Below are positions 1 through 62,000 of a DNA stretch of 62,000 bases, in pieces (the stretch's first letter is position 1; every line of letters begins with the position of its first letter). The DNA is from Chiloscyllium plagiosum (taxonomy: Eukaryota). The notes beneath the pieces were generated by a model. It made no database searches. It had not been told where the DNA came from and worked only from the letters and a program-made list of their open reading frames with translations. The stretch covers positions 2,515,286-2,577,285 of the forward strand of contig NC_057751.1 in assembly GCF_004010195.1 (NCBI RefSeq). Direction: 5' to 3'. The position numbers and the translations under genes were made by a program.

Positions 1-290
1 ACAAGAGGGATATAGGTTCAGGGTAATAGTGGAAAAATTTAAAGGAGATGTGAAAGGCAAAATGTTTTGCCCAGAGCGTGGTAAATGCCTGAAATGTGTC
101 ACCAAAGGAAGTTTTGCAGGTGAATAGAACAGCAACATTTAAAAGACATCTTGACAGATATATGAACAGGCAGAGAATAAAGGGATACAGACCATGTCGA
201 GACAAAAAGTTTTTACTTCAGAAAGGCAACATGTGTCACCAGATTCTTGGTGGGCAGAAGGGCATGTTCCTGTGCTGTGCTGTTCTTTGT
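1..290 (+). mobile_element. CR1 LINE 3' end (ORF2 C-terminus and 3' UTR), truncated by the window edge
   Basis: Encodes a TFKRHLDRYMNRQRIKGY-type CR1 terminus followed by a CTGTGCTGT tail; homologous to 6870-7370 and 26600-26900. Confidence 0.85.
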
Positions 291-1604
291 CCTGGAAACA
301 GATCTGTTAGATGAAAGTATCCAAATAAGCCCAACACAAAAAACATTTGTACTAGATTTCACTTTTTAAAACCATTGCTGCAACAATAAAGTTAGAATTA
401 ATATAGATTAAGAATAATCCACCTAGCAATACTTGTATTGAGGAAAACCTATAAACTGCACTTAAAGTCGCTGATGCAACAAGGTTAAATCTCATTTGTT
501 CCTCTGGCAATACGTGACGTGCAAGTGCAGTTTACAAAGTTTTTCCAAGCTGTGCTGTTCAATACTGCTTGTAATGCCTGGTCACATCCTCAAAAACCCT
601 CAAAGATTTCTTTCCTAAATCTGTCAATATCAGATTCCATCAATCCAGTCAGAATCTGATTTCTGAGAAATAAGATTAAAACTAGGAAAGCCACTTCAGA
701 AACTCCAAACCCGGAAACATAGACATCAGCCTTGAATCAAAATAAATATGCAGGCCTTGAACTCTTTGCAAGCCTCATGGCTCTCATCTCTTGGACAAAT
801 TACCCTCCTCTTGTGCCCACTTCATATATACACTGTGCCAGAATCTGAACAATTAGCACAACTCCAATGGGGTCAGGATATATCCAGCACAAATCCATAA
901 GATGCTTCTTCTCAAGCCCAAAAACTGGTCTTCAAGACACAGAAAATTAGTCAGCCACAGATATGGAGAGTAGAAACCAATGATATTGGACAACTATCTC
1001 AGACAACTGAAAGCCATGCACTTGATTTGGTGCAAAATCTATGTTCTGGGTTTGGAGATCATACCTTTACCCAGCGTGAGTCAAGAAGATGACCAATTTT
1101 GTTGGGGACTGGTCTGACAGCACTCCATCTCTTATCTGCTTTTCACTAGCTTGGATGCAAGCAAGTGAATCATCAACTTCGACTTAGTCCCCAACATGAC
1201 CATGAGCAATCTGCCTTTTTACAAAGGAATCTGAAAGATTTACAGAAACCTTTCACCTACAAGACACGAAGATCACTCAAGGCACAAAGTGGAAACTCCA
1301 TGTATAAGATCAGCATTGCAATAGTGACTACATGTTGAAAAATAAAAGACTTAAAACTAGTTCAAATGGCTTTTGGGTGTCCTGAAGTCATGAAAAGTGC
1401 TAATTGAATGATAACTCTCTCAGTTTCTTTCCTTCTAATTATGAGATTTGGTATTAATCACCAAACTGAAATTACCTCCCATGATTTTTAAGACTTTCTC
1501 CCCTCTCAGAAGATGCACCATGCATATTCTCAATTGCCTTATTCTAGCAATAAAGTTTTATTGTAGCAATTGTTTGTGATAGTGGAGTGCCTTGGTGGGT
1601 AACT

Positions 1605-2253
1605 TGTTATGGACCAAGCCAGAGCCCCTCAAAACATTTCAAGGAAGCAGCCCAGATCCTAACTATGTTCATTGTTTTAAGCATGTGTAATGTGGACATT
1701 TCAGGAGGGATGCAGTTGGTCAAACCACGTAGTTTTAAACAAAACAGAATTTATTTACAAGATTGCCAAATTAAACACAAACAAAAGAGTACAGAACACT
1801 GAATAACGTAACCTTTCTGAAAACCCAACAGATCATTCCAACTTAATGATGCTGCTCCAAATACTTGCAACAATCCCTATAAACACCCCTTGGTACAAAA
1901 GATCAAATCAAACACAGGGTCTTACAGGAGAGTTGTCAGAAAGAGGAGGATCAGCATGGAGCTGTTTCTATTAGTCCAGCAGCTTTGATAACTGCCTGAC
2001 TGCTTTCAGTGAGTAGCCAGACAAACCAAACAAAAGAATAGCTGAGCTGGGAGAACTGGCTACTCCCCTTTCATTGCGCAAGTGTTTGTTTTAAACTTAA
2101 AAGCCTTTTGTCTGAGGCAGTATCTGTTAGCTATCATCAAATTGGCCTTAAAACCCAACCAAGCCCAGACTTTTCGGAACCTGTGTTTTTCCAACCTCTT
2201 TGAAAAAAAAGCCAAGAACAACATCACCTTGTTAAAGGAGCAGCATCATCACA
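1605..2253 (-). mobile_element. Solo LTR, family A
   Basis: TGTTATGG...CATCACA termini; aligns as the reverse complement of 40473-41326; AATAAA on the minus strand near 1750; no clean TSD. Confidence 0.75.
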
Positions 2254-3043
2254 AGCAAAAGTGAAGATTACAAATCTGTGTGTTTAATTCTCTTCTCTTT
2301 ACTTTTTCATCAAAGTAGAAAAGCTTTGTATACTAAGAATAAGCATGAAGGAAATTGAATGTAATTGCAAGGGAGATGGTGGATAAAAGTATATAAAGGG
2401 ACTTCTTGCGACGACCATCTGAGGATGTCACGGGAACAGATGGGAAAGTGGAGCGCAGGCTAGGACCACATCTGTAGTGATCTGATTGAATGCTAGAGCA
2501 GACTCGAGTGTGAATTCTGCCATTGTTCTATTCTCACCTTGATGCCTCATTCACTGTTTAATCACTCTGATACTTGCTATGTGGAGTCTCTTGTTTAGTG
2601 GCTGTGTCTTTAATGATCATTTACCTGCTCTCAATCTTGATTAAACCAGCAGAAAAATGATCAGAATAATGAGCTGCTTGGTGACAACAGGATTTACCAC
2701 AATGGTTCACTGTGCCCACGTTTGGATGGGCTGCCGATGACTCTCAAATGAGGTACCTCAATGATTTATCATATTTATGGAAGATTTTGCATGATATGAA
2801 TTGGTAAAATAGTTTAGCAAATTGTTAAAACCAATTCTAAACAAGTTTTCCACATACATTTGAGTAATTCATTCAATTCTGTGTGATGAATTTGTCATGA
2901 AGCACTAGAGTAGAATGCTGGAAATCAAATCTCATTTTTCTCTGAGTCACCACAAATGTGAAAAACTAAAAATATCCCAAATTGCTTCTATTTGATGTTG
3001 TGATTCGAACTGATGTTATTCCAGCCGAGCAAGTCAAATACTA

Positions 3044-3420
3044 AGAGGAAGTGAGGACTGCAGATGCCGAAGGGTCAGAGTCGACAAGTGTGGTGCTGGA
3101 AAAAACAGCTCGTCAGGCCGCATCCGAGGAGCAGGAGAGTCGACATTTTAGACATTCGCCCTTCATTAGGAATGTGGAGAGGGAAAGGGGCTGAGAGACA
3201 AATAGGGGGGGTGGAGGTAGAGCTGGGGGTAAGGTCAGTGAGATGGCGATAGATGGGCGAAGGTAGGAGCTGATTGTGAAAAGTCGGTGGAGAGGGTGGA
3301 GAGGATAGGTGGGAAGGAAGATGGACAGTTCGGACAGGTCAAGAGGACAGTACCGAGTTGGAAGGTTGGATCCAGGATGAGGTGGGGGGAGGGGTGGGGA
3401 CATTTGGAAACTGGTGAAGT
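3044..3420 (-). mobile_element. Penelope-like element pLTR fragment with degenerate hammerhead
   Basis: Begins GAAGTGAGGACTGCAGATGC like 30439 and 19502; its purine-rich body is the reverse complement of 4800-5080 and 9720-9980. Confidence 0.85.
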
Positions 3421-3514
3421 CATATACTGGTCTGAAATCTGGCTTGATAGATCAGAATTTTGTTTTTGGTTTTAAAGAATGTCACGACTCACTGAGATAG
3501 CACAGACTGAAAAT

Positions 3515-4650
3515 TTTTCTTTTATTCATGCGTGGAATGTAATGCTGGCTGGCATCCCGTGCCTGGTTACCTTTGAGGAGGTAATGGTGAGCTGCCTTCT
3601 TGAACCACTGCAGTCTACCTGCTGTGGGTTGACTCACAATGCTGTTCAGGAGTGATTTCAAAGCATTTGACGCAATGACAGTGAAGGAACTGTGATATTT
3701 TTCCAAGTGGCTTGGAATAGAACTTGCAGGGATTGGTTATCCCATGTATTTGCTGCCCTTATCCTTCGAGGTGGAACTGGCCTTGGTTTGGAAGGGGCTT
3801 TCTCAGGATATTTTATGAATTCCTGCAGTGCATCTTGTTGATAGTACATGTTGCTGCTCCTGAGTATTGGTGGTGGAGGGAGTGGATGTTTGCAGATGTG
3901 ATGCCAGACAAGTAAGCTGCATTATCCTGGATGGTGTCAAGCTTCTTGAATGTTGTTGGAGCGGCACGAATCCAGGCAATTTGGGAGTATTTTATCACAC
4001 TCCTGATTTGTGCCTTGTAGATGTTGGACAGGCATTTGACGAGTCAGGAGGTGAGTTGCTTGCTATAGTATTCCTAGCCCCTGGCCTGTTCTTGTAGCCA
4101 CTGTGTTTATGAGTTTCTAGTCATTAGTAACCCAATAGATGTTGAAAAGCTGAGGCATTTAGTAATGGAATGTCCATTGAGTGTCAAAGGGTGGTGGTTG
4201 GATTATTTCTTATTGATGTTGGTCCTAGCCTGGAAATTATTTGATGCAAATGTTACTTGCCACTTGTCAAACCAAGCCTGGACATTGTCCAGATCTTGTT
4301 GCATTTTAACATAGACTGCTTCAGTGTCTGAGGAGTCACGAATGGTCTGAACATTGTGCCATCATCAGCGAACATCCCCATTTCTCATCTTACAATGGAG
4401 GGAAGGTCATTGATGAAACAGCTGAAGATGGTTAGGCCTAGGACATTACACTGAGGAGCTCCTGCAGAGATGTCTTGGAGCTGAAATAACTGACTTCCAA
4501 AAACCATGACCAACTTCCTATATGCCAGGTATGACTCCAACCAGCTGATATTTTACCCCGATACCCATTGATTCCAGTTTTGCTAGGGCTCCTTGATACC
4601 ACACTTGGTCAACTGCAGCTTTGACATCAAGGGCTGTCACTCTCACCTCC
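3515..4650 (-). mobile_element. CR1/L2-group LINE (second family), RT C-terminal half and 3' end, decayed
   Basis: Minus-strand peptides AAPTTFKKLDTIQD...HSLHH...KMHCRNS and WFKKAAHHYLLKGN; homologous to 51060-53270 and 56240-56500. Confidence 0.8.
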
Positions 4651-4654
4651 AGCA

Positions 4655-5080
4655 ATCAAAGTTTTACCTGCACATCCAACAATATCATTTATTGTACCTG
4701 TTGCTCCCGATGCGGTCTCCTCTACATTTGGGAGACTGGACGCCTCCTAGCAGAGTGCTTCAGGGAACATCTCTGGGACACCCGCACCAATCAAGCTCAA
4801 CACTGTCCCCATGACTTGTCCTACCTGCCTATCTTCTTTTCCACCTATCCACTCCACCCTCTTCCCTGACCTATCACCTTCATCCCCTCCCCCGCTCACC
4901 TATTGTACTCTATGCTACTTTCTCCCCACCCCACCCTCCTCGAGCTTATCTCTCCACCCTTCAGGCACTCTACCTGTATTCCTGATGAAGGCCTTTTGCC
5001 TGAAATGTCTATTTTACTGCTCTTGGATGCTGCCTGAACTGCTGTGCTTTTCCAGCATCTGCAGTCATTGTTTTTACCTA
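4655..5080 (+). mobile_element. Penelope-like element, GIY-YIG fragment plus pLTR, internally deleted
   Basis: FTCTSNNIIYCTCCSRCGLLYIWETGRLLAECFREHL; co-linear with 9370-9980 but lacking ~220 bp; HHR-like CTGATGAAGGCCTTTTGCCTGAAATGTC at ~4982-5009. Confidence 0.9.
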
Positions 5081-5689
5081 AACAACAACTAATGCCTATT
5101 GAAAAGCCAGTCAAGCAACTCTCCAAGTACATGGGGCCGATTTGTCTTGAACTTTCTCTCTCTACTCCAATAAAGCAACTTTGGATATACAACTCACACT
5201 GTGGTCCAGTAACTTGTTTTTAAAACTGTAAACACCTTACACAATTTCCTTGGTTTAAAGCTGTATCATTTCCAATTTCCACATTGTTTCCATAGTTCAA
5301 AGAAAGGTAGTCTTTACATGCCTCCACCCTGAAAACAGATGAAAACCATGTTTCATCACAAGGTTGAAAAATCCTCCAGTGCAGTTTAAGCCATTCAGCC
5401 CATCAAGTCTGCACTGACCCTCTAAAGATCATCCCACACAGACCCATGATTTTTATATTCTGGAAAAGTTATTGTCTCTGGTCCTATTTTCACATACCAT
5501 ATAAAATATACAAAGATTGTGGATTAAACATACTGTAGCACAAAAGAAAGCTTTCAAATTTTCCAGTTTAAAATTTGACTGGATTAAACACGTGCAATTT
5601 TTGCAGCAAAACGTATTTCTCAAAAACAGGAAATTCTGTAATCTTTTTGCATCCAGACTCTTCAAACTGTTTTGATCCCAGTTGAATTT

Positions 5690-6750
5690 AACACGAGGCA
5701 GGACAGATCCCAGACTGTAACCTGGCTCAATAGATCAGATTTTCTTTTGGCTTTAACAACTTGATCTTAAACTGAAACAAAACATGCTGCAGTTACAAGT
5801 TGAACAATACAACCGAAGTCTACTGTACAAAAGAAATGAAGATAAAATAGAATGAACTAAACTATTTATAGATTACAGAAATTTAAAATACAATCCCATT
5901 GATCCCCAAATTCCTCCTATATAGTACTCACATCAAAGAGAATTCCTTTCTATTTCACATCTATAAGGTTTAATTGAGTCATGCCTTTAATGTTTCAACT
6001 TAAGAATCCTATGGCTTCTTCCTGGAACCTTCATACAGGCTCAAAATCAACATTCAATCATTTCATTGCTGAACATTTTTCAGTTTCAAATAACACCTTC
6101 ACAATTTCAAGCAAATACCTCTGCACTGAAACTTCTGAACAAAACTTCTTACACCGAGGTAACTTTTTTTAGCAGTCCTGAGCTACATCCCTTTCTCAGG
6201 AGCAACTGTTAGGCCAAGTAAGGAGCAACTTAAACATTCAGCGTCAGCCAAGACTTCTGAAAACTGCCTATCCGAAAAGCTTTTTGGAGCTCTGCATATT
6301 TCCACCCAGTCAAATAGACAACCCTAGAATCTTCTATCTGAAAGCTTGGTAAGACCATTAGATTCCCCTATCGGTCAAGAATCTATCTATCTCAGCCTTA
6401 AATATACACAAGGACTCTGCCTCCTCAGCTCTCTCTGTGGCAAGGAATTCCAAAAACTCTCAACCCTCTGAGAGAAGAAATTCCTCATCATCTCAGTCTT
6501 GAATTTGGCACCTCTAATACACTACATCGTTTACTTTGTTTGCTCAAAACTCTCCCAAAACAAACAAATACCTATTTCTTTCTCTGAATTATTACTCTCG
6601 GATTGTTTAACAACGAATGGCGATAGATGTATCTTTATGTTAATCATTAAACCCTACAAAATATGCAGAAAACCAATTTGCCTCCAGTTCAAAATTCAGA
6701 CTGTAAAATTAATGACAATAAAATATAGATAAATCACACATCTTACATCA
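5690..6750. repeat. Possible LTR-like interspersed repeat containing a CR1 3' fragment (~6355-6505, minus strand)
   Basis: 5720-5760 resembles 3430-3478; the internal piece matches the CR1 tails at 8150-8280 and 60870-61000; termini are not established. Confidence 0.35.
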
Positions 6751-6869
6751 CACTCCAAATAAAAATAATATGAAGCATGTACTCCATTCAATTGCACAGA
6801 TTCTGGGGACAACTGATCAATGGTGCATTTCTCATGGACCTGCCTTTGAACAAAATATTCTGACAACTC

Positions 6870-7370
6870 CTATGTTGTGAAACTTGATAGGATTCAGAAA
6901 AATTTACAAGATTGTTGCCAGGGTTGGAGGATTTGAGCTATAGGGAGAGGCTGAATGGGCTGGGACTGCTTTCCTTCACGTGTTGGAGGCTGACCTTGTA
7001 GAGGTTTATGAAATCATGAGGATCATGGATCGGATAAATAGACAAGCTCTTTTCCCTGGGATGGGGGGAGTCCAGAACTACAGGGGATAGGTTTATGGTG
7101 AGAGGAGAAAGACTTAAAAGGGACCTGAGGAGCAACTTTTTCACAGAGAGGGTGGTGCATGTATGGAATGAGCTGCCAGAGGAAGTGATGGAGGCTGATA
7201 CAATTACATTATTTAAAAGGCATCTGGATGGGTATATGAATTATAAAGGTTTAGAGGGATATGGGCCAAGTCCTGGCAAATGGGACAAGATTATTTTCGG
7301 ATGACTGGTCAGTATGGATGAATTGGACTGAAGGGTTTGTTTCTGTGCTGTACATCTCTATGACTCCATG
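6870..7370 (+). mobile_element. CR1 LINE 3' end
   Basis: VRGERLKRDLRSNFFTERVVHVWNELPEEV...FKRHLDGYM; ends in TCTATGACTCCATG repeats. Confidence 0.92.
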
Positions 7371-7440
7371 AACTGTTCCCTGGTGAATTGTCCATGCCAA
7401 TGTCTCAATTGATTGGACTCCACTTACCAACAAATGAGCA

Positions 7441-7590
7441 ATGTTTTCTCACAAAAGATACATAAATTGATGTTCTCCTCAAAATTTGGTTTTGTTGTGT
7501 CTGCCCTGATGAAAATAAGATGAAATGCTTTTGAAGTTTGGCTGTTTTTTTTTCCAGCAAGACTTGTTCTTTGTTACCAAGTGACTAATT
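7441..7590 (+). mobile_element. Short degenerate PLE-like pLTR fragment (possible fourth family)
   Basis: GCCCTGATGAAAATAAGATGAAATGCTT resembles a decayed CUGAUGA...GAAAGCUU core. Confidence 0.35.
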
Positions 7591-8477
7591 GGTTAAGGAT
7601 TATTGTACTTTGGGTTTGGATCTTGTCTTGGTGGTTTTCAACCACATAAATTCTGGGGACACAGCCCAACAAAACGTCTGCAGAGAAGGTGTATTTTTAT
7701 GAGGGAGTGCTTTTCCATGCTGAGACCTTCGTTATCATAATGAGTCCTTCCACATCCTTGGTAAACATTCTGTACAATCAATTAGAGCTTCTCAAAGAAA
7801 AAATTTCAGCCAAACCAGTTTCTATTTAAAACATCAGAACCTGATTGATGGATCTCCTGAGAGGCAATTAAGATGGTTGGAGCTTGAAGAGACATTTGCT
7901 CACGGAGTAATATAATCTATTTATATGAAGAAATGACAAAGCTGCCTCTTTACACAATGTGGAACCAAAGCACCTTTATCTGTGTGCTCTCACCCCACTC
8001 TTCTGAGCATTTTAAGATCATAAGACCATAAGACTCAGGAGTGGAAGTAAGGCCACTTGGCCCATTGAGTCCACTCTGCTATCTAATCATGGCTGATGGG
8101 CATTTCAACTCCACTTTCCTGCACTCTCCCCGTAGCCGTTAATTCCTTGCGAGATCAAGAATTTATCAATTTCTACCTTGAAGACATTTAATGTCCAGGC
8201 CTCCACTGCTCTCTGTGGCAATGAATTCCACAGGCCTACCACTCTCTGGCTGAAGAAATGTCTCCTCATTTCCATTCTAAATTGACCCCTTCTAATTTTA
8301 AGGCTGTGCCCATGGGTCCTAGTCTCTCCGCTGAACGGAAACAACTTCCCAGCATCCACCCTTTCTAAGCCATGCATTATCTTGTAAGTTTCTATTAGAT
8401 CTCCCCTCAACCTTCTAAACTGTAATGAATACAAACCCAGGATCCTCAGCCGTTCATTGTATGTTAGGCCTAACATT

Positions 8478-8959
8478 GTCTCAGCATGCTCCTGCCCCAC
8501 TGAACTCATCTCTACCTACCTCGACACTGTCCTATCCTCCCTAGTTCAGGAACGCCCCACATATGTTCGAGACACCACCCACGCCCTCCACCTCCTCCAA
8601 GACTTCCGTTTCCCCGACCCCCAAAGCCTCATCTTCACCATGGATATCCAATCCCTCTACACCTCCATCCGCCATGACCAGGGCCTCCAAGCCCTCCGTT
8701 TTTTCCTCTCCCGACGTCCCCAACAGTACCCTTCAACCGACACTCTCATTCGTTTGGCCGAACTGGTCCTCACCCTTAACAATTTCTCCTTCGAATCCTC
8801 CCACTTCCTCCAGACCAAAGGGGTAGCCATGGGCACACGTATGGGCCCTAGCTATGCCTGTCTCTTTGTTGGCTACATAGAACAGTCAATCTTCCGTAAT
8901 TACACCGGCACCACTCCCCAACTCCACTACATTGATGACTGCATTGGCGCCACCTCGTG
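8478..8959 (+). pseudogene. PLE reverse transcriptase core fragment (~160 open codons)
   Basis: Part of ORF 8457..9026; PLE/telomerase-like RT motifs run up to YIDDC, then homology breaks off. Confidence 0.9.
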
Positions 8960-9977
8960 GGTTGTTAATTCAAGATATTTTATGCCTATAAAATCTCGTA
9001 AGGCTATTCAAACAGTGATACAATAATCCAATGTAGATTTTGATTATTTCATGCATTGCAGATTGTGATCTCTCTCTTTTTGGTTAGAACCAATGTTCAT
9101 GTTATCTACATCAGTACATTCTATCTGGACATTCAGCAGCAGCCTTTTTACCTCCCTGAAAAGGGGTCATTGAGGCCAATTGTGGTATCCTGACTAATTG
9201 AGCTGGCAGTTTTCTTCTTGTAGATTACAGTTTGTGCTGTGATGGTTAGCTATGCATTAAGTATTGGTATGCATTAAGTACTTTCCCCTGCCACCGCAGG
9301 AACTGTTAAACCTGTGCCCACACCTCCTCCCTCACCTCCATCCAAGTCCCTAAAGGAGCCTTCCACATCCATCAAAGTTTACTTGCACATCCACTAATAT
9401 CATTTATTTTATCCGTTGCTCCCGATGCGGTCTCCTCTACATTGGGGAGACTGGGCGCCTCCTAGCAGAGCGCTTTAGGGTACATCTCCGAGACACCCGC
9501 ACCAATCAACCAAATCGCCCCGTGGCTCAACATTTCAACTCCCCCTCCCACTCTGCCAAGTACATGGAGGTCCTGGGCCTCCTTCAGTGCCGCTCCCTCA
9601 CCACCAGACGCCTGGAGGAAGAACGCCTCCTCTTCCGCCTCGGAACACTTCAACCCCGGGGCATCAATGTGGACTTCAACAGTTTCCTCATTTCCCCTTC
9701 CCCCACCTCACCCTAGTTCCAAACTTCCAGCTCAGCACTGTCCCCATGACTTGTCCTACCTGCCTATCTTCTTTTCCACCTATCCACTCCACCCTCCTCC
9801 CTGACCTATCACCTTCATCCCCTCCCCGGCTCACCTTTTGTACTCTATGCTACTTTGTCCCCACCCCACCCTCCTCGAGCTTATCTCTCCACGCTTCAGG
9901 CTCTCTGCCTTTATTCAGGCTTTTCCAGCACCACTAATCCAGAATCTGGTTTCCAGCATCTGCAGTCATTGTTTTTA
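8478..9977 (+). mobile_element. Penelope-like element (RT, GIY-YIG, pLTR) nested in CR1
   Basis: RT: TMDIQSLYTSI, QTKGVAMGTRMGPSYA, YIDD. GIY-YIG: NIIY..RCSRCGLLYIGETGR, AQHFNSPSHS, LQPRGINVDF. Probable TSD CCTA(A/C)CATT at 8469-8477 and 9978-9986. Confidence 0.95.
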
Positions 9978-12409
9978 CCTACCATTCCAGGGATCATCCG
10001 TGTGAATCTCCACTGGACAAGCTCCAGTGCCATTATGTCCTTCAAGAGGTGTGGGGCCCAAACTTAGACACAGTATTCTAAACGGGTCCTAACGAGAGCT
10101 TTATAAAGTCTCAGAAGCACATCACTGCTTTTATATTCCAACCATCTTGAGATAAATGACAACATCACATTCGCTTTCCTAATCACGGACTCAACCTGCA
10201 AGTTAACCTTTAGAGAATCCTGGACTAGCACTCCCAGATCCCTTTGTACTTTGATTTTATGAATTTTCTCACCATTTAGAAAATAGTCCTTGCTTGTATT
10301 CTTTTTTCCAAAGTGTAAGTCCTCACATTTGCTCATGCTAAATTTCATCAGCCATTTCCTAGACCACTCTCCTGAACTGTCGAAATCTGTCTGCAGCTTC
10401 CCCACCTCCTCAGTACTACCTGCCTGTCCACTCAACTTCGTATGATTGGCAAACTTCACCAGAATGCCCCCAGTCTCTTCATTCACATCATTAATATAAG
10501 TTGAACAGCTGCAGTTCCAACGCTGAACCCTGCGGGACACCACTTGTCACTGCCATTTTGAAAAAGGACCTTTTATCCCAACTCTCTGCCTTCTGTCAGA
10601 CAGCAAATCCTCAATGCATGCCAGAAGCTCACCTTGAACATCAGGGGCCCTCACCTTACTCAGCAGCCTCCCGTGAGGCACCTTATCAAAGGCTTTTTGG
10701 AAGTCAGATAGATAACATCCACTGGGTTTCCCTGGTCGAACCTACTTGTTACCTCTTCAAAGAATTCTAACAGGTTTGTGAGGCACAACTTTCCCTTACT
10801 AAATCCATGCTGACTTGTTGTAATACAACCCTGAACTTCCAGGAATTTAGAAATCTCTTAATGATGGATTCTAGAATTTTACCAACAACGGAGGTTAGGC
10901 TAATCGGCCTATAATTTTTCATCTTTTGTCTTGATCCTTTCTTGAACAAAAGGGTTTTCCAATCATCTGGGATTTTCCCTGACTCAAATGACTTTTGAAA
11001 GATCACAACCTACGCCTCTGCTATTTCCTCAACCACCTCCCTCAGTACTCTAGGATGTAACTCATCGGGACCAGGAGATTTGTCAATTTTTAGACCTTGT
11101 AGCTTTTCTAGCACTTTCTCTTTTGTAATGACTACCATACTCAACCCTGTCCCCTGACTCTCCAAAGTTGTTGGGATATTACTCATCTCTTCCACTGTGA
11201 AGACTGATGCAAAGTACTTATTAAATTCTTCAGCTGTTTCCTTATCTCCCATCGCTAACCTTCCAGCATCAATTTGGAGCCGCCCAGGTTACTTTTGCTT
11301 CTCGTTTATTTCTTAAGTATTGAAAGAAACTTTTACTATCATTTCTAATATTACTGGCTAGCCTACCTTTATATTTGATCCTCTCCTTCGTTATTTCTCT
11401 CTTTGTTATCCTCTGTTGGTATTTGTAGTCTTCCCAATCTTCTGATTTCCCAGTGCTCTTGGGCACTTTATAGGCTCTCTTGTTCTCTTTGATACATTTC
11501 CTGACTTCCTTTGTCAGCCATGATGTCTAATTCCCCACCCCCCCCACTTCTTTTCTTTAAGATGAACCTCTGTATTGTGTCCTCAGTTACACCCAGAAAC
11601 TCCCGCCATTGTTGCTCGACTGTCTTTCCTGCTTGGCTGTGCTTCCAGTTGATTTTCATCAATTCCTCTCTCATGCCCTTGTAATTAGCTTTGTTTAACT
11701 GTAACACCATTACATCCGATTTTGCCTTCTCTCTTTCAAACTGCAGACTGAACTCGACCATATGATGATCGCTGCCTCCTAAGTGTTCCCTTACTTTAAG
11801 ATCTTTTATGAAGTCTGGCTCATTACACAACACTCAGTCCAGAATAGCCTGCTCCCTCACAAGCTGTTCCAAAAAGCCATCCTGTGAGCATTCCATGAAT
11901 TTCCTTTCTTTGGATCCACCGGCAACATTATTCACCTAGTCCACCTGCACGTTGAAGTCCCCCATGATCACTGTGACCTTGCCTTTCTGACAGGCCCTAT
12001 CTATTTCCTAGTATATCTTGTTCTCCTGGTCCTGACCACTGTTAGGAGGTCTGTACACACTCCCATTAAGGTCTTTTTGCCTTTGTGGTACCTCAACTCC
12101 ACCCACACAGACTCCACATCATCGGAACCTATGTTATTTGTGCCATGGATTTAATTTCATTCTTAACTAACAAGGCCACCCCACCTCCTCTGTTCCCTTT
12201 TGCAAGGATTTGCATTTGCAGAGAATGCCTTTGATTCGTGGCACAGCCAAATGGATTGTTGAACATAGCTCTCAATATGCAGCATACATAGATCCATTCA
12301 ACATTTCATTTTGATTTCATTCCAAGTTGAATTTTGTCTGTTGCTGGGTGGCTATTTCAGCTGTGATTCGATGGAAAACACTTTCTTCATCTGAGCGCTC
12401 GAGTTGGTT

Positions 12410-12870
12410 CAAGTTGCAACTCAACAAGCTGGAGTGAAATATTGAAGCAAATGCTAATGGTGCAGAGGAAATGCTGCACTTCTGAATTGTCTTTCAGAAG
12501 TGAGTTAAACGAAGAACACCCCTTCCCTCTCAAGTTGAGCATGAAAGATTCCACAGCAGTACAGTGCATCAATAAAAAGAAGGGAGAAAAACAGAAATTT
12601 CTGGAAAAGCTCAGCAGGTCTGGCAACACCTGTGCAGAGAAATCAAACATTTCATATCCAGTGATCCTCCTCAGAACTGGGAAAGGGTCACTTGGCCCAA
12701 AGATATTTCATTTCTTTCCACAGATGTTGCCAGACTTGCTGAGCTTTTCCAGCAATATCTGTTTTTGTTTCTGATTTCCAGCATCTGCAGTTCTTTTGAT
12801 TTTTATTGAGAAAAAGAAAGGATTCTTTCAAGTGTTGACCATATTTGTCCCTCAACCACCATCGTTGAAA
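12410..12870 (+). mobile_element. Deu-domain SINE (SacSINE1/AmnSINE1-like), interrupted by a PLE palindrome
   Basis: GTCTTTCAGAAGTGAGTTAAAC...AAAGATTCCACAGCA...CCATATTTGTCCCTCAACCA matches the recalled Deu core. Confidence 0.7.
12586..12810. mobile_element. Palindromic mini-element made of two head-to-head PLE pLTR ends
   Basis: CTGGAAAAGCTCAGCAGGTCTGGCAACA versus TGTTGCCAGACTTGCTGAGCTTTTCCAG; flanking duplication AAAAAGAA(G/A)GGA at 12574-12585 and 12811-12822. Confidence 0.8.
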
Positions 12871-12884
12871 TCAATTTAAAGAAA

Positions 12885-13275
12885 CAAACATTTGTATTTC
12901 ATTGACACCCATCCAAACCACAGGATGTACCAAAACACTTCACACTAAATTAATGATCTTTGAAGCACAGCGAGATCCCACAACAGCAATATGTTTGTGA
13001 TTAGAATAGTTAGATGTTAATTTTTGACCATGACAGACTGATTGGACTGAAGCACCTTTTTCAGTGCTGTAGATCTCTCTGACTCTGACCATATAATCAT
13101 GATTTGTGACGTTGCTCAAGGGATAAGTATTGACCAGGTCAATAGGAAGGTGTCTCCTGCACTTCTTTGAAACAGTGGCCATTGGATCTTTCACGGTCAG
13201 CAGAGAGGGTAGATGGGGCCATGGGTCAGCAACTCATCTGAAAGACATCACCTCTGGTGTTGCAGCATTTTCTCT
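12885..13275 (-). mobile_element. Deu-domain SINE, decayed
   Basis: Reverse-complement Deu core (GTGGCCATTGGATCTTT...CTCATCTGAAAGACA) at 13175-13250. Confidence 0.7.
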
Positions 13276-13689
13276 AATACATTATTGATCGACTTGCCTT
13301 TTAATGCTGCGATTAATGTGGCTGTCGGTCTGACAACAGGCGAGGTAGTCTGTACTCTACCAGGGCTATTTGTAAAAGTACATTCTTTAAACTGACTCCT
13401 CAGGCAGTAAGTAATCACTTATGCCATCATCCACCAGACCCTTCTTGCACTTCACCAACTTCTCCTCTTCCAACCCGAATGTCATTAAGACTTACCCTTG
13501 TTTGGAGCTCATTCATCCAGGGAAAAACTTAACTAATCAAATCACTGCATGATTTTAAAATCTACTCTCTGATCTCCCTGTGACTGTGAAGTCCTAGACT
13601 CTTCTCCAAATGAACACAGTATTTGGAGATAGTGGAAAGGATATTTAGTTAGTTCTGTTTCATACCTGCTGCACGCACAGAGTGGTACA

Positions 13690-14600
13690 GCACTTTGCCC
13701 TACCATGTCTGTGCTGACCATGATGCCATTCTGAACTCACCCCATCTGCCTGAACCTTGTCTATATTCCTCTGTTCCCTGCCTAATCATGTGTCTGTCTA
13801 AATGCCTGTTCAACTTTATTGACATATCAGCTTCTGCCATCTCCCTCAGTGGTGCATTGCAGGCAACTACCACCCTCTATGTAAAAACATGCCCTGCGCA
13901 TCTCCTTTCAACTTTCCCACTCTCACTTTAAACCAATGTCCTCCAGTATTTGATATTTATTTGGGAAAAAGGCCTCAACTATCCACCATATCCATGCATC
14001 TCATAATTTTATATCCTTCAGTTAGCTCACCCCTCAGCCTCCGACACTCTACAAAAACAATCCAGAACAACCTAAGGCTTCAGCAATCTCCTCCCTTGCC
14101 TCCCTAAGTATTCTGGGAGAGATCCCATCAGTAGCTGGAACCTTATCTATCTTCATGTTTTTCACGACATGTTCTTAATATCAACATGCCCCTCTCTAAA
14201 ATTACCATCATCCATGTCTTTCAACATGGTGAATACTGATGGGAAGTGCTTATTGAGGGCCTCACCCATTCCCTTAGCTACATGCATACATTCTCTTCTT
14301 TATCTTCAAATGGACATAATCTTTCCCTAGTTAGCCACTTGCTCCTAATAGACCTGTAAAATGCCTTCAGATTCTCCTTGACCTTACTTGCTGAGAACAT
14401 TTCACGGCCTCTTCTACTCCTCCTAACTTCTTGTTTAAGTCCTTTTCTGCTTCCTTTATATTTCTCAAGGGCCTTGCTTGATTTCAGTTTCCTAAATCTT
14501 ACACATGCTTCCTTTTTCCTTTTTGATGAAACTTTCACCATCTCTTGGTATGAATCTTGCCTTCCTTATCTTTCTTCATCTTCTGAAGCTAACTCACACT
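13690..14600 (-). mobile_element. CR1 fragments (3' tail and upstream ORF2 pieces)
   Basis: KVKENLKAFYRSIRSK-type linker; tail homologous to 24060-25160. Confidence 0.8.
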
Positions 14601-15044
14601 TATGAATGTGACTTCCTGAAACCAAGAAGAACATAATTTGTTGACTGCAGAATCATTATCAGTTTAATTTGTACTGCATGAATTAATAGTGGATTATATA
14701 GATTGTAATGGCTAAGAAATACAATATTAATGAATGGTACATGGACATCCAAAGCAGCTCTTTTTGAAATTATTGCTGCTGTGATCCATTTGACATTTAA
14801 AACGCCATGCTAATTACGAGCTCTGGACCTTTATGCACAGGGACTCCTTCACAACCCTCAACTTCCTCACAGTTGCAGCTTGAACTTGCTCTCATACTCA
14901 CTGAGCTTGCATTTGGTGTGTGAACTGGAGCCACAGAAAAATAAATGGTCACCTGAGTAAGTGGTCGGGCTTCAAAGCCAATCCTGGCCACAACTCCAAT
15001 TCCTCATTGGGACACTGCTCCTAAATCTCTGCACTTTCAGAAAA

Positions 15045-15310
15045 TCAGCACTGTCAAAGGGTCAGTACTGAGGAAGTGCTGTACTGTCAGAGGGTCAAGA
15101 CTGAGGGAGTTTTTGCTGTCAGTTTGCTGAGGGAGTACCACAGTGTTAGAAGGTCAGCACTAAAGGAGTACTACACTGTTTTGGGGTCAGTTCTGCAGCA
15201 GCATTGCACAGTTGAAAGGTGAGTTCTGAGGAAGCACTATCTGTCAGGACAACTTAAAAAGACGGCTGCATTGTTGCAGGAACAGTACTGAGGAAAAGAT
15301 TGGCTGTCAG
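15045..15310 (+). repeat. Degenerate ~30-33 bp minisatellite (CAGTACTGAGGGAGTGCTGCACTGTCAGAGGGT-like, ~8 units) leading into a Deu-SINE body (to ~15510)
   Basis: Recurring GTCAG(T/C)ACTGAGG...CTGTCAG units; related units on the minus strand at 35490-35580 and 36690-36755. Confidence 0.8.
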
Positions 15311-16502
15311 AGAAACAGTCTTTGCGATGAGATCTTCAATTAGGTCCTCTCAAGCAGATAGATAAGATCCACCTGCACCAGTTTGAACACAAGCAAGGAT
15401 GTCTCTCCATGGTCCTGAGTCAGTATTTGTACTTAAGAACAGATTACTTAAGAACAGGGGCTTACTGTGCACAAATTGCTGTTTCCTGCAGTACAACAGT
15501 CACTGAACATCATTTCTCTTCCTCTGTCCTCTGAGACATGTGACCTTACTGATACTGACCTACCTGCCAGTGGAAACAGTTCCACCTCATTTGCTGTACC
15601 AACTCCCTGCATGATTTTTATCCTTTGATTAAATCTAATCTGAACTCTCTGCAAGGGATAGATAAAGAACAATAAAGATCTGATGTTCGTCAGAGTTATT
15701 ATTGGGTGCATACTTTATGCATTGGTATGGTGTTTATCTGAGCAGTACTTTAGCAGGAGTACTAATCTATTCAAAGTCAGTGGGTTAATGCCTTCAGTAA
15801 ATTGCAGAGCCGAGAATCTCACACAAACACATTACACATTCAGCTGCAAAAATTGCCAACATTACCTTCTAGCTTTAAGTTCATTTTGTAGAGTCCATTA
15901 AGCAGAGAAGTGAATCGAGTTTCTACAACTGCAGGTGCATTTGGACTCAGGCTGACAAATCTGGGAGGCTTCCAGGTCCAAAAATGAATGCTCTGTTCAT
16001 GATTCATCACAGATCGCAGCAAAGATGCTCACAAGCATTAGGTCTTTTGACAGGAGTAAAATTTCAGCCTTTAGTGCCGGATTCAAAAAAAACTTCCTGA
16101 TTGATGTCAAAGAACATTGGCAATTCTGTGGGGCCTTTTGTAACCTCAAAATGACCAAAGATACCTACAATCAATTGAGTGCTTTAAAAGTGGAATCACT
16201 GTTTCAGTATCAGAAACAAGCACAGCCAATTTCTGCACAGCAAGTTACCACCAACAGTAATATGATCAAGACTAGTTAATTTGTTTCTTGTGAAGTTAAT
16301 TGGTGAGGAAGTCGGGTTCTCAATGCAGAAGGGCGAACCCTCCTCAGATTTCGTGACCATCTGAGAGGGCAGAAATATCACTTTGACATCTCATCAGCAT
16401 TAGTGACAAGGCAGCAATCCCTCAGTATCGCATTAGACATGAAACTGGATTTTGCACTGAAACCTGCATGGCTGCATTTTTTTTATATATCAATGAAATT
16501 TA

Positions 16503-16793
16503 GATTAGATTAGATTACATTACATTACGGTGTGGAAACAGCCCTTCGGCTCAACAAGTCCACACCGACCCGCCGAAGCGTAACCCACCCATGCCCCTAC
16601 ATTTACCCCTTAACTAACACCGACCCTGCACATCCTTGGACTGTGGGAGGAAACCGGAGCACCCGGAGGAAACCCACGCAGACACGGGGAGAACGTGCAA
16701 ACTCCACACAGTCAGTCGCCTGAGGAGGGAATTGAACCCGGGTCTCTGGCGCTGTGAGACAGCAGTGCTAACCACTGTGCCACCGTGCCGCCC
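16503..16793 (-). mobile_element. HE1/V-SINE-type tRNA-derived SINE, young and near full-length
   Basis: Minus-strand head GGGCGGCACGGTGGCACAGTGGTTAGC (A box) and GGGTTCAATTCCC (B box); V-domain TGTGTGGAGTTTGCACGTTCTCCCCGTG; (TAATC)n tail; TSD AAATTTA at 16496-16502 and 16794-16800; CpGs retained. Confidence 0.95.
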
Positions 16794-17069
16794 AAATTTA
16801 CTCTGTGAACATAAAGGCTTCTCTCAGTGGTAGCCAAGGAGATAGTGGATGCTATGGTGATCATCTTTCAAGTTATTGCAAATTTTAGAATGGTACTAAG
16901 GATGAGAATGTAGCATATATCACCCCATTATTTATAAAGGGAAGGAAAGGGGAAAAAAGGGAACTTCAGTCCTGTTAGCCTTGCATTAGTCATGGGAAAA
17001 TGCCAGCATCTGACAAAAAGGATGTGACCAATGGATAATTGAATAATAATGATCTGATTACATGTAAAC

Positions 17070-17815
17070 ACACAAGTTAGGAACAGAAGTAGGCCATTTA
17101 GCCCCTCAAGCCAGCTTTGCAAGTCAATGAGATTGATTTGTTTGCATCCTGAATACCATATTCTTATTTCTCATCAAAAATCTCACCTTACAAGAATATA
17201 TTTACCTCTGCCTTAAAAATATTCAATGACCGACCCCGCCCCCCCATCTACGCCACCTTCTGAGGCACCTATTTCCAAAGCATCACAATAGTCTAAGAGA
17301 AAAATGCATCCCCATCTCAATCCTAAAAGTCTTAAGCAGCGCGTCTTCCCTGTGGACTGAGTGACTCGAGGGAATATCCTTCCCATGGCCACCTTGTCAG
17401 AAGTATTTTGCATCTTACACTTCAATCAAGTCACCCTCACTTTTCTAAATCCTGCACTCTTCAGAACTTCAGAGGAAGCAAGTCCAGACTGTCCAACCTT
17501 TTCTCATAACACAAGCTGCTTGTTCCATATCACCAAGTTAACCTCCTGTGAGCCTCCTCCAACACCTTTCCATGCTTTTTTGAATAAGGCAGCTAAAACT
17601 GTACATAATCTTCAAGATGTGGTCTTACCAATGCCTCTTTAATTGAAACATCTTCACTTTTATGTTCAATTTCTCTCATACTAATGGATGGCATTTCATT
17701 AGCCTTTTCAATTATTTGCTGTAACTGCTTCACTTTTTGTGACCTTTCTGCCCCTCAGAATTCTGTGTTGTTCTCCATTTAAGTACTTCTCTGCTTAAAT
17801 GTTCATCCTGCCGAA
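17070..17815 (-). mobile_element. Old CR1 3' portion
   Basis: Co-linear with 8018-8460 plus 9990-10300, and with 60770-61555. Confidence 0.8.
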
Positions 17816-18402
17816 GTATATCTGTCTAAATCCAGGAATCGGCACAAAAGAGACGAATGACCTAAGTTCAGAAAACAAAAATATGTAAACAGTTTGGGTC
17901 AAACTGAAAAATGATGATGGTAATAAGTCATGGATGGGAATGTTGTACGGACCCTCTAATAATAACATGAGGGACAAAGGAAGAAATAATGATAATTTGT
18001 TAGAATGGTTTGGTGACATTCATGGAAGATTGTAATCTTCATTTTGGACCGGAAAATGCAGATGGATAATGCAAGTCTTGGTGATGAGTTTTCAAGACAG
18101 TTTCATATGACAGCATGTTCCGGAGCCAACCAGAAAGCAGGCTATACCAGATCCTGTGTTGTGCTGTAAAAGAAGATTGATAACAATCTATAATGAAGGC
18201 ATCCACAGGTTGCATTTTATATTCAGTTTGAGGGGTAGAGAAGTGAGTCTGACAGTAAATTTTTAAATTTAATTCAGGGCAGTTATCAGGCTATGGAAGC
18301 AGAGCTTGCTAAGATGAATTGGCAAATGATGTTCAAGGATAGATCAATAAAGACGCAGTGGCAGACATTTAAGGGGATATTGCAGAATATGCAGAATTGA
18401 TA

Positions 18403-18521
18403 GTGCTCTTTTGGCGCAGTGCTCATGTCCCTATCTCTGGGTCAGATGTTTCAGCTTTAAGTCACATTAGCTCCAGAGGTGTCAGAACGTGTCTGAACAG
18501 GTTGATTTAAAAAATCTACAT
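18403..18521 (+). mobile_element. Short tRNA-headed SINE
   Basis: TTGGCGCAGTG A-box-like start; flanking duplication AGAAT(T/A)GATA at 18393-18402 and 18522-18531; related minus-strand copy at ~47585-47693. Confidence 0.6.
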
Positions 18522-18588
18522 AGAATAGATATATTCTAACAAGCAGGAAAAAGTTTTAGAGACAAACCCATCATCCATAGCGTAACTA

Positions 18589-18806
18589 GTGAGTTTCCTC
18601 TGGGTGCTCCGGTTTCCGCCCACAATCCAAAGATGTGTAGGCCAGGTGAATTGGCCATGCTAAATTTTCGATAGTGATAGTTGCATTCATCAGGGGTAAA
18701 TGTAGGCTAAGGGAATGGTCTGGGTGGGTTACTCTTTAGAGGGTCGAAGTAGACTTGTTGGGTCGAAGGGTGTGTATCCATACTGCAGAGAGTCTAATCT
18801 AATCTA
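18589..18806 (+). mobile_element. HE1-type SINE, 5'-truncated
   Basis: GGGTGCTCCGGTTTCC...CCAAAGATGTG and a TCTAATCTAATCTA tail, matching 16503-16793. Confidence 0.9.
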
Positions 18807-19501
18807 AAAGGAAAAGTATAAAGTTTCCAAAGTCTAGTGGCAGTTCAGAAATATTTAAAAAAGAATGACCAAAAGACGAAAGAAAAATTCATGTGTGAGA
18901 GAATGCAAGCTGGAAAGATAAAAACCGTGAGAGTTTCCATGAATATGTAAAGAAGATAAGAGTTAACAAAGTGATGGTTGGTCTTAAACAAAGTCAGACT
19001 GGAGAATAAAGAAATGGCAGATTAATTGAACAGGTATTTTCCATTTATTTTCACTGTAGGATATTCAAGTAACTTCCAAGAAACAGCTACAAATTAGGAA
19101 ATGGTACAGCATGAGTACCTCAGGGAAATCATGATCACCAGAGAAGTGGCATTGAGTAAATTGTTGGAGCTGTTGATTGGCGAATGGCCAGGTCGTAATG
19201 AATTTCATCAAGAATCTTAAAAGAAGTGTCCAGTGAGGTTATTGATGCATTGATTGTTATTTACCAAACCTGCCTTGATTTGGGGATGATCTGATTTGAT
19301 TGGGAGATAGTGAATGTAATTGCTTTATTTAAAAATAAAGAAATACAGAAGATGGGAAACTATAGGTCAATTGGCTTAACATCTGTCACAGGCAAGGTGT
19401 TAGAAGCTAGGACGATGGCAGAAGATTACAGTTCAGGGTAACCGGGCAGAATCAACATAGTTTTGTGAAAGGGAAATCATGTTTGTCCAATCTTTTGGAG
19501 T

Positions 19502-19625
19502 AGAAAGTGAGGTCTGCAGATGCTGGAGATCAAAGTTGAAACTTTATTGCTGGAACAGCACAGCAGGTCAGGCAGCATCCAGGGAACAGGAGATTCGACG
19601 TTTCGGGCACAGGCCCTTCTTCAGG
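19502..19625 (-). mobile_element. 124-bp PLE pLTR-end insertion with 13-bp TSD
   Basis: Direct repeat AATCTTTTGGAGT at 19489-19501 and 19626-19638; sequence matches 30443-30566. Confidence 0.92.
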
Positions 19626-19630
19626 AATCT
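19591..19630 (-). ncRNA. Minimal type-I hammerhead ribozyme motif, apparently intact
   Basis: Minus strand reads AGAUUC-CUGAAGA-A-GGGC-CUGU-GCCC-GAAA-CG-UC-GAAUCU: complete core, 4-bp stem II, palindromic ACGU stem III, 6-bp stem I. Confidence 0.85.
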
Positions 19631-20554
19631 TTTGGAGTGGCAACACATGCTGTGGACAAAGAGAAACCAGTGTATGTACTGTGTGTAGGTTTCCAGAATG
19701 CACATGATTAGATGTCACATCGCATGTCATTGTGGAAAACAAAGCTCATGGTGTTGGAGGCATCAAATTAGCATGAATTAAAGATTGGATAGCTGACAGG
19801 AAGGAGACTGTAGAATTTTCTGCAAATGTTAATGGGGCTTTTTCAGGTTGGCAAGATGTAATCAGTAGGAGAAAGTGAGGACTGCAGATGCTGGAGATCA
19901 GAGTCAAAACGTGTGGCACTGGAAAAGCACAGCAGTCATAATTATTGCGCTACTGCGATTGGTGGTGGGCCCTCACCTGTTTACAATTCATATAAATGAC
20001 TGAGATGAAAGGATGGAACATATGTTTGCCAAGGTAGAAAGTAAATTATGATGAGAATATCAAGATACTACATAAATATATGTCTTGTTTAAGTGAGTGG
20101 GGAAAGGTGAGAAGAGAATATGGGAAAATGTGAAGTTGTCCATTTGACAGGAAAATGGCATTTGGCAATAAAAACAAAACCATATCATCTTAGTGGAGAG
20201 AGATTGCAGAGGGGACTGGCTGTCCTTGTGTATGAATCACCAAAGGTTAGTTTGAAGGTAATTAAGAAACTTAATAGAATGTTACCATTTATCATGAGAG
20301 GACTTGAATACAAAAGTAGGGAGGTTATGCATCAGCAACACAGGGCACTGGTCAGAGTACATCTGGAGAACTGTGCACAGTGCTGGTCACCTTAATTAGG
20401 AAAGAGTGTAATTGCATTAGAAACAATTCGGCGAAGATTTACCTGACTATGGCCTGGAATGTAGCAGATTGGTTTTCAGGCTGGGTTTCTATCCACAGGA
20501 GTGAAACAACAAAATTCTGAAGTGTCTTAACAGAGTAGATGTTGTGTAACTATT

Positions 20555-20898
20555 TTCTTATTCATTTACGATGAGGGCATTGTTAGCTAGGCAACAATTT
20601 ATTGCCAATCCCAGAGGAAAGTTCAGAGTCAACCACCTTGCTGTGCGTCTGGAGCCGCATGATGGCCACACCAGATAAGGATGGCAGTTTCCTTCCCTCA
20701 AAGACATCTGTAAACCAGATGGGTTTTGCAACATCAACAATGGCTTTCATAGTTATCATTAAACTCTTAATTCTACAGTTTTATTCAATTCAAATTCCAC
20801 AGTCTGCAATGGTAGGTTTCAAACCCAGGTCCACAAAACATTACCTGGGGTTTTGGATAAACAATCCAGTGATATTACCACTAGGCCATTGCCTTCCC
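20555..20898 (-). mobile_element. tRNA-derived SINE whose 3' tail is shared with the second LINE family
   Basis: Minus-strand head GGGAAGGCAATGGCCTAGTGGTAATATC...GGTTTGAAACC; tail resembles the LINE end at 56430-56500; second copy at 48455-48695. Confidence 0.8.
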
Positions 20899-20933
20899 TT
20901 CGTATGGAGTATCCAAAGCAAGGGATCACTGTT

Positions 20934-21619
20934 TGTGAGAAGATTTGTAGCTCGGGTGCTCGTTGTTATGGTTCTGTTCGCCGAGCTGGGAATTTGTGTA
21001 GCAGACATTTTGTCCCCTGTCTAGGTGACATCCTCAGTGCTTGGGAGCCTCCTGTGAAGTGCTTCTGTGATGTTTCCTCCTGTGTTTATAGTGGTCTGTC
21101 CCTGCCGCTTCCGGTTGTCAGTTCCAGCTGTCCACTGCAGTGGCCGGTATATTGGATCCAGGTCGATGTGCTTATTGATTGAATCTGTGGATGAGTGCCA
21201 TGCCTCTAGGAATTCCCTGGCTGTTCTCTGTTTGGCTTGTCCTATAATAGTAGTGTTGTCCCAGTCAAANNNNNNNNNNNNNNNNNNNNNNNNNNNNNNN
21301 NNNNNNNNNNNNNNNNNNNNNNNNNNNNNNNNNNNNNNNNNNNNNNNNNNNNNNNNNNNNNNNNNNNNNNNNNNNNNNNNNNNNNNNNNNNNNNNNNNNN
21401 NNNNNNNNNNNNNNNNNNNNNNNNNNNNNNNNNNNNNNNNNNNNNNNNNNNNNNNNNNNNNNNNNNNNNNNNNNNNNNNNNNNNNNNNNNNNNNNNNNNN
21501 NNNNNNNTGCAGTGTGTTGTGGCCCTTTTGAATAGTGTCTTGATGCAACTTCTTTTGTGTGTGTTGGGGTGGTTGCTTTTGTAGTCCAAAGGACTAGCCA
21601 CACTACCATACAACCACAA
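20934..21619 (-). mobile_element. Penelope-like element (Poseidon-like family) spanning a gap, 15-bp TSD
   Basis: DYKSNHPNTHKRSCIKTLFKRATTHC and FDWDNTTIIGQAKQRTAREFLEAWHS; TSD CAAGGGATCACTGTT at 20919-20933 and 21620-21634; mutated HHR at ~21000-21043. Confidence 0.92.
21270..21507. other. Assembly gap (N run)
   Basis: 238 consecutive N. Confidence 1.
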
Positions 21620-22189
21620 CAAGGGATCACTGTTCAAAAATCAAGGGTTGACCATGAAAAGAGAGATTAGGAGATCCTTTTATCTCAGAAGGTCATGAGT
21701 CTTTGGAAATTTCTCCTTGAACAGGTGGTAGAAATATGGTCCTAAATATTTTTACAGCAGAGATCAATCGATATTTGTTAAACAAGGAGTGAAAGATTAG
21801 GTGGAAATATGGATGTGAGGTTGCAATCAGATCAGGCATGATCTCAGTGAATGACAGAGCAGGCTCAAGGGTCAGAGTGACTTTTTCCTGATCCCGATTT
21901 GTATGTTAATCTGCATCAAACCCCTTGTGACTTCTTCACAGCATACTTTCCTCCCTCTGTTTGTGTTCTCTGCAAATCTAGCTACGCTCTCACTCCTCTC
22001 ATTTGAGCATTTGATGTAAATTCAAAAAAACGAGAGGCCTGAGCACAAACCCCTGCCTGAGTTTTCTTGTCACATTCTGACAATCAGACTATGTTCCATT
22101 TATACACATTTTCTGACAGCCAATCAATCTCCTACTCACACTATTATTTTAACCCCCACACATTGTGCTCCTACTTTGCTGAATTGAAC

Positions 22190-23060
22190 ATTGCCAGGAT
22201 TTATGACTGGAAATCCTGTTTGATGAACCTTTTGGGGTTCTCTGTGAATATTATGAACAAAACTGATAAACTGGAATTGAGAATGTATTGTATTTGGATT
22301 TTCAGCAAGCTTTTGATAAACTCCCCCACAGGACATTCTTTAGCAATATGAAAGGACATGAGCTAGGAGGTAATGCAGTTGCATGGATTTAATGGATTAA
22401 AGATAAGCTCATATTAAAAAAACAGAGAACAGGAATAAACAGGTCATACTTGTGTTGACAGGTGATTAGCGGTACACCAAAAGGATCAGTGCCTTGGCTC
22501 CCAGCTGTTCACAATAAATATCAGTGAATTTGAGGTGGGAGCAAATGTCATGCTTCCAAATTTGGGGATGACAGAAAGCTGAGTAGGAATGTGTGTTGTG
22601 ACGAAGGAGCAAAGTGGGTTCTGGAGGATTTGTACAGGCTCACTGAGAAAGCAAGATCATGTGTAAAACATGAGATCCTTCTTGGGAAGAAGAACAGATG
22701 TACCAAGTAGTTTGTAAATGGGAAGAGGCTGGAAAGTATAGATGTACACAGGGACCTCGTATCATTTTGGTCAGTCACTCAAGACTTTCACACAGGTGCA
22801 GCTGACAATTGGAAGGCTGATGGAATGCGACCTGTATCACAGAGGATTTGAGTGTGGGAGTAGTTTTGTGTCGAAACTTGGTTAAGCCTCTCTTGGAGTT
22901 TGGACCCCTCAGCTTTGGAAAGAGATTATTCCCACAGAAGGGATGAAATTAAAGCTGACCAGACTTATTCCTGTGATAACAAGACTATCCTATGAAGAGA
23001 GGTTGAGAAGCTAGGCCTCTATTGTCAAGAATTTTGGAAAATTAAAGGTGATATCTAATT
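22190..23060 (+). mobile_element. Old CR1 RT fragment (with an opposite-strand CR1 piece at ~21910-22180)
   Basis: KSCLMNLLGF, YLDFQQAFDK-like, GTPKGSVP and SKFGDDRKL remnants. Confidence 0.75.
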
Positions 23061-23814
23061 GATTCAAAGTTAGGTTATCTAACATAAAGCAACCCATGAC
23101 TATTTTGGCACAACATCAAATTTGTATTCTCTGAATTTTACAGTGCAAAAAAGACTACTCATGTCAATGTATCTGTGCTGAGGTTGAGACTCTGTGCCAA
23201 CCTCCACCAACAGAAGTTGATCTATTTTTCTCTTCCCTCAACCTAGCTTTCCCTAAGATGAATCAATGGTGTTTCTTCAACTACCCTGCACAATCATGAG
23301 TTCAAAATTCTTTCCATTCTCTGGGAGTGATGATCATCTTGAAATTGCTCTTGAATTTACTAATGCCTGTCTGACATTGACATATTCATTCATGTTGCTC
23401 AAATAACATTGGTGCAAATTAGCTACAAAGTAGAAACTCTCTGAATTAACAGGAACACAATGGGCTAAATGATCTCCTTTTGTGCTGTAACCATTTTGTT
23501 ATTCAATGTGCGAGCAGTCAGTTTCTGACCTGATGCCTCTTGTAGCACAATATATGCCTTTTAATTTTGGACTGTCACAGAAGTACAGGGAATGAAGTTT
23601 GAAGTACCATCTTTCGAACAATAATATCCTTCCAAAGTGAGGTTCCTGCTCTACTGATGTGAGTGGATGGTATAATTTGTACTGCTGTTAAATTGATCAA
23701 TTACCAACTGCACTTCTCATTATATTAGACTTTCAAAGTAATCCAACAGGATTCAGTTTCCCACTGCTTTTGTGCCATTGGTTAAAGGTCAGACACAATC
23801 ATAATTGACCAAGA

Positions 23815-23905
23815 CTTGGAGATGCCGGTGTTGAATTGGGGTAGACAAAGTTAAAAATCATACAACACCAGGTTATAGTCCAACAGGTTTTTTTGGAAGC
23901 ACTGC
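23815..23905 (-). mobile_element. Short pLTR-end fragment of the PLE family at 59248-60349
   Basis: GATGCCGGTGTTGAATTGGGGTAGACAAAGTTAAAAATCATACAACACCAGGTT aligns with 59253-59325. Confidence 0.8.
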
Positions 23906-24059
23906 TAATGTTGTCTCCAAAGGACAGGCCAGCTGTAAGAACTCAATGCTTAAGAACAGAAGTGATACTTAATGATGAGTCGTTATTTATGAGCATAATT
24001 TATGAGCTCTTTTGTCATGGCAGAAAAATGTAACTGTGGATTTAACTGATTGGCACATT

Positions 24060-25160
24060 TACATTGTACATCGAACAGCATAGCACTGAAATAGGCCTTT
24101 CAGCCCACCATGTCTTTGCGGACCATGGTGCTGTTCTCAACTATTCCCATCTATCGGCACATGATCTGAATCCATCTATTCTCTGCCTGTTCATGTCTCT
24201 ATCTAGATGTGTGATGAAGATGTGGGTGCACTGTACCTTGAAGAGAGTTAGAACGACCTGACAGTACCAAGTGTTCTGAATAAGGTAGCAATGTAACACT
24301 TAGTCGAAAGTTAGATTAGCTGGTTGCCAGGAAACAACAAAACAGATTTGAATTAGGCCAATCAGTTTCAATTATACCTCGTAAAAATACCAAACTCCAG
24401 TCAAGTTTGAATTTAGTATATTGACAACATTAAAAGTCAATGACACAATCCGATGCTTTGGTTATAAGACCAGGGAAAATTGAACAGCTGGGAGGAGAAC
24501 TGCCAAGCCAATGACTCCTGCAGACAGTCCAGAGAATAGCTCTCTTAAAGATACCTTTATCAATCAGTAACCTGTGAAGCATAATCCCTAAGAAGAACAA
24601 AAAAGACACAGGAAGATCCAAATAGAATATTTGACAGCTGGCTAATTTTGACAACTTGAATTTTTGGTAAATCTAAATGGGGGAGGTGGTTATTGGGCTA
24701 GTATTGTAGAAGGGGATTGTAAAAGATAGATTAGAGGAAGGAGTTGTAAATCATTGTTAGTTAATTATTGTCTGTTATACTTTAAGAAATAAAGTTGTTA
24801 CTTTTACTTTTAACTAGTTCTTGACCTCTTGAATTTTCACAGATTACTGCACAGGATAAACCTTTTCTGTGTTGCTAGTTTAAATTGAGCAGAAGGGTTT
24901 ACCCAATGTCGAACAGATGTCTGTTAAAATTTGCTAACATTTCAGTCTCGACCATCTTCCCTGGCAGCATGTTTCAGGCTCCTGCCAAGGTCTGTGTAAA
25001 AGGATTTCCCTGCGCACCTCCTTTATACTTTCCCTTTCCCACCTTAAAACTATGCCTCCTAGTATTTGGTCTTTCCACCCTGGTAAAGAGTTTCCAACTA
25101 TCCACTCTATCGATGCCTCTCATAATTTCATATTCTTCCCTCAGCCTCTGATACTCAAGT
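24060..25160 (-). mobile_element. CR1 3' end split by a solo LTR
   Basis: YEIMRGIDRVDSWKLF...TRRHSFKV; the sequence is continuous once 24210-24919 is removed. Confidence 0.85.
24210..24915 (+). mobile_element. Solo LTR, family B (706 bp), with 4-bp TSD
   Basis: TGTGATG...CGAACA termini; TSD GATG at 24206-24209 and 24916-24919; TATA-like TTATAA near 24462; AATAAA at 24788-24793. Confidence 0.9.
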
Positions 25161-25299
25161 GAAACTTTTGTTGAAGGAGCTGCTTCAACAAAAGCAAAGT
25201 GTGATGACACAGGGGAGCAGGTCGGTAACTGGTGAATAATCTGTCTTTCTTTTTGGGACTGTTTATAGCCTGAAATTTTAACTGTAATTACGCCTTAAG

Positions 25300-26900
25300 A
25301 AAACTGACAGGTAAGGCAGACGAACTCAAGGCATGGGTGGGAACATGGGACAGGAATATCGTCATTATTACAGAAACGTGGCTGAGGGATGGACAGAACT
25401 GGCAGCTCCATGTTCCAGGGTATAGAAGCTATAGGAAGGGTAGAAGGGGAGGGAGGAGAGGAGGGGGAGTCGCATTTTTGATGAGGGAAAATATCTTGTC
25501 AGTACTTAAAGAGAATATTCCTAGGGAGTTGACCAGTAAAGCGACATGTGTAGAACTGAGAAACAAGAAGGGAGTGATCACTTTGATGGGAATGGACTAT
25601 AAGCCTGCTCAATAGTCAGCAGGAAATTGAGGAACAAATATTTAGGGAGATTATCGATAGCTGTAAGAATAATCGGATTGTAGCAGGAGGGGATAATAAC
25701 TTTCCAAACATAGACTGGAACTTCCATAATGTTAAGCGTTTAGATGGTGAGGAATTTGTTAAATGTGTTCAAGAACATTTTTTTTATCAATATGTAGAAT
25801 AACATACAAGAGAAAAAGCTCCCCCACCAACAACTCAGTTACTTACCCTGCTTTGTTCCACAAAAGGAGATTGAGTTTTGCTCCTTCTCTTGTCTGTGCT
25901 TCTACATATTGATAAAGAAAATTTTTGTGAGCACATTTAACAAATTCCTCACCATCCAAGCCGTCTGCTGGGTCCACTGTCGTTTGATGAGAACATAGGA
26001 AGCATGGTTTTCTAAGTTTGCAAATGACATCAAAGTTGTGAAGAAGATTATCTAAAAGTGCAATGGGATTTTGATCAACTGTGCTTGTGGGTCAAGAATG
26101 GCCAAAGGAATTTAATTTAGTGCAACGTGATGCATTTTGGTAAGACTAACCAGGACAGGATTTAAACGGTCAAAGATAGGCCCCTGGGGAATTTGTTTGA
26201 ACAGGGAGACTGAAATGTGTATGTACATAGTTCCTTGCAATTGGCATCACAGGTAGAAAGGATGGTAAAGAAAGTGTTGGGCATGCATGCCTTCAATGGT
26301 CAGAGCATTGAGTACAGGAGTTGGGACATTGTGTTACAGCTGTACAAGACATTGGTTAGGCCACAGATGGATTACTGCTCGCAGTTCTTCTTGCCTTGCT
26401 ATAAGAAGAGCATTAAAAAAATGCACAAAAGATTTACCAGGATTTTACTAAAACTGGAGAGTTTGAGCTATAAGGACAGGCTAGATAGACTGGGGCTGGG
26501 GCATTTTCCCTGGAGCTTAAATGACTGAGGAGTGGCCTGATAGAGATCTATAAAATCATGAGAGGCATAAATAAGGTAAATTGCCACAGTCTTTTCCCTG
26601 GAGTTGGGGAGTTCAAAATGAGAGGGCATAACTTTAAGGTGAGAGGAGAAAAATATAAAAGAGACCCGAGGGGCAGTGTTTTTACACAGAGTGGTTCATG
26701 TGTAAAACTGATGGAGAAAGTGGTGGTTGCAGATAGTTACAGTATTTAAATGACATTTGGACAGCGACATGAATAGGAAGGGTTGAGAGGAATACAGACC
26801 AACAGCAGGCAAATGAGACTAATTCAGCTGAGGAAACCTGGTCACTATGGATGAGTGGGCTGAAGGGTCTGTTTCTGTGGTATATGATTCTATGACTCTA
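25300..26900 (+). mobile_element. CR1 ORF2 pieces: endonuclease (25300-25820) and RT C-terminus with 3' end (25980-26900)
   Basis: IITETWL...YRSYRKGR...RGGGVAFL; LYKTLVRPQMDYC; MRGHNFKVRGE; TTCTATGACTCTAT tail. Confidence 0.88.
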
Positions 26901-26999
26901 TTTTCCTTGTTTCATTTTCAGTAAGCGTAAAATGCAAAGGTCCATATTTGGAATATTGGGAAATGTGAAAGGGGATCAGAACCATGATTTGCACTCCAT

Positions 27000-27710
27000 G
27001 TATGATGTAAAAAATTCTCAACACTTATGACTGTCGAAATGCACGAGGTGGAGTGATTCACACTCAAACATTTAGAGCTTGAGCAGGAGCAAAGGGTACT
27101 ACGATGGATCCATCATCTGGAAGGTCCATGGGTTGCATGTTTCATGATTTGGTCACCCCACAGCTTTAGCAAGTGAAAACAGAGGTTATGGGTGACGGAG
27201 AAAGGGAACTAAATAGGTAATAAGGAATCCCCAAAGTGCGTACAGTTCACAAATAATTTTTTCAGCTCTGGGAGACAGTTATGGTGACAGTTCCACTGTG
27301 GTGGTCCAGCCGCCGAACAGTGCAGGAAGAAGTGTGGGGAGGCAATAGTAGGAGGGGATTTATAAGTGATGGGGATAAACAGGTGTTCTTGCAGCCGTAA
27401 ACATGTCTTGAAGATGCTACCTTCCGGGTGCCAGGTTGAAAGACGTCACACAATGACTGCAGGGCATTCTGAAGTGAGGTTCTGAAACCTGAGATTGTGG
27501 TTCATGTTGGAACCAGTGACAGAAGATGAATGAGCAAATTTTAGAGGATTGAAAAGCAGGACTTCAAAGAGAGTAATCTCTAGATGAGTGGTGAGAATAA
27601 GAAGAGCATGATAGACGGGGTCTATTTGTGGTTGGCGATATGGTGCAGGAGGGAAGGCTTTTAATTCCTGAGGCATTGGGACTGTGGGACACCACAATAG
27701 TGTAGCATTG
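27000..27710 (+). mobile_element. CR1 ORF1 esterase (SGNH-like) remnant
   Basis: Frameshifted AIVGGD..., PGARLKDV, EIVVHVGTSD and WCRREGF*FLRHWD, matching the GDS/PGA/HVGTND blocks of CR1 ORF1. Confidence 0.75.
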
Positions 27711-27734
27711 AGGAGGGATATATTTTTGGAAGGG

Positions 27735-28449
27735 TCATCAAATGAGCCGATGTGAATGGAGCAGTGCAGGAGGATGCTTCAGACAGCTCATCTGTTCCAT
27801 CCATTTCCTTTTCCTTCTTAAAATTTTTTTCTTCTCGTTTGTGTTTTTCATTCTTCTTCTCATTTCTTTCTTCTCCTGGCCATGGATTCCTGCAACAGAA
27901 CCCCACTCTCAGACTCAGTGCAGGCATAGCGTGGCGGCCTCCCAGTCCAAGCTCTGGCTTGGTGTGGTGGCATCCCAGTCTGTCATGGCCGTATTTCGGT
28001 CCTTGTGGCAGTTTCTTGGCCTGATGTGGTAATCCCTCAGTGACCCGGCGTAGCGGTATCAGCTCAGCTTGGTGATCTTTTGGCAGTGTCTCGGCCTGGT
28101 GTGGTGTCAGCATGGACTTCTGGTCTCAAGATGATTCCTCAACGTGTGGTCCCACCATGGCTAAGCACTTAAGAAAGACTTTGATGTTTGAACTTTCAGC
28201 TTGATTTCTTTATGTTCAACTTCAAACTAAGAAGGTCTGCAATGTGTAACTTCTAACCTTATTTTATATGTTTTATGCTGTACTATAAATAATGCTGTGT
28301 TTAACTTTTAATTTTCTTCTTTCTTTCTACCTTGTTCCTAAGATTCTGTGCATAGGTACTTGAACATAAGAAGGCGCCTTGTGTGGCAATATGACACGTT
28401 TTTCACTACTTTTGTACATGAGGATACCTGACAATAAAATAAAATCAAC
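27735..28449 (+). mobile_element. Non-autonomous ~700-bp element with a Rex/Babar-like 3' tail
   Basis: Shares AGCTCATCTG(T/C)TCCATC plus a pyrimidine tract (5') and TTTTCACT...GACAATAAA (3') with 34512-35472. Confidence 0.6.
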
Positions 28450-28499
28450 TTTATGGCAATCAAATTAATGGAAGTAAACATATAATGGGACAAGCTTGC

Positions 28500-29375
28500 T
28501 GTTGGGTGTATACTGGAAGCCTCAAAACAGTCAGACACAGAATTGGAGGATCAAATGTGTAATCAAATTTCAGAGAAGTGTAAGAATAAAAAGGCAATCA
28601 CAGTGAGGGATTTTACTCCCCATACATTAGCCAAGATAATGAAGAAGGGGGAAAATGGTCGGTGTATCATATGGGAGATGGTAGAGTTGGTGTCTATAAC
28701 TCAGTTAGATTTAGAGCAGATATGGAAAAGGCTAAAAATCTTAAACTGAGTAAAGACTTAATTTCCTATAAGATACAATTTGGCTGAAGTGAACTGGGAG
28801 CAGCAACATTTACAGAAAATTATGTCACAGCAGTGGAAGACAAGGAGGAAGTAACGAGAGTATAGGTCAGATAGGTTCACTCAAAGTCAAGGGGTGGGAC
28901 CAAGGTCAGAGAACCCTCGAAGACTAGGGACATAAAAAAGGAATCTGAGACAGACACAAAATGTTCAATAATGCAGAGTTCTGAGAGGAGTGTGAAAGTT
29001 TCAGGGGAGAGCATAAAAAGTAACGTTGGAAGGCTAAGCAAATGCGAGAGAAAGCATTGGCAGGTAGAGTGAAGGGAAACCCAAAGGAGTCTTAAAAATA
29101 TACATAAGAATAAGAGAATAATTTTGGAAAGAGTTAGGCCCAATAATGGAGCCTAGAGATAATCTCTATATCTGGACCCAAACAAAATGGGCACAATCCT
29201 TAATGAACACTTTGTGTCAGTCTTCACATTGGAAAAGGGTGATGCAGGTTTGGGCAATAACACATCAGGTATGCACATTAAACAGAGATAGAGTAGGCAC
29301 TAGTAAGCTTAGCAATCTTGAAATTGGATGAATCTGCAGGCTGAAGCAAGATGTATCCCAAGCTGTTGAGGGAGA
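28500..29375 (+). mobile_element. Old CR1 ORF2 endonuclease/linker remnant
   Basis: EKCKNKKAITVRDF and KGNPKESLKIHKNKR-type remnants, downstream of the ORF1 piece. Confidence 0.65.
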
Positions 29376-30731
29376 AAATTACATATTTTATGTAGCTTTC
29401 AGTCACCAGTAATGAAAATTTTTATCCTGAGTGTTGAAATACGTAAGGATCTTTCAATAGGCACATGTACCCTGTTATATTTCCTACATTCCAACAGGAG
29501 CTGCACTTTGACAAGGGTACATAAGTTCATAAACATTTGAGCAAGTTTTGAGCTTGTCGAAGATCCCATACAGATTGCAAGCACTTCTTTGTTCTTATTG
29601 TCTCACACTCTGTTTGATGACACTGTGAAGGTAGTTCCCTATATAGGTATTGTCAAATGAAGCATTGCAAGCACAGTGGTATAGATGATGGCAAATTCAC
29701 GGAGCAGGCGGTCACTGTATTCTATCTTTTAATCTATTCATGTGGTGTGTGCTTTACTGGCTTGGTCAGGTTGGTTTTGCAACCTGTCCCAATAATCCAT
29801 CCCTTACACGAAAGAAAGATTACAATAAATCTGTAGTGCAATGCTTCTAACCTCTTGCACTCCAGTAATTGTATTATTGTCATCAGATCATATTAAAAAA
29901 TGAAGAAAGTCATGGTCCAACATGAAGAGAAACAAATGGACAACGTGTTCTTCTCTGTCTTTCCACGGTTTATTAGTGGATGACATGCACATCAGCAAAT
30001 GTAATTTATTTTTGATTCTTTCTCAAATGTGAGCATGCCTGGCAATGCATAAGCCAGTTTGGAATCATTTCTGTGTCAAACAAAATCAATGTAACTAAAT
30101 TCCAGTGATCAGAAATTGAACAACTTACAGACATGTGATTCTTTTCCCCAGAAGCTTTCTACCAAACTCTTTGTGAGTTAATATGATGTTGTCCAGCTTT
30201 TCTGAACTCCCAAATTATTATTTCTATCAGAAACATAGCACAAACAATCTGCTAATGTTATTTAGCAAGTCAAGTAACTCCTGTGGAGCAAAAATAGAGT
30301 TAATGTTCAGGACAATGTCCTGTCATTACATCACAGTCCAATACAGCACCAAATGAGGCTATTCAGCTCAATATGTCTGCATTGCTCTTTGCAGAGGTGT
30401 ATTCCATTATATTGCATTTCATGCCCCTACATATTTACTAGGAGAAAGTGAGGACTGCAGATGCTGGAGATCAGAGCTGAAAATGTGTTGCTGGAAAAGC
30501 GCAGCAGGTCAGGCAGCATCCAAGGAGCAGGAGAATCGATGTTTCGGGCATGAGCCCTTCTTCAGGAATGAGGAAAGCGTGCCAAGCAGGCTAAGATAAA
30601 AGGTAGGGAGGAGGGACTTGGGGGAGGGGCGTTGGAAATGCGGAGGTTAAGGTGAGGGCGATAAGGTGAGGGTGATAGGCCGGAGTGGGGGTGGGTGGAG
30701 AGGTCAGGAAGAAGATTGCAGGTTAGGAAGG

Positions 30732-31285
30732 NNNNNNNNNNNNNNNNNNNNNNNNNNNNNNNNNNNNNNNNNNNNNNNNNNNNNNNNNNNNNNNNNNNNN
30801 NNNNNNNNNNNNNNNNNNNNNNNNNNNNNNNNNNNNNNNNNNNNNNNNNNNNNNNNNNNNNNNNNNNNNNNNNNNNNNNNNNNNNNNNNNNNNNNNNNNN
30901 NNNNNNNNNNNNNNNNNNNNNNNNNNNNNNNNNNNNNNNNNNNNNNNNNNNNNNNNNNNNNNNNNNNNNNNNNNNNNNNNNNNNNNNNNNNNNNNNNNNN
31001 NNNNNNNNNNNNNNNNNNNNNNNNNNNNNNNNNNNNNNNNNNNNNNNNNNNNNNNNNNNNNNNNNNNNNNNNNNNNNNNNNNNNNNNNNNNNNNNNNNNN
31101 NNNNNNNNNNNNNNNNNNNNNNNNNNNNNNNNNNNNNNNNNNNNNNNNNNNNNNNNNNNNNNNNNNNNNNNNNNNNNNNNNNNNNNNNNNNNNNNNNNNN
31201 NNNNNNNNNNNNNNNNNNNNNNNNNNNNNNNNNNNNNNNNNNNNNNNNNNNNNNNNNNNNNNNNNNNNNNNNNNNNNNNNNNNNN
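30732..31285. other. Assembly gap (N run)
   Basis: 554 consecutive N. Confidence 1.
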
Positions 31286-31698
31286 GACCAACCAACCCAA
31301 CCACCCCGTGGTTCAACACTTCAACTCCCCCTCCCACTCCACCAAGGACATGCAGGTCCTTGGACTCCTCCATCGCCAGACCATAGCAACAAGACGACTG
31401 GAGGAAGAGCGCCTCATCTTCCACCAGCAACCCTCCAACCACAAGGGATGAACTCAGATTTCTCCAGTTTCCTCATTTCCCCTCCCCCCACCTTGTCTCA
31501 GTCCCAACCCTCGAACTCAGCACCACCTTCCTCACCTGCAATCTTCTTCCTGACCTCTCCGCCCCATCCCACTCTGGCCTATCACCCTCACCTTATCACC
31601 CTCACCTTGACCTCCTTCCATCTATCACATTTCCAACGCCCCTCCCCCAAGTCCCTCGTCCCTACCTTTTATCTTAGCCTACTGGACACACTTTCCTC

Positions 31699-31734
31699 AT
31701 TCCTGAAGAAGGGCTCATGCCCGAAACGTCGATT
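31699..31734 (+). ncRNA. Minimal hammerhead motif with intact core (mirror copy at 30533-30570, minus strand)
   Basis: AUUC-CUGAAGA-A-GGGC-UCAU-GCCC-GAAA-CG-UC-GAUU; stem I is weak (one U-U mismatch). Confidence 0.75.
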
Positions 31735-31842
31735 CTCCTGTTCCTTGGATGCTGCCTGACCTGCTGCGCTTTTCCAGCAACCCATTTTTAGCCCTACATA
31801 TTTACCACCATAAAGAGTTTATCCCATTCAGTTTTCAGAATC

Positions 31843-32150
31843 AAAAACTCAGGAGCTCTGTCAGCATATGTAGAAATAAAGCAGAGTTAACATCATGAGT
31901 TCGGTGACTCTTCATCAGAACGGAATAAAAACTGAAAGAACTGCAGATGCTGTAAATCAGTCACAAAAACAAAAGTTGCTGCAAAAGCTCAGCAGGTCTG
32001 GCAGCATCTGGCAGAGAAATCAGAGTTAATGTTTCAGAGTTCTGAGGAAGAGTCACTCGACCAGGAATGTTTTCCAGCAATTTCTATTGTTGCTTCATGA
32101 CAACAGGTTTGTTTTGTTTTAAATATCCAGCATCTGCAGTTGTTTGTTTT
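31843..32150. mobile_element. Cluster of short PLE pLTR ends, including a second palindromic mini-element (31925-32150)
   Basis: CTGCAGATGCTG...AAGCTCAGCAGGTCTGGCAGCATC and the inverted CCAGCATCTGCAG; HHR-like TTCTGAGGAAGAGTCACTCGAC near 32040. Confidence 0.75.
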
Positions 32151-34511
32151 AGTATATTGTTCCGTTTTCAGGTTAATACCAGATATGATAGGCACTTGTT
32201 TGGGGATGGGCGGGTGGTGCATGTGATAACTAATATCCCACACAACAATTCCTTGCAGTAAATTGGGCTAGGCCACCCAGTTCAGGTGGACTTCCCATAC
32301 TGTAGGGAAAAATAACAGCAGAATAGATCTACTCCTTTGGCCAAACTTCGCATCCTACTGTAAGGTGCAGAATCCAGAGTTTGTATAAGCTTTGGAACTC
32401 TTGGACACTTGAAAATCATCATGAGAATTTATCACAAAGAAGGTCCTTAATTGTATTGGACTCAACAGCAGTAAGCTCAGTCTTCAGAAAGCTGAAGCGG
32501 ACCATGTCTTCTACCTGGATGACTGCAGAATCCCCAGGCAGATTCTCAGTAGAAAACTCTTAACATCATGAGGGTCTGTACAAATGTCACAAGAAAACCC
32601 AAAAAGAAACTTCACAAAATTTTGTATTGCAGGCCAACACACATGAGAAAAAATGCAGCTTATTTGGAGGCAGGTACTGAAATATGGTTCAATATATTTC
32701 AAGGACTGTAAGTCAAAGTTGCATATGCAATGTACCCAGAAAAAGGTGCAATGCAGCTTTAGAAGTTCAGGGACCAACAGTGGCCATATGACCTGTCAGT
32801 TTGTGCTTTTCAGTCATTGGAGGACCCTCAGAAGGAGAGTGACTGAAAGCTTGGCCACAATTTACCAACATTCAATTCCCTTTTGAAATTTACTTGCAAA
32901 TCTATTTTCACTGTCCTTTCAGATGGCCCATTTCAAATCATTCCCTCATCTCACCTTAAGCCAATTACCTTCAACCTCTGTCCTCTCGTTACTTCCCCTT
33001 TAATGACAGGAAACAGTATCTTTGTTTTTAACTCAAAATCCTTTATGATTTTTAACACCCCTCTGCAATCTCTCCACAACCTTCTCTGATTTGAAGGAAA
33101 ATGACTCCAGTTTCCCTCCACTCACCAGATTGGCTGAGGGTTATCCAGCATGTTCTGTTGTGATGAAATATCCAGGTGTCTTGAGGATTTTCCTTTCAGT
33201 TTGCTAATGTTTTGGTAGCCTGAGGTACCATGTTATCCAAGACACAGAATGGTCTTTTTCATTGCACACTGCTGAAGTGCTGTGAGTCTGTCACTACACT
33301 CCCATTCATTGTTACTGTCAGGCAGAAACGCTTTATGAGCAATCCTGTTTAGCCCTGTTTCTTCAGCACTGCCAAAGGACATGTGAGAAGACTGAAGAGC
33401 AAACAAGAATGAGAGCTTTGGTGATTGAATCAGAAATAGATATTTGTCATCTGACAATTCTTGTGTGTAATGAAGTGCATTGCTGCCTCAATAAGAAAGA
33501 GGGATTTTAGCCATCGCTTAGATATTTGATACTGTCTTACTTTCCGAATGGTCTTCATCTGGCACAGCAGTAGTTCTGGATTAATTCTAATTTTGTAAAT
33601 CTTCAAGCCATGATCTGAAATTCACAATAGTGGCAGGTCTCAGACCACTTCAAATGCTCCGTATCTGTCATTTGCTCACAGTATTAACATTTAGAACACG
33701 CTGATGGTCAGATTGTAACAGAAGAACAGAAAATATGTGTTGTCAATCAGGGTGAGTTGACACTGAAGCAGTGAAATTTTACTTCATAGCATCATGGGGT
33801 CATTCTGAGTTGAGTGTCAATGTAGAGGTGCAACATCAATTCAGCATTCTCCATCTAACCTGATGTCCAGTTCATCAACAAGTTACATTTATTCAGCATA
33901 TCCAATGTCCCAAGGCAGAAGCTTTGTACACCTAAATTTGACCCGAACCCAGAGAAGGAGACCAAATGCTTGGTTAAAGAAGCAGGTCCAGTCTGTTGCT
34001 ATTTTTACCCACAGTAGGGGATGCCCATGCCATCTGGGTAGCCCAGCAGCATTTACTGCAGGTGGCGGCCATCACAGCTATCACTCACCCACCCTCAAAT
34101 AAGATCTCAGACCCATTTTTAACCTTCTCTGTATGGCCTATCAAACTTAACTGTCTCCCAATCCCCAATCTCACCCTATTTGCTAAGTCTGCTCACCAGG
34201 CCTAGTCAGTACCCCAGATATGAATGGAAGATTGGAACTACACCTTCCTCTTGTTCTGAAATTGCCAGTCGTGTCCACTGCGAGAATATGGGGCTGTTGG
34301 AACCTCAGAGCTGCCAACTAATCAGATTTCCTGGCAGCTCTTGAATGCAGGACTTCCTCCCTGGCTAGCTGCAAATCCCATCGGAACGCAGTTAACATGC
34401 TTCTGGTGTAAAATAGGTGCTGCACAGTTGGCTTTTTGATGACCAAGCTGCTTCAGTATTCATGCTCTGACCTGGCAATGTGCCCTCAGTATGGACCATC
34501 CAACTCTCCTC

Positions 34512-35472
34512 GATGGTGGCAACGTGGCAGCATAGTTTACGACTTCCTCCCTAGAGCTCATCTGCTCCATCTGTTTTTACTTTAATTTTCCTTCCTCATG
34601 GCTTCTTCTTACTTTAATCTACTTACCTTCTGTGGAGAGATCAAGCCAGTGCTCAAGGGGACAGTGAGAGAGTACGGGGAGAGCAAGCCCATCACGGGAA
34701 AGAATGAGCCCAGCATGTCAGCAATGGATTTGATTTATCATCGTCACATGTAGCTGAATATAGTGAAAAGGTTTGTTTGCGACCACTACAGGCAGATCAT
34801 AGTAAGCAAGGACATTGAGATCATAAGGTGCTTAGACAGAGTGAGGCAGACAGGTTACACTGCAGCAGAGGTGTGTGAAGCAAGATCAGCATTATGTGAA
34901 GTGAGAGAGTCCATTTAGCAGTCTAATAATGGCAGGACAGAAGCTATTCGTGAACCTGTTGGTGTGCGTGTTCAAGTTTCTGTGTCTTCTGCATATAGGA
35001 TAGCATTACCGGGGTGGGAGGGATCTTTGATGATTTTTGCAGCTTTTCCATAACAATGAAAAGTGTAAATGAGTCAATAGATGAAAGATTGGCTTCTGTC
35101 ATGATCTGGACTGTACACACAAGCTTCTGTAGACTGTTATTGGGCAGAGCAGTTGCCGTACCAAGCCATTATGTGCCCGGGGTCCCCCAGCATTGCCGGT
35201 GGTGGCAACAGCAGGCAGCCTCATTTTGCCAGGCATCTGCGGCAATGTCGAGCACAGGGAGATCGAGCCCAATGTGGAAAAGATCAAACCCTTGTGTGGG
35301 AGTGCAAGCCCAACATGGCAAATTACTTAAAAGGACTTTATCTCTTTATTTTCCTACTTTATACCTCAGATTTTGTACTGAGGTAACCTTGTACTTAAGA
35401 TGATGCCAGGAACTTTTCACTGTATTCCTGTACCCCTGTACTTGAGTAAATGAGACAATAAAATCTAATTCT
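34512..35472 (+). mobile_element. Second copy of the non-autonomous Rex-tailed element, interrupted
   Basis: Same 5' and 3' blocks as 27735-28449. Confidence 0.55.
34727..35178 (-). mobile_element. Rex1/Babar LINE 3' fragment nested in the previous element
   Basis: Minus-strand AWYGNCSAQ and tail TTTTCACTATATTCAGCTACATGTGACGATGATAAATCAAATC, matching 46517-46958. Confidence 0.8.
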
Positions 35473-35580
35473 AGTTCTAATTTCAATGATGCAGCAATCC
35501 CTCAGTGTTGACCTCTCACAGTATAATTCTCCCTCAGTACTTACTCTCTGATGGTGCAACATTCTGTAAGTACTGACCCG

Positions 35581-36681
35581 AATGCAAAGACTAGAATGGA
35601 CATCCCTTACCACTATACAGCCTAAATTTGAGATCCGCTATGTGGGTGACACCGTTGTTGTTACCAAATGCGCTCAACTGGAAGAAACCCATCAACTCAT
35701 AAACAGCATTCTCACTGGCACAAAATTAACCAAGGGGAAAGAGAACAAGACTTCCCTTCCTGGATGTAATGGCTGAATGCAGGGCCAATTGTGAGTTCCA
35801 GATCAGTGTATACAGGAAGGCCACCCAGACAGATCAACTATGTCAGAAACCATCCCAACAGCTACAAACGGAGCTGCATCAGATTATTGTTCAAGCAAGC
35901 CATAACACAGTGCAGCACTCCAGAACAGCACAAAGCTGAAGAAGAACACCTAAAGGCATCTTCAAACACACTCGTTACCCAAAAAGCCCAATCTGCCGCT
36001 ACCTACACAACAGGAAGATACAACACGTCCAAATACATTGCTCGCACTGCCACACATCAAGGACATATCGAAAATGACCACCAGACTACTCCGACTGCTA
36101 AGTATCATGGTAGCCCACAAACCAACAACTACATTACAACAGCTACTAATAGGTATGAAGGATCCCATATACACAAGTAACAAAACCAACGTTAAATACA
36201 AAATACCACGTGAAGACTGCCACAAACATTACATAGGGCAACCTGGAAGAAAACTAGCCATCAGGGTACAGGATCACCAACTAGCCACCAAGAGACATAA
36301 TCAGCTATCACTTGTATCCATACATGGACAAAGAAGGACGCCAAGTTGACTGGGACAATGTATTCATCCAACGACAAGCCAAGCAAAGATATGCACGGAA
36401 ATTCTTGGAGGCTTGGCATTCAACCTGGAATTCCATTAACAAACATGTAGAGTTTGACCCCATATACCAACCACTGAGAAACAAAACCGGAAATGATGCC
36501 ACCCACCTCAGCAAAGCGGGACACATAAATAGCAAGTGGGGTAGAATACCAACACTTCACCGGAGGCGTACTGATGATGTTACCTGGTGTGGTGATGAAA
36601 CATCTGCAAACTTACTAGCTCAGCGAGCAAGTCATCAACCTCATCCACAACCTGAACTGCAAATCTTCTCAAAAACTTCGC
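35581..36681 (+). mobile_element. Penelope-like element (Poseidon-like), RT C-terminus to GIY-YIG and pLTR, decayed
   Basis: IQPKFEIRYVGDT (YVDD variant), NHPNSYKRSCIRLLFKQA, NVKYKIPREDCHKHYIGQPGRKL and RKFLEAWHS; related to 20934-21619. Confidence 0.92.
36568..36607 (+). ncRNA. Minimal hammerhead motif, near intact
   Basis: GUA-CUGAUGA-U-GUUACC-UGGUGU-GGUGAU-GAAA-CA-UC-UGC; stems I and II pair; stem III is ACAU rather than ACGU, consistent with CpG decay. Confidence 0.75.
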
Positions 36682-37635
36682 ACTGACCTGTCATCAATGC
36701 AGTGGCACTCAGGACTGACACTCTGACAGTGTGGCACTCTCTGCAGTATTCCATCAGAATGACTAGAAGTCGTGTCACTAAAATCAAATAAAGAACGAGA
36801 AATAACTTCTCACCTTGTGAACTTCTGAACTGCAGAAATTCTATTTTCTTTCTATATTTTGTGTCAAAGCATCTGCCCTATGTTTTATTCATGAATGAAT
36901 ATGTGCAGACTTGCATTTCTAATTTGATGATCTTTCTCTCTCTACCGTTTATTAAAGAAGAAGTTTGCATGAAATAAATCGGGTTATTTTTCTGTAAATG
37001 ATGGAATCTGGTGTCAACAGTTTTGAGGCCCAGATAACCAGTCCTTCAGGCACATTGATTACTTTGGTCATTTTATTGCATATTTACACATTTGTGATGG
37101 CCTGTGGAACATCAGGGTTTGATTATTAGTGCTTTCTTCCCAATACCTTCCTCAAATATCTGTGTTTGAACTATAAACTACCTGAACTACCTTAATGTGA
37201 AACGTTAACTCTTTCTCTTCCATAACAGACATCTACCCTCCCAGCACGTTTTGCTGTTGCTTCATATTTCCGATATGCGTAGTATTTTGAAGCTGTGGAG
37301 GTCCTTTGAAGCCTAGTAGTTGTTAAAATTATTGGAATTGACAGCCATTTTGGACACAACAAATATAATGAATTTGTTTTCAGTGATGTTGTTTGAGGGA
37401 AGACATTGGCCAGGAAAGAACCTGCCCCCTTACTTCATTGCAATGGCACAATGCGCCACAAGACCTGATCAGACATTAGTTTAACCTGTCATCTGAAAAA
37501 GTGGACCTCAGGTAATGTGACATCCTCTCAGGTTTGCCTCCATTGGCTGAGATCTTATACTAAGTCTCTAAATTAGGATGGAACTGACGAATTTGGCAGA
37601 GCGATGACAGTGCTGCACATTTGTCTGATATTTGA

Positions 37636-38420
37636 TTTGAATTGAATGATTTTTTGTGACTTGCATTTTACAGTGAGTAATACAGTTAAGTAGAGTTAAA
37701 AGCTTCAGCAGTTGCCACAATCTGGAACCATTTTGAAGAGGTTAAGAATATAAAGATATAACTGAAAGAAAGTATATCTTTGTTCCAATGCCTCCATCCT
37801 GAGTCCTGAGCCCTGAGCCAGCTCACTAACGAAACCTACACTTTCACACCCCCTCTACCACCTCGTCACTGTCTGCACCAGACCCACCAACTTAGAAGTC
37901 ACCACTCTTTAAGCACCATCTCTTCATTGCTGGGCTCACCCTGCTAATGCCACAAGCAATGCTGGATCCTACACTGAACCCACACTCGCCCGCAACCAGG
38001 AGTCCTCAGCTTCAGGCCTACAGCAGCCAGGAGCTACTGCTGTCACAACGAAGAGTCTGTGGCTTCATTGCCACTTCGATGACCCTGCTGCTTGTGCCTC
38101 ACCGATGCCAGGAGTCCCCACTGTGGGTCTAAACTGCCAACTCCACCTCGCCAGGAGTCCCATTCCAGCTACCCTCATCTGAGATGTTGCCTTGCTGGCA
38201 CCGCCATCATGAAAGGTCTGCTGCTGCCTCCTCCAGTAGATGGTGGAGCTTTGACACCACTGCAGCTGCCACCGACCCTGAATGATAAACAGAGAGAATT
38301 GGTGGTATAAAACACCGCTGAGTTACAATGGACAATCTGGAGTGATAAAGGAGGATTTTTAAGAGAATGAAGGCAAATGTGGAAAAGAAAAGAAAGTGAA
38401 AGAGGGAGGAGAATGTACGT
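37636..38420 (-). mobile_element. Possible third, older copy of the non-autonomous Rex-tailed element
   Basis: Minus-strand end AAAATGGTTCCAGATTGTGGCAAC...CTTTTAACT...CATTCAATTCA; GC-rich middle; pyrimidine tract near the 5' end. Confidence 0.4.
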
Positions 38421-38759
38421 GGCCTATAAGTGAAACATAGTTGGAAGTATCATGTGAAATATTAAAAACAGTGTTGTCTTGTCCTGTCCACATCCATCTT
38501 GTCTGAAATGCAGGATTTGCACACTCAAGTTAACATTTGGCTGTCATTTATTGCACACTGAGTTAGTTGCCAGATGTGACAATTGGAATATTGAATTCAA
38601 CAGCAAAAGGAAATTTTGTATTCTTTGCAATCGTTCCTTCAACACAATAGCTTCATCGAGCCGTCTCAATAACAGAACTCCGCAACCTACCAAGTATGAT
38701 CTTCTGTAACATACCTGGCCATGTAGAAATGAACAACTTGAAACTTCACTGATTTAAAG

Positions 38760-39215
38760 GAACTCAACAAATCATGGCCCCCGCAATTTCTTCTCTAGCC
38801 TTTAGCAGTGTTCCTGGATATATCTGGTCAGGACCAGGAGATTTATCCACCTTCAGACATTCTAATGCATCCAACACTTTCTCTACTGTGATATCGATTG
38901 TCCAAAAAATATGATCACTAACTCCCCCAAATTCCCAAGTCTTCATGTCTTTCTCTACTGTAAACACAGAGGAGAAATATTCATTGAGGACCACGCCCAT
39001 CTCCTGCTGTTCTACTCATACATGTCACTTGGGTCCTTGACTGATCCGATTCTGTCTCTAGTTATTTTTCCTTTAATATACTGAAATGACCTCTTTGGAT
39101 TCACCCTAATCTTCTCAACCAAGGCTCTCTTATGCCCCCTTTTTGCCCTCCTGATTTCCTTCTAAAGTGAGCTCCTGTATCTCCTATACACCTCCAAGGA
39201 TTCCCTTGATCCATA
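38760..39215 (-). mobile_element. CR1 ORF2 linker / RT N-terminal fragment
   Basis: LNEYFSSVFTVE...KVDKSPGPDQIYPGTL. Confidence 0.9.
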
Positions 39216-39929
39216 TGAATGATGTCTACTGCTCTGTCTTCATTAATTTTCGCAGATATGATGTTCAACTGAAGTTTTCTCACCATTCCTAGGTGGCATA
39301 AAAAGACCCCTTGGCAATATTGTGAGAAGAGTAGTACATTTCTTCCCAGTCATTAAGCTAAGAAAATTCTCAACCAAAATATTGAAAACATTATTTGTTT
39401 TACTTCGTTGTTTATGGGATCATACTATGCACTTTTTTTTGCCATGTTTCTCACATTTGATCAGTAACTACCCTTCAAAAATAGTTAATTAAATGGGAGC
39501 CAATTTTCCAAGCTTCTCATTTCAAATATATTTTCGCTCATTTCAGCTGTGAAACCCCAATTTCAGGTTTCCTTTCACCCAATGCAAAATGCTGCCCAAT
39601 CATTTGAGATATCTTACAAGATCCTGTTTTTATGCTACCTTCAACTTATCTGTCAAATTCCTCAATTTAGCTTGAGTCAAAAAATTTAAACAATCCATTG
39701 TTATATATTCCATTTCCAGAGCTCCCTTACAACATTCACAACCATGTTTAAATATTGTGCAATAAAATCCCCACAAAACAAATGCTTTTGTCTCAGTACC
39801 GTTACATAGTTGTTAATTCAACAACCATGGACAACTCACCTCCAATTCTAATAATCTTGTGCTCCCAATTGTTATGGGGCACTGCCCAGTTGTTAGTAGT
39901 ACCAAACAAGATAGATTCACAACAGGAAG

Positions 39930-40285
39930 TTATAGAGTCATCGGGTCATTGACATGTACAGCACAGAAACAGACCCTTCGGTCCAACAGGTCTATGCCGA
40001 CCAGATATCCTAACCTAATCTCGTCCCATTTTCCAGCACTTGGCCCATATCCCTTTAAACCCTTCCTATTTATATACCCATCCAGATGCTTCTTAAATGT
40101 TGTAATTGTAATAGCCTCCACCACTTTCTCTGGCAGTTCATTTCATAAATGCACCATTTTTTGTATGAAAACATTGCCCCTTAGGTCCCTTTTAAATGTT
40201 TCCCCTCTCACCCTAAACCTATGCCCTGTAGTTCTGGACTCCCTCACCCCAGAGAAAAGACCTTGTCTATTTAGCCTATCCATTT
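39930..40285 (-). mobile_element. CR1 3' end
   Basis: VEAITITTFKKHLDGYINRKGLKGYGPSAGKWD. Confidence 0.92.
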
Positions 40286-40472
40286 CCCAAGTTGACTGCA
40301 GAGATCAATGTTTTTTACTAAAAGGATCTATTTAAAAATCTAAGTGTGCAATGCTTCAGTCTTTGTTTTAACAATGAAACAAAACTTAAATTGATTAACA
40401 ACAGAACTGAAGATGACCAAGAGAAGAAAAAACTGCTCTATTTCTTTTGATAGATTAAAAACTTAAAAGCAG

Positions 40473-41326
40473 TGTGATGCTGCTCTCCTTTAACAGGGTT
40501 ATGTTGTCCTTACGCTTTTTTTCAGAGAGGTTATAAAAGCAGCAATACTGAAAAGTCAAGGTTTGAAGAGTTTTAGGGCCAGTTTGATGATACTTAACAC
40601 ATACTGCCTCAGACAAAAGGCCTTCAAGTTAAAGAAAACCTGTACAATGAAAGGAGAGTGGCCAGATCTCCTTGCTCAGCTACCTCTGGTTTGGTTTGGT
40701 TTGGTTTGGGTTTTAGCAGTCTGGCTGTTCACTGAAAGCAGTCAGTCATTTTGAGGCTGCTGGCCCAATAATTAGCGACATGGATGAAGGTGTTCCATGC
40801 TGAGTCCCTCTGCCATCTCTGTCTCTCCTATAAGACCTTGTGTCTGATTTTTCCTTTTATGCCAAGGGATGTTTATCGAGATTGTTGCAAGTCTTTGGAA
40901 CAGCATCACTTAGTTGGGATAATCTGTTGGGTTTTAGGATAGGGTAAGCTATTCTGTATTGTGTTCTCATTTGTTTGTGTTTCATTCAGTCATCTTGGAA
41001 ATAAATTCTGTTTTGTTGAAAACTATGTGGTTTGACCAACTGCATCACTTCTAGAATATCCACTCTATACCTGCTTAAAACAGGTGTGACATGGTGGCTT
41101 AGTGGTTAGCACTGCTGCCTCATAGCATCAGGGACCTGGGTTTGAGTCCAGCCCCAGGCAACTGTCTGCGTGGCGTTTGCACATTCCCCCTGCGTCTGTG
41201 TGCGTTTGCTCCAGTTTCCTTCCACAATCCAAAGATGGAAGGGGGGTGGTGTTGGCAAACCAACTAACAAAGCTAGGATCTGGGCTACTTTCTTGAAATG
41301 TTTTGAGGGGGGGGTGTTCCATAACA
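40473..41326 (+). mobile_element. Solo LTR, family A, with a nested HE1 SINE 5' part (~41083-41238)
   Basis: TGTGATG...CCATAACA termini; homologous to 1605-2253; AATAAA near 41000; the insert carries TGGCTTAGTGGTTAGC and the V-domain. Confidence 0.8.
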
Positions 41327-41964
41327 GCCCAGAGTAGCAATGAACCACGTGGAATTAGTTCATCCTAGTACAGTTCCCAAACATTGTTGCATTATTAACA
41401 AAATCCAGTACTACACACCACTCTCCACCACCCCCACCCCACTGCATCCCAACCCCCAACAAGGGCCAGCTTATTTCCACAAAAGAAAGGGTTTTTAGTT
41501 TAGTTTCGTATTTGAATGGGCTTAAATTCATTAAAATGTCAACTCATCTGTTGAAACAGTCGACAACTCTTGATTAATAATTATTATAGTTCCAACTTCC
41601 TTTTCACCAATGCAAGATGATCAATGTTACAGCTTCAATTCCTTTCTCTTCTTGAAAGTGTCAAAAACTTTCACTTTTCTTCGCCACTGGATCCCAATAT
41701 TCAGGTGTGGGATGAATATAAACAACATAGGACATGGAACTGTACAGCACAGGAACTGACCATGATGTCATTCCAAACTAATCCTTTCTGTCTGCACACG
41801 ATCCATTTGTGTCTGTCCAAATGCTTTGCTAACATATCTGCTTCTTCAACCTCCCCGGCAGCATTTTCAAGTCATTTACCACCGTCTGTTAAAATAACTT
41901 CCTTTGCACACATTATTTTCAATTTTCCCCCTCCCATTTTAAACCTATAACCTCTTTGACATTT

Positions 41965-42310
41965 CCACCCTTGTGAGAGAAGCCCTCCCCTACATCAAGT
42001 TATGCTCACAATCCCTAATACGATCTTAGATGGCCGTCTTTTCTCTCTGTACCTTGGCGGCAGCTGCCCCAAGCTTTAGCGCATCCCTCAGCATGGAGTT
42101 TTGGATCTTAGAATTTGCCAGTTTGCAACACTTGGTTGAGGTCAACTCTTTGCACCAGAAGACCAATGAGTTTCATGCAGCTGAAAGAGCATCTTTCAGT
42201 GAGTTGGTCATCTTCCAGGTACATTTATCTCAGTGTACATCCTGGGAACAGCCCTTTGTGCACAGAATCCTGTGTCATGGAGCTGCTCTGAATGAGTAGA
42301 GATCGTGAAC
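41965..42310 (-). mobile_element. Tx1/L1-like LINE ORF2 C-terminal fragment
   Basis: Minus-strand KDAL...LVFWCKELTSTKCCKLANSKIQNSMLRDALKLGAAAAK...KTAI*; family assignment is from recall. Confidence 0.65.
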
Positions 42311-45300
42311 TGACTTTTTTAACTGAAAAATTATACATTATTCACATAAAAATGTGCATACACAGGTCTGAAAGCAATTCTGTGCAGTCTTTGAATATTA
42401 AGGAAAAAAACATTGGAATTTAACATTCTCTGCAGTTGAAGAAACCAAAGCATTTCCTACTGATACAGGACACTACTTACATACATTTTGAGGTAAAGAT
42501 AGGTTGTCATAACTGAATGCACCCAAGTTGGACTTTAGCAAAAAGATCCATCAACTCAGTCTGTCTTATCATGACAAAGAAAGAACTTGCACTCACATAT
42601 CACCTTCCATGATCTCAGGATATCTCAATGCACTTTTGAACCACACTAAGCATTCTAATGTAGGAAATACACAGTCACTATGCATTTAACATACAATCCC
42701 AAACATCTACATGGTAATGGTTAGATAAATTGTTTGACTGAAGAATAAGCATTGACGAGGCAACTTCTTTGAAACACAATATTTAAAAGGGCAGACAGGG
42801 CCTTTGTTTAACATTTCACTGAAAAACCGCTCTTCTGAAGGGGATGAGACATAATTTGTTTGACCCTCCTGCTCCCCTCCAACATGTTTGAGCTCTCAGT
42901 TTATTTCAGTTTGTTTTACTGTTGCAAGATTGAGGTTTATACTTCCTATTGGCTTAGTCTAAATAAACAGCTAGAAGAAAAAGCTTCTAATCTCCAAACA
43001 TTTACACAAAGAAATACCCTTTGATGAGACTAGTTCTTTTGCTGTTTGAACTAGACCTGATGGAGATGTGTAATGTAAAGATAAATGCTGTCCTCTCCAC
43101 ACTAAAGTTCTTTGCCAGATCAATAAGTGCGAACAGAACTGAAAACTAAATCTTTTCTCCCAGCAGACCAACATCTTCACCCCTTCTCATTCAAAGAGCA
43201 AACTTGTTATTGAAACTGAGTCTAGCGGATCATCCCTTACAAATAAGATGGATGTTTTATTGCTGAGAGGATTAGTCATGGATTCTCACCTTGTGAGATG
43301 ATCTTGTCTCTGCCAAAGAGTTCTTGCCAATTGTTATTCTCCCAGAATCTCCAAGCTCATTTATATAGCACTGTGAGCCTGCGAAGTTTCAAACGTAACT
43401 ATGTCCCTATTGAGATTGTGTTTGGAGACCAGTGCGTCACAGCTTTTGTCTGCCTCTGCTTTTTGATGATGATGGAATTACATGTAAAACACATAGATCG
43501 AAGCCTCATGTTGAAATTTATGTTCCATATGAACCTTCACCCCTCTAACTCTTCATTGAATTTTAGAATCTTACAACATGAGGCCACCTGTGCCAGTTCT
43601 TTGAAAGGGCTATTCAGTTAGTTCACATTTCCATGATTGTTCCACATCACCCCTTTTTTGTTGCTTTTTCAAGTATAGCCAATTGCCTTTTGAATCTGTT
43701 CCTATTACCTTTTCAGAGAGAGCATTTCAGAACTCAACAAATTGGGCATCATATCCTATTTCAATGGATTAATGTATTTGAGGTTGCCATTCCTGGGACT
43801 TCATTTGTCTGCCACCTCTGCCAGTATGTGGAGCAGAGTAAGTGTTTAAGCAAGTTAGCTGACGCCAATCCTTCATCAAAACTTTGTCTAAAGCATGTCC
43901 AATGATCAGTAATATGAGATACATTGTTATGGAGTCTTTACAGAGGAAAGACTGTTTGCAGTTAACAAGATGGTTTATCGCATGATTGCAGTGAGAACAA
44001 CTACATTGCAGGTCAGGCATAATTGCTTGGACTTTCAGGAGCTGTACAATGACATCCACTCCCTGTGAGCACTCATGCAGAACTCACTGTTTCCAACTAT
44101 TAACTGTGTGTGACATCACCAGAAGTGGTGGGGCTCAATGTTCCAAGAAATTTAACTCCTTCAGAACTGTTTGCTAATGCAACAGTGTTTATTTGGGTTC
44201 CCCTTAAGTACATGTATGATATTACATTCAACCACTCTATGTGGCAATAATTTTCACATTCACATCATTCTCTGATTAAAGAATCACTCTTGGATTTCCT
44301 GTTGCATTTATTAGGAACTGTCTTCTATTTGTGACCTCCAGCTTTGGTTCCTGAATAAGCGGACATTTACCCAATCAGATGTCTTTGCAACCTTAAAGTA
44401 AACCAAATTGACTCGCCTGCAGCTTTTCCTTTTCCAAAGAGAAGAGGCTTAGTCTGGTCATCCCTTCCTGATGGAAATAATGTCTCAGTTCTGATGTCAA
44501 TCTAATAAATTCTTTACACCGTCATTGCCTCTAGATCCATTTTATATTCTGGAGATCCAAAATATGCACAATAATTATTTCCTGTCTTTCCTTCAAAGTT
44601 TGTGCTTGTGAAATCTGAATGCACATCCCTCAATGTTATTACCAATTGGAAGAGTGCTCTCTCCTTTGAAGCTCAGCTGCTGTTAAAAGGGCAAGGAAAT
44701 GGTTTCATTGTACATGTCAGATGATATGACTCAAAGCATTACTGACTTGGTTAAAAAGCAAAGTGTGCAACCTTTTCTCATTACGCTGTATAATCATTAA
44801 GTTCACTGTGTATCTGTGAAACAAACAGCAACACAACAGCTCCGATGTCTCACTGACAATCATGAGCCTTTCGATCATAAAGAAGAAAATGATGTGAGTC
44901 AATTACAGACATGTTTCACTTGGCAGCCAGTCAAAACATCACATTAGCACATTTGTCTAATGCCAAGTATATTTGTTGCAGAAAACATGTAACAGGAGCA
45001 GAAAATCAAATAAATTCCCTGCCATCACTGCTCTGTTGCCAGTTCTCCCATGGTGTTCCTGATGGATTACTTATGTACTGGAGCAAGTTCAGAAAGTTTG
45101 GTTTCTAACTCCAATGTTTGTGTTCAGCTGTTGAGAGTTAACTCTGAGTTAGTAAGTTGTGTTTCTCACTCTCGTTCAGAGACTTGAGGAGAAAATCTAG
45201 GTATGGCCACTTGCAGCAATGACAGGCATAATCGTTCAGAACTGAAGTTTTGTGAGGAGGACACAAAAGCTCCCATGGTACAGGGAATTTTCAGCAAGTA

Positions 45301-45789
45301 CAGTGGATTACTGTTCATCTCTCAATAAACATTCGAGACAAATCATCTCATTATTAAGGGATAAGTATTTTGGAAACTAGGACCCAAGTTGACTGTTGCA
45401 TTTCCAACAGGAAAACAATGAATGCACTTCTGGAAGTACATCATTGCCTGTGAAGTGCTTTTGGACATCCTGAAATTGTGAAACGTACTTCAGATATACA
45501 AGACATTTTTGTTAAGTTGGTAAATTATAACAAGTGACCACTGAAACATTGGTCCAATCAGAAGACCATCTGTTGACTCATTGTTTTGCCCTGGGTCACC
45601 AGAACATTGGATGAAAAGATCGATTTATTCCTTTAAAGAATCTTTTGCATTTATCACAAGATTTCACATGTTAATTGCAACATCTGGAGTGCTACAGACT
45701 TAAACTGGACATGGGAATTTTAAGTTTGTAAGGGATATCTTTAGCAACAGAATCATTTCAAAGGCAAAGCCTTTCTGGAGAGAGTTTGC

Positions 45790-46958
45790 ATACAGCATCC
45801 CAGATTACCTTGATCCATGACATTTCACCTACGGTCACAGCAGTTCATGACAGAAGCTTATCTGACTGGTTCCACACTCATCCCTGGAACATCAGGGCAG
45901 AAAGAACACCTCGGTGAGACTCTTACTTTTTGACTTTAGCTCCACCATCAACACAATAATTCCAATAAAACTCATCTTCAAACTCCAATATCTGGGATTT
46001 TGCTTCCTTGACTTCCTGACCCGCAGAGTGCAATCAATAAGAAAAGGTGACAGCACCACCTTGACAATAATCCTTAACACCAGTGCTTGCAAGGCTGCGC
46101 GTTCAGCCCTTTATTATTTTTATGCTCACGACTATGTGGCCAAATTCATCATAGAGGATTGGATCTCAAACAGCAACGAGACAGAGTACAGGAAAGAGGT
46201 AGACAGCTTGGTGGCATGGTGTAAAGACAACAATCTCTGCCTCAGTGTCAATAAAATAAAGAAACTAGTCATTGACTCCAGGAAGCAGAACAGAAGTCTC
46301 TATCAATGATGCTGAGGTGAAGGTGGTTGAGAACTTCAAGTTGCTTGGAGTAAACTCGACAACCTATACTGGCCCATTGACATCAAAGCGATAGTCAAAA
46401 AAGAAAACCAATGTGTCTGGTTCCTCAGAAGGGTCAGGAAATTCATCTTGTCCAAAATGATTCTTACCAATTTTTATAAATGCACTACTGAAAGGATGTA
46501 CTTCGGATGCTTTATAGTTGGTACGGCAACTGCTCTGCCCAAGACCACAAGAAATTACAGAGTGTTTTGGATCCAGCCCAGTCCATAACGAAAACCAGCC
46601 TTCCTTCTTTTGATTCAGTCTACACTTCTCATTGCCTCGGAAAAGCAGCCAAAGTAATGAACGACCTCTCCCACCCTGGTTATTCACTCTTGGACTTCCT
46701 TCCTTCAGGCAAAAGATACAAAAATGGGAAACAGCATACAAATAGATTGAAGAACAGCTTCTTCCATTACTAGACTTATGAACAATCATCCTCAGAAATT
46801 AGAGTTGATCTTTCTCTGCACCTTCTGTGTAGCTGTAGCACTCAATTCTGAATTCTGATGTACTTATGAAAGGTTTGATTTGTGTGGTTAGCACACCAAA
46901 CAATAATTTTCACTCTATCTCAGTACATGGGACAATGATAAACCAAATCAAAATCAAA
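45790..46958 (+). mobile_element. Rex1/Babar LINE, RT and 3' end, decayed
   Basis: VRLLLFDFSSTINTIIPIKLI, EYRKEVDSLVAWCKDNNLCLSVNKIKKLVID, WYGNCSAQDHKKLQ and TNRLKNSFF; CAAATCAAAATCAAA tail. Confidence 0.9.
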
Positions 46959-47722
46959 CAGATGTGCAAGCTATGTAGCAACTACGCAGATGTTTGTTCA
47001 AGCCTGTCTGGAATAACTGTGCCCAGTTTTTGCCACCACATGTCAGGCAGAATGTACAGTTACACTTCCTTAAAATTGGCAGCCTTAGGGCAAAGGCTGT
47101 GCTGGACTTTAGATTTCAGCTCAGTTGTTTTCACCAGTAGACTGCTCAAGCTAATCTGGGTCAGGTAGGGTCATAGGTCAGGTCATAGGAATAGATTGGC
47201 ATGCAAATGGTGGAACAGACTAGACTATTAGACTTGGAGGTGTGCAGCACAGATTCATCAGAATGATGATGATTCTTCAGTCCTCTGTTGAAAGACAGGT
47301 CTGATTTTTCAGCATTACAAATTGCAACATGCCAAGGGCAAGGAGGTGGATCCAGTGGAATGGGGAATGAACCTATGCAATTGGTAGCAATCTCATACCA
47401 TGCAGCAAACTTGACCTCAAAAGACTCTGAGTTCATGTGGCAACATACATTTGTACCTGCATGTTGTAGTCCAGAGCCAAGGACACTGATGCTGGAGGCT
47501 CCAGTTTTTTGTTTGCTTACCAGGACTGTCTGCCCCTCTCACAGCTTGCCATTGGCAAATGTTGGAAGAATTTGCAAGCTGGTCTTCTACCTGTTTGACC
47601 CCACGATGAATGCACCTTCCTCAGCCTTCAAATTCTGGAGTGGGGCTTGAACTGGTGGCTCAAAGGTAGCGATGCTCCCCAATGCAAAATAAGAGCTTTG
47701 CCTGAATGAAACTGGGGGTGAA

Positions 47723-47807
47723 AATGTGTTGCTGGAACAGCGCAGCAGGTCAGGCAGCATCCAGGGAGCAGGAGAATCGACATTTCGGGCATAAGCCCTT
47801 CTTCAGG
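47723..47807 (-). mobile_element. 85-bp PLE pLTR-end insertion with 13-bp TSD, containing a hammerhead motif
   Basis: Direct repeat AACTGGGGGTGAA at 47710-47722 and 47808-47820; minus strand reads CUGAAGA-A-GGGC-UUAU-GCCC-GAAA-UG-UC. Confidence 0.9.
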
Positions 47808-47864
47808 AACTGGGGGTGAACAGGGTTAAATATTGAGGACATGTTGCGGAGGCCACATGTATTT

Positions 47865-48250
47865 CTTTGAGTGTTGAGGATTTGGGGGAGATCGAGTTGA
47901 GGTGTTTAAAATTATGAAAAGGCAAGGTGAAGAAATGCTATTTCTCTGGGGGGGAGAGGATATAATTTTAAACTGAAAGCTAGACTGTTCAGAAGGTGCT
48001 GTCAGAAAATACTTCTTCACACATAGAGAAGTGAAAATTTGAAACGGTTTACCACCCCCCCCACCCCACCATGAACGCTGGTGAGAATGGGGGTCAATTC
48101 AAGGTTTCATACATTAAATGGATAGCTTTCTGTTGAGTAAAGGTATTCCAGAACCAGGAACCATGGCAATTAGGTGGATTTACGATAGGACATAAATGTA
48201 TTCTAGAAAAGGCTTGAGAGGCTGAATGGCCCCCTCTCTTGTTCTTGCCA
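47865..48250 (+). mobile_element. Old CR1 3' end
   Basis: GDRVEVFKIMK...RKYFFTHR remnants; GGCTGAATGGCC tail. Confidence 0.7.
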
Positions 48251-48454
48251 TTTCTTTCCCCCAGCTGTCCTCAGTTTCTGTAGGCTAGACATACTTTAAA
48301 GGGAACATTTGATGCACCCTTTCCAATCTCAGAATGACAGTCCTGCTATCCAGTGACTTAAATGCAAACAACAGTGATCAGTACTCTGGGTGAGCTTCTA
48401 TTCAAATTCGCAATTCAATTTTTAAAAATTAATTTGCCTGGTTAATTTGCCAAA

Positions 48455-48695
48455 GTCAACCATATTACTGTGGGCCTGGAGGCACATGCACACAAGAAGG
48501 GCATTTTTGAGTGATAGTGATGGTGAATTTTCAATAACAATTGACAATGGGTTCATGGTCTTGTAATTCCAGATTATTTAATGAATTCAAATTCCACCAT
48601 TTGCTGTGTATAGTTTAAAACCCAGGACCCCAGAACATTACCTGGATCTCTGGATTAACAGTCCAGTGATATTACCAGTGGGCCATCGCCTCCCC
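48455..48695 (-). mobile_element. tRNA-derived SINE, same family as 20555-20898
   Basis: CCAGTGATATTACCA...GGCCATCGCCTCCCC end and AATTCAAATTCCAC block are shared with that copy. Confidence 0.8.
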
Positions 48696-48937
48696 TCTGT
48701 GACTCAGTAATCTTGTTTGCTTAGTTCACTAATTCACAATGTACTGATTATGACAGAAAACTGCTCACGAGAATCTCCAGATCCCTCTCCTGTGTTTTGC
48801 CCTTTAAACTAATTCCATTAATCTGATATTCCCCACATTAACTTCTTTTCCCCAGCCTCATCATTCAGTAGTTATCAGCGTTTACCGACATTGGCCACCG
48901 ATCAATACAACTTAATCTATCATGCAAAACAGTCACA

Positions 48938-49229
48938 TTAGATTAGATTCCCCACAGTGTGGAAACAGGCCCTTCGGCCCAATAAGTCCACACTGACCCT
49001 CCAAAGAGTAACACACCCAGACCCGTTCCCCTAACACTACGAACAATTTAGTATGGCTAATTCACCTAACCTGCACATCTCTGGACTGTGGGAGGAAACT
49101 GGAGCAAACCCATGCAGACACGGGGAGAATGTGCAAACTCCACACAGACAGTTGCCCGAGGTGGGAAGTGAACCTGGGACCCTGGTGCTGTGAGGCAACA
49201 GTGCTAACCACTGAGCCACCATGCCACCC
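48938..49229 (-). mobile_element. HE1-type SINE, near full-length
   Basis: Minus-strand GGGTGGCATGGTGGCTCAGTGGTTAGCAC head, V-domain and (AATCT)n tail. Confidence 0.93.
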
Positions 49230-51059
49230 TAATTACATTCACAACTCCTCCCTGCTCAGTTAACTATTTAAATGGTTTTGGCTGGAAGCATAATCATGTG
49301 AGCCTGTTGTCAATGACACCAGTTTGAATATTGGAAGGTGGCAGTGGAAGATGGTTGGGGTGTTTTTTACATTGAATCATTTAGAATCATTGTTTCACAG
49401 TTAAGAAGATCATTCAGCCCTTCACAGTTGAGCTAGCTCTTTGCAAGTGCATTGACATTCACCTCATTCCAATTCTTATCCCATATGTTCTGCAGATGGA
49501 TGGGTTAATCTAAGTCCTCCCAACAATACTGTTCCAAAAGAAAGTTCACCAATAATCTCTTCCTTGGTGTATGAAGTGGATCTTCAGATTACACCATCTA
49601 ATTGCTCACCAACCAGTTGATTGAATTGTTCATTGATGATCTCATGGAAATTCGATCAAACATTCATTTGCTTGTTTACATTGCTTCTTCAAATGACAGA
49701 ATCCATCTCCTCTCTGCTACTTCTTGGAAATATTTCAAATGGGAGTTTAATTGCTGTTATTTTGAGTCTGATTGGAAACGGAGCTGTCATTTCAGAATGA
49801 GCATCTGGTGTTTTAGGATATAGATTTACAATTAAGTGCAGGAAGATGCAGAGTGCCATTTTTAGACTGAGGTCTTTGGTGCCTGCTGTGGTAATGATAC
49901 ATTTTGCATTCACTGTAGCTATTTGTCTTTGTCATACTGTGCAAACTCTTTGGTGTGGTCGCTCTTGCAATGACCACCCTTTGTTCTCATGTACAAAATG
50001 ATTTCAGTGCCTCAGTAAGCTGAGGTAATTGTGTTCTCGAGGTTTCAGCAAATGCTGTAGCTTTTTGCAGAATTCAACCTTAATCTGCACGCAATTTACA
50101 TCCTCCTTTGGCTTTTTTTGGGTTATCACTTCAAATGCTTTCAAACTGATTTTTTCTGTTATTTATGTTGAAGTCAAGCACCTGACAAAATGCATTATCC
50201 TTCCCTGTTGATTTAAGTGAATGAAGCTTCAGTTTCCACCAGAAGATGAAAGTAAAAGACTATTGGAACAGGAGTAAGCCCTTCGGTCCTCTGTGCCATC
50301 TTTGTCTTTCTGTTCGATCGTGACGGATGCACTTCAAAAGGACTTTGTTTGTGCTTTATTTCTCCATATTGGTTGGTACCCTTACTGAATAAAAATTGGG
50401 ATCAACCTTGAAAATTTCAATTTATCTCCAGAATTCACAGCTTTCAGGTGAGGGAGTTCTTGAAACCATGAGTGCAAGGTGTGTGGAAATTAGTTGCTGT
50501 TTTCCTTCATTACAACGTTGACAGGACTTCAATGAGGACTTCATTGGTTCTGAAGCACTTTGTGACATCCTGAGGCTGAAATAAGATCTGTAGAAGTTCT
50601 GATCTTTTTTCTTTATTTATGTTAATTGTTTTATAATTAACTGAGAGGAGCTGGACAACAGTTCAACCCCTAGTACAGTTTCTATCAAACTGTTGATTCT
50701 TTTCAGCTGAATTTGCTCAAACTTGCACAAATAATGGAGGAATTTTGAGTGCAAATTACAATTGGTGCAAATCAATGTCTCTGTGATATTTTGCACAAGC
50801 TAAAAGAATAATCACATTTGAGGTTGTCACCTCTTGAACATTGGCCTACTCTGCTTCTATATCAACTGATTTGCTGTTGAAACCAAAGGTCTCGACTGGT
50901 TCAACTTGCTCCTGGCTGTCAGCCATATTATACCTTCCACAAAGTTGAGGTCATCCAAAGCTCTGCTGCGAACATCTGAACTGGTGCCACATACTATTCA
51001 GTTATCAACCGTATGCTCACTGATCGACATTATCTCTGGTCAAGCAATACTTCTGTTAT

Positions 51060-53270
51060 TTCAGTCACATGATGTAAGTGGACTGGCTAGACCAGCATTT
51101 AGTGCCCTTGAGAAGGCGGTCATGAGCTGTCTTGTTGAACTGCTGTCGTCCATCTGGTGTAGTGAAACCCACCATACTGTTGGAAAAGGAGTTCCAAGAT
51201 TTTTACTCAGCAACAGTGAAGGAATTACGAGATTTTCCAAAGTCAGTGAAAAATACTCCACAGACACCAGTATTCCGTCATCAAGTCACCCTTTATTCAT
51301 GCATGGAAAATCCTTGACACTAATTGAGAGCCAGCTCTCAGAGTGAACAGACTCTCTGACACTCCTGTTTTTATCTGTCAGCCAGAACATAATGTTTGGA
51401 CCAGATTAACAGCCCCAAACAGGGGACTCAGATTCTCTGAGGTTCATCGGGCTAACCTCATTACAATCATGATATTCAGGATGTTTTGTTATCTAGAAAT
51501 GTACAGGTGTTGGTATTCCCATGCATCTACTGCACTGTCCTTCTAGGCAGATCTTTGGTGAGTTCCTGTAGTGCATCTTATCGATGGTAAATCCTTCTGC
51601 TGGTGTGCATCACAGATGGAGAGAGTGAATATTGAAGATGCTCAATGAGGTGGCAATCAAGCAGGCTGCTTTTTCCTGTGTGGTGTTGAGTTTCTTGATT
51701 GTTGCTGCATTCATACAACCAAGTGGGGAGTATTCCACGATAGCCCTTGTGGATTATGGACAGACTTTGGAGAGTCAAGAGGTGAGTTACTTTCTGCAGA
51801 ATCTCTAGCCTCTAACCTGCTTTCACAGCTACAGTATTTGTCCGGCTGGTCCAGTTCAATTTCTGGTCAAGAGTAAAGCCTTCAGGATTTTGACAGTAGG
51901 GATTCAGCAATCGTAATTCCATTGAATATCAAGGCTTGATTTTAGATTCTCTTTTGTTGGAAATGATCATTACCTGGCACTTGTGTGGCATGATTATTAT
52001 TTTACTGTTCTCAACAAAACCTGAATGTTGTCCAGGTCTTGCTTCATTTGGACATGGACCCATTCAGTATGTCAGGAATTGTGAATTGTTCTGAACATCT
52101 TGGAAGTGCATATCCCCACTTCTGACCTAATCATGGAAGGAAGGTGCGGCTGAAGATAGTTGGGCCAATGATACTACCCTGAGAACTCCTGCAGAGATAT
52201 CTTGGGACTTTAGATGATTGGCCTCTGCCAACCACAAACGTTCATTTATACTAGGTCGGACTCTAAGTCATGGAGGATTTCCCCCATAACTGTCATTGAC
52301 TCTCATCTTGCAAGGGCTGTTTCATGTCACACTCAATCAAATGTCAAAGACAGTCACTCTTACCTTCCCTCTTGTGTTCAACTCTTTTATTCATGTTTAG
52401 ATCAAGGTTACTAGGAGGTCAGGTGTTGAGTTGACTTGTCAGAAGTAAAAGAGTGTCAGTCAGCAGACTATTTCTGAGCATGTATTTACTGCTTGATAGC
52501 AATGTCGATGACCCGTGCCATCATGTTGCTGATGAGTGAGAGCAGATTGATGGCCATTAACTGGCTGCGTTAGATTTGTTTGTGTTCTTGGGGACAGGAA
52601 ATACCGAGCCAATTTTCCATCATAATGGAGAGATGTCAGCGTTGGAGCTGGACTGGAATAGCTTGGCTAATGGCTCAGCGAATTCTGGAGCACAAGTTCT
52701 CAGTGCTTATGCTTGAATGTGTCACGGTCAAAGGTTTTTACAGTGTCCAGGTGCCTTCAATTGTTTCATGATACTGCATGAAGTGAATTGAAATGGCTGA
52801 AGACTGGTATCAGTGGTGCTGAGGAGCTCAGGAGGAGGCCGAGATGGATGATAATCCATTCTGCACTTCTGGCTGTCAGTTCTTGCTTCAACCTTTTCTT
52901 TTGTACTGATAAACTGGCTTGCTGTCATCGTTGCAAATGGGAATATTTAAAGAGCCTCTTCTTTCTGCTGCTTCACAAACAAGTAGCCCCATCTTCACCT
53001 CCTTCCATCAAGTTGACACTCAACTTTAAGGGATGCATAGTGCTGCTCTTGACATGTCCTTCTACACTCTTCCGTGAACCAGGGTTGTTATCTGTTTGAT
53101 GGTAGGGGTTCTGCAATAGGATGTGCAATATGTACAAAATAGGGGTTGTGTAAACCATGACCTCACAGACTTTGGTTGAGTACACCATAGTAGTGTTACC
53201 ACATAATGCAGCGAAGGGTACCCTCAATGGGATGATGGGACTTTGTCTCCACAAGAACCTTGTAAAGACC
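51060..53270 (-). mobile_element. CR1/L2-group LINE (second family), ~2 kb of decayed ORF2 and 3' end
   Basis: 51060-52370 is co-linear with 3515-4650; sequence of the same character continues upstream. Confidence 0.8.
51247..51475 (-). mobile_element. Short solo LTR, family C (~230 bp), 4-bp TSD, nested in a LINE
   Basis: TSD TCAG at 51243-51246 and 51476-51479; minus-strand AATAAAGGGTGACTT; second copy at 58961-59188. Confidence 0.75.
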
Positions 53271-54157
53271 AAGCGAGCTTTAAATCCATGAATTTCTGGA
53301 GCTCATTGTGAATTGTATCTATACTTCCACCTTTCTTAACTAGTGAGGGAGAATACCAGAAACATCAGCACAGTTTTGGGGGAAGTTTTGCCCAGAGACA
53401 GCCATATGATTTGTTTGTCAATAGGTCAGGGTGCTGATCTATTGTGTGGGTTCAGGAGAACTTAACATCACAATGATTTTGTGACTGGTCTTTGGGCATG
53501 TGACAACAGCCTTGTATTTGCACAATGCATGAGAATTTTCTGACCTGCAAAGAAAAAGTCATGAAATCTCTCTCTTCTTCCTATGTGAAAAAGTAACAGA
53601 AAAACTCCTGGTAGTGTTCTCACCCAGCATTTTCCTCTGAACGCTCTTAATAAAACAGCCTAAGTTACTGCTTTTCCAACAGAAAGGAATATATTTAAAA
53701 ACAAAAATAAAACCCAAATGCTTATTGGGCCCTGTTCTGTGACAATTTTGGAAAGCAAGTATAATTTTCATTCAGATTGTTGTCAGTAAGTTAAAGCACT
53801 GTTTTCTTTTGACAGAATCTTTCACAGCGTCAGGATCAGAGTTTTTCTGACAGCATTCAACTTACTGTTCCTGATTGACGTAAGGTAATGGAAAAATTAA
53901 CAAATTTGCACTTAGCTGCATAAATGCATACTACTTGAAACCACTGTAATTTTGACCTTCATTCAGAACATTTAATTGATAAGTTCTGTTGAATACATTT
54001 TTAGTAAGTGCTAACAGCAGTCAGTATGTATATTGCTAAAGGCTCTATTTGTTTTAACCAGGAAATCTGCTGACCAGGGAACACAGTGTAAAGCAAAGCT
54101 TCTCGAGCTATGCTGCATCTATGGAATGCATGCTCATTTGAAAATAAATACTTGTTA

Positions 54158-54370
54158 CAGTTAGTTCCGTAATGCAATGGTTGCGTTTGTGCAACCCCCC
54201 ATTTCAGAAAAATCATGCGTTAGAAACAACGCTTAAAGTGTTGGTCATGTAATCGCATTACAGCAGACACACGTTTTAAAAATGTGAGTTTAGAAACAGT
54301 GTCCCCAATTCATCAATCACGTAACAGCAAATTTGAGTTAATGAAATGCATGCTATAGCATAACAACCTG
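54158..54370. mobile_element. Tc1/mariner (Tigger/pogo-like) MITE
   Basis: TA|CAGTTAGTTCCG... and ...GCATAACAACCTG|TC: imperfect CAG-starting terminal inverted repeats with a left TA. Confidence 0.55.
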
Positions 54371-55124
54371 TCGACTCAAAGCTTAGGTTGTATTTCACTG
54401 TGGGTAAATGTGTCATGGAAGTTTATCACGTTGTGAGATCGGTAAAGTCGCAGCAAATGTATCGGCTGTTTGCCATGGTTTTTCTTTGACGTGGTTTTTT
54501 GCTACATCATGTGAGTGTACTTCATGTTCCAGCACATTCCAACATTTTTCAGTTTGCAAAGTATTTTGTGCTGTTCCTTGCTTTAACTATGAGGCCATAA
54601 ACACACAGGGCAAGGGGCCATCTGAGGACCTCAATGAACAATGGAATCAATTGTTGCAGCTCCTTGTAATATTTAAGGATCGAGCAACAAAAAAATGACA
54701 GCGAAGGAGATTGTGAATTCAAGTGAGATCAATTGAAAAAAGCAAGGGAAAGAAAGATTTGGCCATTGGAGACAGCAAAAGACAAAAGGAGAGGAAAGGA
54801 TTTAAATTTAAAATCTCTTGGAACAGTTTGCAACTTGAAGGAACAATTTTAATTTGTTTTCAGAATTGAATTGGTTCAGAGAAATGATGAGAAATAGAAT
54901 AATAATGTCACACCTTTAATTACTCAACTTGACTTGGTGTTTCCAGTGTAAGAGAGGTTCAATGTGAAAATCTAAGGTGTTGTTCAAAATCACTTGGAGG
55001 TTGAGGACAAGGTACTCTTGTGTGAGCTGGTAGAATGGTATAAGAAAACCAGGAAGGTCAGAAGATTTGCAACATGGGGGCCATTTATTAATGTCCTGAA
55101 ATCTCAATCAATTTGCACATAAAT

Positions 55125-56175
55125 CATAGTGTCATAGAGATGTACAGCATGGAAAGAGACACTTCAGTCCAACTCGTCCATGCTGACCAGATATCCTAGC
55201 CTCATTCAGTCCTATTTGCCAGCACCCAGCCCATATCCCTCTAAACCCCTCCTATTCACATACCCATCCAGGTGCCTTTGTTGTAATTGCACCAGCCTCC
55301 ACCACTTCCTCTGGCAGCTCCTTCCATTCCCTCTGTGTGAAAAAGCTGCCCCTTATGTCCCTTTTAAATCTTTCCCTTCTCACCTTAAACCTATGACCTC
55401 TACTTCTGGAATCCACACTTGTCTTTAACACGTCATTTTTAAAGCAAGGTTTGGCCCTTTGAATGCATCTGCAGCTCAGAAACAGGCCACCCATACAATT
55501 TCATCTCAGCACAATGTTATACATTATCCAAATAGGATCATTGCATGTTACAGCATTATGGGTGGCCATTCGATCCATTGTGTCTGTTCTGGCTCCCAAA
55601 AGCGCTTCCCAGCCAATGCCATTCTCCAGCCCTATCTCTGTGTCCCTTGAAATTCATCTCTTTTAAATATGTATCCAGCTCTCTTTGAAAACCTCTGATG
55701 GAGCCTACCTCCACCAGTCTCCAAAGCAGTGCATTCCAAACCCCAACAACTCTCTGAGTAAAGACGTTTCTCCTCAGCTCACTCTTCACTCTTTTGCTGA
55801 CAGTCTTGAAATTGTGACCCCCAACTTGTTGGAAACAGAATATCCTTATTAACCCAGTCAAAATTGTTCCTAATTTTGAATACCTCAATCAGGGCATTCC
55901 CTAAAAGTCTTTCTTCCAAGGAGAAGTCCAATTTCTCTGCTTGTCTCAAAATTAATACTTGAATTATTAATTGGGAGAAAAAACACTTAATAAAGCATAA
56001 ATACAAAGATGTAAATTAAGAGCAGTTGTAGGACTTTTGGCCTTTTGAGCTTGCTCGCTATTCGATAAAATCATGGCAGACTCGTTTTGTGCTTCAAATT
56101 CCGTATTCCCATCAATCCCTATTATTAATTCCTATACCTACCAAAAATCAACCTGTCTCAGCCTTAATTTTCAAT
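55125..56175 (-). mobile_element. Three successive CR1 3'-end fragments (55125-55420, 55540-55960, 56010-56175)
   Basis: SRGHRFKVRRERFKRDIRGSFFTQ and RRNVFTQRVVGVWNAL. Confidence 0.85.
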
Positions 56176-56239
56176 GTGAATTAAGTTCTAGTTGGGTTAG
56201 TTTTTATCGTCAGTCAGGCTCCTAGGACAGAAACAGTGG

Positions 56240-56500
56240 GAACACCACCGCCTGCAAGGTCCTCTCCAAGCTGCTTACCATCCTGACTTGTCAATATAAT
56301 GCTGTTCCTTCCCCGTCAGTGGGTCAAAATCCTGGATACCACTTCCCTCCCAGCTCGCAACGGCACTGTGGATCAACTGACAGCATGTGGACTTCAGCAG
56401 GTTAAGAAGGTAGCTCACCATCATCTCCTCAAGGGCAATAAGAGCTAGGCAATAAATGCTGGCCAGCCAGCGACGCCCACATCCCATGAGTGAATAGAAA
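56240..56500 (+). mobile_element. 3' end of the second LINE family (another piece at ~57500-57620)
   Basis: GGGTCAAAATCCTGG...GGTAGCTCACCATCATCTCCTCAAGGGCAAT...CCCATGAGTGAAT followed by an A run. Confidence 0.8.
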
Positions 56501-56526
56501 AAAAAACTTGCAAATTTGCTTCATCT

Positions 56527-57417
56527 ACCAAGTGCGGAGGAATGGGATTGTGGGAGATGTAGCAGTTTGGATCAGTAATTGGCTTGCTGAAAGAAGACAG
56601 AGGGTGGTTGATGGGAAATGTTCATCCTGGAGTCCAGTTACTAGTGGTGTACCGCAAGGGTCAGTGTTGGGTGCACTGCTGTTCGTCATTTTTATAAACG
56701 ACCTGGATGAGGGCGTAGAAGGATGGGTTAGTAAATTTACAGACGACACTAAGGTCAGTGGGAGTTGTGGATAGTGACAAAGGATGTTGTAGGTTACAGA
56801 GAGACATAGAGCTGGGCTGAGAGGTGGCAAAAGGAGTTTAATGTGGACATGTGTGAGGTGATTCACTTTGGTTAGAGTAACCGGAATGCAAAGTACTGGG
56901 CTAATAGTAATATTCTTGATAGTGTAGATGAGCAGAGGGATCTCGGTGTCCATGTACACAGATCCTTGAAAGTTGTATGGAGGGAAGGTCTTACGAGGAA
57001 AGGCTGAGGGACTTGAGGCTGTTTTCGTTGGAGAGAAGAAGGTTGAGATGTGACTTAATAGAGACATATAAGATAATCAGAAGGTTAGGTAGGGTGGACA
57101 GTGAGAGCCTTTTTCCAAGTATGGTGACGGCAAGCAGGAGGGGGCATAGCTTTAAATTGAGGGGTGATAGATACAGGACAGATGTCAGAGGTAGTTTCTT
57201 TACTCAAAGAGTAGTAAGAGTATGGAATGCTTTGCCGACAACAGTCGTAAATTTGCCAACTTTAAGTGCATATAAGTCGTCATTGGACAAACATATGGAC
57301 GTACATGGAATAGTGTAGGTTAGATGGGCTTCAGATTGGTACGACAGGTCGATGCAACATCGAGGGCCGAAGGACCTGTACTGCGCTGTAATGTTCTATC
57401 TTTCATGTTCTATGTTC
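56527..57417 (+). mobile_element. Relatively young CR1 RT and 3' end with an internal deletion near 56975
   Basis: [22 protein letters not shown]...[31 protein letters not shown] repeats at the end. Confidence 0.95.
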
Positions 57418-58960
57418 CACTTAGGAGGCCAGCAGATATATAGGAATATTAACCCCTGCATTTTCCTCCAAGCCACTTATCATCCTAACTTGGAACTAAA
57501 TTGGGGTTCCTTTACTGTCATTGGGTCAAAATCTTGTAACTCTTTTCCTGTCAGCACTGTAAGTGTATCTACCCACATGGGCTGCTGTGGTTCAAGTGGT
57601 GGCTCACCACCATTCTCTCTTGTTAATGCAGTAGTTTGGAGTTCAAATAGGCAATGTATGGTAATAAAATTCATCGACCAGAATTTCAGACAGAGTGTAA
57701 GGTGAGGTGTCAGATTGATATTGTTGTCTAAAGCAAGTTTCACTTCAGCATCTTGTTTTTGCCAATGTCACTGTCACTCAGAAAATTATGAATTGTTTTA
57801 TTTTATAAAGACTGAAATTCATTGTTGAATCAAATTCTTCAAATCAAAGCAAATTACAGTGTGGACTCTAGCAGGTGGAGATGCCTGTGATGTGACCTTT
57901 CCAACTCTTTGCTCTCCATGGAGCAGCATGCTCTGTGAGATGCCCAAGCTGAAAGGCAGAGGTAACTGTACTTCTGTCGTTGCATCCTGATTGCAGATGA
58001 AATTTGTGATGGATTACTCGTATGTTCCGAAATGTTCAGAATCCTTCATTGTGCCTTGGTGCCTGGCTGTCAAATGAGTTAGTAACAGGACAAAGTGTTC
58101 AATAAAGGTTCTTTCTGCACAATTTGAAAAGTTGTGCTGCCATTTTAGATAAGCTGTTCCAGGCTGTAACTCTGATTTTTTAGAAATTTTCCGTCATACA
58201 ATAATCCCTTGGTACAGAAAGGGATGGCTGGCAATCCAATTAAGCAAACTAATTTCCAATGCGACCATTTGTAAATGCTGCAGGCTGTCTTATCACAGTT
58301 ATGCATATTTTCTGTGCCATGCAGAGACAGAGTTATAATTAAGACTTGGAAAAACTGAATGTCAGCAGTCCCTATCAGAGATGTTCAGTCACTGAAGTAA
58401 CATAATGGGTTGGAATTTCTACTGTCTTAAGATTGCAAAAGTGTGTTTTTTACCCCTTAAATTTCTCCACATAACATTTACATAATATGATAAACATTCC
58501 GTCATGTGAGCATCTGTGTTTTTTTGTAAAATACAGTGGTAGGACGAGCATTATAATTGCTGAGTCAAGCAGCATCCCAGAGAACAAAGACATGGACAAA
58601 GCTGAAAGATTGTCAAAGGAGCCCTCTCACTAACAAACTTGATTGCACAACATGACTTTGAACAAGTTAAGTAGAAACCTTTTATTAAAGCGAGTGAAAA
58701 GGTTTGTTCAGCAGGCTTTCAAAATTAAGTCCGTGATGGATAATTCTCAAGACCCAAATCATAGGCTTAGACTTTTTTTAGGGATAGAACACCTTTTCTT
58801 TCTTCCAATAACTCCATCAGAACCTCAGGATATTCCAAAGCACTTCACACTCAATGACATATGTTTGAATTGTAGTCGCTAATATAACATTGGGATCACA
58901 GTCGTCAATTTCACAGAGCAATATCCCACAAACTGTGATGTGATAATGAGTACATCAGTT

Positions 58961-59188
58961 TGAAATAATGCCATAGAAGCTGGTATCCTGTTGCTAAGTC
59001 ACCCTTTATTTACATGTGTGTCGCACAAGACACTGACCCAGCTATCACAGAGACAAATCCTAGAGTGAGCAGAGCCGCCTGTTCATATCTATCAGCCAGG
59101 GCTCCCTGATTGCACCAGGTTAACAGCCTGAAACAGGGAACTCAGATTCTATGAGGTCTACCTGGCTGACCTCATTCCAATCACGACG
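58961..59188 (-). mobile_element. Short solo LTR, family C, nested in a Deu-SINE
   Basis: Aligns over its length with 51247-51475. Confidence 0.7.
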
Positions 59189-59247
59189 CATTTGTCTTGC
59201 TTCATTATCGTTGTTTGAGGGAGACATATTATTTCAAGAGATTGATG

Positions 59248-60349
59248 TGAAGGTGCCGGTGTCAGACTGGGGTAGATGAAGTCAAAAATCACACAATACC
59301 CGGTTGTAGTCCCACAGGTTTATTTGAAACCGCAAGCTATCGGAGCACCCTCTCCTTCCTCAGGCAGCTAGTGAGAGAAAATACATCCGACGCTGAATTT
59401 ATAAATAAAAGATCAAAGGGTCTGACAACTTTTCCAAATGTATAGAACAAACTTAGCTGGCTATTAAATCTTTACTCAGTGAGAATGGAGATGCAGGTTT
59501 CAATTGATTAACACGTAAATCTCACAAATTCTTTCAAATCACTAGCCCATGATAACTTCAGGTTTTATCAGAATAAAGATGACGCCTCAAGTCAGACCTT
59601 GTATTTTGGGTGTGAGACCATATTTCAAGTCTCTTTGTACCTGTCAGACTGCTTTTATTTCCAAAATTGGAATTTATAAACTGCCACATTGACTGTCGAC
59701 AGATCGTGTGCTTTTTGAACAAAGTAGAATGTATCTGCGAATACAGATCCGCAAATGCAAATTCATCCCATAGATTTATTTGTGTGTGAGAGAGAGAGAG
59801 CGTGAATGTACAGTGTGGTGGGGTGACCTGTAATGTGACATGAAACCAAGATCGCAGTTGAGGCTATTCCCATGGGTATCAAACATGGCTGCCAGCCTCT
59901 CTTCAGCAACTCTACGTTGTTGCGTGTCCTGAAATTCCCTTGGACGACGCTTACCCAAAGATCCGAGGCTGAATATCCATGCCAGAGGTGTCACCTTTGT
60001 TCTGATAAAAACCTGAAGTTATCTTGGGGCAGGAACTTGAAAGACATTGTGGGATTTACATATTAATCAATTGTATTTTAGGTTGAGGCCATGTTTCAAG
60101 TCTGTTTGTATCTGACAGACTGTTTTTATTTCCAAAGCACGTCCATTCTAACTGATTAAAGACTTAATAGCCATCGAGGTTCTTCAATACATTAGCAAAA
60201 GTTGTCAGACCCTTTGATCTTTTATTTATAAATTCAGTGTCCGATGTATTTTCTCTCACTAGCTGCCTGAGGAAGGAGCGGGGACTCCAAAAGCTTGCGG
60301 TTTTAAATATACCTGTTGGACAATAACTGGGTATCGTGTGATTTTTGAC
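59248..60349. mobile_element. Penelope-like element (Neptune-like family) with inverted pLTR arms, 15-bp TSD
   Basis: TSD TTCAAGAGATTGATG at 59233-59247 and 60350-60364; 59278-59588 is inverted at 59986-60352; minus-strand GIY-YIG tail DTQQRRVAEERLAAMFDTHGNSLNCDLGFMSHY. Confidence 0.92.
60261..60302 (+). ncRNA. Hammerhead motif with AGCU stem III and one core mutation (mirror copy at 59328-59369, minus strand)
   Basis: AGCUGC-CUGAGGA-A-GGAG-CGGGGA-CUCC-AAAA-GC-UU-GCGGUU; the mirror copy has GAUA; consensus GAAA; 6-bp stem I. Confidence 0.75.
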
Positions 60350-60769
60350 TTCAAGAGATTGATGAGAACTCCATGCTAATCCAGGTCCAATCAGTTAGTC
60401 AGTGAGGCAAAAACCAAGACACTTTTCTTTGTGAACAGAGTATTTCTGCTCCTCAGTCTTCCACCTCCTTCCCCTTATATCTCCCCAGTTAATTAATTAA
60501 GTAATTAGCCCCAATTATCTGCTTAAATATTTGCTGTTTTAACATTCCACTGCTCTTCTTCACAAGCAGTGTCATAAGATCTTTTCATCACAAGGGAAAG
60601 GGAAGACAGGGCCTCAGTTTAATAGCTTATCGGAAAGGCAGTATCTTTGACAGTACTGCATTCTCATTTCATTGGAGCATCAGCCCAGGTTACAGACTGA
60701 AATCTTGACAGACAGATTGGAACTCTGGGAACTTCTGATTCAGAGGTTGAATGCTATCAAAAGACGTAG

Positions 60770-61555
60770 CAGCAGAAATTAGCCATTCAGCCTATCAAGT
60801 CAGCTCTGCCATTCTATCAGAGCTGATCATTTCCTCAACCCCATTCTCCCATTTTCTCCTTTCAACCTTTGATCCCCTTTACAATCAAGAACCTAACTAT
60901 CTTCATCTTAAATATACTCAATGACTTGGCCTCCACAGCCTTCTGTGGCAGTGAATTCCATAAATTCATCACTCTCTGGCTGAAGACATTGCTCCTCATC
61001 TCTGTACCAAAAGATCTTCCCTTTACTCAAAAGCTGTGCCCTTGGGTCCTCATCTCTCCTCCCAATGGAAACATCTTCCCAACACCTACTCTGTCCAAGC
61101 CATTCAGTACACTATAAGTTTCAATCAGATCCCCCCATATCTTTCTAAATTCCATTGAATATGGACGCAGAGTTCTCAAACAATCCTCATATGTTAAGCT
61201 GCACATTCCTGGGACCATTCTCATGAACCTCCTCTGAACCTGCTCCAGGGCCAGTACATCCTTCCTGAGATATGGAGAACAAAACTGCGCACAATACTCC
61301 AAATGTGGTCTGACCAGAGCCTTATAGAACCTCAGAAGTACATTCCTGCTTTTACATTCAAGTCCTTAAAATAAATGCCATCGTTGCATTTGCCTTCCGA
61401 ACAGCTGACTCAACCTCAAGTTTACCTTGAGAGAATCCTGGACGAGATCTCCCAAGTCTCTGTGCACTTCAGACTTCTGAATTTTCTCCCCATTTAGAAA
61501 ATAGTCCATGCTTCTCTACTTCCTACCAAAGTGCATGACCTGACATTTTCCCAAA
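60770..61555 (-). mobile_element. CR1 RT C-terminus and 3' UTR
   Basis: EYCAQFCSPYLRKDVLALEQVQRRFMRMVPG...GDLIETY...TQGHSF. Confidence 0.93.
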
Positions 61556-62000
61556 TGCCTTTGCTTGACAACAATGATTGAGAAAAGTTGTGCAGTGCCT
61601 GCACATCATTTTTGATCAGAGAACATTTTGTCCACTTTTACAACTGTTAAACAAAGAAAGACCTGCACATACATTGTGCTGTTCAATAAATTGGGACCTC
61701 CCAAAGATTTTCACTTAAACACAGATGGTGAATTCATCCAAGAAGATATTCCTCCAGACAGTGTGTGGACACTGAATATTGGCAGGCTGTTCAAAAATAC
61801 TGTGACAATTCCATCACAGATCACAGGGATAGAATTGGAAACTTTAATGTTCAGTTGTTCATTTATTCTGTGTTTGATTTGTGACTCTGATAACTGTGGT
61901 TAAGCTTGTGTGTGGACCAGGAGATAAATAAACAAACATCACAGATGCAATGGGAAACTGAGCATGGTACAGACTATGGTATTTTCCCAGATGAACACTC

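Follow-up and report, generated by a model that had tools for sequence, protein, structure and literature searches.

We found that the 124-bp insert at 19502–19625 (minus strand) of the window, by which we mean the whole stretch of 62,000 nucleotides that was analysed, is a real, well bounded and young insertion, an unremarkable representative of a known class. With a probability of roughly 80%, it is a young copy of the end of a Penelope-like element (PLE), which has a genuine target-site duplication (TSD) and was likely made by the endonuclease and reverse transcriptase (RT) that the element encodes. The same reading holds that its hammerhead is predicted to be silent when alone, that the catalytic core is intact because of the youth of the copy, and that the two outer pairs of stem I derive from host DNA by chance.

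The insert is bounded by a genuine target-site duplication

The two 13-mers, AATCTTTTGGAGT, lie at 19489–19501 and 19626–19638 (plus strand). This identical repeat could not be extended, and it encloses 124 bp, or 127 bp when an AAT microhomology (see below) is counted. When 20,000 boundary pairs were drawn at random, 3 had a 13-bp direct repeat at such a spacing, which is roughly what repeated sampling of this locus itself would give.

The orthologous site is empty in organism B, a second species, and has one 13-mer there. One 740-nt contig in each of two DNA runs from two studies (X9 and X12) spans this site; the contigs cover 19270–19472 and 19626–19850, with 17 letters between. One 13-mer would leave 16 letters between 19472 and 19626 and two would leave 29, the interval being known here by its count (17). 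As the site in organism B is empty and has 17 rather than 29 letters, the TSD arose together with the insertion. The initial annotation had described a 124-bp insert with a perfect 13-bp TSD, and we confirmed the exact coordinates from the sequence and the reality of the duplication by this comparison. The possibility of an illusory TSD, where the right 13-mer is diverged host sequence of the LINE, was ruled out by the same count. When the site was aligned with two further LINE copies, the 13-mer on the right fell into the host columns next after the left one; the site shows a loss of ∼10 nt relative to those copies that is older than the insertion.

In organism A, a right-flank contig (19626–19850) of the DNA run X7, which belongs to a separate study, fits no further at 19626, where 33 letters remain, and it has the base of organism B at 19678. 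An empty allele in organism A would yield such a contig, and we suspect that the insertion is polymorphic.

The recipient is a decayed LINE ORF2 remnant (19000–20392, plus strand) having 57–59% identity to the LINE at 10585–11249; we take it to be of the CR1 type from its motifs, not from a tree. Among 150 of the 177 stop-free frames and six further chosen frames, we found only transposon-type Pfam matches and no host-gene exon, in a scan that short exons would escape. The same LINE has a second end fragment of the family, lacking the hammerhead, at 19859–19935, 230 bp from the insert, and no TSD of at least 8 bp was found around this fragment. Another LINE remnant occupies 45866–46770, where the frame 46331–46585 matches Pfam PF09004; it is probably transposon-derived and not a host gene.

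Assignment of the insert to a Neptune-type element

A blastn search of the window gave seven further pieces of the family with 75–100% identity, named here by their positions (3.0k, 5.0k, 9.9k, 19.86k, 30.4k, 31.7k and 47.7k), and three pieces of a more distant family. The 124-bp insert is 88–91% identical to the ends of the 30.4k, 31.7k and 47.7k copies. Upstream, the 31.7k copy (91% identity over 82 nt) continues into a pyrimidine-rich UTR and then into a C-terminal GIY-YIG fragment, which is 73% identical (33/45 amino acids) to the frame 9354–9713; the latter follows an RVT_1 frame at 8388–9023. These frames are part of an older long relative (8388–9982, plus strand; Pfam RVT_1, E = 5.7e-7; GIY-YIG, E = 2.9e-5), in which RT, a Cys-rich linker, GIY-YIG, UTR and the terminal piece follow each other and the hammerhead is deleted.

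Between RT and endonuclease this relative, which has an in-frame stop, carries the linker C-x4-C-xx-C. It conforms to the pattern CX2-5CxxC, a signature of both Neptune and Nematis. From its sequence we assign the 124-bp insert to the end of a Neptune-type PLE, Neptune-type referring to the linker and not to a tree. The earlier description of the insert as a PLE pLTR end is thereby upheld through the family identity that links it to the GIY-YIG and RT frames; the insert comprises pLTR plus tail. In the 31.7k and 5.0k copies, the hammerhead is in the terminal repeat and shares its strand with the ORF.

A counterpart of the insert is a sibling micro-insertion at 47710–47820 (minus strand), where 85 bp (47723–47807) between 13-bp TSDs end at the same hammerhead edge, lack the tail and have the palindrome decayed to AUGU. 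The family also has a two-armed, inverted insertion (30425–31805, unstranded), which is flanked by 14-bp direct repeats and includes an assembly gap (30732–31285); its right arm carries the GIY-YIG fragment, the pyrimidine-rich UTR and a hammerhead with an intact core. Thus TSDs of 13, 13 and 14 bp were found in three of the six copies examined. From the hammerhead edge to the 3′ end the two arms measure 131 and 93 nt, as compared with 124 and 85 bp for the two solo inserts. The difference is an optional 3′ tail of ∼38 nt (19502–19540, minus strand), present also in the 30.4k arm and missing from the 31.7k and 47.7k copies; a PLE tail has been defined as 30–40 bp (PMC11167929; Craig et al. 2021). 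Next to it, an AATAAA hexamer (19543–19548, minus strand) falls within a block diagnostic of the subfamily of the insert (19540–19546). We also observed that the arms of the two-armed insertion differ in their 3′ ends, one being long and one short, as though priming had taken place at each of the nicked strands.

The minus strand carries a complete minimal type I hammerhead motif

The minus strand reads as a type I hammerhead with all core bases, having a stem I of 6 bp, a stem II of 4 bp and, where stem III would be, the palindrome ACGU. In the 5′ strand of stem I (19630–19625), C19625 is element sequence, AUU (19628–19626) is the microhomology of element and target, and G19629 and A19630 are of the host only. 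The CUGAAGA core (19624–19618) is followed by an extra A at 19617, between A9 and stem II, which is typical of PLE minimal hammerheads. Stem II (19616–19613/19608–19605) opens with G10.1–C11.1 (G19616–C19605), has the loop CUGU and was predicted with a pair probability of 0.88–1.00 in all contexts. Then come GAA (G12-A13-A14; 19604–19602) and the palindrome (19601–19598), which from sequence and folding would form stem III only with a second copy. C17 is at 19597, and hammerhead numbering predicts cleavage after GUC, between 19597 and 19596. The 3′ strand of stem I, GAAUCU (19591–19596), has an A at 19594 that makes a U–A pair where older subfamilies have a U–U mismatch. All these positions are on the minus strand.

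The locus shows these features of PLE minimal hammerheads, namely the CUGANGA, GAAA and UH core elements, the extra nucleotide after A9, G10.1–C11.1 and the palindromic 15.2–16.2. A complete minimal type I hammerhead with a 6-bp stem I and a palindromic stem III had been claimed before; we found every core base of it, and the predicted cut at 19597/19596 had been placed correctly.

Folding of the region gave a z score of −2.4, with 2 of 200 shuffles equally good. A minimal-hammerhead descriptor run over the whole window returned five matches with a stem I of at least 2 bp, only this locus having 6 bp; in 100 first-order Markov simulations the corresponding numbers were 0.02 and 0 per window. 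Rfam covariance models gave nothing at the gathering threshold in the window and no hammerhead up to E = 10 locally, and one candidate, TCL6_1 (E = 1.2), was discarded as far under the threshold. No match to the hammerhead motif was obtained among viral contigs.

Contribution of the host to stem I

All four longer copies carry ATTC upstream of the core on the element strand, and hence AAT at 19626–19628 is common to element and target. Because AAT is such a microhomology, G19629 and A19630 are all that the host contributes; four of the six stem I pairs are encoded by the element in the subfamily of the insert (hereafter the 19.5k subfamily) and two come from the host. The view that the 5′ strand of stem I lies mostly in the target-site copy has to be given up on this account. 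From local base frequencies, two host pairs would arise by chance in 4–6% of the edge-ended copies of the 19.5k subfamily, i.e. in about 1 in 20.

That the host flank helps the fold was, on the other hand, supported by modelling. In six window sizes, the pair probability of inner stem I was 0.90–1.00 for the native sequence and 0.11–0.72 when the two host bases were barred from pairing, and it was ∼0 in the 31.7k copy. The two host bases are thus predicted to stabilise stem I.

Abundance and youth of the 19.5k subfamily

The family is very abundant in the DNA runs: we obtained 26,436 family contigs from X7, 13,820 from X9 and 17,035 from X12, among which 3,621, 275 and 322, respectively, were at least 99% alike. 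The diagnostic T at 19594 made up at most 36% of the summed depth in X7 and <3% in X9 and X12, and the summed contig depth at 19540 was 1.3 million in X7 versus 4,092 in X9 and 8,067 in X12, depth not being copy number in either comparison. The 19.5k subfamily is far better represented in organism A than in organism B.

Decay was evident among the relatives. In five other copies, 4 of 10 CpG positions of the palindrome were changed, and core plus palindrome were retained in only two of six aligned copies. Differences among five related copies amounted to 2/55 in the core, 22/207 downstream and 13/20 in loop 2, all being small counts. As siblings show CpG decay, the intact core is attributed to the young age of this copy, and its intactness fits youth.

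Predicted cleavage competence

Stem III cannot close in a single copy, because a loop of 2 nt would be needed. A double hammerhead of two molecules was calculated at −23.5 kcal/mol, as compared with −24.6 kcal/mol for two monomers, and the best dimer had no stem III; these ViennaRNA values are rough, since the catalytic core is not modelled. The copy has the canonical helix lengths of 6 and 4 bp and is better in this respect than its siblings, a point that speaks against its predicted silence.

Published work on related ribozymes includes both uncut and cleaving examples. A single minimal hammerhead of S. mansoni showed no detectable cleavage and its dimers little (PMC4209133). The anole Poseidon hammerhead needed the element's protein for cleavage, was dispensable for insertion in vitro and left no ends in RNA-seq at the cut position (PMC11167929). 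Of nine dimer elements of Xenopus, eight stayed uncut (bioRxiv 2026.07.22.740005). On the other side, axolotl retrozyme monomers with a weak stem III were cleaved by 6–22% per hour (PMC7229834). Extrapolating from the examples that were uncut or dependent on protein, we predict that the lone copy is catalytically silent. The suggestion that the locus self-cleaves any minus-strand transcript is accordingly not favoured by our analysis, given the 2-nt loop of stem III, a host LINE on the plus strand, no minus-strand transcript or host exon found in the frames scanned, and published monomers that were uncut or dependent on protein.

A proposed origin of the insert and of its 5′ edge

We propose that the GIY-YIG endonuclease would nick the host LINE twice, 13 nt apart, and that the plus-strand 3′ end at 19501 would prime RT at the outer internal start site of the element; the tail would be included because priming was at this outer site. 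The template would be uncleaved RNA, since the DNA copy spans the cut site. Synthesis would stop at the hammerhead's upstream edge, the most likely cause being run-off of an RNA that begins there, a step to which we give just under an even chance. Finally, the host 3′ end in ATT may anneal to the cDNA end in AAT and prime the second strand. Such a mechanism has been shown for anole Poseidon, which belongs to a different clade from the Neptune type.

The 5′ edge of the insert recurs in the 47.7k copy (85 bp, another subfamily). It also recurs in X7, where 4 of the 11 back-jumping joints among those listed (the best 11 of 26) leave at 19627, 19628, 19628 and 19629, although the homology of the query ends there, which is a possible bias. 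The consensus of the initiator is YYANWYY. The edge is the A of TCATTCC, and a match to YYANWYY was found in two of the four longer copies, the two young ones, whereas the two older ones fail; initiator-like heptamers occur once per 48–88 positions, so the match is weak.

Further support may come from the anole element. In Poseidon PAc, the hammerhead is at the start of the ORF and RT begins 111–118 nt into the ORF (PMC11167929), so that priming on the 5′ copy of a PAc-like site together with RNA run-off would give inserts of such a size. In the same study two internal RT starts were described, ATT was the preferred cut and uncleaved RNA was the dominant substrate. The two 3′ ends found here, 38 nt apart, match the tail and the two internal RT starts of anole Poseidon. 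By contrast, in D. virilis the start site has been placed 46 bp before a 75-bp intron that ends at helix I, i.e. well upstream of the hammerhead, and this position is evidence against a start at the hammerhead edge.

Taken in full, the idea that fixed-edge micro-insertions are run-off cDNAs of 85–130 nt, made by RT from an internal site to an initiator at the first base of the hammerhead, with a few % of the newest subfamily gaining a canonical 6-bp stem I from the host, is put forward tentatively, as odds of about one in three would warrant. If run-off is true, each insert would show where transcription begins and where the two RT starts lie, so that PLE priming could be traced throughout the genome; the RNA start and the RT starts of a vertebrate Neptune-type element would have been mapped from DNA alone, and there would be a built-in path from PLEs to retrozyme seeds.

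Two other origins of the edge or junction were considered and rejected. If the edge were a 3′ splice site, which is the situation in D. virilis, an AG would have to precede ATTC, and the longer copies have none. Priming of a host overhang on the 3′ strand of stem I would yield an inverted junction, and none was seen. We also noted that 31660–31700 and 3169–3215 each contain a polypyrimidine tract ending in YAG, ∼15–25 nt upstream of the edge, which resembles a 3′ splice site.

Contigs of X7 that jump from 19627–19629 back to 19568–19595 imply tandem pieces of 35–60 nt with the hammerhead core. These pieces are possible seeds of tandem retrozyme-like arrays.

Alternative explanations

The shared edge need not be a transcription start. 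Host strands left by the endonuclease with an end in ATT might capture the cDNA at AAT, an intermediate might be cut at ATT, or RT might stall after the hammerhead; any of these would leave the element and its predicted silence unchanged, and we consider them together a serious contender at somewhat less than even odds. They are favoured by the microhomology of ATT/AAT at the insert and of TT/AA at 47.7k, by the ATT preference at the ORF–pLTR junction of anole Poseidon (PMC11167929) and by the microhomology-mediated 5′ junctions of rotifer PLEs (PMC3846280). Moreover, five of the eight family pieces in the window extend beyond the edge and one stops before it. However, the X7 joints that leave at 19627–19629 resume within another element copy, with one or two untemplated letters and no ATT target, and the initiator-like heptamer lies exactly at the edge in two young long copies.

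Two further explanations were considered. It is improbable that short copies propagate themselves as a non-autonomous family, resembling SINEs or retrozymes, which has its own short RNA or circle and is mobilised in trans. The copy is solitary and begins upstream of the cut site rather than at it; inserts of 85 and 124 bp from two subfamilies have a common edge, as expected of run-off or truncation; and if the promoter is located in the UTR upstream, where D. virilis has it, the copy would lack one. The definition of a retrozyme also requires at least two tandem hammerhead units. Nevertheless, the short copies have fixed ends, TSDs and a very high abundance, the 19.5k subfamily has AATAAA and X7 contigs have short tandem pieces. 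In rotifers, pLTR sequences suffice for mobilisation in trans (PMC3846280), and animal retrozymes have been proposed to derive from pLTRs and to leave monomers (bioRxiv 2026.07.22.740005). Very unlikely, in our judgement, is that the host flank completes an active ribozyme that cuts minus-strand transcripts at the locus. All core bases are there, the 6-bp stem I is predicted to be stable only with the two host bases, and the hammerhead could get help from the element's protein or from pairing in trans with RNAs of this abundant family. Against this, stem III is impossible in the monomer and dimerisation in trans brings no predicted gain, the host LINE is on the opposite strand with no host-gene exon in the frames scanned, and the insertion is young, absent from organism B and provided with host pairs at a frequency expected by chance.

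Relation to known systems

Dispersed single minimal hammerheads tied to truncated PLEs were already described in 2014 (Cervera and De la Peña 2014, PMC4209133), and the locus alone matters little, being one among very many similar pieces. It is, however, a dated and cleanly bounded example, possibly still polymorphic, and it bears on the role of the PLE hammerhead and on why short copies stop at its upstream edge. A literature search turned up neither a description of this family nor a proposal that such inserts arise by run-off, most subscription journals, Repbase and supplements being outside its scope.

The insert resembles the 2014 motifs in being of type I with the full core, in the extra nucleotide between 9 and 10.1, in G10.1–C11.1 and the palindromic 15.2–16.2, and in that those motifs are mostly dispersed single ones. 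It differs in helix II, which has 4 bp here and 7–8 bp in S. mansoni, and in helix I, which reaches 6 bp only via two host bases. With the endonuclease-containing (EN+) PLE units (Craig et al. 2021; Arkhipova et al. 2013) the family shares RT followed by a C-terminal GIY-YIG, the Cys linker, a pLTR with hammerhead, an optional tail of 30–40 bp, inverted truncated copies, TSDs and microhomology junctions, whereas the insert is the last 124 bp only and the TSDs are of 13–14 bp here, as against 8–10 bp in the rotifer descriptions consulted. Anole Poseidon PAc (Frangieh et al. 2024, PMC11167929) likewise has two 3′ ends one tail apart, a junction at ATT and an uncleaved hammerhead copied into DNA; it is from a different PLE clade, and the accessible text does not describe run-off micro-insertions that end at the hammerhead edge.

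Animal non-LTR retrozymes (PMC7229834; bioRxiv 2026.07.22.740005) are also non-coding, hammerhead-bearing and pLTR-related, and monomer derivatives of them have been described. In contrast to these, the insert is not tandem, has a minimal rather than a canonical hammerhead, is shorter than the usual unit of 150–450 bp and is known here from DNA alone. The nearest hammerhead copy on the same strand is 10.9 kb away. As the insert is solitary and a non-LTR retrozyme needs at least two hammerhead units in tandem, it falls outside this class, and the name of a tiny retrozyme-like element is not appropriate for it. LTR retrozymes, which have a type III hammerhead in two LTRs and a 4-bp TSD, were likewise rejected, the insert having one motif of type I and a 13-bp TSD.

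Other hammerhead-like remnants in the window

At 12576–12807 and 31924–32139 we observed short fold-back inserts that belong to a related family and whose hammerhead-like centres are decayed. A different GIY-YIG-like remnant at 35570–36700, which has no Pfam match and which we presume by motif to be of the Poseidon type, ends in a separate minimal hammerhead (36571), in which stem II has 6 bp and the palindrome is decayed.
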